64,000 nucleotides of DNA from an uncultured Chloroflexia bacterium (lineage in GTDB: Bacteria; Chloroflexota; Limnocylindria; Limnocylindrales; CSP1-4). A program made the position numbers and the translations under genes. The notes below the pieces were generated by a model. The model had not been told where the DNA came from. It did not search any database and saw only the letters and a list, made by a program, of their open reading frames with translations. Where the stretch lies: NCBI GenBank assembly GCA_963734535.1, contig CAVTHS010000007.1:96001-160000 (forward strand), read 5' to 3'. The number at the start of each line of letters is the position of its first letter. Positions within the stretch are counted from its first letter, which is position 1. Positions 1 through 64,000 of this stretch are shown here, piece by piece.

Positions 1-762
1 CTCCCACCGTTCGGTGCGCTCGATCGCGCCTGGGCGATCGGCGGGAGCGACGGCAGCGGCGTCACCGTCGCGATCATCGACTCGGGGGTGGAGCGAGACC
101 ATCCGGCTGTCGGCGGGAAGCTGGCCCGCAGCGTCCGGGTCGAGCTGGCCGCGGACCCGGAGGACGACCCCGTGATCCTCGACGACGAGGAAGGCACCGA
201 CGTGGTGGGGCACGGGACCGCCTGCGCCGGGATCATCCACGCGATCGCGCCGGGCGCGGACCTCGTCTCGGTCCGGGTCCTCGGACCGGACAACCGCGGC
301 AAGGGGATCGTGTTCGCGGCGGGCCTCGACTGGGCGATCGGCCAGGGCGCCGGCGTGATGAACCTGTCGCTCTCGTCGAAGAGCGATGCGCTGTTCGCGC
401 TCTTTCACGATCTCGCCGACCGGGCCTACTTCGCGAACGCGCTCCTCGTGTGCGCGGCGAACAACGTGCCCGGGAACAGCTACCCATCCCTCTTCGCGTC
501 GGTCATCTCCGTCGCGGCGCATGACCTCGCGGACCCGGCCGCGTGGTTCTACAACCCGAGCCCGCCGGTGGAGTTCGGGGCCCACGGGCTGGACGTCAAC
601 GTCGCCTGGCGCGGCGGGAGCCGCATGATCGCGACGGGCAACAGCTTTGCCGCCCCCCACATCGCCGGGTACGCGGCGCTGATCCGGTCCAAGCACCCGG
701 AGGCGACCCCGTTCGAGGTGAAGGCGATCCTGGCCGCGACCGCTTCGTCGCCGGCCGGCTGA
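1..762 (+). CDS. S8 (subtilisin-like) serine peptidase, 5' truncated by the window edge
   Basis: Frame is open from base 1. Triad motifs VAIIDSG (Asp), DVVGHGTACAG (His) and TGNSFAAP (Ser) are present. Confidence 0.93.
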   Translation, partial: LPPFGALDRAWAIGGSDGSGVTVAIIDSGVERDHPAVGGKLARSVRVELAADPEDDPVILDDEEGTDVVGHGTACAGIIHAIAPGADLVSVRVLGPDNRGKGIVFAAGLDWAIGQGAGVMNLSLSSKSDALFALFHDLADRAYFANALLVCAANNVPGNSYPSLFASVISVAAHDLADPAAWFYNPSPPVEFGAHGLDVNVAWRGGSRMIATGNSFAAPHIAGYAALIRSKHPEATPFEVKAILAATASSPAG

Positions 763-767
763 AGGGG

Positions 768-806
768 GAAGACGGCCGTCCCCGGAGGAGCGGGGCGGCC
801 GTCTTC
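768..806. terminator. Hairpin between convergent genes, probable terminator
   Basis: GAAGACGGCCG(T)CCCC ... GGGGCGGCCGTCTTC inverted repeat just after the S8 stop codon; no long U-tract. Confidence 0.6.
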
Positions 807-871
807 AGGGTCCGGGCGAGCCGGCGGGTCCAATCGCCGGCGGATTCCCCCGTGTGATTTCGACGGAGCGG

Positions 872-1465
872 TCAGGCGGGCGACGCCTCGGTTGCGAGCC
901 GGCGCGCCCGCGCCGCGAGGGCCGGGTTCCCGTTGCGCTCGAACGCCTCCGCCGCCTGCGTCGCGATCGACGCGGCCTCGCGACCACGTCCGGCCAGCTG
1001 CAGCAGTCGCGCGACGTCCACCAGGGCGTCGGCCGCGAGCACGACCAGGTCAGATTCCTGGGCGAACCGAACCGCCTCGCGGGCGACGCTCCGGGCCCCG
1101 CTCGTGTCGCCGGCGCGCTCCAGGGCTCTGGCTCGCCGGGCGCGCCAGAGCACCTGGACGAACGTGTCGTCCTCCGCGGAGGCGTCGATCGACGCCGCGG
1201 ACGTGGCCCCCGGTCTCGCGGCGGCATCGAGCGCCTGCCCGAGGAAGGGCGACATGAAGCTGTGCCCCTCCACGTCGCCCTCGGTGCCAGCGGCCACGCG
1301 ATCGCGACCGGGGAGTCGCCGTTCGGCCGAGAAGCCGTCGCCGGCTCCGGGAATCTCGGGCATGCCGTGGCCGCTCACGTCGTCGTCGGCGAAGCCGTCG
1401 CCCGGACCCATCCGGCGGCGTGCGTTCACCAGGCCATCCGGCCCGGTCGCATCCCGGTCTCCCAT
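872..1465 (-). CDS. Hypothetical protein: acidic GDGF/DVxGH-repeat N-terminus plus TPR-like helical C-terminus
   Basis: ORF 872..1603; ATG 1465 chosen for its purine-rich upstream sequence. The C-terminal part (VQVLWRARRARALERAGD...AADALVDVARLL...A..AFERNGN) resembles the TPR-like tails of large cyclase/ATPase proteins. Confidence 0.6.
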   Translation of the reverse strand: MGDRDATGPDGLVNARRRMGPGDGFADDDVSGHGMPEIPGAGDGFSAERRLPGRDRVAAGTEGDVEGHSFMSPFLGQALDAAARPGATSAASIDASAEDDTFVQVLWRARRARALERAGDTSGARSVAREAVRFAQESDLVVLAADALVDVARLLQLAGRGREAASIATQAAEAFERNGNPALAARARRLATEASPA

Positions 1466-1931
1466 GATCCACCCCTGTCGGTTCGGTCCCCCAGCCGCGA
1501 GTGCGGCCCCCGGCGTCATTGCCCCGGGATCCCTGCATGGTGGCGGGTCGACGCCCGCGCGACAATCCCCGACCCGACAGCCGTCGTGTCGCGAGGGCGA
1601 CATCCGGCCGATGAATCCCGCCCAGCGGCCCGCGGCCTGCCGTCTGCCGGGATTCCCCGTGAAATCCTCGTCAATGGCGACCCTGGGAGCAGTATCCGAC
1701 GTGTGGTCTCGGCAGGACGGCCCAGATCGACGCGGGAGGCCGGACCGGCGCCACGGTCATCGGTATCGCTGCGTGCACGAAGCACACGCGAGGAAATCCA
1801 CGGCCGCAGCCGGCCTGCCCGCCTCCACGTGCCGCCCGGGGTTCGACCTTCCGGGTCAGTGATTGCAGGCGCCGCGTTAGCGAGGAAAGTGGGCCGGCGG
1901 CGCAACGCGCGGCGCCCGCCACGGCGTCCCC

Positions 1932-3678
1932 TCAGCCTGCCGCGCCCGGCGCCCCGCGGCGGAGGTCCAGCAGCCGCGGCGCCAGGCCGGGTCCCGCGTT
2001 GACCAGCTCAAGGAAGCTGGCCCCGTCGAGCGCGAGCAGCGTGCCGTCCGTCGTCGCCGTCACGGTCGCGGTCCTGGCCGTCGAGCGGAGCAGGCCGATC
2101 TCGCCGAACACCTCTCCGCTGGCCATCGAGCGGAGCCGGGCGGGCGGTGCGTCCGCGGGATCGCCCGGCTCGCGGCGTGTCACCCTGAACGTGCCGGCCT
2201 CGATGACGTAGAACCGATCCGCGGGATCGCCCTGCCGGATCACGACGTCGCCCGCGCGGGCCGACACCGGGACCAGCCGCGTCGCCACGGCCTCCAGCGT
2301 CGGCACCGGCACGCCGGAGAAGATCGTCAGCCGCGCCAGGCTCGCGAAGCGGGTCGCGGCGATGCTCTCCGGGGCGCGGCGGGCCGCGGGCGCAGCAAGT
2401 ACCGCCCCGATCAGCCCCGCGACGGCGACCGCAGCGCCGGTCGCCGCGAGGACCGTCCCGATCCCGAGGGCGTTCGCAAGCACCGGCAACGCGAACGAAC
2501 CGGCGGCGAACGCGAGCGTGGATGCAGTTGCCAGGACGCCCAGCGTCCGTCCGCGGATCTCGTCGGGGATGGCGCGCTGGAGGATCGTGGTGCTGGTGAC
2601 CTCCACGAGCAGCGCCCCGGCCGAGGCCACGGCGATCGTGCCGACCGCCAGCGGCATCGAGCCCGAGATCCCGAGGGCGGCGAGGCCCGCGGCGAGCACG
2701 AGCGATCCGCCCGCGAGGACGCCGACAAGGCTCGGCCGCAGGACGAAGACCCCGGCGAGGAGCGCGCCCACCAGCCCGCCGACACCGATCCCGGCGTTCA
2801 GGAAGCCGGTCCCCGCGTCGCCCGCTCCCAGGGACGACACGGCGATGACGACGGTCAGCACGCCAAGGCCACCGCCCGCGACGCTCCCGACGAGGTCGAT
2901 CAGGGCGAGGCCGAGCACGGGGACCACCACCGTACGACGGCGCTCGCGGCCTGTCAGGGTCGTCACCGGCGTCGCGGCCGTGGCCTGCGCGGGGGCCGTC
3001 GCGGGGGTCGCGGCGACATCGCCGTGCCCGACCGGGGTCCCGCCCGCAGCGGAGACGTTCCGGCTCTCGCCGGTCGCGGAGCGCCGCGGCGACGGAAGCC
3101 GCCACAGGACCGCGGCGATGACGGCGAACGTGACCGCGTTGAGGATGAACGCCAGGACCAGCCCGCCGGCGGCGATCAGGAGCCCCCCGATCGCCGGCCC
3201 GATCACGAAGGCAAGGTTGTCGAGCGTGGACCAGGCGCTGTTCGCGGGGCCGAGCTGCTCCTCGTTCGCGACGAGGGAGGGAAGGTATGCGCCGATCGCG
3301 GGCCCGAAGAACGTCGAGAAGCAGGTCGCGACGACGGCGAGGCCGACGATCGTGACGATCGGCGCGTTCGTGGCGACAAGGGCCGCCATGACCAGCATGA
3401 GCAGCCCGCGCGCGACATCGGTGACCAGGAGGATGAGCCGGCGATCGTACCGGTCCGCGATGATGCCCGCCGGGATCGACAGCGACCACGTAGGGCAGGA
3501 CGCGCGCCGCGCCCACGATCCCGAGGACCAGCGGGTCGTTCGAGACCTCGTAGACGAGGATCAGGATCGCCACGAGGTAGAGCCAGTCGCCGATCGACGA
3601 GACGAACTCCCCGGCGAGGAGCCGCGCCAGCGGGCGGTTCCCGAGCAGGAGGCGATAGGCCCGCAGGACCGCGATCAT
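1932..3678 (-). CDS. MFS transporter fused to a C-terminal cyclic-nucleotide-binding domain (frameshift near 3483)
   Basis: N-terminus lies in ORF 2008..3678 (GEFVSSIGDWLY). Removing one base gives LSIPAGIIADRYDRR and joins ORF 1932..3398. cNMP motifs VIRQGDPADRFYVI and FGEIGLL...RTATV are present. Confidence 0.88.
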
Positions 3679-3772
3679 CCGCGGAGGGTACGGCCCGGGC
3701 TGGCGATTCGCACGCCCGAAACGCGGCTGCCGAAACCGCGCGGCCCGAGGTCACGCTCGGGCCGCCTCGAAC

Positions 3773-4401
3773 TCAGCGCCCGCGGACGACCACGCCCTCC
3801 ACCGCGAGCAGCGCCCGTTTGAGCGCGAGGAGCTCGGTGCGGCTGCCGAACCAGCTGCCACCGTAGCCGCCGAGCGTCCCGTCGCCCGCGATCACGCGGT
3901 GGCAGGGGATCAGGAGGCCGACCGGGTTGCGGCCGACCGCCCCGCCGACGGCGCGGGCCGCGCCCGGTGAGCCGATCCGTCGGGCGACCTCGCCGTACGA
4001 GGCGGTGGCGCCGTGCGGAATCGTCGGACGCCCTCCAGCACGCGCCGATCCCAGTCGCTGATGCCCTCGAGGACGATCGGGACGGTGAAGGCCGTCCCCG
4101 AGCCGGCGAGATGCTCAGCCAGCTCGACCTCGAGCCGCCCGACCAGCGCCCGGGTGGCAGGGTCCGCGTCGGCGATACGCAACGTCGGCCGGCCCGTCCG
4201 CCGGGCGACCGAGGCGGCGAACGCCTCGAACGTGGTCCGGAGCTCCACGCCGTGGATTCCGTCAGGGCCTGCGGCCACGTGCACGGGCCCCAGCTTCGAC
4301 TCGAGGACGGCGATCGCGAGGGGCTCCGCGGCGCCGACGCCCCGAATCGCGCCCCTCCCTGGATTCACGGGCGGAGTGTACGGTGCTCGCGGGCCGGGCA
4401 T
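3773..4401 (-). CDS. ogt: Methylated-DNA--protein-cysteine methyltransferase (frameshift near 4025)
   Basis: The frame after the shift reads [17 protein letters not shown]...[22 protein letters not shown]...LGGY, with the PCHR active site. Start is 4401 or GTG 4368. Confidence 0.88.
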
Positions 4402-4488
4402 GTGCCCACGTCACCGTGCCACGGCGTTGGCGCGCCGGTGGTCTCCGGCCTCGGACAATGCCGTCGCCAGATCCCGAATCCCGGTGGT

Positions 4489-4505
4489 ATACTCCCCGGG
4501 AGTAT
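4489..4505. promoter_or_regulatory. CsoR-type operator overlapping the copA -10 box and start codon
   Basis: Perfect palindrome ATACTCCC-C-GGGAGTAT with a C/G-tract core, overlapping TG-G-TATACT (4485-4493) and ATG 4504. Confidence 0.7.
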
Positions 4506-7324
4506 GACGACCAGCGTCCCAGTCTCCGCTCCCGACCTACCCGCCGACGTCGCGCCGCCGCTCGAGGTCAGCTTCCCGGTGGTCGGGATGACCTGCGCGT
4601 CGTGCAGCAACCGGATCGAGCGTTTCCTGCGAAAGACGGACGGCGTGGTCGAGGCGAGCGTGAACCTCGCCACCGAGGTCGCCACGATCCGCTACCTGCC
4701 GCAGCAGGTGGGCCGTGCCGACCTGGTCGGCGCGATCGAGAAGGCAGGCTACGAGGTCCGGCCGGGTGCGCTCCAGGCCGCCGACGCCCGCGCCGCCGTG
4801 GCGAGCGGCACCTCGGCGACCGGCGCCACGCGCGGCGCGGTGGCCGCTGCCGGCGACGCGGTCGCCACCGAGATGGACGAGACCGAGCGCGCGCGCGCCG
4901 CCGAGACGCGCCAGCTCGGGATCCAGTCGGCGGTCTCGATCGCCGTTGCCGTCGGGATCATGGTCGTGATGTTCTGGCCGGCGATCCCGCTCGCGATGAC
5001 CGACGTCAACCGGCTGGTCCTGTGGCCGGCCACGTTCATCCAGCTCTGGGCCGGGCGGCGCTTCTACGAGGCAGCCTGGCGTGCGTTCCGCCACGGCTTC
5101 GGGACGAACATGAGCACGCTCGTGGCCGTCGGCACCAGCGCCGCCTGGGCCTACAGCGTCTTCGTGACCATGTACCCCGAGATCATCATGCGCGCCGGCC
5201 TGTCGGGCGAGACGTACTTCGACTCGTCGGCGATCATCATCGGCCTGATCCTCCTGGGGAAGTGGCTCGAGGCGCGGGCAAAGGGCCGCACGACCGGCGC
5301 GATCAAGCGCCTCATCGGGCTCCAGGCGAAGACCGCCCGGCTGCTGACCGATGCCGGCGAGGTGGACGTCCCGATCGACCAGGTCCTGCCCGGCGACCTC
5401 CTCCGGGTCCGGCCCGGCGAGAAGGTCCCGACCGACGGCGTGCTCATCGAGGGAAGCAGCGCGCTCGACGAGGCGATGCTGACCGGCGAGGCGATGCCCG
5501 TCACGAAGCGGCCCGGCGACGAGGTGATCGGCGCCACCCTCAACACGACCGGCAGCTTCGTGATGCGCGCGACGCGGGTCGGGAGCGAGACGGCGCTCGC
5601 CCAGATCGTGGAGCTCGTGCGCCGGGCGCAGGGCTCGAAAGCGCCGATCCAGCGCCTGGCCGACCAGATCAGCGCGATCTTCGTGCCCGCCGTTCTCGCG
5701 GTCGGTGCGCTCACGTTCGCGCTCTGGTGGCTGCTGGGCCCGGAGCCGAAGCTGACCCTGGCGCTCGCCGCGTTCATCACCGTCGTGGTCATCGCCTGCC
5801 CGTGCGCCATGGGGCTCGCGACGCCGACGGCGATCATGGTGGGCACCGGGCGCGGGGCCGAGGCCGGGATCCTGGTCCGCGGCGGTGAGGCCCTCGAGAC
5901 CGCCCAGCGGGTGACCACGGTCCTGTTCGACAAGACGGGCACCCTCACGCGCGGCACGCCCGCGGTGGCGGATCTCGTCCCGGTTCCCGGCGGCGACCCG
6001 GAGGCGCTCCTTCGGCTGGCAGCGGCCGTCGAAGCCGGCTCCGAGCATCCGCTCGCGAGCGCCATCCTCCTCGCGGCGCGCGAGCGCGGCCTCGCCTTCC
6101 CGGGCGCGGAGCAGTTCGCCGCGATCGTGGGCGGCGCGCGAGGCGAGCGTCGACGGTGTGCCGGTGCTCGTCGGGAGCGCGCGGCTGCTCGGCGAACGTG
6201 GCATCGACATCGGCCCGCTCGGCGTCATCGGCGACGCGCAGGCCGCTCAGGGCCGGACGCCGGTCTTCGTTGCCCGCGACGGCGTCGCCATCGGGCTCAT
6301 CACGATCGCGGACCCGGTCAAGCCGGAGGCCGCGGAGGCCGTCCGTGCGCTCGCCGCCCAGGGCGTCACGGCGTGGCTCGTCACCGGCGATCATCGGGCG
6401 ACTGCCGAGGCCGTCGCCCTGGCCGCCGGGATCCCGGCCGAGCGGATCCGCGCAGGCGTCCTGCCCGGGGACAAGGCCGCGCTCGTGGCAGAGCTGCAGG
6501 CGGCGGGCGCGGTCGTCGCGATGGTCGGCGACGGGATCAACGACGCTCCCGCGCTCGCGGCGGCGGATCTCGGCATCGCGATCGGGACCGGTGCCGACGT
6601 CGCCATCGAGGCCTCCGATGTGACGCTCGTCGGCGGCGACCCTCGCGGGGTGGTGTCCGCGCTCGCGCTCTCGCGCCGGACGATGGCGGTCATTCGCCAG
6701 AACCTCTTCTGGGCGTTCGCCTACAACGTGCTCCTCATCCCGGTTGCGATGGGCATCCTCTACCCGGCCTTCGGCATCACCCTGAATCCCGCGATGGCGG
6801 CCGGGGCGATGGCCCTCTCCTCGGTGAGCGTCATCTCGAACTCGCTGCGTCTTCGGGCCTACGATCCGCGCCCCGCGGCGGTGCTGGCTTCGAGCCGCCA
6901 CGCAGGCTGGACGCGGGTCCGAGATGCCGCCTACCTGGGCCTCGTGGCGTTCGCGGCGGTCGGAATTGCCGCCGGTGTCATCGGCTACGGGCGCTGGCTC
7001 GACGCGAACGCACGGCCGGTGGACCTGGTCGCGACCGGCCTCCGCGGCGACGCGCCGGTCGTCGCGATCGCTGCCGGCCAGGACGTCCTCGTCACGTTCC
7101 GCAACGACGACGTGGCCGTCCAGGTCTGCACGCTCCCCGGGGTGCCCCGCGTCGAGCTCAACCCGCGGCCCGGCGCGGCCCAGGCCGCCCGCTTCGCCAT
7201 CGCGACACCCGGCACCTATGAGCTGATGTGCGCCCCCGCGGACGGCGGGATGATGTCGGCGACGGACCCGGCGCCCGCTGCCGGCGCGGGACGGGTTGGC
7301 GCCCGATTCGTGGTCGGCCCCTGA
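4504..7324 (+). CDS. copA: Cu(I)-translocating P1B-type ATPase with a C-terminal TM + cupredoxin-like extension (frameshift near 6136)
   Basis: HMA motif [33 protein letters not shown] and MALSS motifs, split across ORFs 3967..7221 and 6158..7324. Confidence 0.92.
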
Positions 7325-7364
7325 CCGACGGCCGACGCGGCACCCGGCGACGCTGGGCGCCTGG

Positions 7365-7880
7365 TCAGGCGAGCAGGGGCACCCCGATGAGCAGGATCGG
7401 GGTCGCCACCGCGACGGCGACGACGGCCCCGATGCGCCCGGCGCGCCTGCCGAACCCGTGCGGCGAGAAGAGCTGGCTCGCCGCGATCCCGCCGACCGCG
7501 CCGGGCGTCGCCAGGATCGCGGCAAGGAACCCGACCGGCAGGACGTTGGCGCCGCCGAGGATCGCCACGCGCTCGCCCGCCAGGACCGTGATCAGCGTCA
7601 GGAGATCGGCCGCCACGACTGCCCCCGTCGCGGCGCCCAGGATCGCGTCGAGCCGGGTCGCGGTCAGCCCGATCGGGTAGGCGATCGCGAAGACGCCAAC
7701 CGCGAGGACCGGCAGCGCGAGCACGATCGTCCCCGTGAGCCCGCCCGGCAGCGCGGCAACGCCCACCGCGGCGCCCCGGTCCCAGCGATACGCGACGACG
7801 GTGAGCAGCGAGAGCAGGCCGGCGAACAGCCCCGCCTCGAGGCCGCGGCGGAGCCACGCGGGGAGGCGAACGGCAGGCAT
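7365..7880 (-). CDS. Hypothetical integral membrane protein
   Basis: 171 aa with about five hydrophobic segments; fills the gap between copA and fabF. Confidence 0.7.
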   Translation of the reverse strand: MPAVRLPAWLRRGLEAGLFAGLLSLLTVVAYRWDRGAAVGVAALPGGLTGTIVLALPVLAVGVFAIAYPIGLTATRLDAILGAATGAVVAADLLTLITVLAGERVAILGGANVLPVGFLAAILATPGAVGGIAASQLFSPHGFGRRAGRIGAVVAVAVATPILLIGVPLLA

Positions 7881-7936
7881 CGGTCGATCCTACTCGGCGC
7901 CGGCGGGGTGGTCGCCTCGTCGCCGCGCGACCGCGC

Positions 7937-9211
7937 CTACTCGCCCCGGTACTTCCGGAAGATCGCGACCGCGTTCTGGCCGCCGAACCCGAAGCCGTTG
8001 ACCATCACCGTGTCGAGCTTCGCCGGCCGGGCAGTCCCCGGGACGTAGTCGAGGTCGCAGTCGGGCAGGTCGGGGTTCTCGAGGTTTGCCGTCGGGGAGA
8101 TCACCTGGTCGCGGATGCCGCCGAGCGCGGCGAGCGCGCTCGCGATCCCCGCCGCCCCCACGAGGTGCCCGATCATCGACTTCGGCGAGCTGATCGCGCG
8201 GCCGTAGGCAGCCGGCCCGAAGGATGCCTTGATCGCGCGCGACTCCGTGGAGTCGTTGAGCGGCGTGGACGTCCCGTGCGCCACGATCCAGTCGATCTCG
8301 TCTGCCGTCACGCCGGCGTGCTCCCGGGCCATGGTCATCGCGCGCGACGCGCCGCGGCCGGTCGGCTCCGGCGCCGAGATGTGGAAGGCGTCCGCGGTCA
8401 GCGCGCCGCCGAGCACCTCCGCGATCGGCGTCGCCCCGCGCGCCAGGGCATGCGCGAGCGATTCCACCACCACGACGCCGCCGCCCTCGCCGAGGACGAA
8501 GCCGTCGCGGTCACGGTCGAACGGTCGCGAGGCATGCGTCGGGTCATCGTTCCGCTTGCTGAGCGCGCCCATGTTGCCGAGCGCGGCGATGCCGACCTCC
8601 AGGACGGGCGCCTCGGTGCCGCCGGTCAGGACCACGTCGCACTCGCCGGTCGCGATCAACCGGAGGGCGTCGTGGAACGCGATGACGGACGTGGCGCACG
8701 CGGCCACCTGGGTCATGACCGGACCCGTGATGCCGTACTCCATGCTCAGCATGCAGGCGGCCATCGAGCCGGAGAGCGCTGGGATCGCGAACGGTGAGAC
8801 GAACCGGGGCCCGCGCTCCCGCCGAACGTGCGTTCCCTCGACGATCTGCTCGATCCCGCCGCCGCCCGTATTGACGACCACGCCGAACCGGTCGCGGGCG
8901 TCCTGGTCGAACGTCGCCGGGTCCAGGCTCGCCGACGCGAGCGCTTCCTTCGCCGCCGCCATCGCGAAGTGGATGAAGCGGCTCATCCGGCGGGCCATCT
9001 TCGCGTCCATGTGATCCGCGGCGCGGAAGCCCTTGACCTCGGCCGCGATCTTGACCTCGAACTCGGCCGGGTCGAAGGCGGTGATCCGTGCCACCCCGGA
9101 GACGCCGTCGCGCAGGTTGCGCCAGTACGTCTCGAAGTCGTTGCCGATCGGCATGACGGCTCCCAGGCCGGTCACGACGGCGCGGCGGGCGGGGTCGGCG
9201 CTGGGTGGCAC
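7937..9211 (-). CDS. fabF: Beta-ketoacyl-ACP synthase II
   Basis: RRAVVTGLG, AACATS (Cys), AHGTST and GHL (two His), GFGFGGQN. Confidence 0.93.
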   Translation of the reverse strand: MPPSADPARRAVVTGLGAVMPIGNDFETYWRNLRDGVSGVARITAFDPAEFEVKIAAEVKGFRAADHMDAKMARRMSRFIHFAMAAAKEALASASLDPATFDQDARDRFGVVVNTGGGGIEQIVEGTHVRRERGPRFVSPFAIPALSGSMAACMLSMEYGITGPVMTQVAACATSVIAFHDALRLIATGECDVVLTGGTEAPVLEVGIAALGNMGALSKRNDDPTHASRPFDRDRDGFVLGEGGGVVVVESLAHALARGATPIAEVLGGALTADAFHISAPEPTGRGASRAMTMAREHAGVTADEIDWIVAHGTSTPLNDSTESRAIKASFGPAAYGRAISSPKSMIGHLVGAAGIASALAALGGIRDQVISPTANLENPDLPDCDLDYVPGTARPAKLDTVMVNGFGFGGQNAVAIFRKYRGE

Positions 9212-9326
9212 GGGCGAGGTCCTCCGGGAGCGAGCTGAGGCGGTGCGAGTGCGTCGATGGGCGCGGCACTCGGGCGACGACGGGCGGTGTCCGACGGCGC
9301 CGCCTCGATTGTAGCCCCGGGCTCGG

Positions 9327-10589
9327 TCAGTCCCCTTCGTAGTGCTTGAAGATCAGCGCGCCGTTGTGCCCGCCGAGGCCGACGTTGTCGGAGACCGCGT
9401 AACGGATCTCGCGGCGGACCGTCTCCCGGGGGACGTTGAGGTTGATCGCCGGGTCGGGGTCGCGGAAGGTCGGCACGCCCGGCACGGCCTGGTTGTGGAC
9501 CGAGAGGACCGTGAAGATCGCCTCGACGGCGCCCGCGGCGCCCATCAGGTGGCCGGTCAGCGATTTCGTGGCGCTGATCGGGATCTCCGGCGTCCGCTCG
9601 CCGAAGACGGCCCAGAAGGCCTCGGCCTCGCGCAGGTCGCCGAGCGGCGTCGAGGTCCCGTGCGGGTTGATCATGTCGATCCACTCGGCCTTCACGTCGT
9701 GGCGCTCGAGCGCCTGCAGCAGCGCCCGCCGGACGCCATCGCCCTTCTCCACGGGCTGGATCAGGTCCCACGCGTCGGCTGCGGAGCCGAACCCGGTCAC
9801 CTCGGCGTAGATGGTCGCGCCGCGTGCCCGTGCGAGCTCCAGGTCCTCGAGGATCACGGCGCCGGCGCCCTCGCCGAGGACGAAGCCGTTGCGCGTGGCG
9901 TCGAAGGGTCGCGAGATGGTCTGCTCGGGCTCGCCGGGCCGCGGCGTCCCCATCCCGCGCATGTTCGAGAAGCCGATGTGGATCAGCTCGTGGAGCGGGC
10001 TCTCCGTGGAGCCGGCGAGGGCCGCGACCACGTCGCCGCGCCGGATCAGCTCGGCAGCCTCGCCGATGTTGTGCGTGCCCGTGGAGCAGGCTGTCACGAT
10101 GCACATGTTCGGGCCGCGAATCCCGGTCTCGATCGCGATCTGGCCCGACGCCGTGTCGGGCAGCATGTTCGCGATGTAGAAGGGGCTGACGGCGCGGGCG
10201 CCCTTCGATTCCCAGACCTGCCGGTTCTCCATCAGGAGGCGGGAGCCGCCGCCGCCCGACCCGAACAGGACCCCGATCTCGTCGCGGTTGGCGTCGGTGA
10301 CCTCGAGGCCGCTGTGGGCGAGCGCCTTCTTGGCCGCCGCGACGCCGAGGACCACGTTCCGATCCGTCCGGCGGACCTCCTTGAAGTTCATCCAGGCGGC
10401 CGGGTCGAAGTCGTGGACCTCGCCGGCGACCTGGCATTCGTACGGCGACGGATCCCAGTAGGTGATGTGGCCGAGGCCGCTGACGCCGTCGACGAGATGC
10501 TCCCAGACGGTGTCGACCTCCGATCCGATGGGGCTGACGATGCCGAGGCCGGTGACGGCGACGCGGCGTGTGTAATCGGGCTTTCGCAC
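9327..10589 (-). CDS. fabF: Beta-ketoacyl-ACP synthase II (second paralog)
   Basis: RRVAVTGLG, TACSTG, PHGTST, GHL, GLGGHNG. Confidence 0.93.
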   Translation of the reverse strand: MRKPDYTRRVAVTGLGIVSPIGSEVDTVWEHLVDGVSGLGHITYWDPSPYECQVAGEVHDFDPAAWMNFKEVRRTDRNVVLGVAAAKKALAHSGLEVTDANRDEIGVLFGSGGGGSRLLMENRQVWESKGARAVSPFYIANMLPDTASGQIAIETGIRGPNMCIVTACSTGTHNIGEAAELIRRGDVVAALAGSTESPLHELIHIGFSNMRGMGTPRPGEPEQTISRPFDATRNGFVLGEGAGAVILEDLELARARGATIYAEVTGFGSAADAWDLIQPVEKGDGVRRALLQALERHDVKAEWIDMINPHGTSTPLGDLREAEAFWAVFGERTPEIPISATKSLTGHLMGAAGAVEAIFTVLSVHNQAVPGVPTFRDPDPAINLNVPRETVRREIRYAVSDNVGLGGHNGALIFKHYEGD

Positions 10590-10664
10590 GGTGCTGGGAG
10601 GTCCTCCGGGTGGATCGAGTGCGGGTGTCAGGTCCGGTGATGATGGATGGATGGATGGGGCGGG

Positions 10665-11630
10665 TCAGGCCGCCGGGGTGGCGTCGGGATCGGCCAGGCC
10701 GCCGGGGGCGCCCGGGTCGTCGAGCGGGATGGTCTCCGCCTCCGGCGCGATCCGGCGAATGAGCCCGGAGAGCACTCGGCCCGGGCCGACCTCCACGAAC
10801 CGCTCGACGCCGGCGGACCGCATGGCCGTGACGGCAGCGATCCAGTCGACGCCGGTCGTGAGGTGGTCGACGAGCTCCGTGCGGCAGGCGTCAGCCGTGG
10901 TCAGCGGCCGGGCGTCGGCATTCGCGAGGAGCGGCACAGCCGGGGCGTGGAACTCGACGCCGGCCAGGGCGGCACGCATGCCGGCGGCTGCCTCGACCAT
11001 GAGCGGCGAATGGGCCGCGACGCTGACCGGCAGTACGACCGCACGCTTGGCTCCGAGGCCCCTTGCTGCGGCCGCAGCGGCCTCGACCGCAGGGCGGACG
11101 CCGGACACGACGACCTGGCCGGGCGAGTTCCGGTTCGCCACGCCGAATGTCCCGTGGGCGGCGCCGACCGCCACCAGCTCGGGCAGGCGCTCGTCGGGAA
11201 GGCCGATGATCGCGGCCATCGCGCCCGGGTTGCCCTCGCCGGATGCCTGCATGAGCCGCCCACGCTCGCGGACCAGGCGCATCCCGTCGCGCAACGACAC
11301 GACGCCGGACGCGACGAGGGCGCTGTACTGGCCCATGGAGTGGCCGGCGGCGAACGCAGGCGCGAGCGGGTGGCGGCCGCCTGCCTCGCGCCGCTCCTCG
11401 AGGGCGCGGAGGAACGCGATCGAGGCGGCCAGGAGCGCCGGCTGGGCATGGACGGTCAGGTCGAGCTCATCCGCCGGGCCGGTCCAGGCGAGGCGGCTCA
11501 GCGGCTCACCGAGGGCCGCATCCGCCTCCGCGAACACGGCGGCGGCGGCAGGAGACGCCTGGGCAAGCGCACGGCCCATGCCGACGGCCTGCGACCCCTG
11601 GCCGGGGAAGACGAACGCAAGCGAGGACAT
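10665..11630 (-). CDS. fabD: Malonyl-CoA:ACP transacylase
   Basis: FVFPGQGSQ, QPA, GHSMG, VSVAAHS; GAGGAGG RBS before ATG 11630. Confidence 0.95.
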   Translation of the reverse strand: MSSLAFVFPGQGSQAVGMGRALAQASPAAAAVFAEADAALGEPLSRLAWTGPADELDLTVHAQPALLAASIAFLRALEERREAGGRHPLAPAFAAGHSMGQYSALVASGVVSLRDGMRLVRERGRLMQASGEGNPGAMAAIIGLPDERLPELVAVGAAHGTFGVANRNSPGQVVVSGVRPAVEAAAAAARGLGAKRAVVLPVSVAAHSPLMVEAAAGMRAALAGVEFHAPAVPLLANADARPLTTADACRTELVDHLTTGVDWIAAVTAMRSAGVERFVEVGPGRVLSGLIRRIAPEAETIPLDDPGAPGGLADPDATPAA

Positions 11631-11747
11631 CGACCTCCTCGAGCATGTCGGCGGGCGCCGGCAGCGGGAATTGCGGGCATGGGCGGCTCGCCGGAAAGAG
11701 ATTGAGCACGAGCGTACTCCCGCTTGCGCGCGACGCGGGCAAATCGC

Positions 11748-11761
11748 GTGCAACCTTGCAC
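11748..11761. promoter_or_regulatory. Candidate MarR operator palindrome
   Basis: GTGCAA-CC-TTGCAC in the fabD/marR divergent spacer; a second imperfect TTGC...GCAA palindrome lies at 11724-11742. Confidence 0.4.
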
Positions 11762-11793
11762 CCATCGGCTCGTTCGGGCTAGGCTCGCACCCG

Positions 11794-12375
11794 ATGCCGA
11801 ACACGCCGCGACCCCGCCGCCCGGGCGGCCACGCCCGCGTCACGACCGCGAGCCTGGAGGCCATGGCCGACGACGTCCTGCTCGCCCCGGTCGCGGCCGC
11901 GCGGAACCGTATCCAGAACCCGCGCGAGCTGTCCGACCGGGTGGCCTTCGGCAAGGCGCTCTGGCGCGAGCTCGTGATCGGGTTCGCGGCGCAGCTTGGC
12001 GAGGTGCGCCTCGGCTTCACGCAGCTCGCCGCGCTCTACGCGCTCGCGGACGGCGGCACCACGACGATCGTCGACCTGGCTGACACGCTCAACCGATCGC
12101 CGTCGGCGACGTCGCGCCTGGTCGACGGCCTGGAGCGCCGGCGCCTCCTCGAACGCCGCGCCGAGATCGACGACCGGCGGATGCGCTCCGTCTGGCTCAC
12201 GGAGCGCGGACGCGCGCTCCTCGCCGTCATCGACCGATCGCGTGCGGACCAGTTCCTCGCGGTGGTCCGGCCACTGCCCGCCAACGAGCGGGCGATCGTG
12301 GCCATGGGCGTGGCCGCGCTCGCGACTCGCGCGGTCTCCCGCCGCGGGCGGCTCATCAAGCAGCGGCCGGAGTAG
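11794..12375 (+). CDS. MarR family transcriptional regulator
   Basis: wHTH pattern LADTLNRSPSATSRLVDGLERRRLLER...DDRRMRSVWLTERG; start is uncertain (11794 or 11863). Confidence 0.88.
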   Translation: MPNTPRPRRPGGHARVTTASLEAMADDVLLAPVAAARNRIQNPRELSDRVAFGKALWRELVIGFAAQLGEVRLGFTQLAALYALADGGTTTIVDLADTLNRSPSATSRLVDGLERRRLLERRAEIDDRRMRSVWLTERGRALLAVIDRSRADQFLAVVRPLPANERAIVAMGVAALATRAVSRRGRLIKQRPE

Positions 12376-12422
12376 GCGCCAGGGCCAGCCGCCTTCAGCC
12401 CCCGGAGTCGGTGGTCACCCGC

Positions 12423-12734
12423 TCAGCCGCCGCGGCGGGTGACCAGCTCCTGTGCCAGGGCGGCGATCGTCAGAAGCGTCGGGATCAGGACGAGGGCGGC
12501 GACCATCAGGAAGAGGAGCCGGAGGTTGCGTCGCTCGTCGGCCCGACGTTCGTCGGTCGCCTCATCCTCGCCACCCGGCGCGAAGTAGGCGTCCAGGCCG
12601 CGGGGTCGGTCCGGCGCCGTGTAGATCGCTCCCGGTTCGGCGGCGGCTGAGGCGGCGGGGCCGGCGGCTGGCGCGGCGGCTGGGGCGGCCGCGGGCACGA
12701 TCTCGGGGCCAGGCAGGTGGTTCTCGTTGGTCAC
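12423..12734 (-). CDS. Small hypothetical membrane protein
   Basis: 103 aa with one C-terminal TM helix; overlaps or abuts the LLM gene region. Confidence 0.6.
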   Translation of the reverse strand: MTNENHLPGPEIVPAAAPAAAPAAGPAASAAAEPGAIYTAPDRPRGLDAYFAPGGEDEATDERRADERRNLRLLFLMVAALVLIPTLLTIAALAQELVTRRGG

Positions 12735-12783
12735 GATGCCATCATGCGCCGCCGCGGTCCTGGCCGCTGCCGGCGTGGCGGGA

Positions 12784-13713
12784 TCAGCCGAGTCGCTCGC
12801 GGAGCGGTACGGCGACCTCGCCGGCGACGGCGGCCAGCCCGCCGGGAGCCACGGTCGCAGGGAGGCCGAGGATCACGTGGTTGGCCCCGGCCCGGACGAA
12901 CCGGCGGCCGACGCCGAGTGCCGCCGCGCGGTCGGCCGGCGTTGCGCCGCAGCTGAGCTGGGCCGCGAAGGCGAAGTCGTCGGGGTCGCGCCCGGCCGAC
13001 GCGAGGGCGCGCCGGATCTCGTCGCGCTTCTCGACGAAGTAGGCGACATCGCCGGGCCGGTTGCCGGGCATCGGCCAGCCATCCGCATACCGCACGGCGA
13101 GGGCGATCCCGCGCCGCCGCTGGCCGCCGAGCCAGATCGGCGGGCCGCCGGGCCGCAGGGGAGGCGGCTCGTTCGTGGCGCCGTGCAGCGGGTAGGACGG
13201 ATCGTCGACGTGCACGCCGGGGGCGGTCCGTGCCGCGTCCGAGAACAGCGCGGCGATCGTCCGGACGGCACTCTCGTATCGGTCGAAGCGCTCCGCGATC
13301 GGCGGCAGCGGGATGCCGAACGCGTCGTGCTCGCCCTCGTGCCAGCCGGCGCCGATTCCGAGGATGAATCGCCCGCCCGTCACGTGATCGAGCACCGTCG
13401 CGGCCTTCGCCACGATCGCGGGGTGGCGGAACGTGTTGGCGAGCACCGCGATGCCGATCCACTTGCCAGGCACGCGGTGGGCGAGCGCGGCCGCCATGGT
13501 CAGGGACTCCAGCGCGGGACCGCCGTGCGGCTGGTTCGCGTCCGAGAGGTGGTCGCTCATCCAGCCCGCGTCGAGGGCGTCGATCTCGCCGGCGAGCGCC
13601 CACGTCTCGTCGAGCCGTGTCCAGTCGGTGCCCGCCGCGCCGGTCGCGGCGATCCGGAAGCCGACCAGGCCAGGGCGTCGCGACGAGGGCGCCTCGAGGG
13701 ACGGATGCGTCAC
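12784..13713 (-). CDS. LLM-class flavin-dependent oxidoreductase
   Basis: WMSDH, RHPAIVAKAATVLDHVTGGRFILGIGAGW, PPIWLGG. Confidence 0.9.
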   Translation of the reverse strand: MTHPSLEAPSSRRPGLVGFRIAATGAAGTDWTRLDETWALAGEIDALDAGWMSDHLSDANQPHGGPALESLTMAAALAHRVPGKWIGIAVLANTFRHPAIVAKAATVLDHVTGGRFILGIGAGWHEGEHDAFGIPLPPIAERFDRYESAVRTIAALFSDAARTAPGVHVDDPSYPLHGATNEPPPLRPGGPPIWLGGQRRRGIALAVRYADGWPMPGNRPGDVAYFVEKRDEIRRALASAGRDPDDFAFAAQLSCGATPADRAAALGVGRRFVRAGANHVILGLPATVAPGGLAAVAGEVAVPLRERLG

Positions 13714-13735
13714 GGCGGTTCCCCTCGGCCCCGGA

Positions 13736-15475
13736 TCACGCGTTCGGAAGGCTCGCCCGGAGCCGCGCGCCGGTGGTGATCGCCCCGTCCGACGCCGAGG
13801 AGACCAGCGCCGCGTACTTCGCCATCACGCCCCCACGGTAGGGTGGGGGAGGTGGCGACCACGCCGCGCGCCGGGCAGCCAGCTCGGCCGCGTCCACCAG
13901 CAGGTCCATCGCCTTGCGATCGACGTCGATCTCGATCTCGTCTCCCTCCCGGACGAGGGCGATCGGCCCGCCGAGCGCGGCCTCGGGCGCGACGTGGCCC
14001 ACCATCAGGCCGTGCGTGCCGCCGGAGAACCTGCCATCGGTGAGGAGCGCGACCTGGTCGCCCAGGCCCTCACCGACGAGAGCGGCCGTGACGCTGAGCA
14101 TCTCCTGCATCCCCGGCCCGCCGACCGGACCCTCGTAGCGGATCACGATCACGTCGCCGGGCCGGATCGTGCCGGCCTTGACCGCCGCGAAGCAGGCCGT
14201 CTCCGAGTCGAAGACGCGGGCCGGGCCGCGCTGGAAACGCCGCTCGTGACCGGCCAGCTTGATGACACAGCCGTCCGGGGCAAGCGAGCCGTGGAGGATC
14301 GTGAGCCCACCGATCGGCTTGATCGGCGTTGCGATCGGCACCACGACCTGCTGCCCGGGGGTCTCGCTCGCCGCGGCGCCGATCTCGGCGATCGTCCGGC
14401 CGTCGAGCGTGGGAGCGTCGCCGTGGAGCAGGTCGCGCGACAGCAGCTCGCGCATGACCAGGGACACGCCACCGGCGTCGTACATCTCGGAGGCGGAGAA
14501 GCGCCCGCCGGGCTTCAGGTCGGCCACGATGGGCGTCCGGTCGGCGATCGTCCCGAAGTCGTCGATCTCGAGCGGGATTCCGGCCTCGCGCGCGATCGCG
14601 AGCAGGTGCAGCACGCCGTTCGTGGAGCCACCCGTGGCCGCCACGGCCGCGATGCCGTTCTCGAGGGCGTGCCGGTCGACGATGGCGGAGGGCCGGACGT
14701 CGCGGCGGACCAGGTCCATGACCAGCTCACCGCACCGGCGGGCAGCCGCGTCCTTCGCGGGATCCTCGGCGGGGATGCCGTTGAGGCCGGCCGGCGAGAG
14801 CCCGATGAACTCCATCACCATGCTCATCGTGTTGGCCGTGTACTGGCCACCGCATGCCCCGGCGCCCGGGCATGCGGCGCTCTCGATCCCATAGAGCTCG
14901 TCGAGGGTGATCGTGCCGGCGCGATAGGCGCCGACGGCCTCGAACACCGTCACGATATCGGCGTTCCTGCCCTTGTAGGTGCCCGGGTAGATCGTGCCGT
15001 TGTAGAGGACCAGGCCCGGCCGGTCGAGCCGGACGAGCGCCATCGCGGCCCCGGGGATCGTCTTGTCGCACCCGACCAGGCAGACCATTCCGTCGAAGAG
15101 GTGGCCGCGAGCCACCAGCTCGATCGAGTCGGCGATCACCTCGCGGCTGACCAGCGACGCCTTCATCCCGTCCGTGCCCATCGAGACGCCGTCGCTGACG
15201 GAGATCGTGTTGAACTCCATCGGCGTGCCGCCGGCCGCGCGGACCCCCTCCTTGACGGACTCCGCCAGCCGGCGCTGGTTGAAGTTGCAGGGCATCGTCT
15301 CGATCCAGGTGGTCGCCACGCCGATCAGCGGGCGGGCCAGGTCCTCGTCGGTGAATCCGATCGCCTTGAGCATGGCGCGTGCCGCCGCGCGGTCCGGCCC
15401 GTCGGTCAGCGCCGCGCTGTAGCGCTTGGCCGGATCGCTCGGCAGGTTGTATGGATGAGTCGCACGGTCGGTCAT
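13736..15475 (-). CDS. ilvD: Dihydroxy-acid dehydratase
   Basis: [38 protein letters not shown]. Confidence 0.97.
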
Positions 15476-15592
15476 CGAGCGGGTCCTCGCGGCTGGCGGT
15501 TGGTGATCGGGTCACGGAGCGACGAAGGTGCGGTGGCGTCGCGAAGTGTACGGCGCCGCCGCCCGGGGCCGGGGTGCCCGAGCTCGCGCGCG

Positions 15593-16786
15593 TCAGTGCA
15601 GGCAGGCCCCGGTGTCCGCGGCGGCAGTCCGGCCGAGCATCGGGTTGACTCGGTCGGCCACGGCGAGCGGGTCGAGCGCGTAGCCGACCCCCGCGTCGGT
15701 CCGCGATTCGGCGAAGACCACGCCGCCCACCGTCCCGTCCGCCAGCACGAGCGGGCCGCCGCTGTCGCCGGGCTCGACCGGCGCGCGCAGCTCCAGGATG
15801 TCGCGGATCACGATGTGGGTGGCATACAGGTCCCGGCCCCGGGCGCGGATCTCGGCCGACACGGCCGCCGGGATCACGGTCAGGGCGCCGCCGTTCGGAT
15901 GCCCGAGCGCCGCCCCGACCGTTCCACGCCCGGGGGCGGAACCGGCGAGCACGAGGGGCCGGAAGACCAGGTCGGGCGTCCTGACGAGCGCGAGGTCGAG
16001 CTCGGGATCGAAGAGCACGACGACCCCGCGACTGCGATGACCCGTCACGTCCGAGGTCACCGCCACGCTCGAGGCCCCCGCAACGACGTGGGCGTTGGTG
16101 ACCACGAAGCTCGGGGCAACGGCGAACCCGGTGCCGGTCAGGATCTGGCCGCATGCCTGCGCGTCCACCCGGACGACGCTCTCGCGGGCCGGCGCCGCGA
16201 TCTGCTCGGCGGTCGCCCGGCCAGGCACGGGGACGGCTGGCGCCGGCTGGGGCTCCAGGCCGCTGAACACCTGCGGCAGGCCGGAGGCGTCGATGAGGCC
16301 CCCCAGCTCGCCGGCCACCTCGGACGGCGGGGGTAGAACGCCCAGGAGCGCCCGCACGGCGGCGCTCCGCTGGGACTCGCGGGCGAGCGACGGGAACGGG
16401 CCGGTCGCGAGGAGGCCCCCGATGAGCCACGCGAGCACGAGCGCCTGGGCGACGCCGAAGGCGGCGCCGAGCACGGCGTCGAGCCGATTGGCGACCCCGC
16501 GCCCGAGCCGGTCACGAAGCCCGGCACCGAGCGTCGACCCGATCGCCTCGGCAGTCGCGACGACGAGGAACGCCCCCCCGAAGGCGAGGAACGCACGGAT
16601 TGGGGCGTCGAAGCGGTCGATGGCGCCCGCGACAGCCGGCGCCAGGAGCACGACGGCCGCGATCCCCACGGCCGCGCCCGCCAGGCCGAGGACCTGTGGG
16701 ATTGCGCCGGAGCGCCAGCCGAGCACCGCGGCGACGACGACGATCGAGATGACCGCGAGATCGACGAGGTTGACGGGAAGGTCCAC
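15593..16786 (-). CDS. MarP-family serine protease (CvpA-like membrane domain + trypsin-like domain)
   Basis: Four N-terminal TM segments, TNAHVV, DLAL, GDSGGP. Confidence 0.9.
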   Translation of the reverse strand: MDLPVNLVDLAVISIVVVAAVLGWRSGAIPQVLGLAGAAVGIAAVVLLAPAVAGAIDRFDAPIRAFLAFGGAFLVVATAEAIGSTLGAGLRDRLGRGVANRLDAVLGAAFGVAQALVLAWLIGGLLATGPFPSLARESQRSAAVRALLGVLPPPSEVAGELGGLIDASGLPQVFSGLEPQPAPAVPVPGRATAEQIAAPARESVVRVDAQACGQILTGTGFAVAPSFVVTNAHVVAGASSVAVTSDVTGHRSRGVVVLFDPELDLALVRTPDLVFRPLVLAGSAPGRGTVGAALGHPNGGALTVIPAAVSAEIRARGRDLYATHIVIRDILELRAPVEPGDSGGPLVLADGTVGGVVFAESRTDAGVGYALDPLAVADRVNPMLGRTAAADTGACLH

Positions 16787-16916
16787 GCGCAGATTGTGGC
16801 GCCCGCGACCTCGCCGCGCGATGATTGCGCCGCGACCAGGTCTCGACGACGCGCGGATTCGGCGTGCAGGCTCCGGTCCAACGGACCGGCCATCCAGCGA
16901 AGGAGTGCCCGATCAC

Positions 16917-17588
16917 ATGCCCTGGCATCACCGGCTCGACGTGCTCCGGACGATCCTGGACGTCGGCGCCGTCCCCACCTTCGTCGCACCCGACCCGGAC
17001 TCCGCCTTCGCGTTCGTGGCGGGCTGTCGCGACGGCGGGGCACGCGTCGTCGAGTTCACGAACCGGGGAGAGTTCGCGTACGCGACGTTCGCGGACCTGG
17101 CACGCCGCGTCAGCCGGGAGCTGCCCGACGTGATCCTGGGTGCCGGCACGATCATCGATGCGCCGACCGCGGCACTCTTCATCGCGGCGGGTGCGAGCTT
17201 CATCGTCGGACAGTCGCTCAGCGCCGAGGTCGCGCGGCTCTGCAACCGGCGGCGGATCGCCTACATACCAGGCGCCGGGTCGGCCACCGAGATCGCGATG
17301 GCCGAGGAGCTGGGCTGCGAGATCGTGAAGCTCTTCCCGGCGGCCGCGTTCGACGGGCCGGCGTTCGTGCGCAACTTCCTGGCGCCCAGCCCGGCGTCCC
17401 GGGTCATGCCCACGAACGTCGAGGCGACCGAGGAGGCAACACGGGCGTGGTTCGCGGCGGGCGCCGCCTGTGTCGGCGTCGGCGGGCACCTCTACCCGGG
17501 CGAGCTGATGCGCGGCGGGGATCGGGCGGCCATCGCGGAGCGGACGCGGACGTTCCTCGGCTGGGTTGGGGCGGCGCGGACCGGGTAG
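16917..17588 (+). CDS. eda: KDPG/KHG aldolase family protein
   Basis: VVEFTNR, LGAGTIID, Schiff-base Lys in IVKLFPA, CVGVGG. Confidence 0.85.
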   Translation: MPWHHRLDVLRTILDVGAVPTFVAPDPDSAFAFVAGCRDGGARVVEFTNRGEFAYATFADLARRVSRELPDVILGAGTIIDAPTAALFIAAGASFIVGQSLSAEVARLCNRRRIAYIPGAGSATEIAMAEELGCEIVKLFPAAAFDGPAFVRNFLAPSPASRVMPTNVEATEEATRAWFAAGAACVGVGGHLYPGELMRGGDRAAIAERTRTFLGWVGAARTG

Positions 17589-17748
17589 CCCGCCAGCACG
17601 CGACGCGTCTGCGACCGGGTACGCAGGACCGACGCGCCGCGGCGCAGGCGCCGAGCCGTGCCGGATCGCGAATCGGCGGCCGGCCTCGTCGGTCCCGTCC
17701 TGCGCCGCCCGCCCTCACCCGGCCGCTCGCGGGTGCCATGATGCGGAC

Positions 17749-19788
17749 ATGAGCGATCCATTCGATTTCGACCGCATGCTGGCCCTCCCGCGCCTGTCGT
17801 CACTCCGGCTCAGCCCGGATGGCCGGCGTCTCGTGGTCGCCGTGGGGCGACCCGATGCCGAGGGGAAGAAGATGACCACCTCCCTCTGGCAGGTGGACCC
17901 TGCCGATGCGGTCGCGGCGCGGCGGCTCACCCGCTCCGTCGCCGGGGAGACGGGCGGGGCTGCGTTCGCGCCCGACGGCTCGCTCCTCTTCACGTCCAGC
18001 CGGCCCGATCCCGACGCGAAGCCCGACCCGGAGAAGCCGATCCAGGCGCTCTGGCTGCTTCCCCCGGACGGCGGGGAGGCGCGCATGCTCGTCGCGCCCG
18101 AGGGTGGCGTCGACGGCCTCGTGGTGGCGCGCCAGGCGCCGGTCGTCGTGTTCGGGAGCGGTGTCCACGTTGGGGCGACGACGTTTGCCGAGGATGCCGA
18201 GCGCGCCAAGGCACGCAAGGACGCCGGGGTGACGGCCCTCCTCTTCGAGAACGACTACCCGGTCCGCCACTGGGACCACTGGCTGGCCCCGCGGCGCCGG
18301 CACCTGTTCGCGGCCGACCTGCCGCCTGGGCCGGAGTCGCGGCTGGCCGCACCCCGCGATCTCGAGCGCGACCCGTCCACGTTCGCCTTCGAGGACACGG
18401 GCGCCGACATCACCCCCGATGGGCGGACCGTCATCGCCTCGCGGAACGACCCGAGCGCGATGCCCGAGATGCGCGAGGACCTGGTCGCCTATGACGTCGC
18501 AACGGGTGAGGCGCGCGTGCTTACGTCCGGCGACGCGTGGTACGACGCGCCCGCCTGTTCACCGGACGGTCGGAGCGTGGCTGCGCTCCGCGTGACCCGC
18601 GGGGCCCCGGACACGGCCCAGCGTGTCGGGCTCGTGGTCATCGACCTCGCGACAGGCGCGCAGCGGCCGATCGCCGCGGGCTTGGACCGCTGGCCTGACG
18701 GACCCGTCTGGTCGCCCGACAGCCGGGCCATCTTCTTCACCGCCGACGACGACGGGCACGCTGCCGTCTACCGCGTCGAGATCGGCGGCGACGACGACGG
18801 GCGCGTCTCTCGCCTGGCGTGCGACGGCGCCTGCTCCGACCTGTGTCCGACGCCGGACGGAACCGCGCTCTACGCGCTCCGCTCGACGATGGCCTCCCCT
18901 CCGCGGGTCGTGCGGCTGGACGCGCACGCGATCGACCAGGCACCCGTCGAGCTCGCGAACTCGATCGACGAGGCCGGCATCGTGGCGCCCGGGATCGTGG
19001 AGCGGCTCACCGCGACCGCGGCCGACGGGACGACGATCGGGTCGTGGCTGATCCGGCCCGCCGATGCCTCTGCCGAGGCGCCTGCGCCGCTCGTCGCCTT
19101 CGTCCACGGCGGCCCGCTCGGCTCGTGGAACTCGTGGCACTGGCGATGGAACGCGCACATCCTCGTCTCCCGAGGCTACGCGGTCATCGGGCCGGACCCG
19201 GCGATCTCGCTCGGATACGGCCAGGCGATGATCCAGCGCGGCTGGGTGGACTGGGGCGCGGCGCCCTTCACGGACGTGATGACCGCGATCGACGGCGCGC
19301 TCGAGCGCCCCGACCTCGACGCCTCGCGGACGGCGCTCATGGGCGGCTCGTTCGGCGGCTACATGGCGAACTGGGTGGCCGGGCACACGGACCGCTTCCG
19401 GGCGATCGTGACGCACGCCAGCCTCTGGGAGCTGCGCGGATTCCACGGCACGACGGACACCGGCGCCCTCTGGGAGTTCGAGATGGGCGACCCGTATCGC
19501 GACCCGTCGCGCTACATCCGCGAATCGCCCAGCGAGCACATCGGCACGATCGCGACGCCGATGCTGGTCATCCATGGCGAGCAGGACTTCCGGGTCCCCG
19601 TGAGCGAGGCGCTGCGCCTCTGGACGGACCTGCGGCGCCACGGGGTGGCCGCGAAGCTCCTCTACTTCCCGGACGAGAATCACTGGATCCTCAAGCCCGC
19701 GAACGCGCGCCTCTGGTATGCGACGGTCCTCGCGTTCCTCGACGAGCACGTTCTCGGGAAGCCCTTCGAGCGGCCGCCGCTGCTCTGA
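17749..19788 (+). CDS. S9 family (prolyl oligopeptidase-like) peptidase
   Basis: WD40-like SPDG repeats, VHGGP, GGSFGG, HGEQDFRV, FPDENH. Confidence 0.93.
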   Translation: MSDPFDFDRMLALPRLSSLRLSPDGRRLVVAVGRPDAEGKKMTTSLWQVDPADAVAARRLTRSVAGETGGAAFAPDGSLLFTSSRPDPDAKPDPEKPIQALWLLPPDGGEARMLVAPEGGVDGLVVARQAPVVVFGSGVHVGATTFAEDAERAKARKDAGVTALLFENDYPVRHWDHWLAPRRRHLFAADLPPGPESRLAAPRDLERDPSTFAFEDTGADITPDGRTVIASRNDPSAMPEMREDLVAYDVATGEARVLTSGDAWYDAPACSPDGRSVAALRVTRGAPDTAQRVGLVVIDLATGAQRPIAAGLDRWPDGPVWSPDSRAIFFTADDDGHAAVYRVEIGGDDDGRVSRLACDGACSDLCPTPDGTALYALRSTMASPPRVVRLDAHAIDQAPVELANSIDEAGIVAPGIVERLTATAADGTTIGSWLIRPADASAEAPAPLVAFVHGGPLGSWNSWHWRWNAHILVSRGYAVIGPDPAISLGYGQAMIQRGWVDWGAAPFTDVMTAIDGALERPDLDASRTALMGGSFGGYMANWVAGHTDRFRAIVTHASLWELRGFHGTTDTGALWEFEMGDPYRDPSRYIRESPSEHIGTIATPMLVIHGEQDFRVPVSEALRLWTDLRRHGVAAKLLYFPDENHWILKPANARLWYATVLAFLDEHVLGKPFERPPLL

Positions 19789-19807
19789 CACCACCCGGGG
19801 GATATCG

Positions 19808-20185
19808 ATGACCGGCGACGACGCGCCCGCAGGCTCGGCACGCGCGCGCTCGACTGCCACGTCGCCGCCCGGACCGGCCGGGCCTGCTCTTCCTGCGCCT
19901 GCGCCTGACCTCGTCGCGCAGGCACCTGGCGACCCGTTCGAGGCGAAGGTGCTGCGAAGCTTCTTCCGTGATGGTCGGCTGGTCTCGATCCCCGCGCAGG
20001 ATCGGAAGAAGCTCGTCGTGCTCCGGCACCTGCTCGAGCGCTGCTTCCCCGAGGATCGGGCCTATCCGGAGAAGGAGGTCAACCAGCGGCTCGCGCTCTT
20101 CCACCCGGACGTGGCCGCGCTGCGACGATACCTCGTGGACTTCGGGCTGATGACCCGCGCATCCGGCGAGTATCGGCGCTCCTGA
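19808..20185 (+). CDS. DUF2087 domain protein
   Basis: FFRDGRLVSIPAQDRKK...YPEKEVN...DVAALRRYLVDFGLMTR...Y. Confidence 0.85.
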   Translation: MTGDDAPAGSARARSTATSPPGPAGPALPAPAPDLVAQAPGDPFEAKVLRSFFRDGRLVSIPAQDRKKLVVLRHLLERCFPEDRAYPEKEVNQRLALFHPDVAALRRYLVDFGLMTRASGEYRRS

Positions 20186-20211
20186 GGGCAGCCCGGGGCC
20201 CCGCCGCCCCG

Positions 20212-20865
20212 TCAGGATGCGACAGGCAGCGGCGAACCTTCGAGCGGCGTCTCGAGCCGCGTGTCGACACGGCCCGGGTGCGTGGCCTCCCACGCCCGGA
20301 TCTCCGGCAGCTTCGCCACCACGTAGCCGATCTCGTCGGTGCCGGCGAGCAGCATGCGCTTCGCGAATGGGTCGATCGTGAAGTCGATGGTGGTGCCGTC
20401 CGGCAGGAGGATCCCCTCCTCGGACAGATCCACCGTGAGCTGCGCGTCCGGGTCGGCGGCGACCAGCTCGAAGAGTCGCGCGTGCGTGGTCGCGTCCACC
20501 GCCACCGGCAGGACGCCGTTCTTGAGCGCGTTGTTGCGGAAGATGTCGGCGAACGAGGTGGAGATGATCGTCCGGATCCCCCATGCCGCCAGCGCCCATG
20601 GCGCGTGCTCGCGCGACGAGCCCGCCCCGAAGTTGTCGCCGACGAGCAGGATCGCCCGGCCGGCCATGCCGGGCTGGTCCAGCACGAATCGGGGCTCGCG
20701 GAGCGTCCCGTCCTCGTTGAAGCGCCAGTCGCGGAAGAGGGCGTCGGCGAGGCCGGCCTTGTCGGTGACCTTGAGGTAGCGGGCCGGGACCACCTGGTCC
20801 GTGTCGACGTTCTCCGCGCCGAGCGGGACGACCCGGCTGGTGAACTGGCGGAACGGCTCGCCCAT
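20212..20865 (-). CDS. leuD: 3-isopropylmalate dehydratase small subunit
   Basis: NVDTDQVVPARYL, NFGAGSSREHAPWAL, SFADIFRNN. Confidence 0.96.
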   Translation of the reverse strand: MGEPFRQFTSRVVPLGAENVDTDQVVPARYLKVTDKAGLADALFRDWRFNEDGTLREPRFVLDQPGMAGRAILLVGDNFGAGSSREHAPWALAAWGIRTIISTSFADIFRNNALKNGVLPVAVDATTHARLFELVAADPDAQLTVDLSEEGILLPDGTTIDFTIDPFAKRMLLAGTDEIGYVVAKLPEIRAWEATHPGRVDTRLETPLEGSPLPVAS

Positions 20866-20867
20866 GT

Positions 20868-22316
20868 TCAGCGACCCCCGCCGACCGTCGCCGGCCGCTC
20901 GATTCCCGGGAGCGTCCGCGGATCCGTCACCACGCCGCTGATCGCGCTTGCCGCCGCGGTCATCGGCGAGGCGAGGAACGTTCGCCCACCCTTGCCCTGG
21001 CGACCCTCGAAGTTGCGGTTGCTCGTGCTGATCGCGTACTGGCCGGGCCGCAGCTGGTCGCCGTTCATCGCGATGCACATGGAGCAGCCGGCCTCGCGCC
21101 ACTCCGCACCGGCGGCGCGGAAGACCTCGTGCAGCCCTTCGCGCTCGGCCTGCGCCTTCACCTGCTGGGATCCGGGGACCACCATGAGCCGGACGCCGTC
21201 GGCGACGTGCCGGTCGCGCAGGACGCTCGCGGCGAGCCGGAGGTCGCTGATCCGGCTGTTCGTGCAGCTGCCGATGAACACGACGTCGACCGGCTGGCCG
21301 GCGATGGCCTGACCCGGCTGGAGGTCCATGTATTCGAGCGCATGCTCCAGCGCGCGGCGGGCACCCGGGTCCGCCGCGTCAGCGGGATCGGGAACGCGGC
21401 CGCTCACCGGGATCCCCATCCCCGGGTTCGTCCCGTAGGTCACCATCGGCTCGAGCGCGTCCGCGTCGAGGACGATCGAGCGGTCGAAGACCGCGCCGTC
21501 ATCGGTGGGGAGCGTTCGCCAGCGCGCGACGGCATCGTCCCAGGCGTCGCCCTGCGGGGCGTGGCGGCGACCGCGGAGGTACTCGAAGGTCGTGTCGTCC
21601 GGTGCGATCAGCCCGGCCCGCGCGCCGCCCTCGATGCTCATGTTGCAGATCGTCATCCGCTCCTCCATCGAGAGGGCGCGGATCGCGTCGCCGCGATACT
21701 CGAACACGTGGCCCGTGCCGCCGCCGATCCCGATCCGGGCGATGAGCGCGAGGATCACGTCCTTCGCCCCGACTCCGGGCCGGAGGCGGCCGTCGACCCG
21801 GACCTCGTATGTCTTCGGGTCGCGCTGGAGGAGGGTCTGGGTGGCGAGGACCATCTCGACCTCGCTCGTCCCGATCCCGAAGGCGAGCGCGCCGAACGCG
21901 CCGTGGGTCGCGGTGTGGCTGTCGCCGCAGACGATGGTCATGCCGGGCTGCGTCAGGCCCAGCTCCGGCCCGATCACGTGGACGATCCCCTGCGTGTCCG
22001 ACCCGAGGGCGTGGAGCGGGATCCCGAACTCGCGACAGTTGTCGGTGAGCTGCTGGATCTGGGCGGCGGCCATCTGGTCGACGATCGGGAGGCCCCGCGG
22101 CGTCGTCGGCGTCGAGTGGTCCGCGGTCGCCACGGTCCGATCGGGTCGGCGCACCGCCAGGCCGCGCTCGCGCAGGCCGGTGAACGCCTGCGGGCTGGTC
22201 ACCTCGTGCACGAGGTGGAGGTCGACCGCGAGGACGGCCGGCGATCCTTCATCCTGGGCGATGACGTGGTCGTCCCAGATCTTCTCGACGAGGGTGCGAG
22301 GACGGGGGTCGGACAC
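20868..22316 (-). CDS. leuC: 3-isopropylmalate dehydratase large subunit
   Basis: [37 protein letters not shown]. Confidence 0.97.
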
Positions 22317-22388
22317 GGGGCTCCATCGGCTGCGGGTGCGGGGCAGAAGCGTAGCAAAGCCGCGGGGGTCGGTCCGTCGGACCATGGA

Positions 22389-23858
22389 TCAGCGCCCGCT
22401 GAGGCGGCCCGGATCGTCGGCCAGCGCGAGCGCCACGAGGCAGAGCGCGCGGGCGAGCGTCGTCGCGCGATCGACGTCCACGTTCGCCGGACCGTCGCAG
22501 GCCAGGTGGTAGCACGGGTCAGGCGGGAGCCCGAACGTCGACCCGGAGGCCGCGGCCTGGGGAGCGGTGACGGGCTCGAGCGCCCCGGAGAAGACACCGC
22601 CGACGGGGATGCCGCCCTGCATGAACGGGGCATGGTCCGATCCGCTTCCCAGCTCCACCGCGACGCTGGCTGATCCCAGGTCCGCCAGGGCGGCTTGCAG
22701 GTCAGCGGTCAGTGCTGCTGACCCGGGTGGCGCGTTGGGCTCCGCGTAGACGCCGGGGAACCCGTTCGGCGAGCCGAGCATGTCGGCATTGAGGTACGCC
22801 AGGATCCGGCTCCGCTCGGTGGCGTCGAGACCCGCGACGTACCGGCTGGACCCGAGGAGCCCGACCTCCTCGCCGCTCCAGAACGCGAGTCGAAGCGTCG
22901 CGCGGGCGCGCGGGCCGGCAGCCGCTGCCCGTGCGAGCGCAAGGAGCGCGGCGATGCCACTCGCGTCGTCGTCGATCCCAGGCCCGTCGAGCACGGAATC
23001 CAGGTGCGCCCCGAGCATCACGACGCGGCCGGGCTCCGTTCCCGGGAGCTCGGCGAGGATGGATCGCGTCGGCCGGATCCCGGTCGTCCCTGTTGTCACC
23101 AGCGTGACCATCGCCGGGCCGCCATCTGTGCCGGCCGGTTGCCCAGCGGCCGCGATCGCGGCCAGCGCATTGCCGACCGTGCGCGCGCCGGCGAGCGCCG
23201 GGATCCGCAGTCCGTCCGGCCGGATGAGCGTCGATCGCCGGACCTCGCCCGGGCGAAACGCGGCGTTGAGCGCGACGAATCCGACGGCGCCGGCCTCCTG
23301 CGCGGCCATCACCTGGTCCCGCCGATAGCAGAGCCCGTTCCGAACCGCGACGATCGCCCCGGCGCTCTCGGGCGGGTAGTCGCGGGCGCTGCAGCCCAGT
23401 CGGGTCGGGCTCGGATCGTCCGGATCCCAGTCGAGCACGACGATCCGCGCGGTGATCTGGCCTGCCGGCGCGTAGACCAGCGACGCCACGTCGCCGCGGC
23501 CGAAGCTGGGCCCGGCGGGAATCTCGAGCCGGCTGCCTCCCGGGTCCAGGAACACCGGCGCGTCGAAGGTGTCCGCGGAGACCGTCCAGCCGACGGCCCG
23601 GAGCGCCGCTTCGAGGTAGGCGGCAGAGGCCGCGTATCCATCCGTCCCGAGGGCCCGCGTTCCCGCGTTGGCGGTGGCGATGGACGCGAGCGCCTCGAGG
23701 TCGGTCCGCATCCCGCTCGCCGTGATCCGCTCCGCGTCCCCGATGCGGGACTGGCCAGACGGGGGTCGGAGCACGCCGACCGCCGCGCCGGCGATCACGA
23801 CCCCGACGACCAGCAGCCCGATGAGCCTGGACCTGCCCGACCGCTGAAGGTTCGTCAC
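22389..23858 (-). CDS. M28 family aminopeptidase with PA domain, secreted or membrane-anchored
   Basis: N-terminal TM/signal segment, GAHLDS, GIDDDASG, GEEVGLLGS, NADM, SDH, CYH; this is the 3' part of the long ORF 22389..26345. Confidence 0.9.
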   Translation of the reverse strand: MTNLQRSGRSRLIGLLVVGVVIAGAAVGVLRPPSGQSRIGDAERITASGMRTDLEALASIATANAGTRALGTDGYAASAAYLEAALRAVGWTVSADTFDAPVFLDPGGSRLEIPAGPSFGRGDVASLVYAPAGQITARIVVLDWDPDDPSPTRLGCSARDYPPESAGAIVAVRNGLCYRRDQVMAAQEAGAVGFVALNAAFRPGEVRRSTLIRPDGLRIPALAGARTVGNALAAIAAAGQPAGTDGGPAMVTLVTTGTTGIRPTRSILAELPGTEPGRVVMLGAHLDSVLDGPGIDDDASGIAALLALARAAAAGPRARATLRLAFWSGEEVGLLGSSRYVAGLDATERSRILAYLNADMLGSPNGFPGVYAEPNAPPGSAALTADLQAALADLGSASVAVELGSGSDHAPFMQGGIPVGGVFSGALEPVTAPQAAASGSTFGLPPDPCYHLACDGPANVDVDRATTLARALCLVALALADDPGRLSGR

Positions 23859-23968
23859 GTCCCCGAGGAGGCTGTGCCGCGCTGACGAGGGCAGCGGCGG
23901 TCTGGCGGAACAGTCTGACCTGTCCGCAACGCGCCCGTACCGGCCGTTCACACCCCCCAGATGGTGCG

Positions 23969-23996
23969 TTGACGATCGTTCGAACCCTGCTATCCT
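23969..23996 (+). promoter_or_regulatory. Sigma70-type promoter of the ilv-leu operon
   Basis: TTGACG-16 nt-TATCCT with an extended -10 TG. Confidence 0.6.
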
Positions 23997-24042
23997 TCGC
24001 GAACCGTCGCAGGCGCGGCGGACACAGCCTGGAGCTGGCCAG

Positions 24043-24246
24043 TTGGGCTTCCTCGATCGGCAGGATCGCCGCCCCGTCGCCGTCCTCGTGACGAGCGACG
24101 GCCGCCGCGTGAACGTACCGCTCGAGGAGCTCGAAGCTGCTTCCGGCCGGGTATCGCTTCGCTCTCTTCTCCTCTCCCTTCTTGGCCTTCTGGGCCTTAT
24201 TACCGGCTCCCGGCAGGAGCCTGGAGGGCGAAGGACGGAGCGCTGA
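24043..24246 (+). CDS. Leu/Val/Ile-rich leader peptide (attenuator) of the ilvB operon
   Basis: GGAG RBS 8 nt before TTG; VSLRSLLLSLLGLLGLI contains 9 Leu codons, 6 of them CTT; followed by a terminator. Confidence 0.75.
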   Translation: MGFLDRQDRRPVAVLVTSDGRRVNVPLEELEAASGRVSLRSLLLSLLGLLGLITGSRQEPGGRRTER

Positions 24247-24271
24247 GGCGCAACGCCAACGAACCAACAGG

Positions 24272-24302
24272 ACCCTCGCCGGGAGACCGGCGGGGGTTTT
24301 TT
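24272..24302 (+). terminator. Intrinsic (attenuator) terminator upstream of ilvB
   Basis: ACCCTCGCCGG-GAGA-CCGGCGGGGGT stem-loop followed by a T-run. Confidence 0.88.
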
Positions 24303-24359
24303 GATGCAGGCCGGACTGCACTCGACCGGCGGGCGGGAACGACGGAGGACGCAACGATC

Positions 24360-26309
24360 ATGGCGATGACGAAGGGCGACGGCGCCACCGGGCCAACGGC
24401 CGGCGGTGCAACGGGTGCGCCGGATGCAGCTGGACGGGCGCGATCCGCGGACAGGGCGCCGGCCAGCCGGCGGAGCCACGTCCCGGGAGCCGGCACTCCC
24501 GGGGCGGATGCGGTGGAACGCGCTCGACGGGAGATGCTTCACGAAGGCAACCAGGCCCACCAGGATGCCGCCGATCGGCGCGAGCGCCGCGCCCGGATCG
24601 GGGCCGATGTCGTCTGCGAGGCGATCCTTCGGCAGGACGTGAACGTCCTGTTCGGGTATCCCGGCGGAGTCATCCTCCCGCTCTACGACGTGCTCGGTGA
24701 TCACCCGGCCCTCCGTCACGTGTTGGTCCGCCACGAGCAGGGGGCGGCGCACGCCGCCGACGGCTACGCGCGCGCGACCGGGAGAGTCGGTGTCTGCCTG
24801 GGCACCTCCGGCCCGGCGGCCACGAACCTCGTGACGGGGATCGCGACCGCCCAGCTGGACTCCATCCCGATGGTCGCGATCACCGGCAACGTGCCGGGCG
24901 CGCTGATCGGCAAGGACGCCTTCCAGGAGATCGACATCACCGGGATCACGCTCCCGATGACGAAGCACAACTACCTGGTCCGGGATGCCAACAACCTGCC
25001 GCGCGTGCTCGCGGAGGCGTTCTACATCGCCCGGACGGGGCGTCCGGGACCCGTCCACGTCGATATCACGAAGGACGCCCTCCAGCAGGAGACGAGCGCT
25101 CCGCATCCCTCCGACGAGGAGATCGCGGCCGGCCTGCCCGGCTTCCGCCCGACGTTCGACGGCCACCCGCGCCAGGTCCGGCTGGTCGCCGAAGAGATCG
25201 CGCGTGCGAAGCGGCCGATCATCTTCGCCGGCCACGGCGTGCTGATCGCGGACGCGATGGACGAGCTCCGCGAGCTCGCGGAGCGCACCCAGATCCCCGT
25301 GGCGTGGACGCTGCTGGGCATCGGTGCCCTCGATGAGACGCACCCGCTCGCCTACGGCTACATGGGCATGCACGGCTGGAAGCACGTGAACCGGGCGATC
25401 CAGTCCGCCGACCTGATCCTCGCCTTCGGGATGCGCTTCGACGACCGGGTGACCGGCAGCGTCAAGACGTACGCCCCGTATGCCCGGATCGTCCACGTCG
25501 ACGTCGACCCCGCCGAGATCGGAAAGAACGTGGCCGTGGAGGTGCCGGTGGTGGGGGACGCCAAGCGCGTCATGGCCGCACTCCTCGCGATGCTCCCCGT
25601 CACGGACCCCGCCGAGCGGGCCGAGTACCACGCACAGCTCGCGGAGTGGCGTCGCGAGTCGGTCGCCGGCAGCTGGCACGGCTCGGGCGCGTCGCGGTCG
25701 GGCTACCTGACGGCCGACTTCGTGATCGAGCAGATCGGCGACGTCACGAACCACGACGCGACGATGGTCGCCGACGTCGGTCAGAACCAGATGTGGATGG
25801 CGCGCTACGCCGGGTACCGGCGACCCCACAGCCACCTCTCGTCGGGCGGTCTCGGGACGATGGGGTACGCGGTTCCGACCGCGATGGGCGCGGCGCTCGG
25901 CCGGCCCGACAAGTCGACCTGGGCCGTCTGCGGTGATGGCGGCTTCCAGATGACGATCCAGGAGCTGGCCACCCTGGTCCAGGACCGGATCCCGGTCCGG
26001 ATCGCGCTCCTCGACAACAAGAAGCTGGGCATGATCCGGCAGTGGCAGGAGATCTTCTACGCCGGCAACTACCACTCGTCCAACCTGTTCGGGCCGGACT
26101 TCCTCAAGCTCTGTGAGGCGTATGGGATCCCCGCCTGGAAGGCGACCTCGCCCGAGGAGGTCCGGCCCGCGATCGAGGCTGCCGAGGCGGTCGACGGCCC
26201 GTCCTTCGTCTGGTTCGAGATCGCGGAGGAGCAGAACGTCTTCCCGATCATGCCGGCCGGCAAGGGCCTCTCCGACCTGATCGAGAAGTGGGGAGGGGCC
26301 GACGAATGA
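24360..26309 (+). CDS. ilvB: Acetolactate synthase large subunit
   Basis: FGYPGG, RHEQGAAHAADGYAR, TSGPAATN, GMRFDDRVTG, GDGGFQM; GGAGG RBS; low-complexity N-terminal extension. Confidence 0.96.
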   Translation: MAMTKGDGATGPTAGGATGAPDAAGRARSADRAPASRRSHVPGAGTPGADAVERARREMLHEGNQAHQDAADRRERRARIGADVVCEAILRQDVNVLFGYPGGVILPLYDVLGDHPALRHVLVRHEQGAAHAADGYARATGRVGVCLGTSGPAATNLVTGIATAQLDSIPMVAITGNVPGALIGKDAFQEIDITGITLPMTKHNYLVRDANNLPRVLAEAFYIARTGRPGPVHVDITKDALQQETSAPHPSDEEIAAGLPGFRPTFDGHPRQVRLVAEEIARAKRPIIFAGHGVLIADAMDELRELAERTQIPVAWTLLGIGALDETHPLAYGYMGMHGWKHVNRAIQSADLILAFGMRFDDRVTGSVKTYAPYARIVHVDVDPAEIGKNVAVEVPVVGDAKRVMAALLAMLPVTDPAERAEYHAQLAEWRRESVAGSWHGSGASRSGYLTADFVIEQIGDVTNHDATMVADVGQNQMWMARYAGYRRPHSHLSSGGLGTMGYAVPTAMGAALGRPDKSTWAVCGDGGFQMTIQELATLVQDRIPVRIALLDNKKLGMIRQWQEIFYAGNYHSSNLFGPDFLKLCEAYGIPAWKATSPEEVRPAIEAAEAVDGPSFVWFEIAEEQNVFPIMPAGKGLSDLIEKWGGADE

Positions 26310-26881
26310 GCGATACGCAGCAGCCCGCGGCCCACGCGGCACCACCCCCGCGCACGGTCCCGGGGACCGGCGCCCAGCGGCGTCACGTCCTCGTGGCCAT
26401 CGTCAACAACCGCCCGGGCGTCCTCAACCGCGTTGCCAGCCTGATGCGGGCTCGCAACTTCAACATCGAGTCGCTCGCGGTCAGCCATCTCGACGACCCC
26501 GAGATCTCGCGCATGACCATCACCCTGCGCGGTGACGACGTGAACGTCGAGCAGGCGGCCAAGCAGCTCTACAAGCTGATCGACGTGCTGAAGGTGCAGG
26601 ACGTCACCGACGATCCCACGGTCCAGCACGAGCTGGTGCTCGTGAAGGTTCGCGCCACGGATCGCAACCGCGGAGAGCTGATCTCGATCGTGGAGATGTA
26701 CAAGGCCCGGATCGTGGACATGGCGCCGGACTCGGTGATCGTGGAATCGACTGGCACCGAATCCGAGGTGGACGCGCTCGTCGCGCTCCTCCGCGGCTAC
26801 GGGATCAAGGAGATGGTTCGGACCGGGACCGTCGTGATGTCACGCGGCTCGCAGTCGATCGAGGAGGCGACGAAACGATGA
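26306..26881 (+). CDS. ilvN: Acetolactate synthase small (regulatory) subunit
   Basis: ACT domain [12 protein letters not shown]...[22 protein letters not shown]; ATGA overlap with ilvB. Confidence 0.95.
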
Positions 26882-27933
26882 CGGCGCGGATGTACTACGA
26901 CGCGGACGCGGATCCATCGGCGCTCGCGGGCCAGACGGTCGCGATCATCGGGTTCGGAAGCCAGGGCCACGCCCACGCGCTCAACCTCGTCGAATCCGGC
27001 GTGGACGTGGTGGTCGGGTTGCCGGCCGCCTCGAAGAGCCGGCGGATCGCCGAGGATGCCGGGCTCCGGGTCGCGGACGTCGCCGACGCGGTCCGCGGCG
27101 CGGACGTCGTCATGATCCTCGTCCCCGACACGGCCCAGAAGGCCGTCTTCGAGGCGGAGATCGCGGCGAACCTCAAGCCGGGCGCGCTCCTCATGTTCGC
27201 CCACGGCTTCAACATCCGGTTCGCCCGGATCAGCCCGCCGGAGGGGATCGACGTCGGGATGGTTGCCCCGAAGGGCCCGGGCCACCTGGTCCGCTCCGTC
27301 TACCGGGCCGGCGGCGGGGTCCCGGCACTGTTCGCCGTGGAGCAGGACGCGACCGGCACGGCCCGCGCCCGCACGCTCGCCTACGCGCGGGCGATCGGCG
27401 CGACGCGCGCCGGCGTTCTCGAGACGACGTTCAAGGAAGAAACGGAGACCGACCTCTTCGGCGAGCAGTCCGTCCTGTGCGGCGGCACGGCCGCCCTCGT
27501 GAAGATGGCCTTCGAGACGCTCGTGAAGGCGGGCTATCAGCCCGAGCTGGCCTACTTCGAGACGCTCCACGAGCTCAAGCTGATCGTGGACCTGATGTAC
27601 CGCGGCGGCCTGAACTTCATGCGGTTCAGCGTCAGCGATACGGCCGAGTACGGCGACTACGTGAGCGGCCCGCGGATCATCGACGAGCGCACCCGGGCCA
27701 CCATGGAGAAGGTCCTGCTCGAGATCCAGGACGGGACGTTCGCGGCCCGCTGGATCGCCGAGAACGAGGCGGGCCGATCGGAGTTCGAGCGGCTTCGCGC
27801 CGTGGACCGCGACCACCAGATCGAGCAGGTCGGGGCGCGCCTCCGGGCCGCCATGCCGTTCCTCGATCCGGTCACCGTCCAGGCCGGCCAGGCACAGGCG
27901 GCGGCGACCGGCGCCGCGCGGGACGGCCGCTGA
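26878..27933 (+). CDS. ilvC: Ketol-acid reductoisomerase
   Basis: [37 protein letters not shown]. Confidence 0.97.
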
Positions 27934-29558
27934 TGCCCGTCCCCGTACCGTCCGGGCCGTTCGTGCCCGCGGGCACCGTCCGGGTCTTCGACACGACCCT
28001 CCGCGACGGCGAGCAGGCGCCGGGCGCCGGCCTCACCGCCGCCGAGAAGCTGGAGGTCGCGCGCCAGCTCGTCCGCCTCAACGTCGACGTGATCGAGGCC
28101 GGCTTCCCGGCCGCCTCGCCCGGCGACTGGGAGGCGGTCAACCGGATCGCCAAGGAGGTCCGCGGGGTCGCCGTCGCCGCGCTTGCCCGATGCCGCGACG
28201 GCGACCCGCAGAAGGCGATCGAGGCGATCCGGATCGCCGAGCGGCCCCACCTCCACGTCTTCATCGCGACCTCGGACATCCACCTCAAGCACAAGCTCAA
28301 GATCACCCGCGACCAGGCGCTCGCCGAGGCGGTCCGCTGGGTCCGCTTCGGCCGCGAGCAGCTGGGCCGCGACGCGGAGATCGAGTTTTCCGCCGAGGAC
28401 GCGTCCCGGACCGACCCGGCCTTCCTCCTGGCCATCTACGAGGCGGTCGTCGGTGCCGGGGCCACCACGGTGAACATCCCCGACACGGTCGGCTACGCGA
28501 TCCCCGCCGAGTTCGGCGCGCTCGTCGGCCGGGTGGTGGACCTCGTCGGGCGCGATGCCACGATCTCCATCCACTGCCACAACGACCTTGGGCTCGCGAC
28601 GGCGAACACGCTGGCGGCCGTCCAGGCCGGCGCGCGCCAGGTCGAGGTGACGATCAACGGGCTCGGCGAACGGGCCGGGAATGCCTCCCTCGAGGAGGTC
28701 GTCATGGCGCTTCGGACGCGCCCGACGCAGTTCCCCGAGCTGCTCAGCCGGGTCCAGACCGAGCACATCACGACCGCCAGCCGGCTGGTGAGCCACCTGA
28801 CCGGCTTCGCGATCCAGCCGAACAAGGCCGTGGTCGGCGCGAACGCGTTCGCCCACGAGTCGGGGATCCACCAGGACGGCGTGATCAAGAACCCGCTCAC
28901 CTACGAGATCATGACGCCGCAGTCGGTGGGCCTGTCCGGCAGCCAGCTGACCATCGGAAAGCTGTCCGGGCGCAAGGGGCTCCAGAAGAAGCTCCACGAT
29001 CTCGGGCACGACGTCTCCGGCGACGCGCTCGACATCGTCTACCGCGAGGCGATCGCGCTGGCCGACGTCAAGAAGGAGGTCACCGACGCCGATCTCCTGG
29101 CGCTCCTCCAGCAGCGTTCCGGTGACGTCCCGGCATCCATCGTCATGGAGGGCTGGAGCGTGACCTCCTCGCACGGTGGGCGCTCGACGGGGAGCGTTCG
29201 GCTGACGTTCGACGGCGACGAGCGCGCCGGCGAGTCGACCGGAAACGGCCCGGTCAACGCGCTCTACCGCGCGGTCGACGAGGCGATCCGGCCCGTCCTG
29301 GGCTGGGAGCCGACGCTCGTCGAATACGAGATCAAGGCGGTGACCGAGGGCGAGGACGCCCAGGGCCGCGTCTTCCTGCGGTGCCGCCGTTCGACGGACA
29401 CGGGCTCCGACGCGATCATCGTCACGGGCCACGGCCTGTCGACGAACATCATCGAGGCGTCCCTCGAGGCGTACGTCGTGGCTGCAAACAAGCTCTGGAC
29501 GGCCGAGCAGGACGAGGCGTCGCTGCCCGCGCTCGGTTCCACGGAGCGCTTGCCGTGA
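27933..29558 (+). CDS. leuA: 2-isopropylmalate synthase
   Basis: DTTLRDGEQ, HCHND, GERAGN, HESGIHQDG and a C-terminal GNGPV regulatory domain. Confidence 0.96.
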   Translation: MPVPVPSGPFVPAGTVRVFDTTLRDGEQAPGAGLTAAEKLEVARQLVRLNVDVIEAGFPAASPGDWEAVNRIAKEVRGVAVAALARCRDGDPQKAIEAIRIAERPHLHVFIATSDIHLKHKLKITRDQALAEAVRWVRFGREQLGRDAEIEFSAEDASRTDPAFLLAIYEAVVGAGATTVNIPDTVGYAIPAEFGALVGRVVDLVGRDATISIHCHNDLGLATANTLAAVQAGARQVEVTINGLGERAGNASLEEVVMALRTRPTQFPELLSRVQTEHITTASRLVSHLTGFAIQPNKAVVGANAFAHESGIHQDGVIKNPLTYEIMTPQSVGLSGSQLTIGKLSGRKGLQKKLHDLGHDVSGDALDIVYREAIALADVKKEVTDADLLALLQQRSGDVPASIVMEGWSVTSSHGGRSTGSVRLTFDGDERAGESTGNGPVNALYRAVDEAIRPVLGWEPTLVEYEIKAVTEGEDAQGRVFLRCRRSTDTGSDAIIVTGHGLSTNIIEASLEAYVVAANKLWTAEQDEASLPALGSTERLP

Positions 29559-30799
29559 CCGCGGACGGCGATCTCGTGCAGTACCGGCTCGTTGCGATCC
29601 CCGGCGATGGCGTCGGGCCGGACGTCGTCGCGGCCGCGAAGCGTGTCATGGCGGCCGCGGGCGCGCGGTTCGGGTTCGGCGTCGAGTGGCACGACATCGT
29701 CGTCGGCGGGGCCGGGATCGACGCCTACGGCATGCCGATCCGGCCCGATGACCTGGCCGCGTGCGCCGTGAGCGACGCGGTCGTGCTCGGTGCGGTCGGC
29801 GGCCCGAAGTGGGACGACCCGACGGCGCCCGTCCGTCCCGAGCAGGCGCTCTTCGCCATACGCGGCGGTCTCGGGTTGTTCGCCAACCTGCGCCCGGTGA
29901 GCGTCCACCCGGCGCTCGTGCCGGCGTCGCCGCTCCGGCCGGAGCTGCTCGACGGGGTCGACATGCTGATCGTTCGCGAGCTGACCGGCGGCCTCTACTT
30001 CGGCGCCCGGGGCGAGGCGGCCGGTCCCGCCGGCGCCCGCGCGGCGCACGACGTGCTGCCGTACTCGGAGCCCGAGATCGCTCGCGTGGCGCGTCTCGCG
30101 TTCGAGCTGGCGCGCGGCCGTCGCAAGCGGCTCACCAGCGTGGACAAGGCGAACGTGCTGGCCACGTCGCGCCTCTGGCGGACGGTCGTTCACGAGATCG
30201 CGGTGGAGTACCCGGACATCGCGCTCGACGACCGGCTCGTGGACGCGTGCGCCATGCAGATCGTCCGCTCGCCGGCATCGTTCGACGTGCTCGTCACCGA
30301 GAACCTGTTCGGCGACATCCTCTCGGACGAGGCTTCTGTTCTTGCCGGCTCGCTCGGCATGCTCCCCTCGGCCTCGGTCGGGTCGCGCCGCACGGCCCAC
30401 GGGCTGCACGGCCTCTACGAGCCGATCCACGGCTCCGCCCCGGACATCGCCGGGCAGGATCTCGCGAACCCGATCGGCACGATCCTGTCGGTCGCGATGC
30501 TCCTGCGCTGGTCGCTGGGCCGGGCGGACGCAGCCGACGCGGTGGAGCTCGCGGTGAGCGCCGCGCTCGATGCCGGCTACCGCACGGGCGACATCTGGCC
30601 GCGGAGCGCCGCGGCCGCCGACGCATGCACGCGGGTCGGGACCGTCGAGATGACCGACGCAATTGTTGCCAGGGTCGGGGCGGTTGCAGGGAGCGCCGCC
30701 GCGCCGCCCAATTCGGGGACGCCCACGGCGGACCCCCCCGGCGACGACCTCGACGTCGGGACAACCGTGGCGACGGCCCAGCTCCTGGGGCTGCTCTGA
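29555..30799 (+). CDS. leuB: 3-isopropylmalate dehydrogenase
   Basis: PGDGVGP, RELTGGLYFG, DKANVL, NLFGDILSDE, EPIHGSAPDIAG. Confidence 0.96.
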   Translation: MTADGDLVQYRLVAIPGDGVGPDVVAAAKRVMAAAGARFGFGVEWHDIVVGGAGIDAYGMPIRPDDLAACAVSDAVVLGAVGGPKWDDPTAPVRPEQALFAIRGGLGLFANLRPVSVHPALVPASPLRPELLDGVDMLIVRELTGGLYFGARGEAAGPAGARAAHDVLPYSEPEIARVARLAFELARGRRKRLTSVDKANVLATSRLWRTVVHEIAVEYPDIALDDRLVDACAMQIVRSPASFDVLVTENLFGDILSDEASVLAGSLGMLPSASVGSRRTAHGLHGLYEPIHGSAPDIAGQDLANPIGTILSVAMLLRWSLGRADAADAVELAVSAALDAGYRTGDIWPRSAAAADACTRVGTVEMTDAIVARVGAVAGSAAAPPNSGTPTADPPGDDLDVGTTVATAQLLGLL

Positions 30800-30904
30800 T
30801 GGCCGGCGCGAGGGTCCTCCGGATCGGGATTACCGGGGCGACCGCCTGACGGCGGTCGCCAGAGCCACCGCTTCCGACCCGCCCGACACCGAAGGAACCA
30901 ACCC

Positions 30905-32590
30905 GTGACTGCACCAGAGCCAACCCCCCGCGACGCGAGTCCCGTCGCGCCGCCGGTCGTCCTCTACGACACGACCCTCCGTGATGGGACCCAGGGCGAG
31001 AACATCATCCTCTCGCTCGCCGACAAGCTCCGGATCGCCCGGATGCTCGACGAGTATGGGATGCCGTACATCGAGGGCGGCTGGCCCGGCTCCAACCCGA
31101 AGGACGTGGACTTCTTCGGCGCCGCGAAGTCGATCCGCTGGGAGCGGGCGAAGCTCGCCGCGTTCGGCTCCACGCGGCACCGGTCCAACCGGCCCGAAGC
31201 CGACCCGAACCTGCGCGAGCTGGTGGCGGCCGAGACCCCGGTCGTGACGATCTTCGGGAAGAGCTGGCTCCTCCACGTGACGGAGGTCCTCGGCGCGACT
31301 GCCGCCGAGAACCTGGACATGGTCGCGGAGTCGATCGGCTTCCTCGTGGAGCGCGGCCGGGAGGCGATCTACGACGCGGAGCACTTCTTCGACGGGTATC
31401 GCGCGGACCCGGCGTACGCCCTGGCCACGTTGCGGGCCGCCCGCGAGGCCGGCGCGCGGACCCTGGTCCTGTGCGACACGAACGGCGGCACGCTGACCGA
31501 CGACCTGCTGCGAATCGTGGGCGAGACACGCGCTGCGCTCGCGGCCGACCCGGACAGCCACCCTGTCACCTGGGGGATTCACACCCACAACGACGCGGAG
31601 CTCGCGGTGGCGAACTCCATCGCCGCGGTCCAGGCCGGGATCCGCCACGTCCAGGCCACGATCAACGGCTACGGCGAGCGCTGCGGAAACGCCAACATGG
31701 TGAGCGTCCTCGCGAACCTCGCGCTCAAGACCGACCTGGCGCTGCTGCCCCGCGGCGGTGGCGAGATCGCCAACCTGACCGAGCTGAGCCGCTCGGTCGC
31801 CGAGATCGCGAATGTCGCGCCCAACGACTACCAGCCGTTCGTCGGGCGGAGCGCCTTCGCCCACAAGGGTGGCGTCCACGGCGCCGCCGTCGCGAAGGTC
31901 GAGCGCAGCTACCAGCACGTGGACCCGACCCTGATCGGCAACCGCGGCAGGCTCGTGGTCTCCGAGCTGGGCGGCAAGGCCAACACGCAGCTCCGCGCCG
32001 AGCAGCTGGGGCATCAGCTCGACGGCGTCGAGCCGAAGGAGCTGTCGAAGCTGATCAAGCAGCTCGAGTCCGACGGGCTGGCGTTCGAGGGGGCCGAGGC
32101 GTCCTTCGAGCTCCTCATCCACCGCCACCGGGCGGCGTACGTCGCCCCCTTCCGGATCCTCGACTTCACGGTCCTCGTCGAGCAGCGGGAGGGCCGCGAG
32201 CTCCTGGCCGAGGCGACCGTCAAGGTGGAGGTGGCGGGCGAGGTCCTCCACACGGCCGCGGACGGGAACGGCCCGGTCAACGCGCTCGACGCCGCCCTGC
32301 GCAAGGCGCTCGGAGCGTTCTACCCGGTCCTCGACGGGGTCCACCTGCGTGATTACAAGGTCCGCATCCTCGATGGCAACGAAGCCACCGCCGCCCGAAC
32401 CCGGGTGGTGATCGACTCGGCCGAGGGCGCCCGCACGTGGTCCACGATGGGCTCCGACACCAACATCATCGCGGCCTCGGCGGCGGCCCTGGCCGACTCG
32501 CTCGAGTATGCGATCTGGAAGTCCGGCGCAGAGCTGCGCCGGCGCGACGAGCGCCACTTCACGGCGCCCGCGGGAGGAGCAGCGCGGTGA
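30905..32590 (+). CDS. cimA: Citramalate synthase
   Basis: YDTTLRDGTQGE, GGWPGSNPKD, DAEHFFDG, YGERCGN, AHKGGVH. Confidence 0.92.
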   Translation: MTAPEPTPRDASPVAPPVVLYDTTLRDGTQGENIILSLADKLRIARMLDEYGMPYIEGGWPGSNPKDVDFFGAAKSIRWERAKLAAFGSTRHRSNRPEADPNLRELVAAETPVVTIFGKSWLLHVTEVLGATAAENLDMVAESIGFLVERGREAIYDAEHFFDGYRADPAYALATLRAAREAGARTLVLCDTNGGTLTDDLLRIVGETRAALAADPDSHPVTWGIHTHNDAELAVANSIAAVQAGIRHVQATINGYGERCGNANMVSVLANLALKTDLALLPRGGGEIANLTELSRSVAEIANVAPNDYQPFVGRSAFAHKGGVHGAAVAKVERSYQHVDPTLIGNRGRLVVSELGGKANTQLRAEQLGHQLDGVEPKELSKLIKQLESDGLAFEGAEASFELLIHRHRAAYVAPFRILDFTVLVEQREGRELLAEATVKVEVAGEVLHTAADGNGPVNALDAALRKALGAFYPVLDGVHLRDYKVRILDGNEATAARTRVVIDSAEGARTWSTMGSDTNIIAASAAALADSLEYAIWKSGAELRRRDERHFTAPAGGAAR

Positions 32591-33172
32591 ACGACCCGGC
32601 AGGCGGGGCTGTCGGTGAGGGGACCGGCGGTGAGGTGATCGGCGGGCAGCTGCACCTCCGGCGATGGACGATGACCACGGGGTCCGGGACCGAGCGTGCG
32701 ACCGGATCGCGTGCCGCCGTCGTGCTGGCGGCCGGCGATTCGCAATGGGAGGGCACGGCGGAGAGCGCGGGTGCGATCGGCGCGCTCTTCGAGGCCGTGG
32801 ACGCGGCCCTCGAGGACGTGCTGGGGGGCCGCGTCCGCCTGGTTGCGTTCGACGTCCACGCGATCGGCGAGACCGCGGCCGCGGATGCGCTTGTCGAGCT
32901 CGTGATCGAACCGCCGGCCGGCGCCTCGGGCGAACGCGCAACGGGTCGCTACCCGGGCGCCGCCCGCCACGTCAACCTGGTTGCGGCGTGCGCGGCCGCG
33001 TACCTCGCGGCGCTTCGCGCGACTCCTCGCCGACGACGCCTGGGCGGGAGCGATGGCCGCGGCCGGCAACGACCGGATCGCGCACGTCCGGGCGCAGGCC
33101 GCGCGCTCCAAGGCCCGGGCAGAGCTCGACGCCGACGCCGAGCTCGGATCTGCCGACTGGTTCAACCGGTAA
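32587..33172 (+). CDS. Stand-alone LeuA/CimA-type allosteric (regulatory) domain protein (probable frameshift near 33018)
   Basis: GTGA overlap with the cimA stop. Aligns by eye to the LeuA C-terminus of this window (GAIGALFEAVDAALEDVLG vs GPVNALYRAVDEAIRPVLG; NLVAACAAAYLAA vs NIIEASLEAYVVA). Tail probably continues in ORF 32981..33172. Confidence 0.72.
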
Positions 33173-33318
33173 CGGCGCCGGCTGGCCGGTCGCCGCGGCG
33201 GGTCTCATCGTGGCGCGGCCTGCATCAGGTCGGGGTCTTGCAGCGGGTGAGTAGTCTGTCGTCCTGAGGCGTGAAGCGCGGCCCCTGCGCCGTGGCCGCC
33301 GAGGGGGGAGATACCGCG

Positions 33319-33693
33319 ATGGGCGAGCACGCGAACGCCATCCTGGTCCGCCGGATGATGGAGTCGATGAGCGGCGGCGACATGCAGGCGGCATCGGATG
33401 CCCTGGCCGACGACGTGGAGTGGCACGAGATCGGTCGCGCGGAGGCGCGCCACGGTAAGGCCGAGCTCCGGGCAGCCATGCCCGGAGCCACCGACTACAC
33501 GATCACGGGTTCTGTGCATGACGTGGTCGCGAACGACGACCACGCGATCGGGCTCTTCGACGCGACTGCCACGCGCGGTGGCAGGACGTTCAGCTACCGG
33601 GTGGCGGAGATCTACCACATCCGGAACGGCAAGATCGTCGAGCGCTGGGCCTTCTCGGACGACACGGCGGCGATCGTCGCCTTCTTCGCGTAG
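33319..33693 (+). CDS. NTF2/SnoaL-like protein
   Basis: LADDVEWH...HGKAE...HDVVANDDHAI...YHIRNGKIVERW. Confidence 0.85.
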   Translation: MGEHANAILVRRMMESMSGGDMQAASDALADDVEWHEIGRAEARHGKAELRAAMPGATDYTITGSVHDVVANDDHAIGLFDATATRGGRTFSYRVAEIYHIRNGKIVERWAFSDDTAAIVAFFA

Positions 33694-33800
33694 CGGACAG
33701 CCGCCGCAGGCTTGCGGACGGCGCTCGCGGGTCGGCCGCCGCGACGCTCGCGGATCGGACGGCCGCCGCAGGGCTTGCGGACGGCGCTCGTGGACGGCCG
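33694..33800. repeat. Imperfect ~45 bp direct repeat containing small hairpins (REP-like)
   Basis: CGGAC(A/G)GCCGCCGCAGG(G)CTTGCGGACGGCGCTCG at 33694 and 33756. Confidence 0.6.
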
Positions 33801-33922
33801 GCGACGGGTCACCAGCCGGCGCGGTGCTCGCCTATCGGTCGGCGCCGGGTCGGCGGTCCCAACGAGCCTGGGTCCGTCGCCCCGCCCGCGCCGCGTGCCG
33901 GCTCCCGCGTATGCTCCGGGTC

Positions 33923-34819
33923 ATGAGCGATCAGGACCGCGACGGGGTGCCTCCTGCCGTCGGAGCCCGACCGCTCGCTGCCTTCTCGGGTGAGCCGGGC
34001 GCGTTCGCGGAGGACGCCGTCCACCTGTACTTCGGACCGGCATCCACGACGCTCGGGGTCGGCGGCTTCCGCGAGGTGTTCCAGGCGGTCGCCGATGGGC
34101 GCGCCGAGGCCGGCCTTGTTCCCATCGAGAACCTCGTCAACGGGACGGTGCGCGAGAACTACGACCTGCTCATGGGGTTCCCGCTCGAGATCCGGGGCGA
34201 GGTCGTGGTCCCGGTCCACCTCTGCCTCGCGGCATTGCCGGGTGAGCGGCTCGAGACGATCGAGCGCGTCTATTCCCACATCCAGGCGCTCGGCCAGGCG
34301 GACGCATTCCTCCGCACGCGGCCGTGGACCCTCCTGACGACGTACAACACCGCTGGAGCGGGGAAGTCGATCGTCGACCGCGGTGAGCGCGGCGCCGCAG
34401 CCGTCCTGTCGCCGCGAGCGGCGGCGCGCTTCGGGCTCGAGATCCTGGCCGACGGGATCGAGAGCGTCCCGGAGAACCGCACGCGCTTCCTCGTCATTGC
34501 CGCGCCTGGCACCGAGCTCCCGGCGCCGGCGCCCGGCGCGACCGCCGCGGACGGCGCCATGCGCACGACCCTCGTGCTGGGTGTGCGCAACGAACCGGGC
34601 ACGCTCCTGCGCTGCCTGGCCGTCTTCGCGGCGCACGGGCTCAACCTGTCGAGCCTCGAGTCGCGACCGGCCCGCGACCGCCCCTGGGACTACGTCTTCT
34701 GGGTGGACCTCGACGCCGACGCGACCCAGCCCGCGACGCAGGCGGCTCTCGACGAGCTCGGCGGGGTCACGACGCTCGTCCGCGTGCTCGGCACCTACCC
34801 GCAGGGCGCCGGCGGATAG
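33923..34819 (+). CDS. pheA: Prephenate dehydratase
   Basis: GEPGAFAE, PIEN, SHIQALGQ, NRTRF, ACT domain LESRP. Confidence 0.93.
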   Translation: MSDQDRDGVPPAVGARPLAAFSGEPGAFAEDAVHLYFGPASTTLGVGGFREVFQAVADGRAEAGLVPIENLVNGTVRENYDLLMGFPLEIRGEVVVPVHLCLAALPGERLETIERVYSHIQALGQADAFLRTRPWTLLTTYNTAGAGKSIVDRGERGAAAVLSPRAAARFGLEILADGIESVPENRTRFLVIAAPGTELPAPAPGATAADGAMRTTLVLGVRNEPGTLLRCLAVFAAHGLNLSSLESRPARDRPWDYVFWVDLDADATQPATQAALDELGGVTTLVRVLGTYPQGAGG

Positions 34820-34945
34820 CCACGATCCGACGCCGCGGCCCGCGCTGGCGGGGACCGCGCCGCTGCGGCCCAGCGGGATGGTACGCTCGGACCGCGTCCG
34901 CGGCGCAGCGCGTCGTCCCACGATCTTCCCTGGAGGCACCACGCG

Positions 34946-36592
34946 ATGGCCGAATCGTTCCACGACGCGATGGTCGCGGGCTATGCGCTCTCCGAGCCGT
35001 CCCTCGTGATCGGGAGCCCGATGGAGGGCACGGCTGCGCTGCCCGACGTGCGCATCCAGGTCGCGCTGTCCATGCTCAACCGGCACGGGCTCGTCGCCGG
35101 CGCGACCGGGACCGGCAAGACGAAGACGCTCCAGCTCCTCGCGGGCCAGCTTTCGCTCGCCGGGGTCCCGGTGCTGATCGCCGACATCAAGGGCGACCTG
35201 ACCGGGCTCGCCCTGCCCGGGGACGCAACCAACGCGAAGGTGCAGTCGCGCGCCGCCGACCTGGGGTGGGACTTCAACCCGGACGGCCACCCGGTCGAGT
35301 TCCTGTCGCTCTCGGGCAAGCTGGGCGCCCAGGTCCGGGCGACGGTCCACTCGTTCGGGCCGCTCCTCCTGGGCCGCGTGCTCGACCTCAACGACACCCA
35401 GACCAGCATCCTCTCGCTGGTCTTCAAGTACTGCGACGATCACCAGCTGCCGCTGCTCGACCTCGCGGACCTCACCACCACGCTCAAGTACCTCGGCAGC
35501 GACGACGGCAAGGCGATCCTGGCCGACTACGGCGGCATCTCGCCCGCAAGCCTCGGGGTCATCCTGCGCTCGATCATCACGCTCGAGCAGCAGGGCGCGG
35601 ACGTCTTCTTCGGGGAGCCGGAGTTCGACGTCGACGACCTGATGCGGACGACGCCGGGCGGGCAGGGGATCATCAGCATCCTCGAGCTCTCGGACGTGAT
35701 GGACAAGCCCGCCCTGTTCAGCACGTTCATGCTCTGGATGCTTGCCCAGCTCTACCACGCGCTTCCCGAGGCGGGCGACCTCCCGAAGCCCAAGCTGTGC
35801 TTCTTCTTCGACGAGGCGCACCTCCTCTTCGACGACGCCTCGCAATCACTCCTGGCGCAGATCGAGCAGACCGTCCGCCTCATCCGCTCCAAGGGCGTCG
35901 GCGTCTATTTCGTGACGCAGGTGCCGACCGACGTTCCCTCGTCCGTCCTCGCCCAGCTCGGCAACCGGATCCAGCACGCCCTTCGCGTCTTCACGCCGGA
36001 GGACTCCGACAGCCTCAAGAAGACGGTCCGCACGTTCCCCATGACCGACTACTTCGAGACCGGGACCACCCTCACATCCCTGGGCATCGGCGAGGCGCTC
36101 GTGACCGTGCTCTCGCCGCGCGGCGTCCCGACGCCGCTCGCCCCGACGCGCCTGCTGCCGCCCGATTCGCTGATGGCCGCGCTCCCCACGGAGGAGCTCC
36201 AGCGGCGCATCCTGGCGGGCGCGCTGTACGCCACGTACGCGACCCCGGTCGACCGGCAGAGCGCCCACGAGATCATCACCGCCCGACTCCAGGCGGCCCA
36301 GGCCGCGGTTGCGGCGATGCAGCCACTGCCCGTTGGCGCCGGGGCCGCCGCCCCGGGCGGTCCGACGCCGGCGCAGGAGCGGGCCGAGATCGAGCGGCGC
36401 GCCCGCGAGCTTGAACGGATCCGGCGCGACGCGGAGCGCGAGGCGCGCACGCAGGCCCGCGAGGACGCCGCCGCACAGCGCGCCGCGGAACGTGCGCGGC
36501 TCCAGCGGGAGCGCGAGATCTCCCAGGTCGGCACGACCGTCCTGCGGGGCGTGCTCGGGACGCTCTTCGGCGGGAGCAGGCGCCGCCGCTGA
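34946..36592 (+). CDS. HerA-like DUF853 (YjgR-type) ATPase
   Basis: NRHGLVAGATGTGKT, DIKGDL, FFFDEAH, RLIRSKGVGVYFVTQ, QLGNRIQHALR. Confidence 0.92.
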   Translation: MAESFHDAMVAGYALSEPSLVIGSPMEGTAALPDVRIQVALSMLNRHGLVAGATGTGKTKTLQLLAGQLSLAGVPVLIADIKGDLTGLALPGDATNAKVQSRAADLGWDFNPDGHPVEFLSLSGKLGAQVRATVHSFGPLLLGRVLDLNDTQTSILSLVFKYCDDHQLPLLDLADLTTTLKYLGSDDGKAILADYGGISPASLGVILRSIITLEQQGADVFFGEPEFDVDDLMRTTPGGQGIISILELSDVMDKPALFSTFMLWMLAQLYHALPEAGDLPKPKLCFFFDEAHLLFDDASQSLLAQIEQTVRLIRSKGVGVYFVTQVPTDVPSSVLAQLGNRIQHALRVFTPEDSDSLKKTVRTFPMTDYFETGTTLTSLGIGEALVTVLSPRGVPTPLAPTRLLPPDSLMAALPTEELQRRILAGALYATYATPVDRQSAHEIITARLQAAQAAVAAMQPLPVGAGAAAPGGPTPAQERAEIERRARELERIRRDAEREARTQAREDAAAQRAAERARLQREREISQVGTTVLRGVLGTLFGGSRRRR

Positions 36593-36654
36593 CGGGAGCA
36601 GGCGCGACGGGCAGCGCGCCGCTGACGGGAGCAGGCGCCGCCGCTGACGGGAGC
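36571..36654 (+). repeat. Tandem triplication of the last 22 bp of the DUF853 gene
   Basis: CGGGAGCAGGCGCCGCCGCTGA at 36571 and 36626, an interrupted copy at 36593 and a partial copy at 36648. Confidence 0.75.
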
Positions 36655-36775
36655 GCGGGTGCCGTCGAAGACAGTCGTCCCCGTCCTGCTGTCGAGCCGC
36701 TCGTCACGGTCCCGGCCGCCGCACCTACGCCGGCGATGTAGGTCCCGACGACGACCGGCGCGGGCCCGGGTTCGC

Positions 36776-37606
36776 TCAGTCGACCTTCGTTCCTTCGACA
36801 CCGGCCGCCGCCGGCGGGTATTGCGGGTTCAGGGCATCGAGCCGATCCGCCAGGATCTCGCCGACCGCCAGGTTTCGGAGCCAGTTGCGGTTGGCGGGGA
36901 CCAGGTACCACGGCGCGTACGACGTCGACGTCTCGCGGAGCATCTCCGAGAACGCCGCGCTGTAGTCGTCCCAGCGACTCCGCTCGGCGAGGTCGCCCGG
37001 GTTGAACTTCCAGCGCTTGGTCGGGTCGTCGACCCGGTCCTGGAAGCGCTGGCGCTGCTCGTCGCGGTCGATCGCGAGGAAGAACTTGACGATCGTCACG
37101 CCCTCGTCGGCGAGCATCTTCTCGAAGTGGCGGATCTGCTCGTAGCGCGCCTTCCAACGCTCCTCCGGCACGAGACCGTGGACCCGCACGATGAGCACGT
37201 CCTCGTAGTGGCTCCGATTGAAGATGCCGATCTCGCCCCTGGCGGGGACGCGCTGGTGGATGCGCCACAGGTAGTCGTGGGCAAGCTCGAGCGCACTCGG
37301 CACCTTGAACGACGTGACGGGCGTGCCCTGCGGGTTGAATGCCCCGGCGATGACCTTGATGGTGCCGTCCTTGCCGGCGGCGTCGATCCCCTGGATCACG
37401 ACGAGCACCGCATGCTTCGCCTCGGCCCAGACACGGGCCTGCAGGTCGGTCAGGCGCGCGAGGACCTGGCTCAGCTCGTCGGTCGTCGGCCCCTTCTCGC
37501 GGCCAAAGGTGGCGGCGCAATCGAACCGGCCCAGGTCCACCTTCGACCCGGGCTTCACGCGCAGGAGCGCCTCGAACGCCTTCCGACCGTCCCGCTTCGC
37601 CGCCAT
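36776..37606 (-). CDS. ppk2: Polyphosphate kinase 2 family (class III-like)
   Basis: QGIDAAGKDG Walker A, SFKVPS, FNRSHYEDVL, APWYLVPA. Confidence 0.92.
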   Translation of the reverse strand: MAAKRDGRKAFEALLRVKPGSKVDLGRFDCAATFGREKGPTTDELSQVLARLTDLQARVWAEAKHAVLVVIQGIDAAGKDGTIKVIAGAFNPQGTPVTSFKVPSALELAHDYLWRIHQRVPARGEIGIFNRSHYEDVLIVRVHGLVPEERWKARYEQIRHFEKMLADEGVTIVKFFLAIDRDEQRQRFQDRVDDPTKRWKFNPGDLAERSRWDDYSAAFSEMLRETSTSYAPWYLVPANRNWLRNLAVGEILADRLDALNPQYPPAAAGVEGTKVD

Positions 37607-37763
37607 GCCGTCCTCCCTGGTGTCGCGCACGCCAGGGGCCCTTCATCGTGCTCGAGCGGCGCGGCTGGTGGTCCATCCTAGGGCCCGCCGAACGTCGTGG
37701 ATAGAATGCCGTTCATCCAGGCTGCGCGCTCGCGGGCCGCCGACATCCCCCGGAGTCCACGCC

Positions 37764-39209
37764 ATGGCAACCGCCACGAACCTCGTCCCGCACAAGATCT
37801 TCCTGGCCGGGCGCTGGGTCGACTCGCCGGACATCCTCCGCGTCACGAACCCGGCGCGCCCCGACGAACCGGCCGGCCTCACGTACCTGGCCACGCCCGA
37901 GCAGTACGAAGAGGCGGTCCGGACCGCCGTCGCCGCGTTCGAGGTCACCCGGAAGCTTCCTGCCTACGAGCGCGCAGCGACACTCCGCAACATCAGCGCC
38001 GGGATCCGGGCACGCCGCGAGGAGCTGGGCCGGTTGATCGCGATGGAGGCCGGCAAGCCGATACGCGACGCGCTCGTCGAGGTCGACCGTGCCACCCTCA
38101 CCTTCCGGCTCGGCGCCGAGGAGGCCGAGCGGCTCGGCGGCGAGGTGATCCCCCTCGACCTGATGGCCAGCAGCAAGGGCCGGGTCGGGATCACCCGGCG
38201 CTACCCGGCGGGGCCGGTCGCCGCGATCAGCCCGTTCAACTTCCCGCTCAACCTCGCGGCCCACAAGCTGGCCCCGGCGATCGCGGCCGGCTGCTCGATC
38301 GTCCTCAAGCCGCCCTCGAAGGACCCGCTCACGATGCTCACGGTGGCGGAGATCGTGGAGGAGGCCGGGGCGCCCCCGGGATCGGTGAGCATCCTTCCGA
38401 TGAGCCGCGAGCTCGGGGACCGGCTCGTCGCCGACGACCGGTTCGCGGTGCTCACCTTCACGGGCTCACCCGCCGTCGGCTGGCCGATGAAGGCTCGGGC
38501 CGGCCGCAAGCGGGTCGTCCTCGAGCTCGGCGGGAACGCTTCCGTGATCGTCGACAGGACGGCCGATCTCGGCTGGGCCGTCAAGCGGATCACGGTCGGC
38601 GCGTTCGCCTACGCCGGCCAGGTCTGCATCAGCGTCCAGCGGATCTTCGTCCACGACGACGTCTTCGATTCCTTCGTGGAGCGCTTCCGGACGGCCGCGT
38701 CCGCGCTGCGGCTCGGCGACCCGCTCGACCCGGAGACCGACCTCGGCCCGATGGTCGATGCGAAGGCAGCCGCGCGTACCCAGGCGTGGGTGGACGAGGC
38801 CGTCGCGGCCGGCGCGAAGGTCCTGCTCGGTGGCCGCGCCAATGGCACGTCCTTCCCGCCCACCATCCTTGCCGACGTGCCGCTCGACGCAAAGGTCTGC
38901 TCGGAAGAGGCATTCGCCCCCCTCGTCGTCCTCGCGCGTTTCTCCGACTTCGGCGAGGCTGTGGCCCTGGCGAACGACTCGCGGTTCGGCCTCCAGGCCG
39001 GCGTGTTCACGAACGACCTCGGCAACGCGTTCCAGGCGTTCGACGGCCTCCAGGTCGGCGGGGTCATCCTCAACGACGTCCCGACCTATCGGATCGACCA
39101 CATGCCGTACGGCGGGGTGAAGGACTCCGGGCTCGGCCGCGAGGGCCTCCGCTACGCCGTCGAGGACATGACCGAGATCCGGATCCTCGTCGTCGCCCAG
39201 CCGGGATAG
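37764..39209 (+). CDS. Aldehyde dehydrogenase family protein
   Basis: PFNFP, FTGS, LELGGN, GQVC, EEAFAP, PYGGVKDSG. Confidence 0.95.
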   Translation: MATATNLVPHKIFLAGRWVDSPDILRVTNPARPDEPAGLTYLATPEQYEEAVRTAVAAFEVTRKLPAYERAATLRNISAGIRARREELGRLIAMEAGKPIRDALVEVDRATLTFRLGAEEAERLGGEVIPLDLMASSKGRVGITRRYPAGPVAAISPFNFPLNLAAHKLAPAIAAGCSIVLKPPSKDPLTMLTVAEIVEEAGAPPGSVSILPMSRELGDRLVADDRFAVLTFTGSPAVGWPMKARAGRKRVVLELGGNASVIVDRTADLGWAVKRITVGAFAYAGQVCISVQRIFVHDDVFDSFVERFRTAASALRLGDPLDPETDLGPMVDAKAAARTQAWVDEAVAAGAKVLLGGRANGTSFPPTILADVPLDAKVCSEEAFAPLVVLARFSDFGEAVALANDSRFGLQAGVFTNDLGNAFQAFDGLQVGGVILNDVPTYRIDHMPYGGVKDSGLGREGLRYAVEDMTEIRILVVAQPG

Positions 39210-39222
39210 GGGAGCGAACCGA

Positions 39223-39314
39223 GCCAGGCCAGCCGGGCCGGGCAACCTCGGGCAGCCTCGGGGTCCATCCGACCAATACGGCCAGGGCCAGACGGGCCGG
39301 GCAGCTTCGGGCAG
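39223..39314. repeat. Imperfect ~33 bp direct repeat
   Basis: GCCAGG(G)CCAG(C/A)CGGGCCGGGCA(A/G)C(C/T)TCGGGCAG at 39223 and 39281. Confidence 0.6.
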
Positions 39315-39517
39315 GCCGGGCCCGTTCATTCTCCAGATATCACTCCCGGTGCTGGTATGCATCGCCCTCGGCCCGGCGACCGTTCGCCGAGCCGCCGCGG
39401 GGCTCCGGTTCGTGCTCACGCGGACGCGCTGCGAGCGGCTCGTGACGACGAATCGGCCACCGCCCGCGCTTACCAGTCTCCCGGCTTCTATCCGGGACGA
39501 GCTTGTCTCCGCCCGGC
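39315..39517 (-). other. ~200 nt highly structured intergenic element (ncRNA or palindromic repeat candidate)
   Basis: Nested complementary segments forming a long stem with two branches; details in findings. Confidence 0.4.
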
Positions 39518-39518
39518 C

Positions 39519-40460
39519 TCACATGTCCGCGATCGAGCGCGCCGCGAATCGCGGCCCCCGGCGCGGGGCGTGGATGCCGGCCACCTCGATGAGCCGGATC
39601 ACGCGCGCCCGGTGTCCTGCGAACGGCGCCAGCAGCTCCAGCATCCGCTCGTCCGTCCCCCGCGGCTCGCCCGCCAATGCGTGGCAGACGGCGTGGCAGA
39701 GGTGAAAGTCGCCGACGCTCACGGCATCGGGATCGCCGAGGGCCCGCAGGCCGACCTCGGCGGCCGTCCATGCCCCGACCAGCGGGAGTGCCCGCAGGCG
39801 GGCGTACGCGTCGGGCAGCGCCATCTCCGCGCACTCCTCGGCGCGCGAGGCGTGGGCTGCTGCAAAGCGGATCGCGTCCGCCCGACGCCGTTCCAGCCCC
39901 AGCGGGTGGTAGGCGTACCCGGGCAGCCCGGCAAGCGTCGCGGGAGCCGGCGGCACCCGGAGCGGGGCCGGCCGCCGTGCTGACGCGTTGTCCCAGGGTC
40001 CCGGCGCCGGCTCGCCATGCCGGCGCACGAGGGCGGCGAACGCCGACCGGGCCTCATCTCCTGTCACCTTCTGTTCGATGATCGCCGGGACCAGCGCCTC
40101 CAGGACCCGTCGCGTGCGGCCGATCCGGATCCCGGGGAACCGCGCGTGGAGCTGGCGGAGGAGCGGGTGCCCGGCCACGATCGCGCCGAACCCGGCCGAA
40201 GCGTCGAGCGCACCGGCAAGCTCCGGCGCCTGGTCGATCGCCCAGCCAGCGCCCGGTCCCCACGCCTGCGCCCGGATCGCCCCGCCGTCCCGGACCAGGC
40301 GGAGCGTGGCCGGCCCGTCCGGCGTCCGCGTCGCCCGCCATGCCGACCCGTCGGACGAGAAGCGCAGCGTCGGGTCGCGCGGGCCCCGGCGATTCACGGC
40401 CAGCGTCAGGCGGAGGTCGAGGGGACCTGCCGGGACGAACTGGCGCACGAGCGGCTCCAT
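39519..40460 (-). CDS. alkA: DNA-3-methyladenine glycosylase II (AlkA/HhH-GPD family)
   Basis: AIIEQKVT, HhH LRALPLVGAWTA, GDPDAVSVGDFH. Confidence 0.85.
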   Translation of the reverse strand: MEPLVRQFVPAGPLDLRLTLAVNRRGPRDPTLRFSSDGSAWRATRTPDGPATLRLVRDGGAIRAQAWGPGAGWAIDQAPELAGALDASAGFGAIVAGHPLLRQLHARFPGIRIGRTRRVLEALVPAIIEQKVTGDEARSAFAALVRRHGEPAPGPWDNASARRPAPLRVPPAPATLAGLPGYAYHPLGLERRRADAIRFAAAHASRAEECAEMALPDAYARLRALPLVGAWTAAEVGLRALGDPDAVSVGDFHLCHAVCHALAGEPRGTDERMLELLAPFAGHRARVIRLIEVAGIHAPRRGPRFAARSIADM

Positions 40461-40585
40461 GCGAGACGGAGCCTACCCCCGCCGGGAAGCGCTCCCCTTG
40501 CGCGGCCGGTGCCCGGGCATGTCCCAGCGCGGAGCCCCCCGTCGGGCTTGCCCGCAAGACGGACGATCTGCTTATCATCGGTCAC

Positions 40586-40897
40586 ATGCTTAGCGTGAAG
40601 ATCAGCACCAAGAACCAGATCGCGGTACCCAGCGAAGCGCGCAGGAAGCTCGGCCTGAAGGCCGGCGACCGCCTCGACGTCGACATCGAGGGCGACGTCA
40701 TCCACCTTCGGCGCCACGTCCCGGCCGGCGACCGCCTGTATGGCATCGGGGCGCACCTCGCGATGGCACAGATCCGGCGGAGCGGATCCGGGCGTGCGCG
40801 ACGAATGGGAAGCTGCCGCTGGAGGCGAGGACAGGTCGCGCGCGAATGCGGCGAGCACGGGCCGAGCCTGGGCGCGGTGGGCGAGGAGCAGCGGTGA
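40586..40897 (+). pseudogene. AbrB/MazE-family antitoxin, frameshifted
   Basis: VKISTKNQIAVPSEARRKLGLKAGDRL; the tail DGTDPAERIRA / RDEWE lies in two other frames. Confidence 0.75.
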
Positions 40898-41333
40898 CCA
40901 TCGACGAGCTTGCCGCGCGACATCGACGGATCTCCGTCGACGCGAACGCCTTCGTGTATCTCTTCGAAGCCGGAGGTCCGCTCGCACGCGCGACGCGGTG
41001 ATCCTCGCCTGGCAGAGACGGGACGCGTGTCGATCGTTGTGGCGAGCATGGTGCTCGCAGAGATCGCCGTCGGCCCGGTGGCGACGGGTGACGAGGCGCT
41101 GGCCGAACGCTACGCACAGGCAGTGCGTGAGGTCCGGTCTCGACATCGTGCCTCTGACCGCCGAGATCGCCGTCGACGTCGCGTGTCCGTGGCCGCACCG
41201 CCTGGAGCTCGCCGATGCCGTCCACCTCGCGACCGCCAGGTACGCCGGGGCGACGGCGATCGTCACCAACGATGAGCGGATTCGCCCGATGCCGCGCTGG
41301 AGGTGATCCAGCTGGCCGAGCCTGATCGCCTGA
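40894..41333 (+). pseudogene. PIN-domain (VapC-like) toxin, multiply frameshifted
   Basis: ISVDANAFVY (GTG 40894), SMVLAEI, IVPLTAEIA and LADAVHLATA...IVTND are spread over different frames. Confidence 0.75.
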
Positions 41334-41350
41334 TCCTGCTCGCCCGGGTC

Positions 41351-41885
41351 TCAGTCGGTCCGGCGCCCCAGCGACCTCCCGAGCCACCCGGCGACAACCC
41401 CGCCGCCCAGGCCGATGACCAGTCCAGTCAGGTTGTCGACGACATCAGCGCTCTCGCAGGCGCGGTCGAGCACCGGCAGCAGCAGCTGGATCGTCTCGAT
41501 CGCGAAGGGCAGCGCGATCGCCGCGATCACGACGGCCGCGGTGCGACGAGACCGAGGCAAGCAGGCCAATCGTCACGCCAAGCGGGATGAACATGAGCAC
41601 GTTGACGCTCGTGTCGTTGAGGCGGAGGAGCTCCCTGAGCGGCGCCAGCCCGATCCTCGAGAAGTCGCAGGAGGACGAGCCCTGGGCGCCAAATGCCAGC
41701 GCCTCCCACTGCGGCGTCATGGTGACCGCCAGGATGACCCCGAGGCTCAGGACCATGAGCCACGCGACGGGCCGCGCCACCCGCAAGGTTCGCCCGACGG
41801 CGCCGCTCGCCACGGTGCTGACGACCAGCGCGATCGCGATGCCGGGCAGGAGCCAGGGGAGCACCTGGGAATGATGAAGGCTCAT
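41351..41885 (-). CDS. VanZ family membrane protein (frameshift near 41560)
   Basis: NVLMFIPLG, then in another frame IETIQ...SADVVDNLTG. Confidence 0.75.
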
Positions 41886-41915
41886 GCCGGCCCGCGCGCG
41901 GCGCGGCGCCCAGCG

Positions 41916-44004
41916 TCAGACGACCGCTTCGTGCGGCTTCACGACGGAGAGCCGGCCTGGTTCGGCCGATGCGAACGGGTCCGCGTCCGCCGCTTGCACG
42001 GCCGGACTCGCGACCGGCCGCTCGATGCCACCCACGTAGCTGAGGAGCGCGAGGCGCAGGGCGCCTTCGTTCGCGCCGGAGGCCATCGCCAACAGCTGCT
42101 GGACATGCTCCCGGACGTCCACGGAAGACGGTGGCGCGATGGCACGCAGGACCTTGGCGCTGGCGGTCGGCTCCACCAGCTCTGCGTCGTAGAAGAGCTC
42201 CTCGTGGAGCTTCTCGCCCGGGCGGAGGCCGACTGTCTCGATCGACTGGGTCTCCGGATCGCGCCCCGCGAGCCGGACCAGGTCATGGGCGAGGTCCATG
42301 ATCCGGACGGGCTCGCCCATGTCGAGCACGAACAGGTCGCCGTTTCGGCCGAGCGCGGCTGCATCGAGGATGAGCCACGATGCCTCGGGGATCGTCATGA
42401 AGAAGCGCGTCATGTCCGGGTGCGTGATCGTGAGCGGCTCGCCGTTCTCGAGCTGGTCCTGGAAGATCGGGACCACGCTTCCCGTGGACCCCAGGACGTT
42501 CCCGAACCGGACGGACACGTACGGGCGCCCCGTGCGCCGGGCCGCGTCGGCCACCAGCATCTCGGCGATCCGCTTGCTGGCCCCCATCACGCTGGAGGGG
42601 CGGACCGCCTTGTCGGTGGAGACGAAGACGAAGCGCTCGACCCCGGCGGCCGCGGCCGCGTCGAGCATCACCAGCGTGCCGCCGATGTTGACGTGCGCCG
42701 CGTCGGACGGATGCTCCTCCATCATCGGGACGTGCTTGTAGGCGGCCGCGTGGAAGATCACGTTCGGGGCCTCGGCGGCGACCATTCGCTCCATCGCCGC
42801 GCGGCTTGCCACGTTCGCCAGGTGAATGCGCAGCTCGCCGCTCCCCTTCTTGTGGCTCCGCTGCGTCTCGAGGTCGCGCTGGATGAGATACAGCGGGCTC
42901 TCCGCCCGATCAACCAGGATGAGCCGGCGTGGCCCCAGGGCGAACACCTGCCGAGCGAGCTCGGACCCGATCGAGCCGCCCCCGCCGGTGATCAGCACCG
43001 TCCTGTCCCGGATGATCTCCTCGACGCCCGCGGCATGCTCCGTCACCATGGGGCGGCGCAGCAGGTCCTCGACGCGCACACGGCGGACGCGGTTGGCATC
43101 GATGCTGCCGTCCATCAGCTTCGTCATCGACGGGACCGTGCGGACCTCGAGATGGAGGGCGAGAGCAGCTTCGACGATGCGCCGGACCGCCGGCCCTGGG
43201 GCTCCCGGCATCGTGATGAGAAGAGTCCGGGCGCCCGTCTCGGACACCGCGCGCGGCATTGCGGCCAGGCCGCCGTAGACGCGGATTCCGGCAACCGTGC
43301 CGCCGGCCAGTCCGGGGTCGTCGTCGAGGAACCCGACCGGCACGACGCCCGAGCGCGGATCGCGCAGCGCCGACCTTGCCAGCGTCACGCCCGTGTGGCC
43401 GGCACCGAAGAGGAGCGTCGCTGGCCGATCGGCCCTGGGGCCGAACCTCCAACGCCTGGCAGGTTCGAAGGCAGCCCGAATGCCGAATCGGACGCCACCG
43501 AGGATCGCGACACTCAGGAGTGCCTCTGCCAGCCAGAACGAACGCGGGAATCCTTCGGGCCAGGCGGTGCCGGCGATCCACGACGCACCGTAGAAGATGA
43601 CCACCGAGACGAGGGACCCGAGGGCCACCGCTGCCACGATTCGCTCGAGATCCGGGACGCTCGCGAAACGCCAGCGACGGCTGTACAGGCCCAGCCTGGA
43701 TGTCGACGATCGTGCGGACCGCAAGAAGCAGGCCGACGACCACGGGAAAGGCAGGGAGAGAGAACGGGCCGCTGAGGCGATCAAACCGAAGCGCAAGCGC
43801 GAGATACGCGGCGACGATGATCCCCACGAGATCGATGGCGAGGAGGTATCGCCCTCGAACCTCGGCCGCAAATCGGAAGACCCTTGGGTCTGGTGGCGTG
43901 GCGGCGAATGCTCTGCTCCGCCCCGCCCGGCGGCGGCTCGGACAGCGGGTGGCTCGCCAGCGGCGAATGCCGGTTCGAGCGTCGGACGGCCAATGTGCCC
44001 CCAA
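41916..44004 (-). CDS. CapD/WbpM-like nucleoside-diphosphate-sugar dehydratase (frameshift near 43697)
   Basis: N-terminal TM segments in ORF 42910..44004; GGGGSIGSE, HAAAYKHVP, STDKAV, MGASK, VRFGNVLGS, GLRPGEKLHEEL. Start is uncertain. Confidence 0.88.
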
Positions 44005-44338
44005 GATGCCGGGCCTGCCGGATCAGCGGCGAGAGCCGCGACTACGCGGTCCGGTGCTGCGGACACCCCCTCAGCACTCGCGGCTCGCTCGGACCCCGAA
44101 CAGTACGGCAATCGGCCCCCCCTGCCTAGTACGAATTGCCAGCGTCGTGTCCAATTCGTTGACGTCTGGTGCCCCTGGGCACCAGCACGCTATCGCGACG
44201 GCTACACAGGTGGCGACGTCATGGCCCAGCTGCCCTTGGCTGGCAGACTCGGCCCGCAGGCGTAGCGGTGACCTGAGTCGGGTAGCCTCATCGAGGCAGG
44301 CCGAGGTGGACTGCCTCAGGCGCCGCGCGCTCGAGGGG

Positions 44339-45698
44339 TCACGTCGCGAGACGCCCGGGCGACACCCAACCTGCTCCGAGAAGCAGGACCGGTTTCTCCC
44401 GAGTGACCCACTTCCGCGATGAGCCCACAGTGTCCACAATCAGCCTGACGCGTTCGTAGACGTATCCCCAGTCAACGGCGCGATGGTGGACACCAGGGCG
44501 ACAAGGACATCGGATTCGTCCACCAGCGTCACGAGATCCCTGCTCAGGAACTCCTCGCGGTCGGCACTCGAAAATCGCGGAACGTGTGGATCGTGGTACT
44601 CGACCCCGGCGTTGCGAGCCCGGAGCAGGGCTATGACCTCGGCTGCGGGCGAGTTCCTCAGGTCGTGAACATCGGGCTTGAACGCCGTTCCGATCACCCC
44701 GACACGAGAGCCCTTCAGCGCTTGGCCGCGCGAGTTGAGGGCCTCCGCAACAAGATCCGCGACGTGGCGAGGCATCGACATGTTGATGTCGCCGGCCAGC
44801 TCCACGAAGCAGTCGACAAACCCGAATTGGCGGGCGCGCCATGCCAGATAGTATGGATCGACCGGATGCAGTGTCCGCCAACGCCCGGGCCGGGGCGGAA
44901 TGGCATGAACCCGAACGGCTTCGTCGCCGCAGCGTCGATCACCTCCCATGCATCGAGTCCCATCCGCTCGCAGAGCAGGGCGAGTTGGTTCACGAGGGCG
45001 ATATTGACGGTGCGAACAATGTTCTCGTGGAGTTTCGCGAGCTTGGCCACGTCCGGCGACGAGACCTCGACGATCTTCGCGTTGATACGCCCGAACAAGG
45101 CGGCCGCTCTCGCCGTGGATCGGGCCGTCACCCCGCCGATGAGGCGGGGGACGTCGCGGCCTGCGCTCGCCGGATCGCCAGGACTCACGCGCTCGGGAGC
45201 AAAGGCCAGGTCGTAGTCCGTGCCGGCTCGGATCTCCATCCCGGCTTCGAGCGTCTTGCGAAAGACCCCGACCGTCGTCCCCGGGAAGGTCGTCGGCTGA
45301 AGTACGACGAGATGCCCGGATCGCAAGCCCGATCGAGCAAACGAAGCGGCCTCCAGCACAGGGCCCAGGTCGGGCTGACGAGCGGCGTCCATCGGAGTCG
45401 GGACGCAGACGATCACGGCATCGGCTGACTCGACCACGCTGCTGTCGAGGCCTCGAAGGTCCAGGTTTCGGCCGAGCCATTTGGCGAGGCGGGCGTCGCT
45501 CACGTCGTCGATCGGTGAACGACCTGCTCGTAGATCCTCAATTCGGCGGGTGTTGACATCAAGGCCCACGACTGACAGGCCTGCCTCAACAAAGCTCAAC
45601 GCCAGCGGCAGCCCAACGTAGCCAAGTCCGAGGACCACGATTCGTGCGTCCGACGGCAGCGTGGACGACCGGTCAGTCGCGCTGAGACTACCCACCAT
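44339..45698 (-). CDS. Nucleotide-sugar dehydrogenase (WbpA/WecC-like), frameshifts near 44870 and 44490
   Basis: GLGYVG, CVPTP, PERVSPG, GVGGHC, then PVDPYYL and FKPDVHDLRNSP in the next frame. Confidence 0.85.
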
Positions 45699-45782
45699 AC
45701 TTCCGTCTTACCGCCGGTCCCGGAGGGTGAGTGACCTCGGTGGCGCTCCCACCTGGCCCAAGGGTTATCATCTTCAAGGATC

Positions 45783-46259
45783 GTGAGAACTCGACCAGAC
45801 GAATTGGACGTTCCTGCCTGCCCGCACCTTGGGCTGGCGGCCGATCGCCGCAGTCGCTTCACGTATCCGCACCCGGGTCACCGCTGCTTCGTGAAGGATC
45901 GACCGGCCGTCGCCGACCCGGTCCGCCAGGCGACCTACTGTCTCAACAGCCGCTACGCGGAATGCGATCGCTACCGCGCGCGACACGGCCCGGCGCTGGG
46001 GGGCGGGAGGCCGGTATCCCGGGCGATCGTTCCTGAAGCCGGTGTCAAGGAGTTCCGGGTCCGTGTCGTCCGCGCCGGCGAGTCTCTGGCCGGGATCGCC
46101 GCCGACCTTGGCCTGGATGCGGACGTGCTCGCGACGGCGAACGGGATCTCCTCCACCGACGCGGTCGCGGAGGGCGTTCGCCTCGTAATCCCCCTCGCTC
46201 CCACTTCTCGAGCTGCGAGTCGAACACACGACGAACGGCGGGCGGATAGGTCGGGTTGA
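45783..46259 (+). CDS. LysM-domain protein with an N-terminal Cys/His motif
   Basis: VVRAGESLAGIAADLG...LATANGI...GVRLVIP; N-terminal CPHLG...HRC...YCL...EC. Confidence 0.75.
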   Translation: MRTRPDELDVPACPHLGLAADRRSRFTYPHPGHRCFVKDRPAVADPVRQATYCLNSRYAECDRYRARHGPALGGGRPVSRAIVPEAGVKEFRVRVVRAGESLAGIAADLGLDADVLATANGISSTDAVAEGVRLVIPLAPTSRAASRTHDERRADRSG

Positions 46260-46360
46260 CGACCGCGAGGACCTTGACGATGATTTCGGGACAAGTAGAC
46301 GCAGCGCCAGTCGCGGTCCCGCACAGTGCCCTGGAATCCCGGCGCAGAGAGTGAGACTGA

Positions 46361-47965
46361 GTGGATCTAAGGCGCCAGATCGCCATCGTTCGGGCCTGGC
46401 TCCCGCTCATGGTTGCGTCGGTCGTTGTCGCTGCCAGCGTGGCGTTCGTCGTCAGCAGCCAGCTGCCAAAGACGTACGAATCGAAAGCGACGCTCATCGT
46501 CGGTCAGTCGCTTTCGGCCATGAACCCGGGCATTTCGCAGATCCAGGTCTCGCAATCCCTGGTCCCGACGTATGCCGCGGTGGCCACCACGCGGCCGATC
46601 CTCGACGCCGTGATCACGAAGCTCGATCTGCACATGACATCAGAGGAGCTTCTCAAGCAGGTCCGGGCAGATGCTCCGTTGAACAGCACCCTCATGTTCA
46701 TCCTGGCCGAGGACCCTGAGCCGGCCCGGGCTGCAGCCATCGCCAACGCGTTGGCCGAGCAGCTCATCGCGGTGTCGCCTGCGGTCCAGGGCCCACAGGC
46801 GGAGTTCGAAGCCTCCATCGAAGGGGAGCTGAAGGCGACGCAGGATCAGATCGCGACGACCCAGGCGCAGGCTGAGGTGCTGAGCGCGCTACCCAGCCGG
46901 ACAGCACAGCAGGAAGCGGATTTGACAACGCTCCAAGGGAGGCTTGTCAGTCTCCGATCGACACAGGCGAGCCTTCTGTCCTTCTCTGCGAGCCAGGCAT
47001 CCAGCCTGCTCACGGTCATCGAACCGGCCGTAGCGTCGGTCGCGCCGATCTCGCCACGACCGCTGCTGAACGCGCTCCTCGCTGCAGTCCTCGGCCTGCT
47101 CATTGTCGTCGGTCTTGCTTTCTCAGCGGAGTACTTCAACGACTCGATCAAGGACGCTGATGCGGTCCAGCAGGCGTCCAGTCTGAGCGTGCTGGGGACG
47201 ATCCCGCGTATGAAGGGCGACGGGGCTCGCAGCGAGATATACAGGCTCGCCACCCTCCTGTACCCGCACTCTGGAGCGGCGGAGGCATACCGAACACTTC
47301 GGACGAACATCGATTTCTCCTCGGTTGACGCGCCGATTCGAACCCTGCTCGTGACAAGTTCGATCCCCGGTGAGGGCAAGACTACGACGGCGGCGAACCT
47401 GGCGGTCGTGTTTGCGCAGGCAGGCCGCCGCGTCCTCCTGGTGGACGCCGACCTCCGAAAGCCGGGCGTTCACCTGGTCTTTGACCTGCCGAACAACTTC
47501 GGGCTCACGAGCATGCTGCGCGACGAGCGGCTGGAACTCGAGGGCGTTTCGCAGGCGACCGAGCAGGACAACCTTCGAGTGCTCACCACGGGTCCGCTGC
47601 CGCCCAATCCCGCCGAGCTTCTCGGATCCCAGCGGATGCGCGCGGTCGTTGAGCGACTGAAGTCCGGGACGGACCTGATGGTCGTCGACAGCCCACCACT
47701 CCAAGCGGTCACGGACTCCGCGATTCTGAGCTCGTTCCTGGACGGGACCCTCTTTGTGATCGATGCTCGGCGAAGCCGCAGACGCACCGTTCGCCTGGCG
47801 GAAGGGGCGCTGGTCCGAGCCGGCGCGAACGTCGTGGGTGCTGTTCTCAACCGGATCCCGGAGAAGGCCCGCGAGGATTATGCGCCGTACTACGGGGCGA
47901 GCTTCGGTTCTGAGACGATGACCGAAAACAAGGTGGCAGGGAGCAGTACCCCGACGCTGCCCTAG
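46361..47965 (+). CDS. Polysaccharide biosynthesis tyrosine autokinase (Wzc-like co-polymerase/BY-kinase fusion)
   Basis: Two TM segments, PISPRP, EAYRTLRTN, PGEGKT, VDADLRKP, VVDSPP, C-terminal YAPYYG. Confidence 0.93.
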   Translation: MDLRRQIAIVRAWLPLMVASVVVAASVAFVVSSQLPKTYESKATLIVGQSLSAMNPGISQIQVSQSLVPTYAAVATTRPILDAVITKLDLHMTSEELLKQVRADAPLNSTLMFILAEDPEPARAAAIANALAEQLIAVSPAVQGPQAEFEASIEGELKATQDQIATTQAQAEVLSALPSRTAQQEADLTTLQGRLVSLRSTQASLLSFSASQASSLLTVIEPAVASVAPISPRPLLNALLAAVLGLLIVVGLAFSAEYFNDSIKDADAVQQASSLSVLGTIPRMKGDGARSEIYRLATLLYPHSGAAEAYRTLRTNIDFSSVDAPIRTLLVTSSIPGEGKTTTAANLAVVFAQAGRRVLLVDADLRKPGVHLVFDLPNNFGLTSMLRDERLELEGVSQATEQDNLRVLTTGPLPPNPAELLGSQRMRAVVERLKSGTDLMVVDSPPLQAVTDSAILSSFLDGTLFVIDARRSRRRTVRLAEGALVRAGANVVGAVLNRIPEKAREDYAPYYGASFGSETMTENKVAGSSTPTLP

Positions 47966-48065
47966 CGTGATGGGAAGGCCCGAGACCGAAGCGTTGTCCC
48001 ACGGGGCAGGATGATGACCAACCGTCCCAATCGGCGACGCTCACGTCAGTTCGAGGAGAAGTGAC

Positions 48066-48677
48066 GTGGACTCGAAGCGGACGCTTGACCTCGTGGTCGG
48101 ATCGCTCGGTCTGGCGTTGGCCAGCCCGATCCTGGCAGGGATCGTCGTGGCAACCAGGTTGTCCCGAGATCCGGGCCCTGTCATCCACCGCGCCAACCGG
48201 GTCGGTCAGGGCGGCCGGGTGTTTACCGTCCTCAAGATCCGGACGATGGTCATCACCACCGGAGGGCCGCGGCTCACGGGACACGACGATCCCCGCGTGA
48301 CGCCCATCGGCAGGTTCCTCCGTCGCTACCGCCTCGACGAGCTGCCCCAGCTGATCAATGTCGTACGCGGTGAGATGTCACTCGTCGGCCCGCGTCCCGA
48401 GGACCCGGCATTCGTTGATCTCGCGAACCCGCTCCACCGGAAGGTCTTCACGGCGAAACCGGGCATCACGGGCCTTGCGCAGCTCCAGTTTCACGATGAA
48501 GCGCAACTGCTGGCCGGCGTCGACCCTGAACGACGTTATCGAGAGGAGATCCTGCCGGCGAAGCTTCGGCTGGACGCGGAGTACCTGGATCGCCGCTCCA
48601 CGCTCCTCGACCTGCAGATCCTCCTCCGGACGGTCGGAGCGGTCTTCGGCCGGCACGTCTCGCCGCTCGCGCGCTGA
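48066..48677 (+). CDS. Bacterial sugar transferase (priming phosphoglycosyl transferase)
   Basis: KRTLDL, KIRTM, DDPRVT, LDELPQL, MSLVGPRP, KPGITG. Confidence 0.93.
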   Translation: MDSKRTLDLVVGSLGLALASPILAGIVVATRLSRDPGPVIHRANRVGQGGRVFTVLKIRTMVITTGGPRLTGHDDPRVTPIGRFLRRYRLDELPQLINVVRGEMSLVGPRPEDPAFVDLANPLHRKVFTAKPGITGLAQLQFHDEAQLLAGVDPERRYREEILPAKLRLDAEYLDRRSTLLDLQILLRTVGAVFGRHVSPLAR

Positions 48678-48939
48678 GCTGCGGCGCAGCCGATCGCGCG
48701 CGTGGTCGGGCCCCGCCGAGCTTTCGCGATTCGCCACCTGCTCGAGCACCCTGCCCGCGTCACCGACCGACGGGTTGCTCGGCTTCCGGGGCGCGAAGCA
48801 GCGCCATCGCGGACCGGATCAGCCCGTATACCGGCGCCCGCCTCCCGGGCACGATACACGGCCCGTCCGAGGGCGATTGACTGGGCGAGGCAGGTCGGCC
48901 TCACGCAACCTGGGCACGAAACGCAAGCGGCAAAGCGTA

Positions 48940-49415
48940 GTCTTCAGCGGAGCTCGGTCGGTCTCGTCGCTCGTTCTCGTCGCGGCCGTCCTCATGGCCT
49001 TGGTCGCCTCCTGCACGCCCGCCGGGATCCTGTCCGTGGCCGGGGTCGTCCCCCCGGCGAACGCCGCCGGGCCGACAACCCGCAGCTTCACCGATTCCTC
49101 GGCACGGACGACCGCTAACGGCGCCGCGCCGAAATGCTGGCCCCGAGAGCTGGCGTCACGCTCTCGAGTTGCCAGGACAAGGTCGCGATCTCGGGGCCCA
49201 CGAACCCGACCTCGGGTCGCTTCTCGCCCGATGGCCGCATCTCCGTGGCGCAGAAGATTGGCCCGCTACTCGCGTACGCCAGCCTCACCGATGCGAGCCC
49301 CGTGGTGTTCGCCGACCTGCGCATGAACGTGGACGATCACTGGGATCGGGCAGGTGGTACGTTGTGGTGGGTTCGACAGCCGAATCAGCACCGAGTACCG
49401 GTGGATCCTCGGTGA
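48940..49415 (+). pseudogene. Possible degraded lipoprotein gene fragment
   Basis: Hydrophobic stretch ending in the lipobox-like LVASC in one frame, protein-like ORF 49134..49415 in another; no clear start. Confidence 0.3.
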
Positions 49416-49519
49416 GGCGAAGGGCTGGTCGCGACTCCAAGCATGAGGGCTGGACGTGTCGGCCAGTGTCCCGAACCCAGAGAACCGACGACGAATCCCT
49501 ACCTCCTGGACATGATTCG

Positions 49520-50719
49520 GTGGCCACTTTCGTGACTGAGACAGGTCCGTCGGGGTCGATCAGGGAGGGACTCCCCGAGGTCCTGATCGTCGCCGAGGAC
49601 GGTGACGCAGGCGGGATCGGCCGCTACTGCGTCGATCTGGCGGCGCTGCTCGGGGCACGCGCCCACGTCGTCTGCCTCTGCCCGACCGTGTGCGAGGCTC
49701 GATGCTGGCTCGCCGACCAGTGCGCGACCCGCGGCGTGGCGCTCGTCCGCGTCCCGATGCCGTCACGCGGATGGAGGCGTGGACTGGTCGGCCTGGCCCG
49801 AGTCTGGAGGTCGAACCGGCGACCCGCGGTTCACGTCAACGGGCGGCGCGGTAATTTCCTGTCGCTGGCAGCCCGAGTGTCGATGCCGGGTTTCCGCTAT
49901 GTCACGACCGCCCACGGTGTCCTCGGGCTCCACGCCCGCCGGAACGTGCTCTATCGCGTCGTCGACTTGGCGGCTTCGCGTGGCGCGACCAGGGTGATCG
50001 CGGTGAGTGACGACACGCGACGACGGCTGGTCAGGGCCGGCAGCCCGGGCGGCAGGACGGTCGTCATTCTCAACGGCCTCGGCGAGGCGGAGCTGCGAGC
50101 GTACGGTTCGGTGGCCGAACGGCGGCGGCCGGCCCAGGGTCCGCTCCGGGTGGGGTTCCTGGGCCGGCTGAGCCCGGAGAAGGGCACCCGCGAGCTGCTC
50201 GAGGTCGCCCGCGGCCTGCTGGCGGAGGATACGTCGTCGACGCTCGCGATCGCGGGCGACGGTCCGGACCGGGCGTGGCTGGAGAACGCCGCGCGGGCGC
50301 TGACGGCGACCGGCCGTCTCTCCTGGGAGGGCGCTATCCGGGATGTAGCGGGATTCTTGTCCAGCGTCGATGTCCTGGTCATGCCGTCTCACAACGAGGG
50401 CCTGCCGTACGTCCTCCTCGAGGCGATGGCCGCTGGCTGCGGGGTCGTCGCCTTCCGCGTCGGCGGGATCCCCGAGGTCGTCGCAGACGAGTCGATGGGC
50501 GTCCTGGTCGACCCAGGCGACGTTCGGGCTCTCGTGCGCGCGGTCGTGGAGCTCGCCGCGGATCCGGTCCGGGTGCGTTCGCTCGGGCGGGCCGCAGCCG
50601 CCCACGTCCACGCCCACTTCGCATTGCACGATCGCCTCCCCCTCCTGGCGCGAGCGTACGGCCGCGAGTTGGCGGCGACCGGGACGAGGGAAGCAGCCTC
50701 CGTCGACCAGGCCGGTTGA
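49520..50719 (+). CDS. GT4 family glycosyltransferase
   Basis: GGIGRY, TAHG, GRLSPEKG, EGLPYVLLEAMAAG. Confidence 0.9.
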   Translation: MATFVTETGPSGSIREGLPEVLIVAEDGDAGGIGRYCVDLAALLGARAHVVCLCPTVCEARCWLADQCATRGVALVRVPMPSRGWRRGLVGLARVWRSNRRPAVHVNGRRGNFLSLAARVSMPGFRYVTTAHGVLGLHARRNVLYRVVDLAASRGATRVIAVSDDTRRRLVRAGSPGGRTVVILNGLGEAELRAYGSVAERRRPAQGPLRVGFLGRLSPEKGTRELLEVARGLLAEDTSSTLAIAGDGPDRAWLENAARALTATGRLSWEGAIRDVAGFLSSVDVLVMPSHNEGLPYVLLEAMAAGCGVVAFRVGGIPEVVADESMGVLVDPGDVRALVRAVVELAADPVRVRSLGRAAAAHVHAHFALHDRLPLLARAYGRELAATGTREAASVDQAG

Positions 50720-51891
50720 TGCGGGTCGTCGTCGTCGATCTCCTCTGCAACTCGCCGTACAACTGCTCCGCGCTCGTGCGCGGACTCCGCGACGCGGGCG
50801 TCGAGGCGGAGCTGGCGAGCCCTGCGTTCTATCTCGAACCGCAGTACCTGGACGACACGCCGCGCCCGACATGGATCACGGACCTCGCGATCCACGCGAG
50901 TCATCCGCGAGCGCTACGGCTGGCCAGCCGGTCCGTCGAGGCCTCGCTGAATGTTACCCGGCTGCTCGCCCGAGTTGCCGCCGGCGCGTACGACGTTGTC
51001 CACGTCCAGTGGATCCCGTTTGAAGAGCGCTCGTCAACGTTTATGGGTCTGCTCCGGCGTCGCTGTGACGCCACCGGCACCCTCCTGGTCCACACCGCCC
51101 ACAACGCGGTTCCCCACGATCGGCCGCAGACCGACCTGGCTGCGATCCGGCGGAACCTTGACTTGGCGCATCTCCTCGTCGCCCAGACTGATCACGTCTC
51201 CGCGGATCTCGCCCACCTGATCCGCACCGTCACGCCGATCGAGGTCATCCCCCTCGGTCCGCTCTTCGTGGATCGCGAGCTTCCCGACCGCGCCGCCGCC
51301 GCCGCCCGCCTCGGGATTCGGCCCTCCGTGCCGATCGTCCTCTTCCTGGGACTGCTCCGGCCGTACAAGGGACTGGACCTCCTGGCCGAAGCCTGGCCGG
51401 TGGTGAGGGCCGCGATCCCGGAGGCGCGTCTCTTGGTTGTCGGCAGGCGCGGCGATCGCGGCGTCGAAGCCGACCTCGGTCGACTTCGACGCCAAGCGGG
51501 GATCCGTGTCGAGGAACGGTACGTTTCCGTGCAGGCCATGCTCGACTACCACGCCGTAAGCGACGTCGTCGTCATGCCGTATCGTCGCATCTCGCAGTCG
51601 GCGGCGCTCATGACTGCCATCGGCCTCGGGCGTCCGACCGTGCTGACCCCGCTCGATGGGCTCGTGGAGCAGGTTAGGGGTATCGAGTCGGCGGTCGTAG
51701 CGGCCGAGGTCAGCGGCCCCGCGGTTGCCAGCTCGATCATTTCAAGCTTGCAGCGCGCGGACGAGCTCGCTCGAGCCGCAGCCCAGGATCGCGAACGGAT
51801 CGCCAACGCTTCGTTCAGCTGGCCAAGCGTCGGGAGGGCGACGGTAGATGCCTACGAGCGCGGCCGACGCCGGATCGGGGCCCGGGCCTGA
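50719..51891 (+). CDS. GT4 family glycosyltransferase
   Basis: HVQW, TAHNAVPH, GLLRPYKGLD, PYRRISQSA; TGATG coupling to the previous gene. Confidence 0.9.
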   Translation: MRVVVVDLLCNSPYNCSALVRGLRDAGVEAELASPAFYLEPQYLDDTPRPTWITDLAIHASHPRALRLASRSVEASLNVTRLLARVAAGAYDVVHVQWIPFEERSSTFMGLLRRRCDATGTLLVHTAHNAVPHDRPQTDLAAIRRNLDLAHLLVAQTDHVSADLAHLIRTVTPIEVIPLGPLFVDRELPDRAAAAARLGIRPSVPIVLFLGLLRPYKGLDLLAEAWPVVRAAIPEARLLVVGRRGDRGVEADLGRLRRQAGIRVEERYVSVQAMLDYHAVSDVVVMPYRRISQSAALMTAIGLGRPTVLTPLDGLVEQVRGIESAVVAAEVSGPAVASSIISSLQRADELARAAAQDRERIANASFSWPSVGRATVDAYERGRRRIGARA

Positions 51892-52049
51892 GAGCCCGCG
51901 ATCGAGATGGCAGAAGCTCGGCACGCTCCACGGAGTCGATCACTCGTCGCGATCCCGGGTAGAGTACTCACGCTTTGCTTTGAAGCTGGCGCCGCCGGCG
52001 GTCTCCAAGAGGCGCAAGCCGTGGCCCTGCAGGGGCCCGGCGCCGCCAG

Positions 52050-53417
52050 GTGGGGCGTGTGACCGCCGGGGCAGGCCCTGGATCAGCAGGCGGAGAAGCG
52101 TTCTCCGGTCGGGTCCTCGTCCTCTTCCTGACCCAGGTTCTTACCGCGACGCGCGTCGACACAGTCGTGCTCGCGTTCGCCGTCCTGAGCTTGGCCTCGC
52201 TCGTCGGTTGCTCACCCCTGCTCCCGACGGATCACGGCTCGGCACGGCCCGTCGCCCAGGCCCTGTTCGATGCGTCGACCCCGTCCGTGGCCACCTTCCC
52301 GGCCCCGACGCCGGTCACCACGCCGATCCCGTCCGTGGCCACCTTTCCGGCCCCGACGCCCACCCCACCAGCCATCGCCTCGCCGACGCCCACGCGCACG
52401 GCGCAACCATCGGCATCGCTCGTGACGAAGCCGAGATCCACGGCGTCGCCCCGGCCGGCCCCGGCGCCGTCGCCCCGGCCGGCCCCGGCGCCGACGCTGA
52501 CAATCCTCTCCATGCCTACCCAGCCGCCGACTCGCACTCCCGCGCCGACTCCCACCCCGACCGCGTTCTCCGGGACGGTCTACGTGTCGTCGATCCCGGC
52601 CCTGAAGAGCGCGCTCGCCGACAACTCGGTCGACGAGATCGTGGTTGCCAACGGGACGTATCACGTTAGCCCTTCGAATGAGTTCAGATCGGACTCGCTC
52701 TGGATCGGCAGCTCGGCCAGCGGCGGGATGCCCTTCGCCGAGCGGACCCGGCCGGTCACGGTGCGGGCCGCGACCATCGGTGGCGTCACGTTCGATGGCG
52801 GCGGCGGCAGCGCCTACGGCGGGCTCAGCTTCGAGGCTGGCGCCCACGACCAGACGTGGGACGGGTTCAAGTTCGCGAACATGGCGGCTGCCTCCACCGG
52901 GATCGTCGAGTTCGGCTCCTACACGTCGCGAGCGGCTCCCTACAACATCACGCTCCGCCACATCACGATCTTCAGCACGTGCACGGGACGGTCCACGACC
53001 GCCAACGGGAACACCCTGGACCACGCGTTCTACATGGGCCAGGCACTCTCCCCAGGCCCCCACGACCTGCTCTTCGAGGACATCACGGTGGATGGTCGGG
53101 GGGGGCTCGCCACCGCGTTCCACTTCTTTCATAGCAGCGCGGGGGCACCCAACGCGTCGAACGTGACTGTGCGGCGGCTTCACGTCACCGGGACCCAGAA
53201 CGCGATCATGCTGTGGGATTCCACCCTCCACGACGTCACCTTCGACTCGGTGGACATCACGGCCGCCCTGAGCTACGCCATCCGCTACGAGGCGGTCGGC
53301 TCGACGAGGATGATCCTCTCGAACATCACGTCGACGGCATCAGGCCGCGAGGGGTTCTACAGCAGCGAAGGCCCGGACCCGCCGGGCCTCACCATCTCGA
53401 ACGGCAGTCTCCACTGA
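52050..53417 (+). CDS. Putative lipoprotein with a Pro/Thr-rich stalk and a right-handed beta-helix-like domain
   Basis: Lipobox-like LVGC, PSVATFPAPTP x2 and SPRPAPAP x2, then beta-strand repeats (NITLRHITI, DLLFEDITV, NVTVRRLHV). Start is uncertain (52050-52167). Confidence 0.75.
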   Translation: MGRVTAGAGPGSAGGEAFSGRVLVLFLTQVLTATRVDTVVLAFAVLSLASLVGCSPLLPTDHGSARPVAQALFDASTPSVATFPAPTPVTTPIPSVATFPAPTPTPPAIASPTPTRTAQPSASLVTKPRSTASPRPAPAPSPRPAPAPTLTILSMPTQPPTRTPAPTPTPTAFSGTVYVSSIPALKSALADNSVDEIVVANGTYHVSPSNEFRSDSLWIGSSASGGMPFAERTRPVTVRAATIGGVTFDGGGGSAYGGLSFEAGAHDQTWDGFKFANMAAASTGIVEFGSYTSRAAPYNITLRHITIFSTCTGRSTTANGNTLDHAFYMGQALSPGPHDLLFEDITVDGRGGLATAFHFFHSSAGAPNASNVTVRRLHVTGTQNAIMLWDSTLHDVTFDSVDITAALSYAIRYEAVGSTRMILSNITSTASGREGFYSSEGPDPPGLTISNGSLH

Positions 53418-53583
53418 TGCCAGCCGGCGACATCCGGCGGCCGTGGGCGCCATTGCCCGGCGGCCCTGCAGGGCTATGCTGGCCGAGTTCGCACGTCGCC
53501 GTCCAGGCTGGAGCGGACCCGTTGCACTTGCGACGCACCGAGTCCCGCCATGCCGCTCGGCAGAGCTCTGTTGGAGGCCATTG

Positions 53584-54648
53584 TTGGACCAGCCGGCAGA
53601 CCAGCCGTCGATCTCGGTCGTCGTGCCGGCCGTCAACGAGGCGGCCACGATCGGGCGAGCGATCTCGCCGCTCCTGGCCGACCCGCTCGGCGCCGGGCTC
53701 GAGGTCATCGTGGCTGTCGGTCCGTCGACGGATCGAACCCGCGAGATCGTGGTCGGGATGGCGGAGCGCGATCCCCGCATCCACCTCGTCGACAACCCGG
53801 CACGGATCACCCCGGAGGGCCTCAACGCGGCGATCCGCGCCAGCCGCGGCCGCGTCATCCTCCGGATGGATGCTCACGCGGAGCCGGACCGCGGGTACGT
53901 TTCGGCCTGCATCGAGGCGCTCGAGACGAGCGGGGCGTGGAATGTCGGTGGGCGCATGCGGAAGATCGGTCTGACCGCCGCCGCCCGGGCGTCGGCCGCG
54001 GCCACCTCGAGTCCGTTTGGGATCGGTGGCGGCCGACGATTCCACCTCCTGATGAAGCCGGAGGATGTGGACACCGTATGGCTGGGTTGCTGGCCCCGCT
54101 GGGTCTTTGAGCGTGTGGGTCTGTTCGACCCGGAGATGGTCCAGGACCAGGATGATGAGCTCAACCAGCGGATCGTCGATGCCGGCGGTGTGATCCGCTT
54201 CGACCCGGCGATCTCTGCGACCTATATCAGTCGCGGATCCTGGCTTGGGCTCTGTCGCCAGTATTTCCGCTATGGCTTCTACAAGGTCCGCGGTTTCCAG
54301 AAGCGCCCGGGGTTGCTCCGACCCCGCCACCTGGCTCCCGCCGTGCTGGTCGCGGGCGCCGTCGGCACCCTCCTACTGGGGCTGCTCACGCCATGGGGAC
54401 TGCTCGCGTTTGGCCTTGAGGTCGCAGCGTGGCTTGCGGCGGCCGTCGTGTTCGGTCGGCGGGTCGCCGCCGCCCACGACGCTACCCTCCTCGGGGTGGT
54501 CGTCGCCTATGCGTGTCTCCATATTTCATACGGGATGGGAACCTGGGTCGGTCTCGTACGCTTCGGCCGGCGCTGGTTCACCGATCGCGCCGGATCCGTT
54601 CCGCGACTTGACGCCCTGGCCGATCGAGATCTGCGTGGCGCCGGATGA
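53584..54648 (+). CDS. GT2 family glycosyltransferase (ExoA-like)
   Basis: SVVVPAVNE, STDRT, RMDAH, QDDELN, QYFRYG; C-terminal TM segments; GGAGG RBS. Confidence 0.9.
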   Translation: MDQPADQPSISVVVPAVNEAATIGRAISPLLADPLGAGLEVIVAVGPSTDRTREIVVGMAERDPRIHLVDNPARITPEGLNAAIRASRGRVILRMDAHAEPDRGYVSACIEALETSGAWNVGGRMRKIGLTAAARASAAATSSPFGIGGGRRFHLLMKPEDVDTVWLGCWPRWVFERVGLFDPEMVQDQDDELNQRIVDAGGVIRFDPAISATYISRGSWLGLCRQYFRYGFYKVRGFQKRPGLLRPRHLAPAVLVAGAVGTLLLGLLTPWGLLAFGLEVAAWLAAAVVFGRRVAAAHDATLLGVVVAYACLHISYGMGTWVGLVRFGRRWFTDRAGSVPRLDALADRDLRGAG

Positions 54649-54807
54649 CGGTACGCGCGCGAGGCGGCCCGGGATACGCGATTCCGGTCACGTATGCTGC
54701 ACCGCGTGTCCACATACGCGTGTTGCGGGTGACGCCACCCGATCGGGGCCGCAGGTGACGCGGGCGAGGGACCGCATCGGCCGCACCCCTGCGGGTCGCG
54801 CCGGGCC

Positions 54808-56256
54808 GTGCTGACCCCCGCTCGACGGATCGGGGAGCTGCTCGGGATCGGCGAGCGGTCGTCGATGCTCGTCGCCGTCGCCGGGCTCGCGGCGGTCGGG
54901 GTCAGCGTTGCCCTGTCGACCCGGATGAACCTGCTGGTGCAGGTCGTCGGGATCGTCGTCGCCCTGCTCGCGCTGCTCATCAGCCTCCGCTGGCCGCTGT
55001 TGCCCCTCTTCATCCTCGCGTTCCTGATCCCGATCGAGGACGCGTTCGTGCTGGGAGGGCTGGGCACGATCAGTCGCATCGCGGAGCTCCTGCTCATCGT
55101 TTCGTACGGCCTGCCGCGACTGGGGCGACTGACGATGACGGCGATGCCCCTGGCGGGTTGGGCCTACATGGGCTGGGCGGCCCTGAGCGTGGGATGGGCC
55201 ATCGATCCGTCCGTCACGCTGCAGGAGCTGCCCACCCTCGGGCTGCTCTTCGCGACCGCGGTCGTGGTTGCCTCCGCCGTCGTCGACCGGCCGTCGATCG
55301 TCCGCCCGGTGCTCTGGGTCTACGCGCTGTCGGCCGCCGTGACGGCCACGATCGGCATCGCCGGTTACCTCCGGGGCGGGATCGGCGCCGCGGACCGGGT
55401 CGCCGCGTTGGCCGGCCAGGACGCCAACTACTTCGCGGCGTTCCTCCTGCCGGCGATTGTCTTCACCTTCTACGAGCTCCTGCATGGACGGCGGGTGGCC
55501 CTCGCGGCGGTCGTCGTCGTGGTCTGCGCATTCGGAATCATCCTGTCGGGGTCGCGCGGCGCGTGGCTGAGCGCCTCCGTAGTCGCCGTCCTGTACCTCC
55601 TGCCTCGGCTCCGGCCCGCACGCCGGGTCGTCGCGCTCGCCCTCATGGCGGGCGTGCTCGCCCTCGCGCTCCAGCTGCCCGGCGTTGCGGCCTTCGTCGC
55701 CGCGCGGAGCGACATCGCGCTCTCCTCGGGGGGTGCCGGGCGGACGGACATCTGGTCGGTTGGCCTGCTGATCTACGGTTCCGCCCCCGTCACCGGGGTC
55801 GGGCTCGCGAACTTCCCTGTCGCGTTCACGCCCGCACGAATGCGAGAGGCGAATGTCACGATCGCTCCGTATCGGCCCGCCAACCGGGCGGCGCACAACA
55901 TCGTGATCGGAACGCTCGGTGAGCTCGGCACCATCGGCCTGGTCATCCTCGTCCTGTTCGTGGTCCCGCTCCTCCTTCGGACCGGCTGGGGCCCCGACGC
56001 CGCCGCGGTGCAGGCCGCGCTCGCCTCGCTCGCCACGATGGCGCTGTTCATCGACCTGTACAACCGCAAGCAGGTCTGGCTGATCCTCGGCATCGCGGGC
56101 GGACTGGCCTATCTGGCCCGCCGAACGTCGACCGGCGTGACGACCGGCGGGCAGGCCGGCATCGCCCGTCCCGGGAATCGTGGCGACCCTGAACCCGGTA
56201 TCACGGCCCCTATCGCCGGCCGGCGGCCTGCGCTTGGAAGGGGCCGGATCACGTGA
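54808..56256 (+). CDS. O-antigen ligase / Wzy-like membrane protein
   Basis: Many TM segments; DANYFA, SGSRGAW, GRTDIW...P..GVG..NF, AHN...ELG. Confidence 0.88.
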   Translation: MLTPARRIGELLGIGERSSMLVAVAGLAAVGVSVALSTRMNLLVQVVGIVVALLALLISLRWPLLPLFILAFLIPIEDAFVLGGLGTISRIAELLLIVSYGLPRLGRLTMTAMPLAGWAYMGWAALSVGWAIDPSVTLQELPTLGLLFATAVVVASAVVDRPSIVRPVLWVYALSAAVTATIGIAGYLRGGIGAADRVAALAGQDANYFAAFLLPAIVFTFYELLHGRRVALAAVVVVVCAFGIILSGSRGAWLSASVVAVLYLLPRLRPARRVVALALMAGVLALALQLPGVAAFVAARSDIALSSGGAGRTDIWSVGLLIYGSAPVTGVGLANFPVAFTPARMREANVTIAPYRPANRAAHNIVIGTLGELGTIGLVILVLFVVPLLLRTGWGPDAAAVQAALASLATMALFIDLYNRKQVWLILGIAGGLAYLARRTSTGVTTGGQAGIARPGNRGDPEPGITAPIAGRRPALGRGRIT

Positions 56257-56374
56257 GCGGCCACGGCGAGGCGCGCGTGTCGAGAGGGTTCGGCGGCGTC
56301 TCGTTGCGTGCCGGGCGGATCGGGTCCGGGAGGTCGCTAGCCCGAGCCGGCAGCCGCTGGAGCGGAACGGGCGC

Positions 56375-57316
56375 GTGACCGGGACGCTGCTCCCGTCCGG
56401 TCCGCGGCGGACAACCCGGTCGATCGTGACGGGAGGGGCCGGCTTCCTCGGCAGCCACCTCGTCGACCGGCTCCTGGCGGAGGGCCACGAGGTCCTGGTC
56501 GTCGACGATCTGTCGAGCGGCCGGGCCGAGAACATCCAGTCCGATGCCCGGTTGGAGCAGCTCGACATCGCCACCGACGGTCTGGCGCGCGTCTTCCGCG
56601 AATGGCGCTCGGGCGTCGTCTTCCACCTTGCTGCGCAGGCGAGCGTTCCGGTCTCGAGCCGGATCCCTCTCCGCGATCTGGCGGTGAACGTCGTCGGGAC
56701 GCACCGGGTCGTCGCCGCGGCTCGCGAGTCCGGCGTGGGCCGGCTCGTGTTCGTGTCGTCCGGGGGCGCCGTCTACGGCGAGACGAAGCGCGCTGCGACC
56801 GAGCGGACGTGTCCCGCGCCCCGCTCGTACTACGGCGTCCACAAGCTGGCCGGCGAGGGCCACGTCGCGCTCGCCGGCATCCCCTACGCGATCGCCCGGC
56901 CGTCGAACATCTATGGTCCGCGCCAGGCGGCGGGCCTCGAGGGAGCCGTCGTGGCTGCCTTCATCGCGCAGGCCCTTCGCGACGGGACGCTGCAGATTCA
57001 CGGGAGCGGCTCGCAGACCCGAGACTTCATCCACGTGGCCGACGTGGTCGAGGCGCTCTGGCGACTGGGCCGACCCGAGGCGCAGAGTGGTACCTGGAAC
57101 GTGGCGGCGGGCCGTCGCGTCACGATCTCGGGCCTGGCGAATACCGTGGAGCGCGCTGTCGGGCGACCGCTGGACCGGGCTCATGGGCCCCGCCGTGCCG
57201 GCGACGTCACGGACTCCGCGATCTCGGCCGTGCGTCTCCAAGGCCTCGGATGGCGGCCGTCCATCGGCCTGTCGGCCGGCGTGACGTCGCTCGTGCGGGC
57301 AGCGCGGGGCCGCTAG
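56375..57316 (+). CDS. NAD-dependent epimerase/dehydratase (GalE-like)
   Basis: TGGAGFLGS, HLAAQ, SSGGAVYG, YGVHK, NIYGPRQ, TRDFIHV. Confidence 0.92.
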   Translation: MTGTLLPSGPRRTTRSIVTGGAGFLGSHLVDRLLAEGHEVLVVDDLSSGRAENIQSDARLEQLDIATDGLARVFREWRSGVVFHLAAQASVPVSSRIPLRDLAVNVVGTHRVVAAARESGVGRLVFVSSGGAVYGETKRAATERTCPAPRSYYGVHKLAGEGHVALAGIPYAIARPSNIYGPRQAAGLEGAVVAAFIAQALRDGTLQIHGSGSQTRDFIHVADVVEALWRLGRPEAQSGTWNVAAGRRVTISGLANTVERAVGRPLDRAHGPRRAGDVTDSAISAVRLQGLGWRPSIGLSAGVTSLVRAARGR

Positions 57317-57946
57317 CGCGGTGACGCGGGACCGAGGACCCGGGCGGGATTCCCGGCCGCGAACATGTTCGGTGGCAAGTCCTGCGTTACCACCGCTCCA
57401 GCCCCGATGACCGCGCCACACCCGATCGTGACGCCGTGAAGGATGATGGCGCGGCATTCGATCCAGACGTGGTCCTCGATCCGGATCGGCCCCCTGCTCT
57501 TCGCGTGGTAGTTGTTCTCCAGGATGTTCACGTTCCAGGAGATCAGGACCCGGTCGCCGATCTCGACCGAGTGGCATGCGTGGATCTCCGTTCGGTCGCC
57601 CCACTATTGAGTGGCGTCCAATACGAACGAATGCGGTCGCTTCGGGTGTTCGCAAATGGAGATCTTGACGCGAGACCAGAGGTGGGCGCGTCCTCCGATG
57701 CGGAACATCCGGCTGGATAACGTGCCACGCCTTGGTTAGGCTTTCGGCGTTGTTCGAACCGGGATGACGTTGTGAGACGGCCCGTTCGCCGTGATCGCCG
57801 GACCGTTGGCCACAGGATGCCCATCGGCGATTCCCCAGCGAGTGTTGCCCGCAGGGCGTCGTTCGCGGCGATGTCTGCCTCGTGCGCAAACGGCCCAGCA
57901 GCCGACTGGGATTCGGTTTCAAGAGCCGTGGCCACCCGACGGGCAT
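57313..57946 (-). pseudogene. Hexapeptide-repeat (LbH) O-acetyltransferase, frameshifted
   Basis: C-terminus VEIGDRVLIS...IEDHVWI...GVTIG.GAVIGAGAVV...GNPAR; upstream part is broken by frameshifts near 57600-57650. The 5' limit is approximate. Confidence 0.7.
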
Positions 57947-58128
57947 CGTCGTCCGGCGATGCGGCGATGCGGCGAGAGCCTCCCGTTCGATGTGCGCCGA
58001 ATGCCCACACCGAGCCTCGAGAGGCTCTCGAACTTGCGATCTGTAGTCTAGTCGGGACTGGGCCTTGCCAAGGCTGTCGCCAGGAATGTCACGCCGGCCG
58101 GGCGGTTCCCAGCGAATGCCGACGTCGC

Positions 58129-59979
58129 CTACCAGGAATTGCCCCCGCCATCGGTCAACGCCAGGTCGGTCCAGTAGCCACGGCCGGGCGTCGTGGTGCC
58201 GGAGTTCACCGCGTGGACGTTCTTGACGGTACCGGCCGCCGTCTCTACGGCGTCAAATGTCACGTTGCAGCCGTTGATGGTCCAGCCATCGATGTCGACG
58301 GCCGTCGCGTCGGCATCGATGTAGCCGGCCCGGTTGCAGCCGCTTGCGTTCCACCCGTGGAGCTGGAGACCGTCAACGGATGGGCTGTGGAAGGTCTGGA
58401 CAGCGTTGACGAGATGGGTGAGCTGCAGGTCCCAGCCGTTCGCCACGATATCCGAGGATCGATGCGTGTCATCAGAGCTCACGTACAGCGCGTGGCTCGT
58501 GCTGCCGCCGGCAGCGCCCGTGATATTGCGGACGATCAGGCCGTTGACCGCGACATGGTGCACCCAGCCCGTATAGACGAGACCCGTCGCCCCAAGGGTG
58601 TACCCGGTCGCTGTGAAACTGCCACCGGTGCCGGCCGCGTCGAATGTGATCGCGGCTGTCGCGAAGGTCGGGTAGCCCGGGAGGCCGACGTTGGCACCGA
58701 GGTAGAGGAGGCCCTTCCCGCTACTGTCGCCTTGGAACACCACCGCGGCACCCGGCGCAGGACGGATCAGGAGCGGGCGCGCCGTACGGTCGAGCCGGAC
58801 ATACAGATGCCAGCCCGAGTGTGTACCAGGGGCCATCTCGATGACATCGACAGACATGTCCGCCATCAGTGCTAGGAACTGCGTCGCGGTCCCGGACGCC
58901 GGGAACGTCACGACAGACAAGCCTGGAACCGGGGCAGGCGTGGTCGGCGTCGGCGTGGGCGCCGTGGTCTGCGTCGGCGTGGGCGCCGTGGTTGGCGTCG
59001 GCGTGGGCGCCGTGGTTGGCGTCGGCGTGGGCGCCGTGGTCGGCGTGGGCGCCGTGGTTGGCGTCGGCGTGGGCGCCGTGGTCGGCGTGGCGACCGGCGT
59101 GGCGACCGGCGTGGCGGCCGGCGTGGCGACCGGCGTGGCGACCGGCGTGGCGACCGGCGTGGCGACCGGCGTGGCGGCCGGCGTGGCGGCCGGCGTGGCG
59201 ACCGGCGTGGCGGCCGGCGTGGCGACCGGCGTGGCGACCGGCGTGGCGGCCGGCGTGGCGGCCGGCGTCGGCGCACTGCTCAGGCTGACGACGTCAAAGA
59301 GCGTGTAGGTCGGATCGGTCGCCCAGTTGTCGTCATGGTTGGTCAGCGTGAGGGTGACGGCGTGGCCGGCGGACCGGGCAAGGTTCGCGCTTGCCTGTGC
59401 CCACGTGCCCGTGTTCGTGCAGGTGCGGGGGAGCACGGTCGTTGTGGACCTGGTGACGGTGTCACGCACGGTCGCCGTCGCCCAGTCGTAGGCAACGGTG
59501 TCGGGGCAGGCGATGGAGTACCAGAAGCTGAGCGTGCCGCCCGAGGCGGGGACGGTGAAGGTCTGGCTGATCGAGCTATCGCCGTTCGTGACGGCGGTTG
59601 AGCCGCCCCGCCCTGCGCTGAGGCCTGCCTGGACGGGACTCGCCGTGATCGCGGTGGTCCCCGTGCGACTCCAGCCCCTGAAGTCGCCGGTTTCGAAGCT
59701 GCCATTCACGAGACCACCCCCGGGCGTGGGTGTCGCATTTGGCGTCGGCGCGGGTCGTCGGTAGGAGAGTAGCTCGCCAACGGCGCCGTTCGATCCGGCG
59801 ATGCGTCCGTTGACGGAATTATTCGAGGCATTGGTCGCGGCGAACGGAACCAGGAGGGCGCTGATACCGAGGATCATGACGCCGGTCGACAGCCAGTCCC
59901 GAATCCGGCGACGGCGCCGTGGCGCGGGTGACGGCGTAGGCGCTCGCTCGTCGACCCAGCGTGTTCCATCCCAAAACAT
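58129..59979 (-). CDS. Secreted/surface protein: FWDG..W motif, TM/signal, CBM-like beta-sandwich, long Pro/Thr stalk, beta-helix-like domain
   Basis: 616 aa ORF; LVNGSFETGDFRGW, TLSFWY, (A/V)ATP repeats; GGAG RBS 7 nt before the ATG. Confidence 0.8.
   Translation of the reverse strand: MFWDGTRWVDERAPTPSPAPRRRRRIRDWLSTGVMILGISALLVPFAATNASNNSVNGRIAGSNGAVGELLSYRRPAPTPNATPTPGGGLVNGSFETGDFRGWSRTGTTAITASPVQAGLSAGRGGSTAVTNGDSSISQTFTVPASGGTLSFWYSIACPDTVAYDWATATVRDTVTRSTTTVLPRTCTNTGTWAQASANLARSAGHAVTLTLTNHDDNWATDPTYTLFDVVSLSSAPTPAATPAATPVATPVATPAATPVATPAATPAATPVATPVATPVATPVATPAATPVATPVATPTTAPTPTPTTAPTPTTAPTPTPTTAPTPTPTTAPTPTQTTAPTPTPTTPAPVPGLSVVTFPASGTATQFLALMADMSVDVIEMAPGTHSGWHLYVRLDRTARPLLIRPAPGAAVVFQGDSSGKGLLYLGANVGLPGYPTFATAAITFDAAGTGGSFTATGYTLGATGLVYTGWVHHVAVNGLIVRNITGAAGGSTSHALYVSSDDTHRSSDIVANGWDLQLTHLVNAVQTFHSPSVDGLQLHGWNASGCNRAGYIDADATAVDIDGWTINGCNVTFDAVETAAGTVKNVHAVNSGTTTPGRGYWTDLALTDGGGNSW
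58939..59270 (-). repeat. Coding tandem repeats (12 bp xATP units and 18-24 bp PTTAPT units)
   Basis: About 15 copies of GGCG(A/G)CCGGCGT plus several GGCGTGGGCGCCGTGGT-based units. Confidence 0.92.
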
Positions 59980-59987
59980 AGAGCGGC

Positions 59988-60067
59988 TCCATTCGGCAAC
60001 CCGGCTGACTCTTGGAGTCCCGTGGCTTTGCGGCCCCGCCTCGCGACGGGTGTGCTATTTCGTGGGC
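59988..60067 (-). ncRNA. c-di-GMP-I (GEMM-I) family riboswitch, A20 variant (candidate 3',3'-cGAMP sensor)
   Basis: Minus strand reads CCCACGAAAU-A-GC-ACA-CCCGUC-GCGA-GGCGGG-GCC-GC-AAAGCCACGG-GACUC-CAA-GAGUC-AGCCGGGUUGCCGAAUGG: GNRA-capped P2, GCAAAG junction, P3, GCCGA end. Confidence 0.87.
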
Positions 60068-60257
60068 CGGCCGGATCAGTGCAGCCAGCCACGCGTCCCG
60101 TGGTTGGACGTATGTCAGGAGAGTAGGAGTCGACGATCCGACGGGCTATCGGCAATTGGTACCGCCCGGGCGGCGAAGGGGCTAGTTGTAGCAAGGCCGG
60201 GGCTGTCGCGGGATATCCCCGCTTGTTCGCGGGATCTCCCGCCGGGCGGCGATCGCC

Positions 60258-61559
60258 CTACCCCTGGCCGGTGCTCGCGAAGTTCCGCAGGTAGGTCACG
60301 TTGTCCCAGCAGTTGACGGCCATGCCATCCGCCCAGGTCCGCAGCGTACGCCGAAGGTCCTGGCCCGCCCGCAGGTGGTCCAGCAGCGACTTCGTGATGT
60401 CCTCGCTGCTGCTTGCCAGGGCGAAGGCGTCGAACTCGGTCGTCGGCAGGCCGGCGGCCAGCATCAGCGATCCCATCTTGCCCTGCTTGGCGCTCAGGGC
60501 GACGACGGGCGCGCCGCCCCGCAGGGCGAAGATGGCCGTGTGCCACCGGCCGCCGATGTACGCGTCGGCGTTCCCGAGGAGGTCGACTCCCTGCTGGACC
60601 GGGGTGGTGGGCGCGACCAAGGGGAGATCGAGCTCTCGTGCCAGCGGCCGAAAGACCTCGAGCTCCTGCAAGCCGGAGAGCGTGAGGACGATCTGCCCGT
60701 CGTACACCGACCGCAGCTTCCGCACGAGCGCCGCGTAGTCCCTGGCGATCGCCGTGGGGCGCCAGGCCGTGCTGTGGAGCGACGATCCGCCGAGGCACAG
60801 GTATGGCTCCGAAGGGTCGAACGTCGCCGTGTCGGGCCACACGTCGAAGTAGGTCGGCCGTCGCGCGATGGCAGCCCACGTCTCCCGGGGCGCCGGCTCG
60901 AACCAGAAGGCGGTGTCGGCAGCGAAGCGTCCGTTGCAGAGCGTGGCACATTGTTCCGCCGACACGGGGTCACGAAAGACCACGTCATCGAAGAGCGGGT
61001 AGACGTTCTCGGCCATCCGGCGGAGCTCCGGATGGGCGAAGTCGGCGCTGTGGTTGACCATGATCACCGGCGTGCCGAGACTGCGCTTCGCCAGGTATGC
61101 CAGGAACAGGTCCGTCCTGGGGATGATCCCGTTGCCGACCATGGCCCCGTCGCCGTGGATGACCGCCACGTCGGCAGCCCGGATCGCGCCCACCAGGGAG
61201 GGCCAGGTTCCCGTCCTGGCCTCCAGCACGGCCTTGGCCGCGCCAGGGAAACCCTCCCAGCGCTCCGGTATCACGCGGTTGGCCGCCGTGAGATCGACTC
61301 CCTTGAACATCCTGCGCCTCGCGGCGAGGATGAAGGGCGGTATCAGGGCTCTCACAGCTTCCCGGACTCTGTTTCTCGGGGGATCCTCGAGGTGGGCGAA
61401 ATGCCCACCGAAGGAAGACAGGGCGAGGTCGTCCTCCGAGACACTTCGGACGATCCGGCCGCCTGATGCCGCGACCATCGACTTGAGGGAGATCGCCGCG
61501 GCCCTATCTCCCCAGTTCGCGTTCGTGGTCGAGTCGTTGATGAAGAGGACTTTCAACAA
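60258..61559 (-). CDS. Polysaccharide pyruvyl transferase family protein
   Basis: NWGDRA, FRDPVS, AADTAF, IGGRWHTAIFAL..GAP. Confidence 0.85.
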   Translation of the reverse strand: MLKVLFINDSTTNANWGDRAAAISLKSMVAASGGRIVRSVSEDDLALSSFGGHFAHLEDPPRNRVREAVRALIPPFILAARRRMFKGVDLTAANRVIPERWEGFPGAAKAVLEARTGTWPSLVGAIRAADVAVIHGDGAMVGNGIIPRTDLFLAYLAKRSLGTPVIMVNHSADFAHPELRRMAENVYPLFDDVVFRDPVSAEQCATLCNGRFAADTAFWFEPAPRETWAAIARRPTYFDVWPDTATFDPSEPYLCLGGSSLHSTAWRPTAIARDYAALVRKLRSVYDGQIVLTLSGLQELEVFRPLARELDLPLVAPTTPVQQGVDLLGNADAYIGGRWHTAIFALRGGAPVVALSAKQGKMGSLMLAAGLPTTEFDAFALASSSEDITKSLLDHLRAGQDLRRTLRTWADGMAVNCWDNVTYLRNFASTGQG

Positions 61560-61621
61560 GGGCTCCGATCGCCACTCGCTCGCTCAGGTACACATACGGT
61601 CCGCGTCTCGCATCGTAGTCT

Positions 61622-63097
61622 TTGGTGCACAGTGACGAGTCGACTGAACGGGATCACCGTGCCAAGACAACGCCGGGCGATGACTTCAAGGGAAAGGCGG
61701 GAATCCCGCACGTGAGCCGTTCGCTCGAGACATGGCGACCGAAGTACTGGACGATCATCCGTTCCAGCGCCGCGCAGTTCCTCACCCCGCACGCAGATCC
61801 GGCGGCACGAATCTATCGTGACCTGCTGCAGCCGAAACTGTCGGAGGACATGCGGCACGAATTGCGCTCACTGGCGGCGGGAGTAGTTCGGCTGGCGCAG
61901 GGGTTCCTCGCCTCCATTGCCGGGAGGCGGCCCGCACGGTCGCGTTCAAGGCAACCCTACCTGCTGCTGGTCACGCCCAGGGAGTGACAAGTACGCACGT
62001 GAAGAGCGAGAGGTCAAGCAGGCATGTGCGGCACGAGGACTGCCCATCCTGAGGGTCCACTCCGACACGAGGGGGATCGCGTCGGATGACGATAGGGACC
62101 CTGCTGTTGCGGGATGTTCTCACCCCTCTCGATTACTGCCGGGTGCTGTGTCTTTGGCTGGCACGGTGCGCTGGTGCAATGCGCTGGTGGTTCTCCGGTG
62201 ATCGCAAGGCAAGAAGTCTCTCCGTTGCCGCGATACCCGGCATTCGTCAGTACTACCTCGATCGTGCCTTCGCCCGGCGGATCGAATCGCTCCACGGCAG
62301 ACCGCGCGCGGTCCTGACCATCTCCCCCTGGTCGGACGTGTCGGTGGCGATCGTCGACCACATGAGGAAACGCGCGATCGCTACTGCCGGCATCAGAACC
62401 CAGACCACCCTTCAGCTCGAAGAGCACCTGGTGATCAACACGGACGTGCTGTTCTGCAAGGGTGTTTGGGAGAAGGGATTGTATGCCCGTCTCTTTGGTG
62501 GGCATGGCCCCGCCCTGGTGGATGGATGTCTGCTCAGTCTGCCCGAGGAGTACGATCTCGAACCCCTTGCCCTGCCCGACGATTTTGTCCTGCTGTTGGG
62601 CACCGCGCGCCAATTCAACCAGGACGAGACGGACTACCGGGACGCCTGCCGCCTGCTTGAACAGGTGGCGGAGGCTTCGGGTTTGCCTGTTGTCTACAGA
62701 GCGCATCCTGCTCACGCTGAAGATGCGACCCAATTCATGAGCCGAAACGCCGCCCGTGGGAACGCCGTTGTTGTCACCGATATCCGTCGCAACCGCGAGT
62801 TGATCGATCGGGCATCGCTGATCGTCTCTGCGCACACCACGCTTCTCTACCAGGCGATGCTTATCGGGGATACCGGCGGTCATCGTCAACGCGGACGCGC
62901 CGGGCTCCCCGTCGGACGAGTTCCACGGCTCGCCCCTGACACGCGTCGAGCCTGAGCAGCTGGACCGTATCAAGGACTACGACTGGCGAGCCCTCCGCGA
63001 CTCCGCCGAGCACGCACGAGAGTGGTTCAGCCGCAACTACTTCCTCGACAAGGGCGCCGCGTTCCTGGTGGATTCCCTCCTTGAGCACGCTCCGTGA
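61622..63097 (+). CDS. Hypothetical GT-B-like polysaccharide biosynthesis protein (frameshifts near 61980, 62070, 62868)
   Basis: ORFs 61622..61987, 61917..62201 and 62086..62955 plus the tail IPAVIVN...LLEHAP* join into one protein with YRAHP and SAHTTLLYQAMLIG. Confidence 0.6.
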
Positions 63098-63104
63098 TGC
63101 GGTG

Positions 63105-64000
63105 ATGCAGATCCTCCTCGTAAGCCCGGGAATGCCCTTTCCGGGGGAAGCCGGCTCTCCTCGGACATACAACCTGGCCAGGCGTCTCTCTGCGCGGCAC
63201 GACATCGCATTGCTCCTTCTCTCGTCGGCCGGAGATGGGTACGACGGGGACCTCGCCAAGTTCGAAGCCGAGGATGCCCCCTTTGCCTCGGTGACGGCGG
63301 CAACGGTGCACCAGGGCGTCGGCTCGGTGGGCGCGAGACTGGCGAACGCCCTGATCGGCAATCCCTGGTTCGCCACCCGCTGGATTCGCGGGAGCGAGCA
63401 CGCACGGGCCGTTGCCGCGGTCCGGAGGGCGAGCAACGGCAAGGATGTGGTCTGGGTTGACAGCCTGCCGATGCTCCAGTATGTCGAGAGCTCCGGGTTG
63501 CCCCTGGTCGTCGACGAGATCGACTACGTCAGCAGGCTCTCGTTCGCTGAGGCCGGGGCGCGAACCACGCTCCTGGGGAGGCTGCTGGGCCGCTGGCGCG
63601 CTTCGCTCGTACGAAGGTACGAGAGACGGCACCTCAAGAATGCCGACGCGGTGGTTCTCATCTCACGCGTCGAGGCGGAGATGATGCTCGGCGACATCGG
63701 GGTGAGAGCCGACGTGGTGTTGAACGGTTGCGACACCGATTTCTTCGTTCCCACCAGCGAAGCGCCGTCACTGCCCGGGTCGCCATCCCTCCTGTTCGTC
63801 GGGAATTTCCGGTATGAGCCGAACCACGATGCGGCAACGTACATACTGGACGAACTCACGGGTAGCATCGTCGAGGCATTTCCCGAGGCACGGATCCATC
63901 TCGTCGGTCCCCCACCGGACCCGGGATTCGTGAATGTTCCCGACCAGGTTGAGGTGGTCGGCTTCGTTGATGACGTCAGGCCCTACTACGCGGGCGCGGA
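63105..64000 (+). CDS. GT4 family glycosyltransferase, 3' truncated by the window edge
   Basis: MQILLVSPGMPFP...RTYNL...NGCDTDFF...LLFVGNFRYEPNHDA...VGFVDDVRPYY; open to the window end and therefore absent from the ORF track. Confidence 0.88.
   Translation, partial: MQILLVSPGMPFPGEAGSPRTYNLARRLSARHDIALLLLSSAGDGYDGDLAKFEAEDAPFASVTAATVHQGVGSVGARLANALIGNPWFATRWIRGSEHARAVAAVRRASNGKDVVWVDSLPMLQYVESSGLPLVVDEIDYVSRLSFAEAGARTTLLGRLLGRWRASLVRRYERRHLKNADAVVLISRVEAEMMLGDIGVRADVVLNGCDTDFFVPTSEAPSLPGSPSLLFVGNFRYEPNHDAATYILDELTGSIVEAFPEARIHLVGPPPDPGFVNVPDQVEVVGFVDDVRPYYAGA

Follow-up and report, generated by a model that had tools for sequence, protein, structure and literature searches.

The minus strand of a 64-kb stretch of Chloroflexota DNA (hereafter the window) carries a GEMM-I (c-di-GMP-I) riboswitch with an A at the ligand-reading position equivalent to G20. 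The reading that we favor, at a probability of roughly 0.55, is that it is a translational OFF switch whose bispecific A20 pocket mainly reads c-di-GMP throughout the family. Ligand bound at the three-way junction by A20, A47, and C92 would stabilize P1, the lower part of which would then bury the GGAG Shine-Dalgarno (SD) sequence of a gene for a secreted carbohydrate-binding/β-helix protein in an exopolysaccharide locus. We propose c-di-GMP as the everyday input across the family, bound through a protonated A20 with an affinity below that of G20, so that the substitution would probably tune the threshold of the switch rather than change its signal.

When the window was searched with cmscan, RF01051 was the sole Rfam match, with a score of 60 bits (E 3.2e-9; gathering score, 35 bits) over model positions 1–87, and it placed the aptamer at 59992 to 60066. 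This is the one copy in the genome, the assembly of which is 89.9% complete and 7.1% contaminated. The RF01051 alignment and a pair count on 47 homologues located P2 at 60055–60030 and P3 at 60027–59998, and the P1-P2-P3 junction, the GNRA tetraloop, the C44-G83 tertiary pair (kept in all 47 homologues), A47, and C92 were all present. A60056, which follows U19, aligns with the model G just 5′ of the P2-opening GC. The A47 equivalent is at 60029 and the C92 equivalent at 59996; the former stacks between the ligand bases (PMC9049102), and the latter forms a pair with the ligand's G-beta base (PMC6140456). Positions 24 and 43, as counted from G20 and A47, are A in the Rfam consensus but C in this aptamer (60052 and 60033), and mark a subtype. 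The J1/2 linker joining the P1 G to position 20 is 4 nt long, as it is in 78 of 87 cassettes bearing the leader peptide described below. With a pocket of A-A-C and RF01051 itself as its best match in the clan, the aptamer belongs to neither of the Rfam variants c-di-GMP-I-GGC and -UAU. Its folding energy by itself was not above chance (z 0.76), and the aptamer call therefore rests on the covariance model and on covariation. An earlier note on this DNA had described a complete GEMM-I fold with A20 and a retained C92, as well as a GCGA tetraloop and a GACUC/GAGUC end of P3, all of which were found. Its view of the tetraloop and short P3 as marks of GEMM-Ib aptamers was rejected, since G20 siblings share both. 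A search of sequencing runs for this organism yielded no run containing more than 15% of its words, and the contigs recovered came from relatives; as the same A20/C24 core occurred in 68 matches among 401 family genomes, this one included, a lone sequencing error is excluded.

The aptamer sits in the 5′ leader, with the SD inside P1. The 5′, anti-SD strand of P1 lies at 60061–60069 and the 3′ strand at 59984–59995, the latter including GGAG (59990–59987) 7 nt ahead of the ATG at 59979, as the earlier note had it. Among the 47 homologues, four of the seven P1 pairs over the SD showed two-sided changes; pair 14-86, for example, was UA in 19 and AU in 14. The covariation score of the whole structure was reached by none of 500 shuffles, in a count in which 93% of cells were paired and the pattern-fixed core columns carry no weight. 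At least three SD bases were paired in 74 of 85 cognate P1 duplexes; cognate duplexes were better than foreign ones in 49 of 85 comparisons (p 0.024), a weak test, and P1 was not stronger in A20 copies when duplexes were compared (p 0.27). A P1 that extends across the SD with compensatory changes supports the translational OFF design which had been proposed for this element, and we conclude that the riboswitch probably shuts off the surface-protein gene. In this copy the ligand-free minimum-energy fold (−36.8 kcal/mol, relative to −35.4 for the bound-like fold) also sequesters the SD within a small hairpin, which leaves the ON state without a clean prediction. The prediction of SD-hiding folds without ligand fits an alternative that we consider unlikely, namely that selection is relaxed, the cassette being copied as a unit while positions 20 and 92 drift, and that the element gives a weak response or works mainly as a fixed translational damper.

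The gene placed under control by the favored OFF switch (58129–59979, minus strand) encodes 616 amino acids, and the protein as a whole has no Pfam match. It comprises an MFWDG leader, a basic and hydrophobic segment that resembles an export signal or anchor (assigned by eye from the sequence), a CBM4/9-like domain, a Pro/Thr/Ala linker, and a β-helix C-terminal domain. The two domain assignments follow ESM Atlas feature leads of 0.96 for CBM_4_9 (21% of cluster members) and 0.95 for β-helix; a PDB sequence search with the protein returned low-complexity repeat matches only. The leader (59920–59979) is conserved at the protein level with synonymous variation, and in profile comparison it resembles the C-terminal half of DUF2510 below the cut-off; all five leaders compared matched positions 16–32/34 of the 35 in that profile, with E values from 1e-4 to 0.05. 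A homology of the 616-aa protein to the ORF at 52050–53417 was considered and found unsupported by BLASTP (E 0.41). Upstream and co-oriented is a polysaccharide pyruvyl transferase gene (60258–61559; PF04230, E 7e-21), a possible source of read-through transcript; a scan of 59900–60400 matched neither a sigma-70 promoter, whichever strand was read, nor a terminator on the minus strand. Of 41 cassette neighbors, 23 were polysaccharide-locus genes, 10 had no match, and 8 were other genes. Together with the CBM4/9-like and β-helix leads, these neighbors back the earlier assignment of the target as a polysaccharide-locus surface protein, and we infer a glycan-processing role for it. Polysaccharide-locus genes are a usual class of c-di-GMP targets.

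The C24/Y43 subtype precedes polysaccharide-locus genes for secreted proteins that begin with the MFWDG leader. Every C24 match in the 401 family genomes (146 of 146) had C or U at position 43, and the pattern was absent from all 285 genomes of the phylum outside the family. Position 20 in this subtype was G in 70 matches, A in 68, C in 8, and U in none; A was the majority base among the leader-bearing cassettes (55 of 87), which come from genomes of 72% GC. A20, G20, and C20 interchange within one cassette type, and five genomes hold G20 and A20 paralogues together. On a tree of the 87 cassettes position 20 changed about 23 times, at least 6 of these changes being forced by starred branches, in comparison with 27.9 changes when the bases were shuffled. 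This near saturation, along with several copies having bases other than C at position 92, would be consistent with relaxed selection. Against drift, U20 was never seen and C20 was rare despite the high GC content, A20 occurred only with U19 or G19 (55 of 55 leader-bearing cassettes), C92 was retained in 126 of the 134 copies read, and C44-G83 was invariant. The prevalence of A20 in such GC-rich genomes and its tie to U19 or G19 show selection, though not for which ligand. Across the family the bases at positions 20 and 92 form the pockets G/C, A/C, C/C, G/U, and A/U. The A/U pocket matches an engineered double mutant that binds c-di-AMP.

Comparison with known A20 aptamers led us to regard the pocket as most likely bispecific. 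The Vibrio cholerae Vc2 G20A mutant (structures 3MUM and 4YB1, as cited in PMC6140456) is reported to be bispecific, with affinities of 53 nM for c-di-GMP and 120 nM for cGAMP, and protonated A20 still binds c-di-GMP (PMC6140456). It shares with the present aptamer an A20/A47/C92 pocket set on a G-C P2-opening pair; the present aptamer differs in being natural, in having C rather than A at positions 24 and 43, in a J1/2 one base shorter, and in preceding a polysaccharide-locus surface-protein gene. Cbe 1-2 of Clostridium beijerinckii, like ours a natural A20 GEMM-I aptamer outside the Deltaproteobacteria (a likeness by description, not sequence), binds c-di-GMP at 30 nM and cGAMP at 463 nM (PMC6140456); its binding has been measured, whereas ours is known from sequence and stands in a genome with a Hypr-signature cyclase. 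The Geobacter GEMM-Ib aptamers (Gs1761, Gm0970, pilM) also have A20 after U, a retained C92, and control over surface functions. Gs1761 (numbered with G8 and J1/2 A9–A14), however, has a C-G P2 opening and a 5-nt linker (PMC6274999), in contrast to G-C and 4 nt here, and the pilM riboswitch turns transcription ON (PMC9262584) whereas a translational OFF switch is predicted here. G. sulfurreducens has 17 GEMM-I aptamers, 12 of them shown to bind cGAMP (PMC8835794); our genome has one, and across its relatives the aptamer is not tied to the cyclase. A20 with C92, and synthase candidates in the genome (a Hypr-signature protein and a SMODS protein), are shared with GEMM-Ib; the Gs1761-like lower P2 and linker and the co-distribution with a synthase among relatives are not.

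As the earlier note had reported, there is no cyclase in the window; indeed, no GGDEF match was found anywhere on its contig. The Hypr-type candidate that it had predicted is present elsewhere in the genome, as an HTH-(GAF)4-GGDEF protein on contig C12 with a near-copy on C11, alongside 13 Asp-type GGDEF domains. The C12 protein has Thr at the site of GacA Ser348, GGDEF at an unchanged distance of 26 residues, and Ala where the cross-dimer residue Tyr304 would stand; its catalytic residues (DxD, K, N, E) and its RxxD I-site are intact. It resembles GacA (Geobacter, PDB 6D9M) and GacB (Myxococcus, GAF-GGDEF) in its small hydroxyl residue at 348, GGDEF, non-Arg304, I-site, and GAF input; it differs from them in that the hydroxyl residue is Thr instead of Ser, that there are four GAF domains, and that an HTH like those of MerR/excisionase proteins stands at the N terminus. 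Enzymes favoring cGAMP have Ser or Thr348 with GGDE[F/Y] and Tyr, Ser, Ala, or Gln rather than Arg at 304 (PMC6456294), and the sequence of the C12 protein would place it among them. Among the 34 relatives in the database that stand closest, 33 had Thr with Ala304 (the remaining one was unread), and the Thr proteins formed a single clade; nested as it is among Asp-type Limnocylindrales orthologues, the C12 protein probably had an independent origin. These observations favor an alternative to which we give tentative weight, about half that of the favored reading or less, in which the switch in this subclade is driven at least partly by 3′,3′-cGAMP from the C12 protein, an older bispecific A20 aptamer having been a ready receptor once the cyclase changed from Asp to Thr. 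A caution is that some Ser/Thr enzymes, those with Arg304, yield more c-di-GMP (PMC6456294). The single aptamer per genome, set against 17 in G. sulfurreducens, also counts against this alternative, as do the two HD-GYP domains of our genome, both of which carry the canonical RxxK/R. RxxQ/N, the criterion for the cGAMP-specific HD-GYP GAP (10.1101/600031), was found in none of 19 domains from six genomes (2 from this genome and 17 from five relatives).

Within the genus, 4 of the 16 Thr-type genomes had A20, as did 13 of the 22 Asp-type genomes; with the count limited to well-assembled genomes, the figures were 4 of 8 and 13 of 18, respectively. This distribution opposes a link between the Thr enzyme and A20. 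In its favor, the eight Thr-type genomes with 30 or fewer contigs included four with A20, one with C20, and none with a G20 copy of the subtype. One Ser-type and one Asn-type genome (G101 and G085) bore G20 subtype copies, and none of the other Ser- or Asn-type genomes matched the A20 pattern. In four A20 genomes that were 94–95% complete, none of 59 GGDEF matches had Ser, Thr, or Asn at the specificity site. Among 151 family genomes, no co-occurrence with A20 was found for Ser/Thr GGDEF (6 genomes), non-Asp GGDEF (15 genomes), or SMODS (7 genomes). By a pattern for codons not starting with G, which leaves Ala, Gly, Val, and Glu outside it, non-Asp GGDEF was present in 2 of 28 A20 genomes versus 13 of 123 others (p 0.74, kin not being independent). 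The SMODS protein of our genome, a CBASS-like CD-NTase, is encoded at C2:875–1978, on an island of lower GC content that also holds an HTH gene, a metallopeptidase-like gene, and more small genes, and could be imagined to make the ligand and so link phage defense to the cell surface; as this genome alone of the seven with SMODS has an A20 match, we regard such a link as highly improbable.

The earlier note had taken A20 to imply cGAMP signaling in a lineage outside the Deltaproteobacteria. The lineage, Chloroflexota, stands; the implication is not supported, as A20 does not track with a cyclase, A20, G20, and C20 replace one another, and near-complete A20 relatives lack a recognizable Hypr-signature cyclase. 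It is further unsupported because P2 opens with G-C, the pair that bispecific Vc2 G20A also has, rather than with the C-G of Gs1761, because no cGAMP-type HD-GYP was seen in the domains read, and because natural non-Deltaproteobacterial A20 aptamers can prefer c-di-GMP, as Cbe 1-2 does. A20 copies throughout the family might still read cGAMP from a synthase lacking the recognized signature: A20 has a wide distribution (a non-G20 pattern in 22 of 49 genera), the same genomes have canonical G20 aptamers ahead of other genes, and a cGAMP synthase with a GGDDF motif has been reported (PMC8835794). Close cassettes alternate between G20 and A20, however, no candidate enzyme was found, and no RxxQ/N HD-GYP was seen among the 19 domains read; we rate this as slightly less probable than relaxed selection. 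Since most relatives with the same switch lack a candidate cGAMP maker, c-di-GMP is the likelier everyday signal, as in the favored reading; given the C12 protein, cGAMP may also be present in this organism, and the A20 pocket would read it.

A literature search found no paper on Limnocylindria riboswitches and nothing relevant on Hypr GGDEF proteins in Chloroflexi, the 2015–2016 PNAS taxon lists lying outside the search. A20 is a widely used sequence mark of cGAMP riboswitches, and this family tests its reliability, with about 140 near-identical aptamers that vary mainly at the ligand-reading bases in hosts whose cyclase state is readable. It is conceivable, though we lean against it, that a Limnocylindrales subclade was a separate origin of non-defense 3′,3′-cGAMP signaling, in which an HTH-GAF4-GGDEF c-di-GMP cyclase, by then without Arg304, acquired Thr in place of Asp348, while a pre-existing A20 cassette became the reader that shuts off a glycan-acting surface protein. 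If so, the cassette pockets would be a natural GEMM-I specificity series. Should cGAMP be the product of the Thr enzyme, Hypr signaling would extend to Chloroflexota, with an apparently independent origin, and would have followed the proposed mutational path in which loss of Arg304 precedes the change at Asp348 (PMC6456294). If the enzyme makes none, the set would present A20 as a variant that tunes the affinity of a c-di-GMP switch.

The sole Rfam match in the 64-kb window was RF01051 (GEMM-I), at 60066-59992 on the minus strand, with 60 bits (gathering score 35) and an E value of 3.2e-9. This covariance-model match bore out the earlier note, which had described a GEMM-I aptamer with A at G20 and C92 kept; A60056 aligned at the G20 position, and A47 (60029) and C92 (59996) were retained (numbering and roles from the accessible text of PMC6140456 and PMC5888326). 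The Shine-Dalgarno sequence (SD) GGAG was confirmed at 59990-59987, on the same strand and 7 nt before ATG 59979 of a 616-aa ORF. We concluded that the element is a real riboswitch; it was the only GEMM-I copy in the genome, G000. The nearest named relatives of a protein of this genome were Chloroflexota, many titled Candidatus Limnocylindrales.

RF01051 gave 198 matches in 107 of the 151 family genomes. The best 30 loci by score were all canonical G20/A24/A43, a skew to the consensus that arose because they were chosen by score; the window aptamer represents a second subtype, marked by C24 together with C or U at 43 (C24/Y43). Positions 19, 24, 43, 44 and 83 are our own assignments, counted from G20, A47 and C92. 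Two patterns run over 401 genomes yielded 146 C24 matches (70 G20, 68 A20, 8 C20) and 9 more A20 matches of A24 type; U20 was absent and C20 rare although the genomes are 72% GC, and none of 285 genomes from the phylum but outside the family had the C24/Y43 pattern. The family counts include the unpublished genome G082, which accounts for a single G20 match (of 70) and a single SMODS match (of seven); the conclusions are independent of it. The fetched C24 set comprised 146 distinct copies, including some from genus genomes outside the 401, and in 87 of these (A20 55, G20 27, C20 5) a protein with an MFWDG-type leader lay directly behind the aptamer. The leader (window 59920-59979 and the 87 cassette loci) was conserved at the peptide level and, in five of five tried, matched the second half of the DUF2510 profile below cut-off. 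The domains behind it were variable: among 37 partial proteins, seven matched Beta_helix, seven FN3-like families, and 16 nothing. A half-DUF2510 peptide (FWDGxxW), immediately 3' of the riboswitch, opens proteins whose passenger domains are unrelated. This leader seems to move as a single module with the riboswitch and the SD.

The polysaccharide-locus target proposed earlier was upheld, both by the pyruvyl transferase and Wzy_C protein among the window neighbours of the controlled gene and by 41 upstream neighbours of cassettes, which we grouped as polysaccharide-locus (23), other (8) or no match (10). For the 616-aa protein, feature scores rather than alignments gave leads to two domains, one CBM4/9-like and the other a beta-helix. 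The same locus holds a second Pro/Thr-linker protein (52050-53417, plus strand), which has no riboswitch and a weak pectate-lyase-like match (E 0.00095); BLASTP detected no homology between the two proteins.

For covariation we aligned 47 of 50 candidate copies, three being dropped for length differences, in a selection that demanded the usual C92-C93 spacing. The P1 extension over the SD showed two-sided changes at four of its seven pairs, in agreement with the translational OFF design predicted earlier; pair 14-86, for example, was UA in 19 copies, AU in 14, UG in one and unpaired in 13. Pairing reached 93% in the aptamer structure versus 27-45% in slid controls, and the whole-structure covariation score was reached in none of 500 shuffles, which leave relatedness in. 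At least three SD bases were paired in 74 of 85 cognate P1 duplexes; only 49 of the 85 preferred their own P1 partner by strand, because the SD itself is conserved. In the window copy, P1 contributes about 8.7 kcal/mol of folding energy (-35.4 vs -26.7), and the ligand-free minimum (-36.8 kcal/mol) has both P2 and P1 broken and the SD within a small local hairpin. The scan around the aptamer revealed neither a minus-strand terminator nor a sigma-70 promoter match. An OFF state stabilized by ligand, with the SD buried in P1, is therefore well supported as a prediction, and the window riboswitch is probably a translational OFF switch.

The earlier note had read A20 as a sign of cGAMP signalling, with a Hypr-type cyclase elsewhere in the genome, and a candidate cyclase was indeed found. 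Among 19 GGDEF matches, the specificity site was Asp in 13 domains, one was degenerate, and one gene, on contig C12 (C12:27985-28449, equal to L013:1501-1965), had Thr. Its 985-aa product, HTH-(GAF)4-GGDEF, was aligned to GacA (6D9M) by way of an Acidobacterial Ser-type relative, and on that numbering has Thr348 (not Ser), GGDEF and Ala304, with catalytic residues and I-site intact. The accessible text of PMC6456294 ties a Ser/Thr348-type residue, the GGDEF motif and an Ala304-type residue to cGAMP production; with all three, the protein is therefore, by signature, the predicted Hypr cyclase candidate. Many Acidobacteriota GAF-linked GGDEF domains (among L075-L129) have Ser348 with GGDEF, and Ala304 in the two aligned. 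A frameshifted near-copy of the gene (L131) lies on C11; the whole 29-kb C12 is duplicated at C11:170812-206492 with 84-98% identity and several frameshifted GGDEF genes, which agrees with the 7.1% contamination stemming from a second strain or species.

Among relatives, A20 does not follow cyclase state, and the proposed step from A20 to cGAMP signalling was not supported. The cyclase orthologue, read in 39 of 42 genus genomes, was Thr in 16, Asp in 22 and Ser in one; A20 aptamers occurred in 4 of the 16 Thr-type and 13 of the 22 Asp-type genomes (4/8 and 13/18 in assemblies of at most 30 contigs), these surveys' absences being bounded by genome incompleteness. None of 59 GGDEF matches in four A20 genomes 94-95% complete (G069, G163, G005, G043) had Ser, Thr or Asn, and across the 151 family genomes a non-Asp GGDEF occurred in 2 of 28 with A20 vs 13 of 123 others. 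Position 20 required 23 changes (shuffled mean 27.9), at least six of them forced by starred branches, when mapped on a tree of the 87 cassettes that left out positions 19 and 20 and has many weak forks. Departures of the cyclase orthologue from Asp numbered at least five on a tree of 55 rows that omits the Ser of G181: one to Thr, one to Ser and three to Asn, always, in the rows read, on a background lacking Arg304. The Ser form is that of genus g46 and of G181; the Asn form occurs in g16 and g33, among others.

Other cyclic-dinucleotide genes were also present in G000. The search for CD-NTases found a SMODS gene (C2:875-1978) in a CBASS-like island at a contig end (C2:1-2902, L241), where, by our sequence reading, a metallopeptidase-like gene and an HTH gene diverge from it and a small enzyme-like and a TIR-like ORF accompany it; SMODS occurred in seven of 151 family genomes and coincided with A20 only in G000. 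Both HD-GYP domains were of the canonical RxxK/R type (as defined in the accessible text of 10.1101/600031), and none was of the cGAMP type. At C2:204702-208136 (L242), a DAC-domain gene is followed by a reading frame that we take to be CdaR-like, and c-di-AMP is therefore probably made in this organism.

Natural A20/A47/U92 pockets were found in four genomes of genus g6 (L349, L352, L353 and L355, position 71-145 or 469-543), with a G20/C92 sister paralogue; G005 carries both forms (sister, L297). A metagenome scan gave eight A20/U92 loci, four of the same clade, one other cassette copy and three of A24 type; L432, L434, L435, L438 and L439 were A20/A47/U92. These pockets have the same two base changes as the engineered Vc2 double mutant G20A/C92U, which binds c-di-AMP (accessible parts of PMC7288161 and PMC9049102). 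G20/U92 occurred as singletons (L165, L286), two of four such script calls being misalignments. The script resolved position 92 in 134 copies, of which 126 have C92; 12 further copies went unread.

A20 was paired exclusively with U19 or G19 (55 of 55 leader cassettes); A19 or C19 occurred in 10 of 27 G20 copies. Together with the absent U20, the rare C20 and the retained C92, this bias points to selection on the pocket. The switch is maintained and position 20 accepts both purines, which fits a c-di-GMP pocket. In the accessible text of PMC6140456, the affinities of Vc2 G20A are 53 nM for c-di-GMP and 120 nM for cGAMP, the wild type being picomolar; Cbe 1-2, an A20 aptamer from nature, favours c-di-GMP (30 nM, vs 463 nM for cGAMP). 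Changes in lower P2 influence selectivity (PMC9262584, in part), and the P2-opening pair is G-C in the window aptamer, in contrast to C15-G40 in Gs1761 (PMC6274999, in part). The ligand of the window riboswitch is most likely c-di-GMP. cGAMP may act as a second input within this subclade, and we consider it unlikely to be a real input in this organism.

A20 GEMM-I aptamers are already known, also outside Deltaproteobacteria. As far as the literature searched extends, with the key PNAS papers and their supplements outside it, the family-restricted C24/Y43 cassette with its labile pocket is new, as is a cyclase with a Hypr signature in Chloroflexota. With c-di-GMP as ligand, we propose that A20 may lift the threshold into a range usable by a translational switch, and that high c-di-GMP, favouring matrix building, would turn off a glycan-acting surface protein. 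Where a Thr cyclase and an A20 aptamer coexist, as in G000, a bispecific pocket would also sense any cGAMP produced.
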